A stretch of DNA of 54,488 bases, counting the filler, from Sluysia triapertura (lineage: Eukaryota): NCBI GenBank assembly GCA_046118255.1. It is 4 parts of 4 records of this genome, joined end to end, with 100 filler letters (N's around TTAATTAATTAA, not from the genome) between each part and the next. Parts side by side here need not be neighbours in the genome. Positions count along the whole stretch, not along the records: positions 40,932 to 54,488 come from JBJNIA010032711.1; 3 more parts are not named here. One strand, given 5' to 3'. Under the pieces are notes generated by a model. It was given only the letters and a program-made list of their open reading frames with translations, searched no databases and was not told the DNA's origin. Positions 1-54,488 of the stretch are shown here, one piece after another (position 1 is the stretch's first letter; each line of letters begins with the position of its first letter). A program made the position numbers and the translations under genes.

Positions 1-622
1 AAAGTTAGTAATTTTTAGTAATAAATAAATATATTTTAAGTAAAATTAATGTTGATCTAAATTTAGTATATGTAATGAACTTATTTAACACCCTAGAAAA
101 ATGTACTCCGAAACATCAAACATAATATGTGTAATTAGTCTATCTTTAGTATTGTTTTTCTTTCTATTACGCAATACAGTAGAACTCATGAAAAAACACT
201 ATCTTAAGGAATTACATTGGTTTCCTATAGAAGCAAGAATATAATTCAAAAAAGATAATGATTTTTCTATTTCAGAAATATTACATCTATGTTAAAGTAA
301 TATAATGAAGTACGTAAGTAAAATCGTTGATAAAAATACAAGATACATACACGTATACATATATACATACAGACACGCATACTTACATAAAGATAACAAT
401 GAAAATATTGCAATAACTTAAAGGATTTTAATAATTATGAAATTATTATGACTGTGTTTATGTTTTATATGTACTGTTTAATAATTTGTTTATGTAAGAT
501 GTGTTGATTTGTGTTTATGTTTGTTTGTGATTGTTATGAGTTAATTTAAATGTTAGATATATCTAATATTCGTACACTAAAGGTTAAATAAAAATTTACT
601 TATTTAAATTAGGTATACTTAC

Positions 623-721
623 TTGCTATGAACAATCAACGTTCCTATAATATCCATTAACTTTTTATCAACTAAAGACAATTTAATCCATAAATATTTG
701 ATAGAATCCACACTTTTTGGT
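623..721 (-). CDS. SGSM: SGSM1/2-like (RUN and TBC1 domain protein) coding exon, RUN domain; gene continues beyond the left edge
   Basis: cag|ACC...CAA|gtaagt splice sites, phase 2/2. Translates (R)PKSVDSIKYLWIKLSLVDKKLMDIIGTLIVHS, matching the recalled SGSM2 segment [28 protein letters not shown]. Confidence 0.88.
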
Positions 722-995
722 CTGAAATTAAATTGGAAATTTAAAATAAAATGTATACTTATTAATTTTCGATAATAAATGTAACACTAAAGTAATGCTC
801 AAAATTATGGAACATGCTCAGTAGCGTTCTTAACAAGCTCCAAACTTTGTAGTGAACTTTGTTTAATCAAAATGAAATATTTTTTAAATATTACAATAAA
901 CTGCAGAGTGAGCATGTTTTATTTGTGTTATTATTTATTCTTTATCCTATTCATAGGACCCATTTTTATTTATGCTTGGAATTTCAAAATCGAAA

Positions 996-1419
996 GGCCA
1001 AATTATTAGACTAAAGATCATTTTTGTGATAAAATTCAAAATTTTTACATAGAGAAATTTTATTCATTTAGAATGATTACACAATTTACTACAAATCAAA
1101 TATGTACAAACTGTTGTATCAGTACTTTGTTTACCTTCCTTTGTTATTCAATAATTTCCTGTTCCTTAAAGGCATGCTACAGATGAGCTTGGGGCACAAG
1201 TCTTTGATCTTGTCGCTGTGATGTCATACTTTTATAAGGGTTTCAATAAGTTCCGTCCTAGTGGTTGGTTTATGGGTAGAAAATCTCCTTTTGACAATCT
1301 CCCACAGATTTTCCATTGGATTCATGTCTGGAGAATTTTAAGGCCAGGTTAGCAAATATTAAGAAAACCAAAGAAAAACATATTTTTTCTGTTTTAGTCT
1401 AATAATTTGGCCACGACTG
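996..1419 (-). mobile_element. Internally deleted Tc1-family DNA transposon in an SGSM intron
   Basis: Inverted repeat GGCCAAATTATTAGACTAAA at 996-1015 and ~1393-1412. The right end reads TA-CAGTCGTGGCC (Tc1-type terminus; the left tip is missing). Minus strand encodes WP*NSPDMNPMENLWEIVKRR...SMPLR...NKGR*TKY, the Tc1 transposase C-terminus. Confidence 0.85.
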
Positions 1420-1484
1420 TATCATTCAAAATTAGTAACTGTCAAATGTTAAAATTTTGATATTATTAAATGTTTTTCAATTAC

Positions 1485-1911
1485 CTGTTGAATAATCGAT
1501 TTAAAAATGGGCCTGGAAATGATAAAGCACCACTTGATTTCATATTTGAATTGTTTATTCCAGATTCTGAACTATCAAAATTGAATTTGTATCCACCACT
1601 TACATTGTTAGCATAACCAGCCGATTGTACACCTACTCCAAAACTACTGGACGATGTGTTATTGTAGTTTAAATTAGTCATGTATTGATAAGTTCCATTT
1701 GTAGATTGCTGAAATATTTGAACTCGTTGAATAATATTTTTCATTGGTTCAAGATCAACATTTTTTGAAAGTGCGGCGTTGTTCGCATTTGAGAGACCGG
1801 AAGTTTTGCACACACGTTTCAGTAGAGCAAATGAAGACGAATTAGAATCATCTTCCAATAAAAATAAGGAGCGTTTCAGAACGCCATCTAACAAGCAAGC
1901 TTCAATTGCAC
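1485..1911 (-). CDS. SGSM: SGSM1/2-like coding exon (RUN domain with a long Asn/Ser-rich insert)
   Basis: ttcag|GT GCA ATT GAA GCT TGC ... AAC AG|gtaa. Translates (S)AIEACLLDGVLKRSLFLL...FALLKRVCK...IIQRVQ, compared with SGSM2 GAVEACLLHQLRRRAAGFL...LFTKVGK...ICHKVQ. Phases are consistent with both neighbouring exons. Confidence 0.9.
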
Positions 1912-3295
1912 CTGAATATAAAAGCTATTCAATCAAGATTAGTTTATATAAAAATGCTAGGAGGACGACAAATCAGTTAATTTCATTCCTATTTTGATAT
2001 TAATTATTTTATATTTAATCAATATGATCTTTTGTAATAAAACAATACATAGTTTTCGAAATTATATCATTATGTTCACTTCACAACCCCGTTTGGAGAA
2101 ATACAATAATAAAATAATATCCATAATAAAATATTAATAAAAAATTATCTACTCATTAATTTCAAAAAAATAATTTTTATATTATTAAAAAATTTGGTTT
2201 TAATAATCTTTAATTATTTGTACATACTTACAAGACACTGATTGGATGCGAATCAGTATAACTACTGATTCTTTTCAGTATCTCACCATCATTATGCACA
2301 TTTTTTATAATTTACAATCAATTCTTATTAGCTTTACATCATAATTAGTGCTTGTATAAGGGCCATTTGTAATAATTATTTATAATTAGTGATTTAAATC
2401 CTAAACTCCACTTAAATTATTTCTGTAAATCTTTTTTAAAACCCGATTAATGAGGATTAAAATCTGTCATTAAAATATATTTAGTTCAAGTTAAATCGCG
2501 ATAAGACTTTAATTTTAAATCCTTTCCACTTTATTTGTATTGTCTTATTTTGTTTGATCTGCTATATAATTGTAGAGCTGTAAAATATTTATTTTCGGTT
2601 TTATAAAAATATTAAAACTTTGTTTGTTTCACTGAAACAAGAAACAAGAATTTTATCATGGAGGAAGCCAAGAAAATACGGACGAAGTTCCTCTGTGTTT
2701 CTTTGTATTCTTTTCCGTTGGCTAAATGAAATAATAAATCTAAATAACCACAATTTACTGTCATTATCTACCACGGACATTTTCGCTCGATCGCGTCAGA
2801 CTTCTCTACCCCGCTCTGCCGCGCTTTTAATTGTCTTCGATTGGAATATGAGCTAGTTACCTTGTTTAATTTCTTAAAGAATAAAGATACTACTTTTATG
2901 TCTTCTTGTTATTTACCTCATCCTAATCATGATGCCACCACAGTTACCAAAATTCGGCTCCTATAGCAGTGAACATGACCATCGATATTCTTCCAGTAAG
3001 GTTACCCAGTTTACCACTTCTCAGCCTGGTCCTCAAGACGGAGAATTGTGGGTCGACTTACCAGCAGATGCGTATTGAAAGAAATTAACTTAGAATTAAA
3101 ACATTTAGTTATTACTAATACATTTAGTTTACGTAAAAAAAATTTAAAGTTCAGACCCTCGTTATATAATTATAATTATATATATAATTAAATATATCAG
3201 GAACGTCGCTTAGAGCATAAATTCGTTAACTGTGGGCGAACCTAGTCATAATTCTATTTGTTAGTGATCAGTTTAAGAAAAACACTAGCAAATAT

Positions 3296-3313
3296 TGGTG
3301 CCCGAATTGGGAT
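3296..3313 (+). promoter_or_regulatory. Degenerate primer-binding site (tRNA-Lys-like) of an LTR retrotransposon
   Basis: TGGTGCCCGAATTGGGAT matches the tRNA-Lys PBS TGGCGCCCGAACAGGGAC at 14/18 positions. It follows a ...CA and lies ~180 bp upstream of gag-like sequence. Confidence 0.6.
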
Positions 3314-6300
3314 GACAGTATCGAATATTACATATAGTTAAGTGATTAAGTTTTCAAATATCCCTTAAGCGGATATTTTAAGTTAAGATTATGAGTTAAG
3401 TAAGTTAAGAATAGATAATAAAAAAGGTCTTATAAGACATTTCTCATTGAAAAATATTGTTAAAGAAGAAAACAAAGAAATTTAAGATGACACTACAAGT
3501 TGAAGATTTCAAAACACATGACACAATTAACCCATAGTCTTAATCTACCATTATTCTTCTGAGATGTATAAATTCAATGGAGCAGAAGAATTATGTGATT
3601 TTTTTGAATATAACAGCATTGCTGAAGCCAACGGCTAGTCAGAAGTTGAAAAAATCAATAGTATTTGACAGGCGTTACCATACAAACCAATAAAGATTTT
3701 GCGAGGGCGTAATAATATGTTTTAAAATATTTAGACTTTGTTAGATTTCTAAAAATTTTTCTTTTCAATTTTATTTTAATTCTAGTAACAGTTAAATTAA
3801 CATAATCAACTAAATATTTATTTATCGTAACATTATAAAATCTAATAATAAACAAGTTGAATTTTTTACTGTGATTAATAAAAACTAAAACAAAAAATAT
3901 AATATCGAGACAATCACTATTCATATCCAGTTCATAAATGTTCAGTTGAAGCTCAAACTCTTCCTTAACTAGTTCTCTCAAACTTCTTTTATTTGGGCCT
4001 GCAAACCACATTTTGTATCGTACAATAGCTTGACAATATATCTCGTTGTTAGAATATTTATATGAAACATCATGTACTTTTGTTAAGCTTTTATTGTCAC
4101 ACATTTAACATATATTTAAGTAAAAAAAATTTAGCAATTAGCAATATCGATTTTTTTATTATGCCTCTTAGGCAATTAATTTGTATTAATTATTATTATT
4201 TTATTTTAGAACTATAGATACTGGTTCCTCCATAAGGTTTTTGATTTTAATTGATTTTAACAAATATTAACATGTAATAAATTGTGTTATCACTGTACAT
4301 GAAAAATTTCTATATGTTTTTATCTATTATTTTACTTTCAACTGAATCATTTTCTTTAATAATATCCTTTTCTGCTTTGATATATTCTATAAGAGGAGAT
4401 TTAGAGATTCGTTTACGTTTATGAATATGTGATGATCTTGAGTGTGATCGACGCTTTCGTTTTCTTTGTGCTAGACAATGCTTACGTTTTTTCTCTTTCA
4501 TTTGAAAATGTCTTTTCATCATGTCTTTTATGATGTTTAGAAATTTCTTTACTTCTATGTTTATGCGATTTATTTTCTTCTTGGATTTCTGATGATCTGT
4601 CGTAACTGGGTATTGTTTGGGTAATTTTGAAGAACATTTTCTATGACAGCCATCATCGTTTTCTTTATATTTTTTATTGGCTTCATCAAGATTAGAATAT
4701 CTTTTGTCTTTAGAATAGTGACGATGATGTTTAACAGAACCTTTTGATAAACTTCTATAATATTTATCTTGTTTACTATTTAGTCAGTACACTAATTTTT
4801 ACATCCAGATTTTGCATAAAATTTAAATGCTGACATATTAATCAACTTAGAATCCATTTCTGAAGACTTTTGAACTTCCATATCTAAAACTTGACAGGAT
4901 CTATCTGGCAAAAAATGCATTGCCGTATTAATCGTACGTTGTAATCGTCTTTGATCTGAATTTTGTTTCGGTCGTTCTATTGACCTCTGATTCATTTTCT
5001 ATAAGTTGTTTGATATCATCTTCTGTCAAATGAGCTTCGCATCTACGAAAATCTTTATAATCAATAAATTCATCATCTTGATTTAAATATCCCGATATAT
5101 TATTTTTAAATAAACTTTTTTTTGAACTAGGTGAATAAGATATTCAATAACTTCGACACCAGAAAGGAGATAATGCTAATGATATTAAAATTAGAAGCAA
5201 TAAAATGTGAATAATGTGTTAATAACAATAATAACATAGATACATATGCAGCCATACAAACAAGAAGTTAATAAAAAGGAAAATAATTGTGAAGTTAATA
5301 GAAATTATAACAACAATAATAGAATTAAATTTAATGATAAGATTATTATGTATTTTAATATGATGATGTCGGTAGTATTGCGATACTATAAAATTATTAC
5401 AAGAATTATTATTACAATGAATATTATGATAAACAATAAACCTCTTGAAACTGTATGAATTTGCTTACTCACTTAAAGAAGAAGCAACTTTAATTGATAA
5501 ATTTAAAAGAGGACTACGCCCAGAATTAAGAATTTGTAAGTTTAATAGATAAACAATCTTTTAAGGACAGTTAAAAACTTAAGGAGTATTGAAAGGTCGA
5601 GCATTGAGGAGAAAAATAATATAAGTTTAATATAATAATATAATTTTAGTAGAAGCAGAGACAACTTAAGAGGGGAATCATATAGAAATAAAAGTCCTTC
5701 AAACAATAGTAATTTTCAAAGAAACGATTATCTTTCAAATTACAATTTTCGAGGAAATAACCATAAAAACAATTAGTGGAACACAATAAAAAGAGTTAGG
5801 AGAGGATTCTAGAGAAATTATCCAAGTAATACTGGCCAAATAATCAAGGTAATAATTTTAATAGGAAAATGAGCAACAATGAAAGAACTAGTAATTACAA
5901 AATTCAGACAAATATAAATGGCCAAATAATTTGTCATAACTGTGGTAAGCAAGGTCACCACACACGAAACTGTAAGAAACTACAATCTAATACTTTTAAG
6001 TAGGATGACACCGATATGGGCTTCCACGAGAAAGGTAAAATTTGATAGGGGGAATATAAGGACAGTAAATTACAACTACTATGAAAAGCAAGGTATAAGA
6101 AATCAGGAAAATTATAATTTTGATGAAGAGTTTGAAGAGAAAAAATATGGAATGAGTTGCAGGCAAGAGTATTACAGCAATATAACAGAATAAAATTAGA
6201 TAATGATGATTGAAAGAAAGAAACGATAGATCAAAAAGGAAAAACGAAGAAGATGAAATTTTTATAAATTCTCTACGATTATTTTCTAAAATTTTTAAAA

Positions 6301-6860
6301 AAGAAACAAGAAAATAAAGAAGTTAAGATAACAAGATATCCACAAAAAATAGAAGTAGAAGAAAAACAGACAGTATACTAAGAAGATAGGACTGATACGA
6401 AAGTAATGAAGAGCTAATATTGAAAGATAATCAGAAAAAGTAATTAGATGAAGACAAAGAAGAAACGCTTGAAGAAATTACTCAAGTAGAAATACAGGAG
6501 AAAATGGAATTAAGTTTAGAGAATGATAACACTAACGAATTGGAAAATCTAAGCGAAGAACCAATAATAATCTTAGTTATTGAAGACAAAGAATTGGATA
6601 TCCCAGAAGTACAAACTTTCTCACAGATTTATGAAAGGGAGTAGCAAGGGCTAGGAATATGGATGAGAATATGGATAAATTACTTAATTCAGAAATAACA
6701 ATAGCCAATGGACAAAGAATCAAATCGAATTTAGTAACTTTAAGTTGATAAGACAGACCGTATAAAATTATTAAGGAAAATTGGACAAATAGAAAGAATC
6801 CAAAATCCTAAAGCAATTATAAAAATTAATGTGCTAATTAATGAGTCGAAAAATGTCTTT
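3296..6860 (+). mobile_element. Decayed Ty3/gypsy LTR retrotransposon (gag region), interrupted by ~1.7 kb of unrelated sequence (~3720-5435)
   Basis: Fragments KFNGAEELCDFF..EYNSIAEANG*SEVEK..YLTG (~3570-3680), LIDKFKRGLRPELR (~5490-5530), an N/R/G-rich linker, and a CX2CX4HX4C knuckle CHNCGKQGHHTRNC at 5932-5973. Many stops and frameshifts; no RT or integrase seen. Confidence 0.75.
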
Positions 6861-9800
6861 ATAGAACTTCCATGACAACATTAGTAGCCGAAGTTATTGG
6901 CTTACTTAAATTAAACAACACATCAATAGTAAATGTGCGATTATTCTTTCATGATAGAAATTTAGTACCGGATATTTAAATGATTATGAGCATCTCAGAA
7001 AATAACAATGAAATATTAAAAGCAATTATTGAATACGCAGTTCAAAACAAAACAATAAAAATGATGTTCTAAAATATAATATAATATAAATAAATAAGCA
7101 ACTTACAATCATTCTCTTAATTTTAATAGTTGAATTTGTCTCTAACACAAATTAGATATTATGAAAATTTAATCATCAACTTATTGCTTAATTATTATTT
7201 AATTATTATTGCTTAATTATTATTAATAAAATTATTGCTTTATAAATAAAACTTACAAAATTTTAATTAATGTTACATGATTAATAAAGTTCTTTCAGCT
7301 TTTCGATGCTAAAAGTCTGATTTCAAACTCGAATAAAACTCGTTCAATAATTAGAAATATCTAATTATAACACTAATTTCGCACGAAATAACCGAATTTT
7401 AGATTTGACCAGGAGAAATACCAATATTTAACAATAGTTTTCACCACGAGAAATACCAAATTTATTATTGTGTAAAGTTTCGTTTATATCAAAACTGTTA
7501 TTCACGAGAATTAGTTTATTTATTTTTTAATTTAATATTACAAAATTTTTATTTATTTTGTAAGCTAAGTTTTAGTTTTTAGTTTTTTATCGTAAATTGT
7601 ATTTGTTTCAGCAAGTGATTGATCACTCCTCATATTAGGATTAGCGTCATGTTTATCATCTTTTTTTGGGGGGTACTTCTTTTATGCTTGTGATTTATTT
7701 CAATTACATCGTCGTAGGATTTATCGAGATCGTTAATTCAGGCTTCAAAACATGATTTAACTTTACGTACTGACTCTAGTAATATCTTCTAGACTTGAAT
7801 TGACTGTAGACCCATGATATTTGACTTGAAAGCTTAACTCATGAAATTTTGTATTTCTATTAAACTTCAATTTATCATACTTGATACTTGCTTTTTGCAA
7901 ATAGATTAGCATTTAGCTTGTTGTATTACTTTTTGATATTCTATTATTTGTTTTTGTCAATTCCAACTTCATAATCCAAGTGATCAATATAAGTAATAAT
8001 TGACTATCTCAAAATTCACAATGTAAAACTTATCAAATGAATATAAAAGTTAATGTCGTACGAGCAATACGACATAAAGTCACAAATTACCAAATGTCAT
8101 TTAAATGAATGCCAGTTTAAAAGTTTAAACTGAAAGCAAATCTAAAAGATGGTAAGAATAAAATTGTATCGGCTAATCGACAAAAAAGGCAAATGAAAAT
8201 ATGAGAATAGAACATTTTATTAAAAATCAAGAAACTGATAAAGATAAATATTTCATAAAAATGTTAAGCTTAAAAGCTTAAATTTGTATTTGATGCTTTA
8301 TAGATTGAGTGTGATGCTATAAAAAGGAAACAAGAATAATTCAAGATACTATTTGAAAACGAAAAGGATAAACGAGAAAAAGAATACCTACTTTGAAAGG
8401 AAAGTTAGCAGCAGATAACAAAAGATTTTATTTGAATTTTTGATGTTTAAATATTTCATGCACTAAATACAGATATTTCAAAAATTTTACGAATTTTAAA
8501 TTTATGAATTCCAAAGTCATCTTGAGCAAACTCATGCATGGATGTTGAGTTTTAAATTAGTACCGGAAGAAATAAGTCGTAAAATTCCCGGTGAAACTAA
8601 TGGAGTTTTAAATGGATCGTTTTGTTTTGAAAACGATGGTTCGACAAATTATACCATAAAGGTAAGTAAGTAATTAATCTCATAAATCAATAAGAGGAAT
8701 TGATATCTTGTTGCGTGGAAATAGAAGAGGTTATTAATTCAACGAACGATAATGTCAAAGTAAATAAATAAATAATTTATAAATAAATTGAAGTAATCTG
8801 TGCTTGAATTAACAAGAGAATCTTGGCCCTAAATTTTGAACAGCAATTTTTCCAAACTGCACATTTGGAATATGTATTCAATCATACAGATCTTCAATTC
8901 CTTAATGATCTTTGATGATTTAAAGGGTAACAAGTTACTTAATGTTATTTTTATTCTTGTATTCATGGAATTTTTTATTCGATTCAAAAAAACTTTTTAT
9001 GTATTAAACTAATTCTTAAACTTTATAAAGGATATATCAAATATTGTAAGGAAAATTTGAAGTGTTATAAGGCGCTGCTGTTAAAGCATAACGAAAATTT
9101 TGTCGAATGTGTCAAGTGAATTTTAAACGTTGCAGTCAACCCTTTAAAAATCATGGTGAACGGCGAGTTAAATGTTGTAAACAATCTTTCGTAGTTATGA
9201 TTTTAAATTCAATAATATAGATAGTCTTACGTTTTTTTATATTTCAATTTCAATTAATTTTAACTTTATATTCAAAAATAGTGCTTTAAGCATTAACATG
9301 TATTATGCTATAATTTCCAAATTAATAATAATGTGAAGTACCTTTCTGATTACATGTGTAAATCTTCATATCAATTATACCCTTCGCAAAAGTTTGTTCT
9401 CACTTTTACAGATGTAACTGTCTAATTTACGTTATAATTCAATCTCGCTAATGGTACAGCGGAATTGTTAAGAAAATTTTTATTATTTTGGCAGTGACTT
9501 AATCTGGTACCTTTGTTATTTACAAAATTTTCGTAACTATGATTAATTAAGGAAAATTTTAGTTGTTCACCAATAATTGTATGACCAAACCTTTTTAATT
9601 TCTTTGAATTTTTATCAATTAGTTCAAATTTTATTTGTTATTTTTCTTTCTAAATTTTTGTCAGCCTTTTTATTGGCTGTCTAATTTTAAATTTAAAGGG
9701 CACATACAAACACAATAAGACACCCAGCTTGCAATTTTTTATCCAATGAAATTTGAATCGGCACTGAGGTAGCCAATTCACATATGATTGGCAGCCATTT

Positions 9801-12800
9801 TATCTCCATAATTACAATGGATATTATAATTATAATTATAATAATAATAATTATTATTATTAAATGTTGAATAAAGTTATTATAATAATTACTATTGTAT
9901 TGAAAAAGGCATAAATCAAACATATAAACTTCTTCTGTAGATATTTTACACATTTCTAATAATTGTCTTTAAAGGTAAACATTATCTTGCTATTTTCTGA
10001 TAACAGAAATTCCAAACAAAAATAATGATGACGAATTTAAACGAAATATTAATTATTATTAAACTTTCTTTGTAATTGCTTCGGTATTTTTCATAATTTC
10101 AATTTCTCATTATTCTGTGATTCTTTATTATCGTCAGAATAGCAATTCATCTTCGTTTTATGAACTGTGTCATTAATTTTGATCACATTTGATTTGAATT
10201 ATTGTGATCTAAGTTATTCGAAAGCCCATTTAATTTCTTAAGCTGTGAAGTGTAGTTTAGTTGTTCTTGTTTTACACAAGGCGATATATTTAATATTTTA
10301 GTTTTTGCTTGTGACTTTTAATAGTTTCTTTCATAGTGTGCCGAAATAATGCTTTCGTAACATATTGTCTTCTTAATTAATAAGATTTTTGGCTATTTGA
10401 TGATTCTGTCACTACTGTCACTGATATATGAATCTAGTTCTAAGAGTAATTATTCAAATGCAGCATTTAAATGATTTCTACTTAGTTCTTATTTGTTTTT
10501 ATGCAAACTGTTTTTCTTTCTCTAGATATAACATTATCTTCTTTTAATTTAAATTTATAATAAAATCATTACTGTACTGATATAGGGTTAATTTGGAATA
10601 ATAAACACATTTCAACAATGTTTGACTTTTATTTTATTTATAATTATAGTGAGTAGAGTTTATATGAACATTGTATTCTGCCTGCTATTTGATTTGTTGT
10701 GGCGATGAATTTGAATTTTGTGAATAAGAGCAGAAGTACGTTGGAATCTTTCGATACCGTAGAATTTTATTGAATGACAACTAATTGTTTTGCTACTGTT
10801 CGAAGCATTAGATGTACATAGAAGAATAAGAACAGAGTAGATTGGTAATAAGATCATTTTGATTGAAACTTCATTATCAGTTTATTTTGATTGAGTGAAA
10901 GTTATGTTAAAATTATACTAAAGATTTTAAATTGAAGGTTTTGATATTACATGTTTTAAAATTTTGCGGTTTAATCTGCTCTGGCGATTTGAAATAATAT
11001 TTAACACATGTTCAACGTAAAATCGAATTGTCAATTAAGGACTTAAATATTGATTGGAGTAATGTTTAAATGTCGATGTTACTCTTAGAAATGTAATTTC
11101 TGAAGGAATAAATTTTCACAATGACATTAATCATAAAGCTGTTACAAGATTGATCAATTTGCACATGAATAAGACCAAGTATCTAGGAGAGATATTAAAT
11201 GATACATGTTCCGGTCAGAAATGTTATATGATATGAGTGGTGTTAATTATAAAGACAATCTTTTCTATTGTTATGATGTAATCTGCATATGTGCATTGAC
11301 TTGTGATTTAAATGATATTAGATGCAATGGTACATTTGCCTTTGATTTAAATTACGAAAACTCTAATGATATAGCGACTTTTGATTTGAAATGTGTTTAC
11401 GTTTTAGATATATTTTTCTTTCATTTAATTTACGTTGGCTTTTAACTTAATCAATATGAAACGTAGATAAATCATTAATCATGAATCAAAAGTTTTAAAA
11501 GTTTTCACGATAATATATCCTTTTAGAATATATTTTTATTCGCTTAATATTTGAATATCGTTTTCTGTTTAAGGGGTTTCAATTTAGTGTAAATATAAAT
11601 CAATTATGTTACTCATTTGTTTATGTGAGTACCCAAATTTACGACCAAAGTCCCTTTGTTAATGAACATTTAACGGCTCTAAGCCTTTCATTCATAAATT
11701 TTCGACTTTTAATGGCTTTGGGCCTATTAGTTATAATAATTACTTTGTTAAGCGCCCTAAGCGCCATTTTCATTAAGATAATGTAAATAATTTTATTAAT
11801 CAATTTGGTAATATGAAAAATAGATATTTAATTTAATGTAAATTGTGTGAAGTTTTGTTTAATAATATATAAATATAATAATAATAACGATAACTGACTA
11901 GCAGTAAGTAATAATAATAATAGCCATTATAATAGTAATTGATTATAAACATATAAAGGGCTAAGTTTAATAAAAAATTAATTGTGATTGTGCAACAGTT
12001 ATTAAAGAAATAAGGCTTGACATGCACGTGATAAACTATTAGTATATATAGAGCTAGAAAGCACATCTAGTAACACAAGTTAATATTAAACAAAAATTTT
12101 ATTAATAAATTCAAAAAAGAAACAAAAACATTATGATCATCCCTATATCATAACTTAAGTTATTATCTAACACATTTCCGATAAGTCATATATAAAACAG
12201 ACATTGGCTTTATCAGTTATTTAAACGATATTATTAGTTTTACTTGTAGGTTTTCAGTACATTTTAAAAAGCACTTAAAATAAGACTTAAAATCTTATAA
12301 ATTTTCAAAAAACATTTTAACAAAGAAATATTTAAGGATACAAATCTTTAAATAATTCAAATAAACCTTCTATTTCAACGCTATTTACTTCACATAAGTG
12401 CTGCATCTTTACATTATTTATTACACATAAATGTATTAAAAATTATAAATACATTAATATTATAAAAATATTAATTAATAATTATTATTTTGGATTAATT
12501 AGGCCCTTAAAATATGGCGACTTTTAAAACTTCATTTTAAATAGAGGATTAAATTTTAAGGTAATATAAACTATATTTTAATTCTTTAAAACATCATTTT
12601 AAATAGAAGTATAAACTCAGTTAATATTTCATTTCAAAAAATCAATAAAACATTAGCAGTGAGTTATATTTACTACTAACACATAATGCATTTATATACG
12701 TAGTTAAGAATAATATTGACTGACCTATTTCTTTAATGGTGGTAAAGGCTTTATTACTTATTATAAATTAAAATCCAATTCTTATTTCAAGCTAACATAA

Positions 12801-13142
12801 TGTTAGTAATAAAATACTATTTATTTTACATCTTTAAAATAATTAAAAGAACTGTTATGTATTAAGTTTATTGTTTTAATTATTATAGATTCTTATATTG
12901 TCCGCATATTTATTTTGCCGCCACGCGAAAATATCGGGCAATATTTTACAAATGTTAAAAATTTAACTTGTTAAAGAAAAATCAATGTAAATTTAGGCCC
13001 AATCGCTTAATAAAGATACAGGCATAATAAGGGTATCATGTTACAGAGTGCAAAAATGCATGATCGGCGGTTTAGCCACAGTAAATAAAAACATTTATTA
13101 TTAATGCACGGCCCTAAGTTTAGATTTTAAATTAAAACTAAC

Positions 13143-13218
13143 TACATAGACCATTGACAGTTATATTATCAAAATAAATGAATTTTTTAGTAGCAGCTTC
13201 TTCCATTACTCGTTTAAC
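13143..13218 (-). CDS. SGSM: SGSM1/2-like coding exon (start of RUN domain)
   Basis: cttag|GTT AAA CGA...TGT A|gttagt, 76 nt. Translates VKRVMEEAATKKFIYFDNITVNGLC(S), matching SGSM2 [25 protein letters not shown](G). Confidence 0.92.
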
Positions 13219-13265
13219 CTAAGATACAAAAAAATTAGTTTCAAATTAAAAATAAAATAAGTTAA

Positions 13266-13432
13266 CCCATTATCCGCCGATATACAAAAAATTAAATTAA
13301 ATTATTAATATTCTTACTAACAAACTTGAACAAATTTTTGTCATAATTTAATACTTTTATTATTTTATTTAGAAGTTTTACTTATTAAAGAAAAAAATGT
13401 CCCAAAAGTGGGACACATTGGCGAACAATGGG
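13266..13432. mobile_element. piggyBac-type MITE in an SGSM intron
   Basis: TTAA|CCCATTATCCGCCGA ... TTGGCGAACAATGGG|TTAA: a TTAA duplication on both sides, CCC/GGG ends and a 15-bp imperfect TIR. Confidence 0.75.
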
Positions 13433-13456
13433 TTAAAAACACCCAAAAAATCTTAC

Positions 13457-13527
13457 AGCTGCTTTGGTTGCGGCAAGCAATTTGGAATGTCTTTCGTCCG
13501 TAGAATTTTCTTTATCGTCATTAAAAT
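13457..13527 (-). CDS. SGSM: SGSM1/2-like N-terminal coding exon (upstream start exon not located)
   Basis: acag|AT TTT AAT...GCA GCT|gtaaga. Translates xFNDDKENSTDERHSKLLAATKAA and joins in phase 0 to VKRVMEEA (cf. SGSM2 [19 protein letters not shown]). Confidence 0.8.
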
Positions 13528-14402
13528 CTGTTGTAAAATAATTGTAAAATATAATATTCAAAATTAAATAACTGCATTCGATTTTATATAAGATAAAATT
13601 TGTTAACATTGCTTCATCATATATAATACGTTACTTAAAAATATAATATTTAAAAGCAGATTTAATAAAGTTAATAAAAAGATTAAGCAAGTATTATGCT
13701 GTTATAAAGTATAATATAATTATAAACTAAATTAAAAGTCTAAACAAATGACATATTTTGAAAAGATCTCAATAAAATGCAAAACATGAACCAATGAATA
13801 GGGTGCAGAAAGAATAGATGATAACTTTCGACATAATTAGCAAAAAAGAATTAAGGATTAAACGGAAGCACCGTAAGAACGGGAAAACATATGATGTTAA
13901 TTAAATAAAAATGAAAAAGTAATTACTGTCCAGGAAGTGCGACACCTCAACAAAATTATTATTATTACCATTATCATTATTTTAATGAATATAATTTAAG
14001 ATTACGGTGTTAATCGAAAAAATAAATATTAGGCGTGACGTCTCATAAAGAAAATATTATATTTCATTAGGGTACAATACTCGATTTTCCTACTACTCGA
14101 TTAATGAAACTACTTAGTAGTTAGTAGAAATTAATAAGCGTCTCTGCTTAAATTCTCTTGCATTAAACCAGTGGTCTTTTTGTGCTGCAATCCACTTTAC
14201 GAGTCCAAATTTTGTCGCGACCCCTGGATATTACATAAAAATAATAAATTAAATTTTTTTAACACCAAAAAATTAAAATAAATTTAATAATAACACATTA
14301 GAATATACTACTCTTGTTGAGACTGTTTATGTATTAAGAAAAATTTACTATTTTGTCGTCTAATAATAACAATAAAAGAAATGAATAATTGTATTAAAAA
14401 TT

Positions 14403-14502
14403 NNNNNNNNNNNNNNNNNNNNNNNNNNNNNNNNNNNNNNNNNNNNTTAATTAATTAANNNNNNNNNNNNNNNNNNNNNNNNNNNNNNNNNNNNNNNNNN
14501 NN
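14403..14502. other. Assembly gap with artificial TTAATTAATTAA linker
   Basis: 100-bp N run with a central six-frame stop linker; identical format at all three gaps. Confidence 0.97.
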
Positions 14503-17500
14503 AAAAAATCCAACGGTTGGCCATTAAGTTAGTAAGCCCAATACGTTGGTGAACTCACTATTTAAGTTTTATTCTTGCACTCCACTTATATACTCATTTC
14601 TAACATAATTATAAATAAAAGTAAAATTTTCCTTCACGATTCTTAATAAACTTAAACTTTTTTGGTGCACTGGACATATTTCATTGACTTATTTCGTTCT
14701 AAATATTAACTTGAACATGGCTATCACCGCTCTAGTAATACCAGTGGATCGCAAAGGGTTAAAATCGAAAAATAATAAATATATAAATGCATATTGTTAA
14801 TCAAAATATTACGAATTACTCATTACTTAATAGAATGGTCTAAATTACTGGTTTTATTAAGCTTGTCTACTAAAGTAATTTCTATCCACCAATTCGTTTA
14901 TCATAATTGAATAAAATAATAAATTTAACAATACGAAAAACATTATAAATATTTACAAATTAGAAAATTGTCTTTATTGTTTCTAAAAAATAATCTAACT
15001 TCGAATTTGAATCACACTAAATATTCCTGTTGAGTTATCATCTAAGTATAACAATTTATTTTCATTACTCTCAATTATACAATGATTAATTAGAAATATT
15101 AGACTACAACTGAAACAAATAAAATAAGACTAAATGTGCGCAGAGATAAAAATGATAAATTGAACAATTTTTATTATATTTTTTTAAATGAACAATTTTT
15201 ATTATATTTTTTTAAATAAACAATTTTCTAATTTTATTATATTTATTTAACCGGTAATACAGTCAAGCTAATGTTACACCTAATTGCTAATATAATACCG
15301 AAATAAATATATTTAGGCGAATACACATAAATGTTGTTTTTGATAACCAAAAATGTGTTGTTTTAATCAGTACATTAAGTCAGTTCATCAATAAATAAAA
15401 CAATAAACATATTTAAATATAAATTTTTTGTCCGCCATTAGTTTTAGTAATTATTTACTTATAATTGTAAGAAATAAAAAAATTAATTATTTATAAATGA
15501 ATAAAATTAACTATATTCAAATGAATACAAAATTTAGGATATATTTGTTTTCATTATAAAACATATGTATAATCATTTCGCAGCGATTAAAGATAATTTA
15601 TTTGAACGAAATGAATTGAAGCATTATTAATAATTAAATGGAGCATATTAAACTGATGCTATTTTAAATTCAATTCTGATAAAACTACGATCACATGATA
15701 AATAACATAATCTAGTATTCAAAAGAAGCCGTCTTTAAGCACAAACACTATGTATTTTAATTTTAAGTGCATTTTGATTATATTATTAGACAGTTATTGA
15801 TACAAAAGTATATATATGGCGTGATTTGAAATGAAGATTAATATGCGAAAAATTTGATTTCATAGTGCATATTAATTTGACGAGATCGCTTAATGGATTT
15901 TAATTATTTTTTCACCGAAAAAATTAATAGCTTAAAATTTGGAATTAAATAATCAATCCTAAAATTTTCAGAATTACTTTTGTTGCATTTTTATCAAAGT
16001 TCGTAACTTTATTCGATAAACCTAATAAATAAATTTAACTTAAATCAATTGTTATTGTAATATTATTTTTATGAACTATTACTTCTACTTTAATCAATAC
16101 AAAACTTAAAACAACTGTAAGAACCATATAAATATTTCAAGCAATTTAAATTAAAAATATTTCAAATCGATTTTAACTACTAGAAATATTGTTATAAATA
16201 ATTCAAATAAAACTACATAATATTGTATTGCACTCACTTTACCGATCTAAGACCCACAAATATTTACATTAAAACTTAAAAACAGTTAAAAAAACTCAAA
16301 AATCATTTTTATAATAAAGCAGAAATAAGAAACCAATAGACACGTGATGGACAAAAGCAGGAATCCATCGAACTTTATTAGAATTTATAAAATATTACGA
16401 ATCAAACATAGACATCAATAAAATAAAAATTCTACTAAAGAGTGAATACTAAGAGACAGAGGCAAATAGTAACCATCAAGGAGGATATAAATAACATATT
16501 TTGAACAATTTTACTGTAGTGCGTTTAGCAGTTTAACTCTATTTTTGATAGATTATAGCTTTAGTAAGTGCCGCGTTTAAAATTAAAAACCTAAATTAAA
16601 ATTAAACACCCTTTCAATAAAAATAAAATAAAAAATGAAGTAAAATTGAATAACACAAACTTTGTTAAATATTCCATCAATTTTCACAATTTTTATTCAT
16701 TTTTTGTTTAAGTATTGTTTATTATTGATATATTAAATTAATATTCTACATATTTTTACGCGAAAATTAGACTTAAAATCATATCGAATTAAGTACTTCA
16801 ATATCTGGCAATCAAGAGACGAGTCAAAAGTGCTCACGATAACCTATAATCCCGAATAATTTTTTAATAGTCATAAAGTTTAAAATGTCGAGACTAATCG
16901 GCTTTTTAAATTAAAATCAAGTGTATACAGATAATCAAACATTCAATTTTTTCAAAATAAATTTTAAATAAAATTTAAATAATTTTATACGAAAATTTAA
17001 AATGGAATTTAAATATTTGGATAGCTTGAAATTTTAAACTTATTACATAATTACAATCTGGTTGTCATTTTGGTTGATTCCGTGCGTGGAATTATGTTTC
17101 TGTTATCTTTAACAGTATTAAATGTGTGGCTGGTTACTCTATTAAATTTAGTCAATTTTATTTTTATTGTTATAGAAATTTAAATAACAGAAGGAAATTT
17201 AATGTATTTAAACATATGCAATAACACAATACGTTTATAGTTATCTCCTAAAGTCACATAGTAGAAGTCTTACCATATGCTTAACAATAATCAATGCTCT
17301 AAAACTTTCAAAATGTTTATAGAACCATAATTTTACTATATTTATAATTGTATTATCTTTAGAAGATTAACCCTACATATTGTTTAACGGTTTAATCATC
17401 ATACTCTACATTGGTAATGACAAATTGAGCGTTTTGAATGCAGAATCAGAATCTGAGAGTTATCTACTATTGTAGTAGCCGGAGAATCGTTTTTCGTTGA

Positions 17501-18499
17501 AGTTGGCTGTAGTGGCTAACACCCACAATTCTAAATTTTCTAAAAATCTCACAATTTTAAATGTCAACCATACTTAACATTATCAAATCACAACAACTAG
17601 TTCATAAAAAACATAACATCTAAATCAATCACATTCCATACTATCGAATTACATTAAGTGATTAATCATAAACAATATTTGACATTTATAATACGTCAAC
17701 AACATATACTTTTCAAACAATTCGCCTAATAGTCTCAATTTTTCACATCATACTATACTTTGATAATTAATACCGAATAATCCATAACATTCACTCAATA
17801 GTCATTCTCTCAAACCAAATTACAATCACAACACATAATATTTAAATCGCAAATGTATTAACACCATCTAACAACACTAACAAGTACCAGAAACATAGAA
17901 AACATTTGCGCTACAATCACGAATCAATTACACTAAATCAAACCCATCGCATCTACACATAACCATTATCAACATTCTACAACAACATTGTAAATACTCT
18001 AAGATTTGTTTTGTAATTGTCTTTTAAATTTAATAAACCATAACCTTTTAACAAGCCTTTTAAACCATTACATTCAATGTATAAATCGTTAGTTTTAATT
18101 ACAAAACTCAAATTAATCTCAAGAATTTATTTTAACATCCTTCATTTTACCTACAGCTTAAATAATCTCGTTTATCTTCAAAAAAATAAATTTAATGCAG
18201 CTTTAAAGAATTCATTTCCTTATGATGAAGCAACAACGATAACTGAAGCATAGTATACCACGACACCGTTGCTCCTTCACATAATATTAATAGTTTTTAT
18301 TTCTCATTTTAATTTAATATGTAAGAAATCAAGACGTAAAAAGAAAAGATCATGTTTTTAAGATTGTCAAGAAATTTTATGTAATTACTTTTATTTAATA
18401 ATAATATTAACAATATTATTATTATTATAAAACATTAAATCATTTTTACAAAATAAAATTTACAACAAACTCAATTAAATGACGATCAACCTGGTTGCT

Positions 18500-18562
18500 A
18501 CCATCACCAGTGTTGACACTATACGTCACATTTTTCATATAAGTGCCAACACTGATGATGGT
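18500..18562. repeat. Palindrome with 20-bp arms and a 23-nt spacer (left copy)
   Basis: ACCATCACCAGTGTTGACAC - 23 nt - GTGCCAACACTGATGATGGT. Confidence 0.9.
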
Positions 18563-18780
18563 CAATCATCAGTTTTATCGTTCTTGTTTTCTAATTGACA
18601 ATTTGTGTATACCACTCAATCAGAGCCAAAACTATTAAATATTCTTTCTAAGACTCTGATTGGGTAAACCAAAAAGCGAATGGTTGAAACTAAAAAATAT
18701 CATAATTAATGATCAACAGAAACTTTTATAAACTTTTTAAAAATTTTTAAATCTAATTAAATTGATCTGATTTTTATTTA

Positions 18781-19719
18781 ATGAATAACAAATCGTTGGC
18801 GAAGAAATTGATAAAGGATCCAATGTTACCAAAATCAAATGAGTTAGATGAAATTTGTCTATATCATAAGTAAAAAGCCGAACAAGTTTCAAAGGATTAC
18901 GTGATAGTATCTTTTTGTAATCGCAAAAAAGTTCAGAATCAAGCAGCTATCTTTTGTAATGTTTCCAAGAGTCATAACAGTTTTGATGAAGATTCACACA
19001 TTCCAGACGAAGATAATCTTTGCGTTGAAGCATTTTGGATGGGTGGTAAAGAAAAAAATGAAACTGAAAGTCGTAATAAAACACCAGCTATAAGTTTCTG
19101 TAAAGATGGTAAATCTGATAGATCAAGTCAAAAAGATGATACTAATTCAATTGCCGGCCAGAATCGACTAAAATTCACTCGTTTGATTATTATATCCAAA
19201 GTATTTTTTTCAAGTAATATAATTATGAGCGATTCTAAAATTCGTTTTCCTCGTTTTATTATAAACAAAAATTGGTACAAAAATATTTGTAGATTAAAAA
19301 CATGCTGCAAATCATTAGTGATTTATGTTCTAAACTGCGTCATCAATGAAATGAACCAGGAACAATTATTCGTGTCAAAGGATGTTCTTCTGATGATTCA
19401 TAATCTATTCATATCTAGAAGAAAAGCCAAATTAACTCTATTGCTTAGAAAGAATAAGTACATAATTAATAAAATAATTCTTCAATATCAACCAGAAGGA
19501 AAATCAAATATTCTATTAAATTTATCAGTTGGGAATTGTTTCATATGTTGTTCACGAGTGAGGAAGTATCCGTCGAAAACAGTTAATCGGAAATCGACTG
19601 AATCATTACTTTTAAGAATGGAAACCATTACTCCAAGATATTCAATCACGCTACGAGTTAATAAGATAGATCTATTCATATCAAGTCAAGAATTAGTCGT
19701 AACATTTCTTAAAAGTTGA
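18781..19719 (+). pseudogene. Unidentified cargo ORF (ATG at 18781, one in-frame TAA, continues into the 272-aa track ORF)
   Basis: MNNKSLAKKLIKDPMLPKSNELDEICLYHK*KAEQVSKDYVIVSFCNRK... The 5' third looks coding; the 3' part may only be the antisense shadow of the minus-strand frame. Confidence 0.35.
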
Positions 19720-20500
19720 TCTATTAATGTTACTATAAAATCGGAAATTGAATTATCTTTCATACAATAGATAAGGCGTATAATCACGTGATGAGTGTAG
19801 TGTTAATACTAACATTTATTTTATCATTTGAATTTAATTCAAGATAACGTAGATAATCAATATTAGTTGTTATAAAATTGTTATAAAAAAACGGAATCAA
19901 TAAATATGAAAAAACATGTACAAAACACTATCTTCTGTTGTAAGCTTAAAATTCTGTTTACGATAAAAAGTTGTTTGCATATCAATTAAAACACCAATAT
20001 TCTCTTTAACACGAACGTAGTCTTTCAGAAAATCAGTTCGAAGAATCATAGATTCATTAACATTAATCATTTCACCAAATGTGGTATAATATTTCAAATC
20101 TTTAGCTACATATCCTAAAAGTAAATGAGAATCGAAAAATATAATATGTTCAGCTAAAACTTTCGCTATCAACAAGTGAAATAGTTTTTTAGAAAATATT
20201 AACAATAACAATAATAAGCGCTTACTATGTACGTACTTTTGACGCATCGATTCTAAATTATAAATTTGAAACAAACTCTTTATACAATCTAAAACTGGAA
20301 TTTGATAACTTTAATTGTGTACGTGAATTGAATAATATAGTTCGATAATTTATTTGATTGGTACATAGAAATTATTAATTATTAAACCCAATAATTCGTC
20401 ATTTTTTTGTATTTTATGTTAGAGAAAACTTGATAAGGATATCCGATATTCGACAAGCATGATCGTATTCCGTTCGTAACGACTTTTTGATTTCATATTG
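19128..20500 (-). pseudogene. Unidentified, frameshifted cargo ORF inside the foldback element
   Basis: Joins track ORFs 19897-20274, 19488-19679 and 19128-19310; the last two are in the same frame, separated by TGA/TAA stops. YQIPVLDCIKSLFQ is weakly reminiscent of CMC/EnSpm transposases, but no catalytic motif was recognised. Confidence 0.4.
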
Positions 20501-20795
20501 CAGTTGACGTAACGATATCATTGTATTTAGAGTAAAAAATATTTATTTTTTAGCGTTACTTTTTTTCTTTTAATAATTCGTGAACTTTTAAAATTTTTAC
20601 CTAGTTAAAACAAAACAAAGTGTGCTGACCAATTTTTGTGTTAAAATTTATTTTTAAAAATTAATTCCTTTGCCAGATGACCGGTGATTGGTCATCCAAC
20701 CAGAATTGTTTGTCTGAGAAATAATGAACTCAATTCTGGTTGGATGGCCAGTAATATGTGTGCAAATTTAATAATTATCAATAGTGAGTGATTAG

Positions 20796-20856
20796 CCATC
20801 ATCAGTGTTGACATAAATCTGTTGACAGCAATGAACAATGTCAACACTGGTGATGG
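20796..20856. repeat. Palindrome with 19-bp arms and a 23-nt spacer (right copy)
   Basis: CCATCATCAGTGTTGACAT - 23 nt - ATGTCAACACTGGTGATGG. 18498-18518 and 20839-20859 form a perfect 21-bp inverted pair. Confidence 0.9.
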
Positions 20857-23800
20857 TAGAAACAATTTTTGTTACTTTATGGTGAATTAATTAAATTTTA
20901 TGTGAATAATAGTAATAAATGTAATGATAATTTGATAATAATAATAATAGTGTCATTATTATTATCAACACTAAAAGAAAAACGCATAAATCTCTTGTTT
21001 CTTAACAAACATTAACTTTCTGTTTCTTTCTTTCATTCTTAACATAATTTAAGTTAAAAATGGTTAAATTGAATCCTATAACAGTGACGACAAAAGAAAC
21101 AGTGTTAAAGTTATTATGGTTATTAAATTATATAAATTACTGAATTCTTTAAAACTGTACACGATCTTCCTTTAAATCTTTCAGATTTCTTGACATATTG
21201 CATTAAATTTAAATATATTTGAAACTAAAATTTCCGAATAGAGATTACTTTAAATGAATTTATATGTGTGATTAACGTTTCAAGGTATGATAGTAGTTTT
21301 ATGTCGTACAATGAAATGGAGAATGTTAGAATGAATTCTTAGATGGTGATTTAAGTTCTTGATTTAGAACGACATTTGAGTATTGGAAGATCGTGAATAA
21401 AAGACCTATTGAGAAGAGTGTGGTTTGGTAAATGTGAAAAGGTAAATTATAATACAACTCTTGGTATATTTGAAAGGTTAATGTGCAATGTTTTATGTGA
21501 TTTGTTTATTTGTTGTTTTTAAGTGATATTGTATTTTGTGTTGTTGGTGATTATGTAATGATAAATACTGAATTCAAGGTGCTGTAATTAATTCGAAGGT
21601 GCACAGTGGATAATTTCAAATGTGGTTATTATTTGACTGTTGTGAATGTAGAGTTATATTTTTTGATGGATTTGTTGATATAAATAGGTAGTATTGGATG
21701 TAAAATTGTGTGAATAAGATGATTTGTGAATATTAGAATATTAAAGGTTATTTTTATAAAATTTTAATAATATTAAGGGTTGACCACCAAAACTTCCCCT
21801 AGTACTAGGATGAGATGAAATATGAATTTCTGTAAGAAGATATTCAGAAATACAAAATTAAAATAATTAAATATTAAAATAAATATACACAAACTTTAAA
21901 AATAAACAATCAAAATGTCGTTAAACAAACAGTTTCAGAAGCATTACTTTATCTTGGGCTATGATAAATCTGGCACACATTGTTAAGTAGGTTCAAGATT
22001 GCACAATCTAATTTTTGATCCAAATATTATGTTTAATTTTGCATCGTTTCTTAAATAATGTGTCAGAAATGTTAGCATCACGAACAAGGCACAGTTTTAA
22101 GCAACAATGAACAAGAATAAGAGAAATTGTAACATTATTAAGTGCAAGTCTATGGTTATAAAAGGAAATCATAAAAGTTTTATATATACAATATTAAATA
22201 ATCATATCATTTATAAAAATAAATCAACAAGTTGGCACAATTACGAAATGCATGGCAAAATCAAAATCTAAAGTTTATTTTCTTATAGTACTATATATTT
22301 AAGATATTGGTAATTTTCGTACTTTAAGAAATGTAAAAAATGATGTAATTATTGTAGAAACTAATTTTGGTTCATTAAGTTAATATTTAATAATTTAATA
22401 TTTAATAATTTTGTGTGTAAATTACTACAAAGTGATAAATTTAAAAATAACTTTAATAAAATATATTGGTATAAAGGAAAATGTGGGTAGTAAGATTGAT
22501 CAGACAGACTACACAAAGATGATGTAATTGTTATTTATGACTGATAAACAGAAGGATTATAAAGAGAATAATTTAGTTTCTGAAATAGCTCACTTTTATA
22601 ACTCACACCCTATTTCGTCAACATCGGAAAATCTAAACTCAGTTTATTGCGATGACTGTAAGTTAAATGATCAGATGATGATGAATATGCACAAGATTAT
22701 TAATATGACATGAATATTATGATCATCATAAAGACATTTTATATAATCTAATATTATAAATGAAGATGAATCTAATGAATCAAAAATATTACTATGAATC
22801 TAAAGATAAAATTAAGTCAAATCTTCTGCAAAAAGAAATTAACTTATTGCATTATTTACTTCTAATGCGTTTAAGTTTATCTATCAATGAATCTGTATAA
22901 ATAGTATTTATTAAAACTGCATCTTTCGACATACTATCGGAACAATTAATTTTTGTCGCATTCATTCATTTGTTCATTTTATTTACTTGACAATAATAAA
23001 GTTAAATTAGGCGAAGTTAAATGTATTTTTCATTTTGATTATGTTTTTGATTTTTGATTATAAATTAAATGAAGAAGATTTAGATACCAAAAATGTATGT
23101 TTATAAATAATATGATTCCTTCGATTTTATTTTATCATGATCATTTTATATTATAATGTTTTATTAGAGTCTACTGTTTAGTTTTAAAATATCTTAATAA
23201 GTAGTTTATCCTATTTAAATTTTATAACTTTTTTTCTGTAAAATTAATCATTTGTTCAAGATGCTGTGGGTTTCTAACTCTTAACCTACGGCAAAATATT
23301 TTTTGAGCTGGGTAAGGTTACATCAAGCGACATATATCGTATAGTGGGTGTTCGTGTAACTTTGTAAGCTAATATATTATCTGAATATAAATACTCTGTA
23401 GTTGGGATCTTAACAAGTGCTCAAATAATGTAATTTTCTCACAATTTTAATAATTTACTCTAAAGCTTTTAATAATTAAGTAGAAACAAAAATATTAAAT
23501 TTATTACACAAAATACAAAAGTTGTCTAGCAATAACAAAACAAAAGATAATAAAAAACAGTATTTTAGCGATTAAAGTTCCAAGGGCTAATGACTATATT
23601 ATTTTGAGTACATATATCTCTCAACATATTGAGGACATAATCAAAATAACTGAAAATTTAAGTCAATTTTATAATTTCAACTTCGAAAGTTGAAATTGAT
23701 GCTACCATTATATAATTTACCAATGCATAGAATAAAATCGAATAATTGTTGTTCGGTGAATCTTACCCAAAAATACTTTAAAAGAATCAAAACTGTGGCA

Positions 23801-23863
23801 ATGCAAATTTGATGTAAAAATTGTAGCAAATTCAAAATGGAGGTTTACAAGTGGCGATTAACT

Positions 23864-24125
23864 AAACTGATGCTAGTTTATATTCTAGTCCTCATCCAAC
23901 AGGAATCGATAGAATGTTCTAAAACATTTTAGAAGCTTCTTTATTATTTGTAGAAGCTAATTTTCTTTTTACGAAATTGGTTTTATCGAAAAATATTTTC
24001 TTTTTTGGAAGATAAGATTTCTTTTTTCGAAAGATAATTGTTTTAATTATTTTAAAAATTTTTTAAATAATTTCAGTGTTATAATGACATTTTAAATGAT
24101 TTTATAAAATTGTGATGACACCTTT
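23864..24125 (+). repeat. Dispersed repeat, copy 1 (copy 2 at ~35534-35745)
   Basis: Shares AAACTGATGCTAGTTTATA..CTAGTC..TCA.CCA...AATCGAT.GAATG.TCT..AACATT.TAGAAGCTTCT with the copy at 35534. Confidence 0.8.
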
Positions 24126-27100
24126 AGAAACATTAATTCTTTTTGCCTCTATGTTATTAATTTTTTAAAAGGACAGATCCCTTCCTATTGAAATTATTTT
24201 AAAGGTAACGTTAAGATGAATTAGAATAAATTCCTGTCCTTTGCGATTAACCGATAGTAAGATTAAAATAAGCTTTAGCTATATTTATCTGTATCACAGT
24301 AGAAAAATACTAAGAAAAATGCCAGTTAGAATATGATTTTAAGATGACTCGTAAAATTAAAGTACCAATAAATTCTACCTCAAAGAAGCACCTAAAAGTT
24401 TATAAGATAATTTTTCAAGTTTTAGAAGTTAGATAAATGAGATTGCTTCTTGTTCAAGAAAATCCCAAAATTTAACATACAATTCTGTCACTTCGGCCAT
24501 GTTTTCTAGATATTCAATATTCTTTTATAATAACTGTTTTCCTTGTCTACGCATCCTTTTTTCTCATGTTTCCATCCAATAATTGTTCTTAGAAAAAAAG
24601 GTTCTTACCATTTTACTTTCATCTATTCACAATGTTAATATTGACAGTTAACTAATAAATCTTTGCACTAATTCCACATTTGAATCTTTAGATTATAATT
24701 TTAAACTGCTTCATTTTGTACTTTAAAACTTTCAATTTTCAAACACTCTTAATTTAATTTCATAAACGATTATTCATAATTGTACCAATATTATTACTAA
24801 AACTCACAAGTACAACATGAAATAAATTATCTGCAATTAATCAACCTAACTTTAACAGTAAAATTATCATAACTAATTATAAAAGTAATAATTTAATTTG
24901 ATAAAAAATATATATATTTTAATCAAAATATATTTTCCCAATATTATCATTTTTCATTCTCAGATTTAAATCTTGTAAGTAATTAATCTTAGTAATATTT
25001 ATATATTTTATAAGGATTAAATTCTAAATTAAATTTAGTTTGTTTAAAACTGTTTTGTTTTCTGTGATTTATAAGTATAATATATTTAAAATTATTACTA
25101 TTTTATTTTCTAATCAATATTTAATAATTTAACGATGAAAAGGTAGTCTAAATTAATTGCCAATAGGTAGAAGAATGATAGGATTCAAGTATTTTCGTTG
25201 ATCTATTGCGTTGAATCATCTCAAAGGGAACATTCAAATTAGTAATTGCTACTAAATTTGATAAAATCTTCGAAAAGGGCTAAATTCGGTATAAATTTTC
25301 TATATTTAATAATTCACAATATAGATTTAACTTTGGTTTATAATTTAAATTAATTGTTTTTTAAAATATTTTTTGCCTTATTGAATTAAGTTTTCATTTT
25401 TGCAAAAAATGATATTTAAATTACTTATATTTTAATTTGTTTGTATCGAATTTTAAAGTTTTTTATAATATTTTTATAACAAACAAAATAATAATGAATA
25501 ATAATATATTAAAATTAGGCTTCTACAACTACTATCATTTCTTATTATAATTATAAATGGCGTCGTAATTGCGATATCACGCCTACACTGAAAATGAAAT
25601 TATATAAATAGCAGGATAATGTCAAGAAAAAATTTGTGGAGAAAAACAAAATTCTGTCAAGCATTAAAACTGAAAGTTGATCTTATCAGAATAGTTTGAG
25701 TTAGTCAATTAGACGATTATTTTACAAGTATAATTTAGAGCTGAAAAGGAACTAAAAAACTGAAATTGTTTATCAAAAACAAAAGAGGACATCAACTTTT
25801 TGCGATTCTTCATATTTAATAAGTTTTTGTCTATTGTTAGGTTGCCATCACAATCCTCTTGTAAATACTGTACAAAACTATAAATTTGTAAAATTTGTAA
25901 GAGTTTTGAAATATACAATTAATTAGATCTGTAAATTAATAAATTAATACTGTAAATACTATAAAGTAATAAAATCAAATTTGTAAATTAAAAACTGAAA
26001 TTTTGAATTTTTGTAATATAAAATTAATTAAATCAGTAAATTTATAAAATTAAAAAACTGAAATTAGTAAAAATCAAATTTATTCTGTACTTTTGTGAAA
26101 ATAATAATTAGTCATTCAATAACTATTATTTACGTGAACTTATTATTCTATACAAATTTAGAAATATTAAACTATTATTGACACAGATTTATTCTATAAA
26201 TCTATTGTTTATCAAAAAACTATTAAAATATCTAAAAATCTGCGTAGTTTTATCTGTCATAAAATATATAAATATCTGAAAATAGAGGTAAAATAAACAT
26301 AAGATTAACAAGAGTTTTTTTAATTTTTAGTAATTGTTAGCAGAATTATATTTGTGGAAATTAAATTCTAGGAATTGTACGTCGCCTCTAATTTCATTCG
26401 GTATATTAAGACAATTTTCAAAAAAAAGGATTCTGTTAATCAAGATTTTACTTTAGTCAATTATTGGGGTATTTACTGACTGGAGATTTTTAATGATTAT
26501 GTATATAACAATAAGTAAGCTCATTCTTGTTTAGAATTTTAGCATAAATACTTTGCATTAAAATCTGACTCAACTTAATCTTCAATTTAAAATCCAAACA
26601 TTAGCCTGGATCAAAATCCGTATTAAAATCTATATTATAAATTTGTAATATTTTTACATTATACGTTATTATTATTATATTATTATTGTTATTTTTAAAT
26701 TGACTTTTTGAAAAGATAAATTATTGTAAAATTAAGGAAAGAAGGTTAACATTTTAGATAACATTTAAGAATTACAAAGTCATTTACAATTTTTAAATAA
26801 TTAAAGTTACATATTCTTTTGAGAGATAGTTTTAATTGTTAATCAACATAGAAGGTTCATCACAGATTGATTTGAATAAAGAGAATAGTGTTGCAAACGA
26901 TTAATTTTTCAAAAGTGGGAAATTAATTTATAAAGAGAAGTAAAGCTAATAGTTAATATATTGACCCGCGTTTCATCACTAGTCTTTCGCAGAATTGACA
27001 TTACCTGTGGATACGTCCTTTTCGTAAGATAAATCGTATTACGCAGGCGGACCCATATCGCATGAATATTATAATTGTTTTAAACTAGTAAAATTAGAAC

Positions 27101-27949
27101 ACTCTAAAACTATGTAAAATATAACTTAAAAAATCTAAAATCATTTAGAAAAACTTGTAAGGATTCTAAATCACCAAAAAATTATTTTTCGAAAAAAGAA
27201 AATTCGAATCAGAACATTTCATTTTGTAGTGAATGCTAAATTAATCAGAAAGCTTAAACTTTTTCACAGTAGCCTCTGTAAAAGCATAAATATGTCACAG
27301 AAATAATTAATGTTTTTGTTATGCATAATGTAAAATAAATTAATACAAAATTCAGTGAAATTATCAAAAAAACTATTTTCACGTAAGCCTAGACATTAAA
27401 CAATCTTACAAGTATAAATGCAATGTTTTTATGTTTCTGAGAAAATGAGACAAAACTATACTAGTACTAAATAACAGTTATTTCTGTTAGTTATTCTTGC
27501 TTATTAAGTACTAATCAAATATTAATTTATATTTTTTCTATTATTTTTCATTTCAATTTTTAAGAAAGATATTTCTTATTACAAATCGAAGTTCACGTTT
27601 TTTATTTAATTAATTAATTAACAATTTTTTAAAATTTTATAATTTGTTTCATGTTTAATAATACACGATTTAAATTGCAAATCAGTTTTTATTTATAATG
27701 TTTATTTTATTTTTAAATAATTTCATAAATTAATTATAATCAAATCAAATTAAAAAACAAATGAAATACAAAATAACATTTATCAAACTTCAACATCAAT
27801 TAATACTAATTAATAAAGATAAAAATGATGATAAAATGCCGACTTTCACTTATTTTAATCATTTGTTTAATGTGTAATTTGTTTCACAATAAAACATTAA
27901 ATTTTGTTTATTGGAAAACTTGTTTATTATATTTAGTTTTTATTAAAAG

Positions 27950-30141
27950 TGTGGTGGCTTAAAACCTAACTTATTACTTTATTATGTATGTCCACAATCT
28001 AAATCAAAGGATTTAAATCAATTATGACTAAACGTTGCTTTCTCATAACTCTCATTTTCTACTTTCTATACAGTTCCACATATTACTTATTCACATTCAC
28101 CTAATCTAAAACCATTATACGCAAGACAATACCAACCTTATAATACTTCTATTAAACATAATTGGTCAATAAACCTTCAATTCACACTCGCAATATTATC
28201 TTTTATATTTATAAATCAATTCATAACTCTTAAGATATATTACAAAGCACTCAACGCATTTCATTTTATCGATTTCCCAATTTGTTGTAAATTTAATCTT
28301 GATATATTCTTTTTTTATTGCATCATTACTTCGTAATAAGAATTGGTTAAAAAGAATAAATGTATTTTTTTAAACTAAGCAATTTAATTGTACTCAGTAC
28401 CTATTAATGTCTAATAGTCATCAAATAATTACTATACATTACATTATGGACTGGAAAAAAGACGTGAAAAACCAATTTAATAATTAAGAATAATAAACTT
28501 GGTAATATACCTTACTGCATATATGATGATTATATTATCATTCCAAAAGAAACAAATGCATTACAATGTTGAAAGAAGATAATCTGTACACTAAATCAGA
28601 TGGCTACAACCGAGTAAATGATAATAATAGATATAATCGTTTTAATAATAAAAATAGTGAAAAATTTTAATATTATTTCCATCATCTTTGTTTTTGTGAC
28701 GTATTTGATAATCGTTATGTATATATTTGATAATCATTAGTGTGTATATTGGTTTTAATTATTGATTATTTTATTAATTGTATGATAATTCAATTAACAA
28801 TTATTTTAATTATTGATTAATACCAATCTTTATCTCAGAAATTTTGGAATTATTTAATTATCCTTTATCTTAATGTAAGTAAAAAATTTACTATTTAATA
28901 AATATATATTATAAAATAAAATATTAAAATTATCATTTAAATTAATGTAAATAAAAATTTACTATTTAAATAAAATATTATAAAATAACTTAAAATATTA
29001 AAACTATTGTTTTAAATTGGCCTAAAGGTCATTTAAAACTTATATATAAATGCAAAATTTTCTACACAGCTCACACAGTTTTCAGTTTTTATAACAAACT
29101 TTTCACAACTGACTATTTTCGCAACATTTTTCAACCTTAGCAACACAATCAACTAACTTACTGTTTGGACACAATTTTTGAATTCTGAAGTACAAAAATA
29201 TTTACAAAAATATTTCGTTTGATTTTAATATACTACTTAAAATGTACAGGATCTTACACATAAAAGACTAAAGTTCATTTTTAAATTTTTGTATATTTTG
29301 TATATAGCAGATTAAACGATTACACTTGTAGATACATTCATTGTTAATCTTACTGGTACCGAATATATTCATCCCAACGATTAATAAACAACCATTTATA
29401 ATGTTTCGACTTTGTGGACTTTAATTTATTGCACTTATGTTATTAAAATTTTTGTTGGTGAATTTATTTTGCTTTTTCTTTTCTACTGATTCAGTGTTTC
29501 AATTCTGAATTTTTATAACTAATATTTTATATGATTCAATTTTTCTTGTGTTTTACCAATTTTTTGTGATGAGCTTAAAAGGTCTTATTATTCATAATTC
29601 TTATTAATTTCTTTGTTATTACTTCAAATTTATTATTAATATTTTTATATTATTTACAAATTAGTTTAACAGTGTTAAATATTAGTTCTAACCTTGACTG
29701 TGTTATTATGTTGGGAATGAGAAACACGTAGAATCATTAGATGAAAGAAAAAACTGATACAAAGTGATGGATTGAACATGGTAAACATTGTTGGAATAAG
29801 AATCATGAAAGTAAAAACATCNNNNNNNNNNNNNNNNNNNNNNNNNNNNNNNNNNNNNNNNNNNNTTAATTAATTAANNNNNNNNNNNNNNNNNNNNNNN
29901 NNNNNNNNNNNNNNNNNNNNNTTTGGTGAAGTGTTTAATGAGCCAATGTTATGGATTGGTTGGACTGGATGTAAAAGTTTATTGAGTTGGAAATGTTTAA
30001 GATATGGATTGATTTGTTGTTGAATGTAGGTTGGTGAAGTGTTATGATTGTGTAGTGTTTATGGTTAAAGAGTATGGTGTTAGTAAGGTTATTTTTATTA
30101 AGATTTATTTTAATCTTAAGTTATTGAAGTTGACCACTACA
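27950..30141. mobile_element. Non-autonomous TGT...ACA element with 4-bp TSD, same family as 17508-21791
   Basis: AAAG|TGTGGTGGCTT ... GTTGACCACTACA|AAAG. CA-rich left arm and GT-rich right arm; the right end aligns with 21745-21791. Spans an assembly gap. Confidence 0.7.
29822..29921. other. Assembly gap with artificial linker
   Basis: 100-bp N run with central TTAATTAATTAA. Confidence 0.97.
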
Positions 30142-31569
30142 AAAGTATTTTATAAGGAGTTAATAAGCGCAAAGAATCGTTTAATCACATTAGATCAATT
30201 TATAAAAACAACATGGTTTTTTCATCACCAATTTAGAACGCTTAATTAATTCTAATAGTAATTCAGAAAGTTATGAGTATGTACCAATATTGATCGAAGT
30301 AAATGTTTAGCAGTCGTCAAACTGACTCTATCATAAACCTATTTTATTATTCTAGTGAGTTTTTAGTATTGTAATATATTTTTTATTTTAAATCGAGAGT
30401 TTCATTACTGATTCTTTTATGAGTAAGAGGATAAATCACTATACCGTAATTTAGTTCGTATTAAAATTAAAATAAAAATCAATGAATTGAGTTTGGTCAT
30501 AAAAATTGAAATAAATTCTTATCAAAGGCGATTCACTTCTCTTAAGGTTGAAATGAAGTTTCCATTTTCATGAATCATCTAAGAGCATATTTTTATCGGC
30601 TTCGGCCAATTCTATTTTAAGTATGTAACAACTTAGCCACCAACGACTTATGATTCCCACAAGCAAATGTCAGTTAAAGGTAAATATAGTTTAGGTATAT
30701 TACACGATCAATATTAAATATCTTTGAACTTTAGAAGCTCTCTGAATGGGACTTTTGCCTTACACAATAAAATTCACCGAGTTCAGATTTCATTCTTTAA
30801 AGAATCTAACATCAGATGCAGCATAATGATGTTACTCCTTCCACACTTTTGAAACATTTGTTATTTTCTCTCAGACGGTGTTTTGGTGCTTTTCAACCAC
30901 TTTATTTGATGTCACCTACCTCATCATTATGTAAAGAAAATCCGGAAATAAATTAGAGACTTATTTCATTATTTGATCTGAACGATAAATAATATTTCAT
31001 ATTAATATTTATTATAAGTTTTAAACTTCGAACTAATTCTTTACATTAAAATTCTGAATGATGTTTGTAATGTTCGATCGTTTTTTTTGATGACATTCCT
31101 TAATAATAGAAGTGTTTGCGCTGTGGAGTTTAGTTTTAGAGTGCAGAAAAAATAGAAATCAAATAGGATAAACAATATTATTTTTCTATATTTGACTTGC
31201 AATTAAAAAATCGAAATTTTCAGCTTTTTGATAATATTTGACGTATAATTTCCGTCTCGTTTACAGTTGATTGTGTATTATCTTCGATTTTATTGAATAG
31301 TCTAACTATATCTTTCATAATTTTTAAGTGAATAAAAGATTAAAATTATAACTTTAGTTATTAGTAAAATAAAAATGAATATTTTTGAAAAATGCAAAAT
31401 TCTGTCAATTTTGTATCGTGAATAATTAAAAACCAAATTTTCAGTTAAAATATTGTGTAAACAATAGAATTAAAATTAGTAAAATAATTTACGAATTTTT
31501 AATTATTTGTTTAAATATGAATTAAGTTTGCGAAACATTTAATAGTATAACTTCATTAAATTAAAAATT

Positions 31570-31878
31570 GGGTAAAGTAAGGGGGCCAATTTAACTAATT
31601 AAAATAATAATTAAATATGTAAATAAATTAGAATATTAATTGGTTTTCAGATATTTTAATGGCATATAATACAAAAATACATATTTTAAAGGTTTATTAA
31701 ATATATATCAACAATATTTGATATATATTTAAAATATATGTTATGTAATTGAAGTAGCATTAATTATATTTTATATTTTAGTATTATTTAATATTTTGTA
31801 TTTAACTAATTTATTTAATATTTATTTATTTATTATTTTAATTAATTAAATTGACTCCCTTATTGTACATCTTTACCC
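31570..31878. mobile_element. Foldback MITE with long TIRs (GGG termini, possibly Mutator-like)
   Basis: Left GGGTAAAG-TAAGGGGGCCAATTTAACTAATTAAAATAATAA versus reverse complement of the right end GGGTAAAGATGTACAATAAGGGAGTCAATTTAATTAATTAAAATAATAA. No clean TSD. Confidence 0.75.
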
Positions 31879-32587
31879 AAACAATTTCTAATCTGAATGC
31901 ATCAAAACATGGATATTGTTAATGTTGGGAAGGCTTTTTATATTTTGTCGATATTAAATTAAAATTATTTTTAGTTAATTTTTTGATTACAAAAGGATTA
32001 TTAAAAGAATGAAATTTTATTTTTTTAATGGGTTTAAAGTCTTAACTAAACGATAACATTTTAATTTTACAACCATTAAAAAACGATTATCTTTACGACT
32101 TAATAAACTAGGCTAAAGCCTTTAAAAAATAACAATTAAATCAAAACGATGTAATTTGAAACTTTATTTACAAAACAATAAAACATTGCAGAAAAACTTT
32201 AAAATGTACTTACATCATAAGAATATGGTAGTAATAAATGTCCAAATTTTATTATATAAACTGTTGTTACATAAATACCAAAAAAAGTTAGACATAGAAT
32301 ACTCCCGTGAATTTATTCTAAAATACCAAACTTCATGAAGTTTTACCATATATTGAATAATACAAATTTCGAAATAATATAGCGATAATTGTAAGATAAG
32401 CAGTGTTTATTGTTGTAAACATATTTCACAAAATAAATAACTAATTTCTGAAAGACGTTTATTTAAAAACAAATCAATAATTATATTAATTTTTTGACAT
32501 AAAATTTTTGTATATAGTAAATAAAATTTATATTATAAAACTTGATAATTGTAATTTATTGTGATATTAATTTTGGATTGATATCAT

Positions 32588-33242
32588 TTAAACTGAAGTT
32601 TCGGAATTCGTTTGCAAAATAAATCGATTTAATGAACTATCGAATATTTTTTCGTGTAAAGTAAAAACTGGTATGCTTGTATGGTGCAGATTAATGATAA
32701 ATTTTCTATTTTACAATGACTAGGTTTTAACTGAAAAGCTAATCCATCAAATACGGTATTTGATAGCGCACATTGGCTAATAACACTCAATTCTAATCTT
32801 ACATTAGATTCACTTGGATGTGACAGTTTAATAGAATCTAATATAATTAAATTCGGCGATAATTTCTGAACCATAAATCTAGCTGACAGTTTGTAACTAA
32901 GACATTCGGCTAAAATACTAGTTACTGTTATACTATTAAAAGCCAATTGCCGTTTAGAAGCTCTTAACAGCTACTGTAATAGTTTCATGACTGTTGGAAG
33001 TAATGTCTGTGCTGCTTCGTAGGCTCCTAAACTGTTTTGTTGATTATCATCTTCTGATAAGCGTACATGACTCATAGATTCTTCTATTGCCACCAGTAAG
33101 CGCATTTGATGTTTTTTGAATTTTTTGTCCCATTCTAGTTCTTCGTAAAGTATTGCAGATGTTCTGCCTGATATTGATGAAAACTTTTGATGACGCTTTG
33201 AACCAACTCTACGTCATAATCAGGAAAATCCGATACGTACCA
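32588..33242 (-). pseudogene. VANGL: Vang-like / Van Gogh / Strabismus 3' half; intronless and disabled (two frameshifts, one TAG)
   Basis: WYVSDFPDY / LYEELEWDKKFKKHQMRLLVAIEESMSHV...AYEAAQTLLPTVMKLLQ*LLRASKRQ...LAECLSYKLSARFMVQK...VFDGLAFQLK...LSLICTIQ / PVFTLHEKIFDSSLNRFILQTNSETSV*. Matches the Vangl C-terminal cytoplasmic region, including the ETSV PDZ-binding motif. Confidence 0.9.
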
Positions 33243-34870
33243 TTTATTATATTGAAAAACAATTTATAGATATATACTGCCCATTTTATTTTTCTCTCAA
33301 TGCACGGAAACAATTTTTGATTTCAGCTGTTAATTATATTTCTACGTCAACAGTAGAAGTTGTTGATCGACTCGTACTGAAACAGTAATCTTGTTATGAG
33401 TCTGTATTATTCATAAATGAAGTTTGAAATAGATTATTCATCTTTATTATATTGTAAAACAATTTATAGATAACTACCGCCCATTTTAACTCTGGACCAA
33501 TCTGTAACAAGAAGTATTCGTTCACGATTGTACTTCATTTGATTCTTATTACGAGTCAATAAAAAGAATTCCCAAGCCCACATTTGAACCTTCACATTTA
33601 ATAAAACATATACGAATGTGTGCTTGAATGATTGTATTTCCACGTGAAACACACGATTCCACTTAAAGCAGCTTCTTTCTACGAATTAAACATTTGTGAT
33701 ACGGAATATGGGAAAATGTTACCATTGTATATAGTTGTATCCAATGTCTTGGAAATATTTTGTACTAAATTTTATCGAATGTAAGTCGAATAAGAAATAA
33801 GTTTGATGTGACATGTTTTCTCATTTCAACTTAGTTGTAAAAAGCTAAGTCATACATACTGTGAGCATCCTTTGGCCGGTCTTAAGAAAACTTTTCACAT
33901 ACACCGTACATTTCGTTCCTTGTCCGTAGATTGGTACCATTGCATGAATTTTCATAATTATACTTATCGCATTTTACTGTAATCATTCAATTAATCAATT
34001 AGATTAGATCTGTAGATAGTGTTGATAAACCAGGATGACTGCTCTTTGTATTGTTATAAATAGTAGAAGTACAAGAATGTGGTGAATATATCCCGATGAA
34101 AGAACCTTCTTCATTGACAGTGCATCAAGTGCATCTATGTAATTCATCTGAGAATACGATATGAAACTTTCATTTTCGCTAAACGCTTACTATTCGACTA
34201 TGAATAATATCTATTTGTTGTTCGATTCGCACAATTTGATTGAAATGTTGGAGTTGTTAAAAGATCAAATTTTATAACAGATACTAAATAAATACTTCGT
34301 AGATCAACACATAAATAAATATATACATAAATATATATAAATATATAAACTGGAAAAAATGAAAGGATAAGAAGAAGGATTGATAATAAGGATAAAGGAA
34401 ATAATAATGATAACAATAACGTGCTTATTATGTTTATTAATAACGGCATTGTTGATGTCGATTAAAAAGATTCACATTGTTGCATTGATGATGAAAAATT
34501 AGCAAAAGATACCGTTCTATAAATTCGTTGCGAATCCAGTTTCGCATATTGAATGAACAACCAAATTTGTAAATTTGTAAATTAACCAAATGAGTTAAAC
34601 AAGCTGATTTAATGAAGATTTTCAAGATTAATTTGTAAAATTCAAAGGTGGCAAAGAAACGAGTAAAGCAATATTGGTATTATTTGAAAAGATGTGTTAA
34701 TGAAGTTTTGAACTGAGTTTTTCATCAAAAATGCAAAAAAGAAAGTTTTAAATATGGAATTGAACATTTTTCGGTGCTTAGTTAATATAAAGTTGCATAA
34801 GCTGAAGGACTTGATGGTACTTTAATAGTTTAAAAATGAGATAATAAAGGCAAGCCAATACAAGTCAATT
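33243..34870 (-). mobile_element. Possible decayed non-LTR retrotransposon 3' region (L1/Tx1-like) with a duplicated 3' tail
   Basis: Fragments SLPP..LKIFIKSACLTHL and TKCTVCEKFS*DRPKDAHSMY (CxxC..H-like). A ~46-bp tail ending in AATAAA on the minus strand is present twice (33243-33288 and 33443-33488). Confidence 0.35.
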
Positions 34871-35533
34871 TTATATAGATTCAACAAATTTATAAACAAA
34901 ACAGGGCAAAAATAAACCAAAACATAACATAAATGATCGCATGAGAACATCGTATATGCTGTGATTTTTCTAATGCTAAACCTACGACAAAATAAAAATT
35001 AAGCAAGGTTCGGTTTTTCTTAAGCGTCTTAACAACTAGTAGTTGGCACCTCTGTAACTAATAAGTTGAAAATCTTTCTACAATTACTTAAAATATCACG
35101 TTTAACACGTTTAGATGGTCTTAAACTTAAAATATTATAATGAGTAAAAACTCAATCAATTTTTGAAGTTTATTGAATTAATGCACGTGTAGATTATATT
35201 ATAAGACAAAATAAAAGATAATAAAATAAAATGTGATTAATATATTAAGATCTAAATCCTTTTCGGATATTCGATCTGATGATTTTTAAAGTTTGAGTGT
35301 AAAATTTCCCCTCAATATATCGAGGTCCTTACTAAAAAATGGATATTATAACTAAAATTGATTTTTAGTAGATTTTAAGATTTTGATTTTAGGAAACTTA
35401 GCAATAAAATAATTTACCCTTGTATGGTGCAAATATCCCTTGATTAAATCTTTTGACTGCAATCCAATCTGAGTTGTTTTACACCAAATTGCAATTTAGC
35501 TTGACTAAAAATTTTAAAATGTCAATTTTCATT

Positions 35534-35745
35534 AAACTGATGCTAGTTTATATACTAGTCATCAGCCAATGAAAATCGATGGAATGCTCTCGAACATTCT
35601 AGAAGCTTCTATTCTTTTTATAGAAGGCAATTCTTTTAGCAATTTTATTTTCATTTTGGAAAATTAATATTTTTTAGGTGTTTTTGGCATTTATAAATGT
35701 TTTTAAAACATTTTGTGAGATTTTAAATGGTCGTGATGGCAACCT
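35534..35745 (+). repeat. Dispersed repeat, copy 2
   Basis: Alignable by eye to 23864-24125. Confidence 0.8.
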
Positions 35746-37199
35746 AACCACTTTATTCATCAAAAATTCTGATAATTGGAGTGATGAATTGATGGCCTAA
35801 TCCTTTGCAAAAAGTAAACATATTTTAGGTAATTTTTTACTGCACAAAAAGCACAAAAACTTACACAGTCCAGTGATTATGCTATACGATATCTTGTCAT
35901 GGACTCAATAATTAAATCTGTTTAAGAAAATATAATAAAATTAATTAAAGAAATTAATTATTTATATAACTTTTGTATTCTATAAACTTGATAATTTCAA
36001 AATTAAATCATCTGTACTTTAAAAGTAAATTTTCCACCAATAAATAAAATAAAAGTGATTTAATTAAATTTATTCCAATAATATAAATCTAAATAATTCA
36101 AACTGATGCATATTTTAAAATATTTTAAATAAATTTCAATTCATGTATTTTGTCTTGTGCAATAGGAAACGAGAATATCTGAGTTGCAATGAAATACGTG
36201 GTAGAAAAATATCCTACACTGCACATACAAAAATATAAAGTTTGTAAGACGATACAAATAAAATTTTATCCTAAATAATTATAATCGATTTTAAAAACTG
36301 ACGATAAAGAATAAACAAAAATTTCACGTTAAATGGATACAAATGACCTGAATAAATACTTCAATCACATTTATTGATATGTACAACATAAATTTAATTT
36401 AAATAATATAATGAATACTTACTCAACCTGATAAAATTCAAATCTTATTATATTAATTCAGTGATCGGGCAACTTCTACCTCCACTACCTCAATGTGATT
36501 TTACTAATTTTGTCATTACCTTGTAAAATATGATGTTTACTCATTTTTGGGGGTAATTTAGTCCTGTTCCCCGTTTTTCTACTATACTCGCACACACAAT
36601 ACAATCGACTGCACTGCTACAACTCGAGATAGGAAATAACTGACTAAAACTACATCCCAAATATTTGTAACCGTTTCTAAGGACTAAAATATTAAATTAT
36701 AAACTATTTTGATTTTCTCACTTTATAATTATCTTACACAGTTATACATAGTAATAACGCTGTTTTTCAAGTTGAATGTTTGGTGATGGTAAATCTTTAA
36801 AAACTTTTTTCATTTTTGAAAATTAAAATTATTTAAAATTTCGTTCAACCCTCTCTAAAAAAAGAAATTCACGTTTACCTCATTGGGTTAATTTATCTCT
36901 CGGACAACAGCATTAATTCAAAAGAATTGTTTAGAAAACGGGAATTTGAATTAGCTGAATTTGCTTCTACAAATTTGAAATTAGGCAAAGAACATAATAT
37001 TATTTAAGAAAAGTCAATGTTTTGGAAATGCATAAGTAAATTGTGTTGTGAAAAAATTGTCTAGATTTTCTGATCCAGTAGTTATTGTGTTGCCGAAAAC
37101 AATAAAGTAAAAATTAAAATGAATTTATTATCCATTCAAAAATTTAATCAAGATTTTGGATTTTTGAAACGAATATTACGTGATTTTACTTCGTTTGTT

Positions 37200-37715
37200 C
37201 TTATCTAAGAGATGTAGTTCTTTCATTTTAAATAACATCTGACTCCACTTATATCTTATCAAACACCAAATGAATCTTTTTTATCTAAGCTAATCTGAGG
37301 AGTTGGTCGTGCTTGCCCTACAAAAAGCTTCTTATTTTTCTAGCCCATATTTTTCATCTTCGTAACAACTCAGTTCTGATGATAAAGAAGTGACATATTA
37401 GATTATTAGAAATTTGATTTTTTCTGTCAAATTTTGTGAAACACAAACTCCAAATTTTTGTATCTTTCCAAATAGTTTTAAATGATTCAAGACCGTTGCA
37501 TGACTGTTTTCAAGAATCATGGTTATTTCTTTACTTGAAAGTCTTGTATTGGATTGCATAACTCATTATATTACATTATAATCTAGATCTATCTTATACT
37601 TGTTGAAATTATTTTTCAAACATTCTAAATATTTTGGAATTTTATTGAAACCCTCAATGGCTTTAGAATCATCGTTATTCTTGAAAAGAAGTAATGTCGA
37701 ATTTGAACGTGATGC
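37200..37715 (-). mobile_element. Decayed mariner transposase fragment
   Basis: QIRHY.., MQSNTRLSSKEITMILENSHATVLNHLKLFGKIQKFGVCVSQNLTE (HTH plus a degenerate WVPHEL motif) and ARPTPQISLDKK..GV**DISGV (VWWDxxG motif). Confidence 0.65.
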
Positions 37716-40700
37716 TGAATGTATTTAAAAATAATAAATAATAATAAAATAAATGAAATTTACTTTTTAAATTTAAAGCTACGATTTATGTTTTATTGAT
37801 TACAATAAATATATAAACAATGCTATTTAATTTTTACATCTTAAAGAAAATTTTTCCAGACTTTTTTCAATTTAATATAAAATTACAATTTATTTACTTG
37901 CATCATCTTCATCACCATTATGTATAAATAATATATAGTACTCGTGATATTCATTTGAATGAATCCTAATATTATATTGTGGCTACAGTCGACCGATGAG
38001 TGATGAATTGTCGTACCTAACAGATAAACCAATGTAGTGATAAATTGTTGAAAAATTTTGCTTCTGTTTCAAGAGTGGATGATTTTATAGGTTTTCATAG
38101 GCGTTGATCTATATAACAATAGTAATAGTAATATAAATCAAATGTTCACAGACATTCAATACTAAACATCCATAAACTCAATACTACTTTTCACGGCGAT
38201 ATATTCTACATTTTGTCATATAATTCAAACATCAGCTTACATCAATCCTATAGAATTTTAACTTTATTCAACATTTAACATTAAGGTCATGATTTCACAA
38301 TTTCCTGATTATCTTTCACCTTTTACCATACTACCGCAGCTTCAGAATATACAGTCTAACTGATTAGAAACTGTTCATACTTTATACGTAACATTCAAAT
38401 TGTCATTAGTAAATATGAATTGTCACTTAATAACAACTGCAAGTCAAAAATTGTGAATAAAGCTATCAAATATTACTAAATTGATCAAGAATAGATTTTT
38501 AACAACAGTACTAGTATGAGCAAAGTTATACACAATACAAATAGAACATAATGATAAGTCAAAGTATTTGATTATTTAAACTCTAAGTAAATATTTACTT
38601 GAATTTTGTTTTACATAAACGAACTTTCTTTGTTGATCAAGTTAAATATTGGTGGAATAGTTATTATCGAACTATGAAGCGAGAGGTATTCGATTTTACA
38701 TTTTATTTTATATTTTAAATGTATTCTTTTTCATTTTTGCTATTAAAAATTCACTTATTTAAAACTAATAAATACGTCCTGAGCACTTAAATAAATGAAA
38801 TTTTATTTAACAGAAATACAATCTAATGTGATATTTTTGAAGAAAGTAAAGAGAATATTTTAAATTATCTCCATTCCGAATTAGAATTGCTGGTCTAATA
38901 ATACTTTTATTGATTATAAAAATTTTAATAAAACTTTAACTAAACTTTTAATAAATAAACGATAGAGATGTAAAACTACTAACAAACTTAAAACATTGCC
39001 TGACAACTGTCTTTTCTTTTTTTACGGAGAACTACTCCAAAATTATCTGTTTTTCTGTTTCCTGATTTTTTAATTTAGCACTTTAATTAATTAATTAATT
39101 AATAATGATAATAATAATGAAAGTAAAGTTTAGCATTTCTTTTAATTAGGTCCTTAATAAAATATAAATAAAATTTAAATAGAACTAAATTGATTCTTAA
39201 AAGTAGTATAAAAATTAGAACTAATTAAAAATTACTACCTCTGTTCAAAATTGATTGTCTCATTTGACATTTGCTGCTAACTTAACAATATAAGATGACA
39301 ATAAGTCGTTTGTTTATGAGCAATAGGATCATAAATTTTTGGGAAGTAATTGTTCAGTTTATAATAATTTTATAAATAACTAGCAATTGGCTGTGCACTA
39401 AAAATAACATGTTGTTATTTTCTTTTCAGTACAAATAACTTTAAATCATGGAGGTTAAACGTTCTGTAGTAAAGTACAGAAATGTCATCCTGCAAACACT
39501 TCTGGTGCGATCTAACAATTGGAAATTGCCAATTTATAAATAAAATTATCATCAGATATAACATGTAAATTTATAGTTAAGCGTCACACTATTCAAGTTA
39601 AATTAATATTCGGCACGAAAATCGGTTGTAGAATAAACATTTATTCGAAATATAATTCTTAATCATTAGCAAATCACATAACATTTCGTCCCATAAAAGA
39701 TGAGTATTATTCATGGAATTATATCCATAATAATTTTACCACATTTGTGGTCTGTAATAATCCATTAAAATTAACGTTTGAAAATTTGATTTCGCTTACT
39801 CTATTGTACATTTTTATCAACATGAATTATTGATACCTTTTCGCAAAACCGCATTTATGCAAGTGTTTAAATACGATTACAATGGATAACTTCAACTGTC
39901 ACTAACGAATACCTGTGTTTAATTAACGATTTTTGATATAATTTGGACAATTCAAACAACCTTATTCATCCTGAGTAATAAACGTTTTATTCGTTTATCT
40001 TCTTTGTGTTGAATTAGTTTTGTTTAATAAAAATTTCGAGTTTATCTTGTTTGTTTAATTGAATTGTTCAAAATTTTGATATTTCATTTTGTAAAATCCT
40101 TAAGCCGAAATTAAATTTGAATATATTAAATACATTGTTGAATTTAAAGAAAAGTATAAACGAAATTATTGGTTTTTTCAAAATGGCATGTTCAGAAAAA
40201 TCAAATGTCGCATGATGAAAAAAGTTTACTTGTAACATCAACTTATATGCTAATTCGGAATACAATCAAGGCAGCAGAAATGGTTTTTCTTTAAAATCAA
40301 AAGTTTTATTAATACGATTCATTTATAAGCAATTTAATATTTCAAAATGTTCTATGAGATTCGATGTACATCTATTTAGAGAAAAATTTGATGAAATGTT
40401 GTCGAAATAGCCATGAAATTGATGTGCAGTTAAGGTTCAACTTTCATGAATCATCCAAAATCATAATTTTTTTACCATTTTCGGCCAATTTTACTAGAAG
40501 TATTTTGTCTCGTGGTCAATGGATCGTTTTCTGGTGTCATTGATATCTTTACATCTGTAAGAATGTACATATTTTTTAAATTTTTATTTATGTGTTTTGA
40601 AAAATATTTTAATTTTTAAATTTATAAAAATATTGTAAAATTTATTTGAAATTATATATTATAAAAAATTACTAATTTAATTACATTAAAATAAAAATTA

Positions 40701-40831
40701 TCACAAACGAAACTTCTAGAAAGAAGTTTGTTTTAACAAAATAAAATTAAAAATATGTCTTTATTCACATATAAAGACTCATTGTAAAAATTGGAAGCCA
40801 TAATTAATTCATCACTAGTTAAACAATTTCA

Positions 40832-40931
40832 NNNNNNNNNNNNNNNNNNNNNNNNNNNNNNNNNNNNNNNNNNNNTTAATTAATTAANNNNNNNNNNNNN
40901 NNNNNNNNNNNNNNNNNNNNNNNNNNNNNNN
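40832..40931. other. Assembly gap with artificial linker
   Basis: 100-bp N run with central TTAATTAATTAA. Confidence 0.97.
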
Positions 40932-41379
40932 TTCTAAAAATAAATATTTTAATTAAATATTAATTTACCTTTCTAAAAATAAATATTTTAATATTAATTT
41001 ACCTTTTTAAAAATAAATATTAAATTTCCTTTATTAATTTTCGATTTAAACAAATTAAATCAAATCTTTTTTAATTTAATATTTTTTACTTTTTTAATTT
41101 AATATATTTTTATTTTAATTTAATATTATTTAATTTTAATATATTTTTATTTTTTTATTTAATTTTTTTAATTTTAATATTTTTACTTTTTTAATATTAT
41201 TTAATATAATTACGATACGCAATTTTACTAATTTTAAAATATATACACAATTATACTTTAACACAATTATACTTTACACATAGAATATTTAGTTAAGAAT
41301 CAAAGTATTATTGACCCTCATATTACTTAGTAGCTTGATATAGTAAAGTTAAGAAGAGATTAATTTGCAATTCTTTAAT

Positions 41380-42124
41380 TATTTTTTTAAAGCAATCTTG
41401 TAAGTAGCCTCATATATTAGTCAAATAAGTAGTATATTACAAGTGATCCCAACATATAAGAAGAAAACTAATTTTGCTGTTAGGTTAGGCTTAATTATAG
41501 AAAAAACCCCAGCTAACATTACTGATAAAACTAATGAAAATATTGACAATCATGCAAAAATGATAATATTGATAACAAAACCATTGCAAAAATATTAATT
41601 AAATAATTAATTAAATAATAATTTAGATGAGTTTATATTGTAAAATATATAAGATCATGTTGATAATGTGAAAGTGTAACAATGAATGTTTTCAAGTCTA
41701 TTATTGATTGTGGAATGCTAATTTAGAGTTTTGAATTAATGGCCTATCTGGTTATTTATCTATAAAGTCTTCAGAATATTTCAAGAATAAATATTTATTT
41801 ACACATCATCATTTACATAATTGCTTAATTCTACATAAGAATTAGCAACCCTTTCTTCAAATTTTATGCTGATCTTTGAAATAATTAAAAATAAATTTAG
41901 ATATAATTAAATTTTATATTTATATTAAATTACGTAGAAAAAAATTCAGAATTTGAAATTGAGGGACAAATAATTATAATTATACAGACTACACCATACG
42001 CATATAGATATATTTTATTAAAGTTTATCAAATATTTTATATTTTGAATGATGTATTTTGAATAATATATTTTGCCTATTTTTCGACGTACAACATTACT
42101 CAAGTGTTTTTTTAAACAAAGCAT
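41380..42124 (-). pseudogene. Putative small multi-pass membrane protein locus with in-frame stops
   Basis: ATG at 42124. Exon to 41934 (hydrophobic YLYAYGVVCIIIIICP, AC|gtaat), 65-nt intron, exon from 41868 (TIKFEERVANSYVELSNY), then a codon-periodic hydrophobic frame FVINIIIFA*LSIFSLVLSVMLAGVFSIIKPNLTAKLVFFLYVGITCNILLI*LIYEATYK. Confidence 0.4.
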
Positions 42125-42674
42125 TTTATTTAATAAAATGTATGGTTATATACTTTTTTAAAGTCTTCAATTTTAAAATTAATTCTATATTGAAAAATTA
42201 TAATTATGGCTGCGTATTAAAATAATTTATGTTAAATAATTTATAAATAAAAGATATTATAAGAAAATTTAATGATATTTATAAAAATATCATATTGTAT
42301 TCAAATGTCATAGTTTTGTTTAAATAATCTCTAAATGTCTGTGCGTTTTTTGAAATATCAAAACATTAAATATTTTATATACGTGAAATAATAAAGTTTT
42401 AAATATTAAAATATTTTAATTATATCATATAATAAAACATGATAAATAACAGTTTTAAAAATAATTTACATAATTTTAAATTCAAATATATTTCTATGTC
42501 ATATTGATTATTTGGTTTTAGAATGAATAAAAGAATATAAAACTAATATAAATTTTTATATTTTGATTACATTTTAAGAAACATTTTTGTTACATTTTAT
42601 TTTTAGCTACTTTGAAGGTCATTAATATTATTTTGTTAAACCAATAATAATATTCAATAATTTTTTATTTTTAC

Positions 42675-43006
42675 ATGTTACAAAAAAGAAATACAAAGCA
42701 TAGATGTATAGTACCTTTAATTCAAAATCAAACTCGTATTAATGTTAAAGCAAAAAGTCTTCTTGAATTTATAAAAAATCGATCATTAGGATTAATTAGA
42801 TTAGTACCCTCTATAACAATCAGCCAGACAGAAAAGTATCTACCATTTTATTGGAAATGCAGAAATCTCAAAACTCAAAAGCATAATAAAGTATTTGCTA
42901 GTCAGTGGATTACTAACGACTCGATTGTTTATGGAACCAAATGTAACAGATTATTTTTATATAATATCGAAAATGATACTTCAGATGAAATACCACTTAT
43001 AAAAGG
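42675..43006 (+). CDS. DCAF12: DDB1- and CUL4-associated factor 12 (WD40), first coding exon
   Basis: [10 protein letters not shown]...[25 protein letters not shown]...IPLIK matches DCAF12 RSLVYYLKNR...[25 protein letters not shown]...IPILK. Donor GG|gtaatg. Confidence 0.93.
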
Positions 43007-43056
43007 GTAATGGTTAATTTTCAGTTTTCATATTTTTTACATTGTATAATATTTAG

Positions 43057-43225
43057 ATTATCGCGAGAAGATCAGTGCTCTTTTGCAGATGAACCATCAA
43101 CAAATTTTGGTATTCATGCAATTAAAAAGAATAAAAGCTGTACATTATTAGCAACAGGAGGTGACAATGTTAACAGTGTAGGAATATATCAGATACCTGA
43201 ATTCAGACCACAATATCTACTTGAG
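43057..43225 (+). CDS. DCAF12: DCAF12 second coding exon; gene continues beyond (next exon not found in the window)
   Basis: Follows a 50-nt intron (tttag|A). [35 protein letters not shown] matches [35 protein letters not shown]. Donor GAG|gttaat. Confidence 0.93.
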
Positions 43226-43819
43226 GTTAATATGTTTTTTTTATTGAAATTCATGTTTTGTTTTTTTTTGTAAAATTATGGAAATTTTTTGCTTTGATTT
43301 CATTTTATTAATTTACCTCATTTTTTGAATATAACGTGTACTTTATCCTTTAACTAATAAATTTATTGCATTATTATGATTTCATCAAATTAATCAAAAT
43401 TTTATTATATTTCCTTTTTGTGGTTATAATTTATAAACAATAAATTTATTTTATTGTTTTCGATAATAATTTAAATTACTTTCAGTTTATAATCACTTAA
43501 AATATTACAAATGGTTAACTTTAAAATTCGATGGGTAGCTCTTCGTAAATTATAATACTAAAATAAGTTCATAATTAATTCTGGTAGGGGAGATAAGTCA
43601 GTTGAGGCCAGAGAAGTGTCTAAAAGAGGCCACATAACTGTGATGTTTTTAAGCAATTAGAATGATTTTGACAATTTGAGATATGATATTTAATCAAATT
43701 ATGCAATATTCAATTTCCGAAAATCACTTTGTTTTCATATGATACAAATTGTGAAAGTAATTAGTCAACTTGTCAAACTAATGTTTTAATACGTGGAAAG
43801 TATATTATTTTCACAAGAT

Positions 43820-44126
43820 TGTTGTAAGGTCGCAAAAGAAAAACCCAGAATCCCGTATTCTCCAATCTGTATGTGTTTCTAAGGATTTTATTTGTTCTAG
43901 AATTCTTACATCTTTTCTCAAGGTGTACGTGTTACTAAGATTAGTAAGTGGATAGAGAAAGTGTTTGTGTATAAGTGATGTCTTTTTTTTCAGAGGGAAC
44001 TGTGTATGTGATAATAGTGGAATTTGTGTGATGTGATTGTAGGGTGAAGCGATTGTCTTAAGTGTCTAAGTAATAAGGGACTTCATCTATTGCTGTTACT
44101 AAAAATAGAATTGATGTGCTGCCACA
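43820..44126. mobile_element. Possible solo LTR
   Basis: TGTTGTAAG ... GCTGCCACA boundaries around a ~300-bp GT-rich, higher-GC block; no TSD match. Confidence 0.3.
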
Positions 44127-45519
44127 AATAGAATGCGAAAACTTTGTATGATGTATTTTAACTATAAATATCGCGAAATCCATCTTGATCCAGGTAATAC
44201 AGTTTTTTGTACTATAATTATTAACTCGCTGCCTATTGGATTTAATTTTGTCATACTGTTCAGATTTTACCTTAAAAAACCTAACAATTATAATTTTTTT
44301 ACTGCTATTGGGTTCGCCTATAATTTAAGCTTTATATCCATCGGAAGACTTAATTATAGGTAATTAGAAGTTTTTCTACGAAAAGTATTCCTTATTAAAA
44401 GTATTCTTTTAATTACGCTTACTAAGTTCAATATGAACCTCTAAAATGAATTTGACTGAGCTTATCCTTCAAAATAAAATAACAAACGAATGATACACGT
44501 GGTATCCTATGAACTTTTATTGTCAAAAATTGAAAATACAAAACTAAATTAACGTACAAAATTAGATCAATAATAATATACTAAACTATCGTACAAAATC
44601 AGATCAATAATAATAATAATAATTTTATCAAGTTTTAGGATTTTCTCCTAATCTTCAATATAATCGATTTTAAAAAGTGATTTTAACTCAGGTGTAATAC
44701 TTGAGTATAAAGTTTGTAAAAGTTTAAGTATTATTTTAACACAGCTATATTAGTGTGCAAAAAACTTAATATGAATAGCTTACTACTTGTTATAATAATT
44801 ATTAGAAGTTGATCCTCTCCAAATGAATCCAATGTCTTTCCTTTATTGACAATTGATAGTTAAATCGTTCTTTCCCAACAATTTAATTTATCCAATCCAG
44901 TACGAATATCTCCAATTCAAAAAAACGAATCCAACGTTTCTTCTTTTTTATTTAATCGGTAAACGAATCGTTTTCTTCCAATAAAGTTAATTTATTCAAT
45001 CGAATACAAATATCTCCAAATAAGAAGGGATTCAATGTACGACTGAGCGTTTTCACAAATTTAAGATTTTAAAATGTTTATAACTTGTGTATTCTGCTTA
45101 ATTTTTCGGCTATTTATATTAGTTTTTTTTATAAAAATATAATTATTTTAGTAAAATATCGATAATATTAAAAAATCAAATTATTTTATAATCAAATTTT
45201 TAGTAATTACAAAAATATTGTTATTTTATCTGATTAATCAAAGTCTAATTAATTTTTATCTAAAAATGTCTACTTAATTTTTATCTAAAAATTTTATTCG
45301 TAAATTTTGTACTAATTAATAATTAATTTCTTATCTAAAAAATTTCGTTATTATTTTGTTTAATTTAATTTAATTATTTTAATTATTTAATTTAATTATT
45401 TTGTTTGTTACATTTTAAACTATTCTTTGATTTTTTAATATTTACATTTTCATTTATAATATTTATAATATTTACAATACTCTTATGTTTTGACATAATA
45501 TAGATTCATGTTTGATGGT

Positions 45520-45951
45520 AACATGTTTGTCTTCGGTTTTTCTCTCATTTTCTCTTTGATGTCTCCGCGATATAACTTTCATTTTCAAAAATATCAAACC
45601 AATGCATTGTACACTTGAAATCAGTTTGATGACGTTCATCGAAAGTCACAACGCTTGCTGTGCTTGCTTGATAAAAATGCTAGCAACGGAGTTAAGCTAC
45701 TAGCATTTACCACTAGACTAGCATTTTCTCTTTCAATAAAAATTGAATAAAAATATTTACATGCAATAAAAATAAATATTTCTTTGCCTTCGTGTTTTGG
45801 AAACTTTCTTTTTTGTCCATCCAACCATGAACAGTTGATTGAGAATTATGGTGTTGTCTTTATTCTTTACACTCTTCATCAGCCTCAGCTACTGCAAAAA
45901 TGTAAGTTTATTTTCCTTTAATTCATCTTTTGTGTTGTATGAGGTTGCCAT
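45520..45951 (-). mobile_element. Decayed pogo/Tigger (CENP-B-like HTH) transposase N-terminus
   Basis: MATSYNTKDELRKI.., SQSTVHGWMDKKE, ..ERENASLVVNAS.. and DFKCTMHWFDIF (cf. the FKASxGWLxxF motif) across frameshifts. Confidence 0.5.
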
Positions 45952-46349
45952 TAATTGAAGTAGTTTTCCTAAGAGACAATAATAATTGAATCCGAAAGAG
46001 GAATAAATGAAAGCAGGATTGTAGCTGTTGTTGGAATTGGAGTCAGGGTAGCTCACTGCGACGAAGTTTTGGGTACCGCGAAAGTATGTGATTAACGTAG
46101 ATACGATATGACATCTTCACCATATCCATAGAGATATCTACCAACAGTTTGTTAATAGCACATTTACTAAATTTGAAGCTTTTAAAATAGTTACATTTTC
46201 GGGGTTCATTGTGCCAAATTTGGGAAATATTAGGATGAAAATTTTAACTTTACAACGAACAAATTTACTTAGATGTTGAGAAAAAGATGAATATTTTAAA
46301 AAATTTCTTTTACGAATATTAGAATAAGAATCAAATTTGTCAAATGGGG

Positions 46350-49300
46350 TTTTAACATCAATTAAGTAGTAGCGGTCTATTTGTGAGGTGAGATTGTGCA
46401 AGTGATGAGGCGAGCAGGAATTGACACTTCAAGGATTTCCAGCGATAGAAATGAGATAACACAGCCTGGGTAAGGTTATCCTTTTCATCCTTTGTGAAAG
46501 AATATGAAGTATCTTGAAGGGAAAGATTGATAGAAAAGGAATCTTCAGCAAAGGCAAACAAAACTTGAATGTTATGTTTAGATTTCAATGCTTTATAACA
46601 TTAGACCAAAGCGTAGATTTAGAAGGATACATTTCAGAGTCAGTAATACCAAAGAGCCAGTTGACAAGTCAGCAGTGATATAGAAGAAGTCAATAGAGGT
46701 AAAGCGAAAATGCATTTCAAGGGCTGGTCGAAGAAGGTTTCTAAAACTCCTGTCAAAGGAGGAAGTATCATTTTCAATATTTGAATCATTAGAGTGCATT
46801 TTTGCCTTTCCAAGCTGGGTTCTTATAATTTTACATGCTGTAAAACGATAAGGAAATCGTGAAAGTATAAAGATGTTTATTTCTCTAATTTTCTCTACTG
46901 GATGAAGGCGAGAGTTTAAAATCTTTGAACAATCAGAGAGAGCAGTTTAAAGCAGAGATTCTATTGATAGATGTTTAGCACTACTAATTTTTGAGCCAAG
47001 ATAGGTGTAGTGTTTGTAGAATCAATAATAGGAACTTGAATGTTATAAATACTCAAAGGTGGTTCTAAATTTTTCTTAATAGTATTCAGATAACCACATT
47101 TATCAGGGCGAAATTTCAGAATGATGTAAGAAGAAATAATAGAAAGTTCATTTAAAGTGTGAGAATTTTAGAATAAAGAATAATTTTAACGTGAGTCCAC
47201 AAACGTACTAGGCTTACCAGTTGGATTTATAGATAAAAGATATTAAATTAAAAAATTGTCTAAAGTGTAATTTTGTATTAGGGTACTCTTTACTTCATGA
47301 CTTGACCGTTGATTCTAATATAATTCTGGAGGTATTTTAATTAATGTTGTCTAAAGAGTATATATTCTTGGCTTAGTGTTAATTTTTAAATTTAAACTGC
47401 CTAAAATATACGTGATTCTGCTATTCTTAACTTAACAATTATTCATTCTCGATTCTAGTAGGTTCAGGAAGTGTATAAATTATCTTTAGTGTTAAGGTTT
47501 CTAAATGATTAAAGAAATTATTTAATTAAATAATTTATGCAGTATTTTACGAAGATCCTATGAAAGGATCTATAAAAATGAGTTTACGGTATTATATTTA
47601 AATTCTAATCGTTGAAATCTTTACTTTCCCGAAGATTTTATAGTTAAGACTATTTAATACTGAAAACTAAATTCTTAAAAATTTTATTACATAATTATTA
47701 GTTTATACACTGATATATATAACAAGAAATTAGTTTTCAATTCCTAAACTAATGAAATTTTACTAATGATTTTACTCCAGATCTATTATAAGATCTCTAT
47801 AGAAATAATAATTGATTTTAGTGGATTTTACGTAGATACTGTAATAGTATCGGACCTCAAAAAATAAACTAACGTTACAAGATTTTAAATTAAAGTGTTG
47901 AAAAAACAATCAAAATCGATTTGAAGTAATGTTCAAAGTTCTGCCACTGTAGTAAGAATCGACATTGACGAATTCCGAATTTGTTAAAAAATTTGGTGTG
48001 CGATTTATATGAAAATTCGTAGCTATTTATATTTGATTTAGATCGAATTTCCAGAATTTTTAAATTTAAATATTAAATTTAAACAAAATTTTAAATATTT
48101 AAATACAAATAAAACAGATATTAAAAATATTAAATTTAAATATTAATATTAAATTAAATTAAATAAAGCAGATATTAAAAATATTAAATATTACCTATAT
48201 TTGTATTATTTCCAGAATTAACAATTTCCAAAAATTAATAATAATTCATATAATTATTTTCAAAGTAAAACAAAAATCGATAATAATAATTATTATATGA
48301 ATTATAAGCTGTTTATAAATGTTTATGTACAGTATGCATGTTATAAAAATGAATAAACCATTCAATATGCATAAAGTAATTAATAAACACAATGTCTTAT
48401 CATAATCACAATGTCATATTTACAAAAGTATGTTGTAGTGATTGATGAGAATCAGATATAATCATTATGTCATAAACATAAGCAAGGCAGGTAAAGGAAT
48501 ATCCTAAATAACGAAACGAATAACAAATCGAAGTAAAGGTTCAATAGCAAGGCAGAAAAGAGTCAAAGAGCCTTGCTTAACACCAACTTTAACTGGAACA
48601 AGAGTTGATTTGTGACGCCCAAGAGTGTAAGTACAATAATTATCACTATATAGGTTCTTCAGTAATGAAAGTGTTGGTTTTCGTAAGCCAGAATTTTCAA
48701 GCAGTCAAAATAAATAGTCGTGTGGCACAGAGCCAAAAGCCTTTGAATAATCAAGCCAACAAACAAACAATGAAGATTTTGGCAAGTGAGTTGTGCTGGC
48801 GTGTAAAAGGGTTTGTAGTGTATGAATGTGTTCTAAGCAAGCATCAGGATGAATTAATGCTTTCTGAATTGGATTAATCAGAGATCCAGCTTTCATCCAG
48901 CCAATTAATCTCGAGTTAAGGATTTTCGTGTAAAGGTATCTACGATTGCAATGGGTCGCCATGAAGATGAGGAAGTAGAATCATCATCATTTCCAGGCTT
49001 AAGTACAAGGTGGGTGGGAAAAGTTTTCCATTGTTGCGGAACATCAGCTGTACGATGGATATGGTTGAATAAACAGAGTAGAAATGAAAACTGAGGATAT
49101 GTTAATTGCCAGTCAAGGAAAGAAACACTAGATTGACCTGGGGAGGAGGATTTGTCGCAGGTTGCATAAGTGGTTTTAATTTCTTTTACATCAATAGGTA
49201 AATCTCCGAGGAAGCCTTCAAAGGGGTTTAACTTTAATAAATCTGAGGGAGTAAATTTTGGATATTCTGAAGCACAAAAGTGTGAAATGATGGAATTCAT

Positions 49301-50160
49301 AGAAGGATACATAAACCTACCACTTCCTCACTAAAAAGTTTTTGAATCACGATTGAAGGTTCCTCATCATAGTTTTTGCGAAGAAGGAAACTTGAGAAGG
49401 AAGGATCAGCCGGTTTTGCATGAAATTTCTTTCCTTTTCTATGGTGTTGATTTTCTTCTGGATGGAGGTTTTGTTTTAAGTTTAGAAGGCACAGCATGAT
49501 GGGCAGTTTCCAAGGAAGCTGTAGAATCAATAGCACCAGAGAAATGAAAAGAAATGGCATGGAGTAGAATTGGATGAACTTGAGAAACCATTTTCGTATT
49601 CTTTTTATTCAAGAATTTCATCAATAGATGAAAGTAATGGTTTCTTAGTATCAGTAAGATTAAGAGGTTGACCACAACAGTCAATGCCAAATCTAGCATA
49701 ATAATAGGAAAAATGTAATATCCACAGAGAACATTATCAGAAGGTTGAACGAGGGCATTAAGAAGGTTACACTGAACAATCGGAAGGGAAATATCATCAT
49801 TATCATTAAGGAAGGAAAATTTATTAACGATAGAATTCAAAACAGTATGCAGTTGAGTAAGATTTTACTTATTATCGGAACCAAGAGGATCATAAAGATA
49901 AGAATAATTGGTAACACAATCTGCTATAAAGAGAAGCCAATGATTTTGTTCCCAAAGTATTGGCCAGAATATGATTCTCCATTGGAACATTAGAGAAAAA
50001 GGAAAAGAATTAAGAAATCCGTGCAGATCATCAGCTAGAAGAAATAGATTGTATCAGAGAAGATCTCGTTGCTCCAAGGAAAAATTGGTTGTATACTAAT
50101 TATGAGAATCCTTCCAAAGTCTCGAAGAGATATATGTTGATTCTTTTAAAAAATTTCCAA
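46350..50160 (-). mobile_element. Decayed non-LTR retrotransposon, R2/R4/NeSL-like reverse transcriptase, split by an insertion
   Basis: RT motifs in order: SSPG, VPQQWK..LVLKPG, SWRPIA, YTKILNSRL, QK..ACLEH, WLDYSKAFGSVPH, GVKQG, LAYVYDI (decayed YADD), then after the insertion KFRPDKC and YTYLG. Element ends are uncertain. Confidence 0.88.
47158..48424. mobile_element. 1267-bp TG...CA insertion (probable solo LTR) with AAAG target-site duplication, inside the RT
   Basis: AAAG|TGTGAGAAT ... ATATTTACA|AAAG. Removing it plus one AAAG restores the minus-strand RT frame SDSHQSLQHTLNELS. Confidence 0.85.
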
Positions 50161-50492
50161 ATAGATTTAACGTTGCTTGTGACCTGATTTTAAATAGTTA
50201 ACTTCTTTTTATATATCTTTCGCAGCAGTAACTGATTATATTATAATATTTTATAATATTATGAAACTATTTTATATTTTTCAGTAACTAGTTTATTATT
50301 AAATAGCAATAATTTTCTCGGATTTTATTATGTTAGAACAATAATTTCTAGATTATTTTTCAGAACTTTTAAAAATTAAAAACTACAATAAAACTGTTTA
50401 CAATATTTATAATTAATAATAATATGATTTTCATATATTAAAAGTTAATTTAAATTTATTTATATTTAAATTTATTGTTAGACTTCAATAAA

Positions 50493-50573
50493 TGGACTGA
50501 CTGGGATTCGAATTCGGGCCACCTTACATCTGAGGTGTGCAGTTCGATGCCCTGACCACTAAGTTATTAGCCT
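50493..50573 (-). ncRNA. Degenerate tRNA-derived sequence (left TIR copy)
   Basis: AGGCTAATAACTTAGTGGTCAGGGCA...GAATTCGAATCCCAGTCAGTCCA: decayed A and B boxes, homologous to 51891-51962. Confidence 0.65.
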
Positions 50574-51890
50574 CGTCCAACAATTTTATTTTATTATAGT
50601 CAATTATACTATCATTATTCTAAATGGTACTTTACGTTTTTACCTCAAAAATACGAAGAAATATAGTGATATTTTAAAGTGAGTTGTGTTTAGTGAAATG
50701 TGAACGTATAATGTAAATTTAATCAATCGAATTAATCATTTAAAAATTGGAAAATTAAGAAGACTTATCAACCTAATCTAATTTTGTTTGACTAATGAGT
50801 GTCGGTTTCATGGAAATAAAGTTTATGCAGATTGTGTGTTATTTGTTAATTATAAAGTTAAATGTGATTAAAATATACTATACAAGCTAACTAATCATGA
50901 ACTAAGAATTATATTTCGCTAACGTCATTAAACAGAAAACCGTGCATTAGAATATAATTATATTACTGGAATATAACGGTTTGTTATTACTTCATTTTAC
51001 ATTGATTATTTTGATTTAATTTTTTGGACAATACAGTTTTTAGTTATTAGTGCTCCATAAAGTTTATTATTTGATTTGTAATTTAATATTTCTTGGTAAA
51101 AAAGTTGCTGTTTCCAATAATGCAAAAAAGTATTGTGTCTCATATTTACTAGAAACGATACTAAGCTGATCATTTTTAACAATAACGCTAATTTAAAGAC
51201 GTCATTATGTTAAGTGATTTTGATTTAATTGTGTAAACAATGTGATTCAATTTTGTATTCGACATTTCGACATTGTGTCAAATCATAAATTTATTATAAA
51301 CAAAATTATATTAATTTGTCAAATTGATTGTGCTAGTTTAATCAAAGAGTTTATTATTTTAAAATGCACTAATAATAAAAATCAATTTAAATTCGATATT
51401 AATTTATTGTAAACATGTACATCAATTTTCAATCAAAAGAACCAATTATATTTAAGTTAATAACTTAATCAAAATTTAATTGATTCATAAATTCTTATTT
51501 TAATATTCGAAGCATCACTACATTCGAAACATTTTCAATACAAATGAATTTATTGAGACTGAAACTCGAAGTCACTTTCTAGTTAATCTATATTAAACTA
51601 ACAATTTGCTAACGGTATAATGCTTACTCTAAGAATGTGACTTTAGCTAAGGCTACTTAGTCGTATTTCATGAATTACACAATTAAGCATTTTTGATAAC
51701 TGATTTGTGTACTTCAAAAAATTCAAGATTTTAAAACACTATAAGAAATCTATTTCGTATATGAATGGAATTTATTTAATACTTAAATAAATTATATTAT
51801 TACTATTTAAATATTATTAGTGTTGGGGTAAAAGGCCTAAAAAGTGCTAAGTAGTATAAATGAATATATTGAAAATGAAATTGTTAGACT

Positions 51891-51962
51891 GGGCTGATAG
51901 CTCAGTGGTAGAGCATTCGCACTGCGCTTCGAAGGTCCCGGGTTCGATCCACGGTCAGTCCA
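51891..51962 (+). tRNA. tRNA-Ala(TGC)-like sequence, probably a pseudo-tRNA or tRNA-derived element (right TIR copy)
   Basis: Acceptor stem GGGCTGA/TCAGTCC, D arm GCTC-AGTGGTA-GAGC, T arm CCGGG-TTCGATC-CACGG, followed by TTTT. The anticodon arm is irregular (18 nt, 4-bp stem). Confidence 0.7.
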
Positions 51963-52183
51963 TTTTACGAAGTCTAACATTATTATAATTATAATAATAA
52001 TTATTATTATTTTACATCATTGCTATTATATCATAATTATCACCTGGCAAGGTAGAATTGCCGACTTAGATTTATTTCAAGATTGTCCGGCAAGTGTAAC
52101 AAATAATATTGTTTCATAAATATGTAAACTTTGTATAGTTTTAATTTAATTACCATTTTGTGAATAATATTTATCCTTGTGCT

Positions 52184-52720
52184 TGTGGTGGCTCACAATT
52201 TATTCCTGAAAAAACTAAATATTAATAGTATTAAATATTAAATTATTTTAAAACATTTAATACAAAACATTGCTCGGTTCTCACAACTTTTATTTCTTAG
52301 CCTCCATACCTTTAATACACTCAGGATCACATCATTATTCTTTATGAATTCCTATTCAACCAGACTAATCGGAACAATGATTAAACAATACAAATTCATT
52401 TTTTCATTCAACGAAATCGGAACTCATACAAAAATAAACATTTAACTTTATAGACTCAAAACAGCCTAAATTATAATATTCTTTTACATAAACAATGTTA
52501 CTTTTAGCGCTAATAAATTACTAGACATTTCAGATTCACTTTAACTTTATAATGTAAAAGCTTGATACACCATAATTATTTCAACTTCGTACTTCACATT
52601 TCCAACCATTCACTGAAAATGTTTGTATTAAGCCATATTATACAAAGGATCATTCTTTATCTCAGACACACCACATTTAATACATTTGTGCGAATTTTTG
52701 CTTTCACTTTATAAATATTA
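52184..52720 (+). mobile_element. Isolated left arm of the TGTRGTGGCT foldback family
   Basis: Starts TGTGGTGGCTCAC and continues as a CA-rich tract like those at 17508 and 27950; no matching right arm seen. Confidence 0.45.
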
Positions 52721-53370
52721 ATGAGTCCTCTATGATGTTGGGCTTATACAGTTAAGGGCCAATTCATAGATGTCAACGTAAAAATATGCGTGTTTTATGG
52801 AGGTCAAAATAAGATGTAAAGTTTGCAATGATTTAGATCCGCTACATAGCGAGGTTATTTTCTAAGATTTTATATTAGATCTAAAATGATCTGTTTTTAA
52901 GTCAATATAAAAAAATTAGAATTAATAATAACTCGAGTACTTCAAAGGTATTTTGTAGCTATATAATTTAACTTCATACGTATGAAAATAAATGCAGATG
53001 TATTCTTATTGTCAGTTTTTATCCCAAGGTTATTTAAAAAATTGTACGTTCTTATGGTGTCTTCGAATAGGTTGTGAAATACTTGTTTAGAAATTCGATA
53101 GTAAATATTTTAAAATATTTTTGTTTCAGATAATATTAATACTTAAAAATTCTAATTTACAAAGTATAAAATGTAACACTAATGTATTAATAATAGTCAA
53201 ATTTAATAACATAAAATTGTTAGCCAAATAATTTAAATTCAAATAATATAAATTGATAATCAAATAATCCACAGTTGATTATTATAAAATTCAAAAATTC
53301 AATAATGAAAGACTGATATAATAAAATTTATACTTAAGTAATTCAAACTAATGCCAGTTGTAATTATTTT

Positions 53371-53386
53371 TAATAATAATAATAAC

Positions 53387-53431
<45 letters not shown>
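53371..53431. repeat. (TAA)n microsatellite
   Basis: About 20 TAA units with one CAA interruption. Confidence 0.95.
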
Positions 53432-54488
53432 TTCTTGTAGTTTATTTTATAAATTGAACTTATTTGTGTAATCCTATAATTTACAATAAAAATTATTAGA
53501 TAATTTACTTTTAATTTTAAATTCTTTATTAAAATGAAAAATTTCTCTAAGTTCCAATATTTGAAGATAATAAAATGTTCGGTAAACGAGATTCAACGAA
53601 TATGCTGAAAATTACATGTATCTGACGTCAATAATTATTAATAAAGATTTTCAAATATTACTAATATCAAGTAAAAACTTTTAAAATTCTTTTTTTAAAT
53701 TGTATCATCGTATGTTGTATTAATGTTTTTTACTCAATTTATATTTGCTTATTTACACTTTGATATACAAAATGATCAAAACTAGATGATTATTAAAATT
53801 TAATACAGTAATAATAATATCAATAATATAAAATTGTTAATTATAAAATTAATATAAAAATAAAATTGTTAATTATAATAATAATAACTACAATAATAAT
53901 AGCTATTTTTATTTTCTTTAATTTATTTATACAAAATTATATTTACAATTCTTACATTTATTACATTTTTTATTCATTTATATTATTTATTCCTTATTAT
54001 ATAATCTATCATTAAACATCTTCTTACTTTATGCTATACAATATTATTATCAATAGCCGCAGCATTCTTAATAATACAAACTATATTACATTCATACATT
54101 TAAGTTTATGGTACATTTGATTTCAAACATTTAAGTTATAAATAAAGAAAATTATATTTATTCGTATTCAGATTTCGTTATTTTATTTAAACCTAAAATT
54201 TTCTTTTATATTAGTCTTAAATTTTTTTAATTATGTTAAGTAGTATTAATGACAGACAGTAATAATAATAATAATAATATAACGGTTGCGTCTTTAAAAC
54301 TTGTTAAATATTACAACTCAATATTATTATCTTGATCAACTTAAACCTTAATAATTTCAATAGTGAGTATATCAAGTATAATTTTACCGTAATCTTCTTT
54401 TATAATATTAATAACTTCTTGAAAATCAAATCAAAACTAAGACAATGATGTACTATTAAACAAAAATAACTTAATATAATTTATTATC

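What the first reader, a model, noticed from the sequence alone, without database searches (positions are those of the whole stretch)
50476..51979. Transposon-like element whose terminal inverted repeats each contain an outward-facing tRNA-like gene
Seen: two tRNA-like sequences 1.3 kb apart in back-to-back orientation. Their similarity extends at least 60 bp upstream of the tRNA 5' ends, whereas a SINE normally starts at the tRNA head. The outer ends read TGTTAGACTTC...GAAGTCTAACA and are flanked by TTAT on both sides. Each tRNA is also bracketed by its own short inverted repeat (TGTT(A/G)GAC...GTCTAACA). Known: TGT..ACA ends with 4-bp TSDs typify integrase-type elements (Ginger DNA transposons, LTR elements), and A/B boxes recruit TFIIIC/Pol III. 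Inference: a DNA-transposon family that has built Pol III promoters into its TIRs, possibly acting as chromatin insulators, small-RNA sources or a route for dispersing pseudo-tRNAs. I do not recall this architecture as a described class.
Basis: partly seen in the sequence, partly recalled or inferred. Interest (0 to 1): 0.8.

Follow-up and report, generated by a model that had tools for sequence, protein, structure and literature searches.

The report
Transposon-like element with tRNA-like inverted ends
A 1.5-kb non-coding stretch in an AT-rich, flatworm-like animal genome is bounded by two inverted ~130-bp repeats that each carry a decayed tRNA-like module; it looks like one copy of a small integrase-type DNA transposon, but a single locus cannot show that such a family exists.

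Summary
Two homologous units lie in inverted orientation at 50476-50611 (-) and 51852-51979 (+). Each is a tRNA-like body bracketed by TGTTRGAC/GTCTAACA. Their 3' ends face outward and TTAT flanks both outer ends. Two corrections:
- Only the right unit scores as a tRNA (Rfam 45 bits); the left is recognisable only through homology to the right.
- Inward similarity is significant for about 30 nt, not 60.

The outer edges are sharp, and neither unit has its own target-site duplication. The shared sequence includes 38 nt upstream of the tRNA start. It also includes 13 nt beyond a T4 stop. Both argue for copying as DNA, not SINE retroposition.

The anatomy fits a non-autonomous Ginger2-like element: TGTTA...TAACA ends, ~130-bp inverted repeats, a 4-bp duplication, an AT-rich target and no coding capacity. 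I give this about 55%.

The closest published analogue is Helenus, a miniature LTR retrotransposon with tRNA-like LTRs and 4-bp duplications in animals. Here the repeats are inverted and no primer-binding site is present.

No other copy could be found: the host genome is in none of the collections I could search, so whether this is a family is untested. The TTAT match is weak evidence (1% generic, about 6% given pure A/T flanks). It is at most a new variant of a known kind, of moderate interest.

The parts
50445..50475 (.). Left outer flank: pure A/T run with (AATTTA)n-like simple repeat; its last 4 nt (50472-50475, TTAT) are the putative left target-site duplication
50476..50611 (-). Left arm (136 nt): outer terminus TGTTAGACTTC, degenerate tRNA-like body, inner TGTTGGAC motif (50575-50582) and a 29-nt leader (50583-50611)
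   Evidence: alignments; anchored test; no tRNA match; A-box-like 50556-50566 and B-box-like 50504-50514 read, each with mismatches to consensus
50612..51851 (.). Core of 1240 bp, 22-26% GC. It has no ORF over 58 aa, no Pfam match, and no similarity to the arms or to the rest of the piece
51852..51881 (+). Right-arm leader (30 nt) shared with the left arm; contains TATAAAT at 51855-51861 (-36 to -30 from the tRNA start) and the purine-rich GAAAATGAAA next to TGTT
51882..51979 (+). Right-arm module (98 nt): TGTTAGACT, tRNA-like body 51891-51962, T4 at 51963-51966, AGTCTAACA. A box 51898-51908, B box 51941-51951. One extra C sits in the anticodon stem
   Evidence: 45.3 bits; the 9-bp end repeat closes a stem
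51980..52014 (.). Right outer flank: (ATT)11 microsatellite in a pure A/T run; its first 4 nt (51980-51983, TTAT) are the putative right target-site duplication

Best explanation
Positions 50476-51979 are one old copy of a non-autonomous cut-and-paste DNA transposon of the integrase type, Ginger2-like.

Shown: it has ~130-bp terminal inverted repeats that start with TGTTA, a non-coding 1.24-kb core, and a 4-bp duplication (TTAT) of an A/T-rich target.

Inferred: it would be moved in trans by an integrase-like DDE transposase encoded elsewhere in the genome. That enzyme would bind the TGTTAGAC end motif and make 4-bp staggered cuts.

Shown: each inverted repeat is built round a tRNA-Cys-like pseudo-gene that faces outward. 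In the right arm this is a complete Pol III-style unit, with a TATA-like box at -33, A and B boxes, and a T4 stop 13 nt before the element's end. A short tRNA-like RNA could therefore be made from it. The left arm's copy is decayed.

Inferred: the module most likely records how the ends arose. One route is from a tRNA-derived SINE. Another is from a Helenus-type LTR whose TG...CA ends an integrase-like enzyme already recognised. It need not be a function the element depends on.
For: - The arms are homologous over 128-136 nt (E 6e-16). The outer edge is sharp: outward anchored score 11 against 33 inward.
- The terminal 11 nt are perfectly inverted.
- TGTTRGAC is found only at the four unit edges.
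- Identical TTAT abuts both ends.
- Neither unit has its own duplication (scores 10 and 14 against a null of 13 +/- 3.4).
- The shared sequence includes 38 nt upstream of the tRNA start and 13 nt past a T4 run. A Pol III transcript would not carry either, so copying was at the DNA level.
- The core has no coding capacity.
- Bao et al. 2010 give Ginger2 these traits: TGTNR termini, 50-180-bp TIRs, 4-bp duplications, AT-rich targets, and a 252-bp non-autonomous family.
Against: - This is a single locus. No second copy exists in the 13.5-kb piece or in any collection I could search.
- The TTAT match is weak, because both flanks are A/T-only simple repeats.
- The target does not fit the Ginger2 consensus RTATAY.
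- No transposase was seen.
- Simple-repeat flanks directly after both 3' ends are also what retroposon tails look like.
- The arms are 16% diverged and the left arm has lost its tRNA features.
- Ginger2 was not reported from flatworms in the paper I read.
Confidence: 0.55

Rival explanations
1. Two independent insertions of a short tRNA-derived mobile unit that happen to lie 1.2 kb apart in opposite orientation. The unit could be a SINE-like retroposon with an A/T simple-repeat tail, a 98-107-bp mini-MITE with 8-9-bp end repeats, or LTR fragments of a Helenus-type TRIM. On this reading the TTAT match is chance.
For: - Each 98-107-nt module has its own TGTTRGAC/GTCTAACA end repeats, like a small LTR or MITE.
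- Both 3' ends run straight into A/T simple repeats, (ATT)11 on the right. Retroposon tails look like this.
- The right unit looks better preserved than the left, as if younger.
- The TTAT match has about a 6% chance in A/T-only flanks.
- Helenus LTRs with tRNA-like bodies and TG...CA ends are known in animals.
Against: - Both copies share 29-30 nt beyond the inner TGTT motif. This is outside a mini-MITE or solo LTR and upstream of any Pol III start.
- There is a T4 run 13 nt before the shared 3' end.
- Neither unit has a duplication of its own.
- No directly repeated partner LTR and no primer-binding site lie within the piece.
- Polarising by tRNA features gives only about 7 derived changes in the left unit against 2 in the right (my count). 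This does not clearly show unequal age.
Confidence: 0.22
2. A local inverted duplication of a tRNA-Cys pseudogene with its flanks, or two paralogous tRNA-like genes whose promoter and terminator flanks stayed similar. No mobile element is involved.
For: - The shared stretch coincides with what a Pol III gene needs: a TATA-like box at -33, A and B boxes, and a T4 stop.
- Divergence is even along the unit, at 84% in both body and flanks, as expected for neutral decay after one duplication.
Against: - The similarity ends exactly at the outer partner of a 9-bp inverted repeat in both copies, and 13 nt beyond the terminator. A random duplication breakpoint would not do this twice.
- Both outer flanks are pure A/T runs (about 1.7% of positions each, derived from the run list).
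- The left copy is not a working tRNA gene, so selection on its flanks is unlikely.
Confidence: 0.1
3. A rearranged Helenus-type miniature LTR retrotransposon (TRIMp3) with inverted LTRs, integrated by a Gypsy-like integrase. On this reading the shared 30 nt are the polypurine-tract side of the internal region.
For: - There is a tRNA-like body inside ~100-bp repeats with TGTTA...TAACA ends and a 4-bp duplication, as in animal Helenus.
- Purine-rich GAAAATGAAA / AAAATAAAA lies directly upstream of TGTT in both arms.
Against: - The repeats are inverted, not direct.
- Nothing resembling a primer-binding site follows either repeat.
- The T4 run would stop a Pol III transcript inside the repeat.
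- The 1504-bp length exceeds the reported 311-1263 bp.
- No known reverse-transcription route gives inverted LTRs, and the purine-rich stretch is unremarkable in a 75% A+T genome.
Confidence: 0.08

Closest known systems
Ginger2/Tdd DNA transposons and their non-autonomous derivatives (Bao, Kapitonov and Jurka 2010, PMC2836005)
   Same: TGTNR termini (here TGTTA); TIR length within 50-180 bp (here about 130); 4-bp target-site duplication; A/T-rich target; short non-coding derivatives are known (Ginger2-1N1_NV, 252 bp).
   Different: The target TTTATT does not fit RTATAY. No integrase-like transposase was seen. No tRNA-like content is mentioned for Ginger2 TIRs in that paper. The hosts listed there do not include flatworms.
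Helenus (TRIMp3), a miniature LTR retrotransposon with tRNA-like LTRs (Kojima 2024, PMC10886601)
   Same: Terminal repeats of about 100-300 bp contain a tRNA-derived, probably non-functional body with A and B boxes. Ends are TG...CA. Animal members make 4-bp duplications. The element is non-coding.
   Different: Helenus has direct LTRs with a primer-binding site and a polypurine tract between them. Here the repeats are inverted, no primer-binding site exists, a T4 stop sits inside the repeat, and the element is longer than any reported Helenus.
Cassandra and Ajax (TRIMs with 5S rRNA-like LTRs)
   Same: A Pol III gene-like module is repeated in both terminal repeats of a small non-autonomous element.
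   Different: The module is 5S-derived rather than tRNA-derived. The LTRs are direct. The hosts are plants and nemerteans.
tRNA-derived SINEs (SINE2)
   Same: tRNA-like body with A and B boxes; A/T simple repeats directly after the 3' end.
   Different: The shared sequence starts 38 nt upstream of the tRNA head. There is a T4 run before the shared 3' end. There is no body or LINE-derived tail region. No duplication surrounds a single unit.

Membership tests
Ginger2/Tdd-type non-autonomous DNA transposon | Termini 5'-TGTNR...YNACA-3' | tested here: met
   TGTTAGACTTC at 50476 and GAAGTCTAACA ending at 51979; criterion
Ginger2/Tdd-type non-autonomous DNA transposon | Terminal inverted repeats of about 50-180 bp | tested here: met
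   Arms of 136 and 128 nt, E 6e-16, 84% identity at aligned sites; inner limit set
Ginger2/Tdd-type non-autonomous DNA transposon | 4-bp target-site duplication | tested here: met
   TTAT on both sides; chance 0.9-1.1% generic, about 6% in A/T-only flanks, so the support is weak
Ginger2/Tdd-type non-autonomous DNA transposon | Preferred target RTATAY | tested here: not met
   The inferred target is T-TTAT-T inside an A/T run. It is A/T-rich but not the consensus. This is a preference, not a strict rule
Ginger2/Tdd-type non-autonomous DNA transposon | An autonomous relative with the same ends that encodes an H2C2 + DDE integrase-like transposase | not testable with these tools
   There is no integrase in the 13.5-kb piece, and the host genome is not in any searchable collection
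Ginger2/Tdd-type non-autonomous DNA transposon | Several copies at different sites, each with its own duplication | not testable with these tools
   No other copy in the piece or in the metagenome, genome or viral collections
Helenus (TRIMp3) | tRNA-like sequence with A and B boxes inside the terminal repeats | tested here: met
   Right arm scores 45.3 bits with intact boxes. The left arm is homologous but degenerate
Helenus (TRIMp3) | Two LTRs in direct orientation | tested here: not met
   The units are on opposite strands, and no direct partner lies within the piece
Helenus (TRIMp3) | Primer-binding site next to the 5' LTR and polypurine tract next to the 3' LTR | tested here: not met
   No TGG-type site complementary to a tRNA 3' end follows either repeat. 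Only a weak purine-rich GAAAATGAAA lies upstream of TGTT
tRNA-derived SINE | The element starts at or just before the tRNA head, and Pol III can read through to the tail | tested here: not met
   Shared sequence begins 38-39 nt upstream of the tRNA start. T4 at 51963-51966 lies 13 nt before the shared end
tRNA-derived SINE | Target-site duplication around each single copy | tested here: not met
   Scores 10 (right) and 14 (left) against a null of 13.0 +/- 3.4
MITE made of one 98-107-bp module | Similarity confined between the end repeats, and a duplication around the module | tested here: not met
   Similarity runs 29-30 nt beyond the inner repeat. Flanks are AAAT/TTAT for the right module and TTAT/ATTT for the left

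The most novel reading that the evidence does not exclude
[quoted passage not shown] In this family the terminal inverted repeats are complete outward-facing Pol III units: an upstream TATA-like box, A and B boxes, and a T4 stop. It would be the DNA-transposon counterpart of the TRIMp3 retrotransposons (Cassandra, Helenus, Ajax). It would show that integrase-type elements of both classes have repeatedly taken small-RNA genes into their ends.
Probability: 0.3. Interest if true: 0.6.

Novelty: new variant of a known kind. Interest (0 to 1): 0.4.

Why it matters
If a genome census confirms a family, it would extend the idea of a Pol III module in terminal repeats. That idea is so far known only for miniature LTR retrotransposons. 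It would then also apply to DNA transposons with integrase-like ends. It would also add a source of dispersed pseudo-tRNA calls in flatworm-type genomes that annotators should mask. It could supply material for asking whether TFIIIC and Pol III sites carried by transposons shape chromatin. As it stands, this is one decayed copy and a lead, not a demonstration.

Tried and rejected
- **Other copies.** Exact-pattern scans with the conserved 3' end and 5' end found nothing. A distant blastn of the right arm against phage records also found nothing.
- **Copies inside the piece.** nhmmer and blastn found only the two units.
- **Host genome.** Exact-ORF look-ups for two ORFs of the piece were not on record. 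The word-index protein search with a DCAF12 exon found nothing in its length range. I ran no further search on the spurious ORFs that cross the unit, because the host is evidently absent from that collection.
- **Hammerhead or other RNA families.** Only the tRNA hit appeared at E up to 1.
- **Heterogeneous conservation.** My first impression was that the flanks are better kept than the tRNA body. At aligned sites both are 84%, and the difference lies in indels only.
- **Extension of the arms to about 70 nt** via TTGRGGTAAAA is not significant.
- **RNA folding.** The end repeats close a stem, but z-scores are only -1.3 to -2.0.
- **Other superfamilies.** Helitron, hAT, Mutator, Tc1/mariner, piggyBac and PIF were rejected from general knowledge, because their ends and duplication lengths do not fit the flanks read.
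- **Coding remnants in the core.** None were found.

Full report
**What is there**

The piece (40932-54488) is about 25% G+C. It carries two exons of a DCAF12-like WD40 gene on the + strand at 42675-43273. Pfam Beta-prop_DCAF12 matches them at E 1.6e-9 and 1.9e-10.

The best relatives of the first exon are DCAF12 of Schistosoma japonicum (40% identity) and Paragonimus (42%). An acoel, a hydrozoan and cestodes follow. The second exon is 61% identical to the S. japonicum protein over 38 residues, in colinear order. The host is therefore an animal, most likely a flatworm that is not itself in the protein collections.

A decayed non-LTR reverse-transcriptase remnant lies at about 48.5-49.9 kb on the - strand.

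**The two units**

The right unit (+ strand) runs as follows:
- a 30-nt leader at 51852-51881
- TGTTAGACT at 51882-51890
- a tRNA-like body at 51891-51962
- ATTTTACGA
- AGTCTAACA, ending at 51979

ARAGORN calls the body a tRNA with an irregular anticodon loop. Rfam's tRNA model gives 45.3 bits against a threshold of 29. Read directly:
- the A box TAGCTCAGTGG is at 51898-51908
- the B box GGTTCGATCCA is at 51941-51951
- a T4 run is at 51963-51966
- TATAAAT is at 51855-51861, which is -36 to -30 from the tRNA start

An extra C in the anticodon stem makes it a pseudo-tRNA. By my reading it is closest to tRNA-Cys. The left copy keeps the CTGCA of a GCA anticodon loop. This rests on my memory of tRNA-Cys, not on a tool.

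The left unit (- strand, 50476-50611) is homologous. blastn gives 138 nt with E 6e-16. Identity is 84% at aligned sites, with 14 gap columns, 13 of them in the tRNA body. It has mismatches in the acceptor stem, the A box and the B box, and a 9-nt insertion. It gets no tRNA match even in a 221-nt search.

**Edges**

An anchored extension test gave these results:
- Similarity continues 29-30 nt inward of TGTT. The score is 33, and none of 400 random anchored pairs reached it (mean 2.2, max 28).
- It does not continue significantly further inward (p = 0.30).
- Outward of ...ACA it stops at once (score 11).

The 8-mer TGTTRGAC occurs four times in the piece, exactly at the four module edges (0.32 expected). 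In both units it closes a stem round the cloverleaf in the predicted fold. The folding z-scores are modest.

**Flanks**

TTAT abuts both outer ends. Identical 4-mers at this spacing occur at 0.9% of positions in the piece.

Both flanks are pure A/T runs. On the left, 50445-50476 holds an (AATTTA)n-like repeat. On the right, 51979-52014 holds (ATT)11. Within such runs a 4-mer match has roughly a 6% chance by my estimate. No other duplication length fits.

Neither unit taken alone has a duplication. The scores are 10 and 14 against a null of 13.0 +/- 3.4.

The 1240-bp core has no ORF above 58 aa, no Pfam hit, and no similarity to the arms or the rest of the piece.

**How the units were copied**

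The shared sequence begins 38-39 nt upstream of the tRNA start. It includes a TATA-like box at the position where upstream Pol III promoter elements sit in several organisms (general knowledge). It also continues 13 nt past a T4 run.

A Pol III transcript from the internal promoter would contain neither stretch. The two units were therefore copied as DNA, not by SINE-type retroposition.

**Best reading (about 55%)**

One non-autonomous integrase-type DNA transposon occupies 50476-51979, with ~130-bp TIRs and a 4-bp duplication. Bao et al. 2010 describe Ginger2 elements with the following features:
- TGTNR termini
- 50-180-bp TIRs
- 4-bp duplications
- a preference for A/T-rich targets (RTATAY)
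- a 252-bp non-autonomous family

The locus meets the first three. It sits in an A/T-rich target but does not fit the RTATAY consensus. The transposase and the existence of other copies could not be tested.

The steps 'mobilised in trans' and 'Pol III transcription from the right arm' are inferences.

**Rivals**

- Two independent insertions of a short tRNA-derived unit (about 22%). This explains the tail-like flanks and each module's own end repeats. It does not explain the shared leader or the missing single-unit duplications.
- A local inverted duplication or a pair of paralogous tRNA-like genes (about 10%). This does not explain why similarity ends exactly at the outer partner of the end repeat in both copies, or why both flanks are A/T runs.
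- A rearranged Helenus-type element with inverted LTRs (about 8%). This shares the tRNA-like repeat, the TG...CA ends and the 4-bp duplication. It fails on repeat orientation and on the primer-binding site.

**Comparison with what is known**

The principle is in fact published for LTR elements:
- Cassandra has 5S-like LTRs.
- Helenus has tRNA-like LTRs and, in animals, 4-bp duplications. It is reported from six animal phyla, not including flatworms.
- Ajax has 5S-like LTRs.

Together these are called TRIMp3 (Kojima 2024, PMC10886601). That paper does not mention DNA transposons or inverted repeats. My other literature searches found no DNA transposon with tRNA-like TIRs. This is an absence in a limited library, not proof of novelty.

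I therefore rate the locus as at most a new variant of a known kind.

**Limits**

Every attempt to find more copies failed, because the host genome is in none of the reachable collections. The family-level claims, the pairing frequency and the transposase all remain open. The decisive test is the genome census listed under next steps.

Noticed in passing
window 42675-43273 (+): Two exons of a DCAF12-like WD40 gene separated by a short intron. The best relatives are trematode DCAF12 at 40-61% identity, pointing to a flatworm-like host that is absent from the protein collections.
   Followed up: partly
window about 48500-49900 (-): Decayed non-LTR (LINE-like) reverse-transcriptase remnant broken by frameshifts and stops, with a weak RVT_1 match (E 0.026). 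It ends about 500 bp from the left arm of the element.
   Followed up: partly
window 51979-52011: (ATT)11 microsatellite starting at the last base of the right arm. An (AATTTA)n-like repeat at 50436-50474 ends one base before the left arm. Both outer flanks being simple repeats is unlikely by chance and is not fully explained.
   Followed up: partly
window 45900-47400: A stretch of higher G+C (28-35%) with several short ORFs on the - strand and a faint calponin-homology hit (E 0.075). It may hold exons of a second gene.
   Followed up: no
window 50476-50611 versus 51852-51979: Of 20 substitutions between the arms, 8 are G in the right arm against A in the left, on the tRNA-sense strand. Only 2 are the matching C against T, which hints at a strand-biased G-to-A decay of the left copy.
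   Followed up: no
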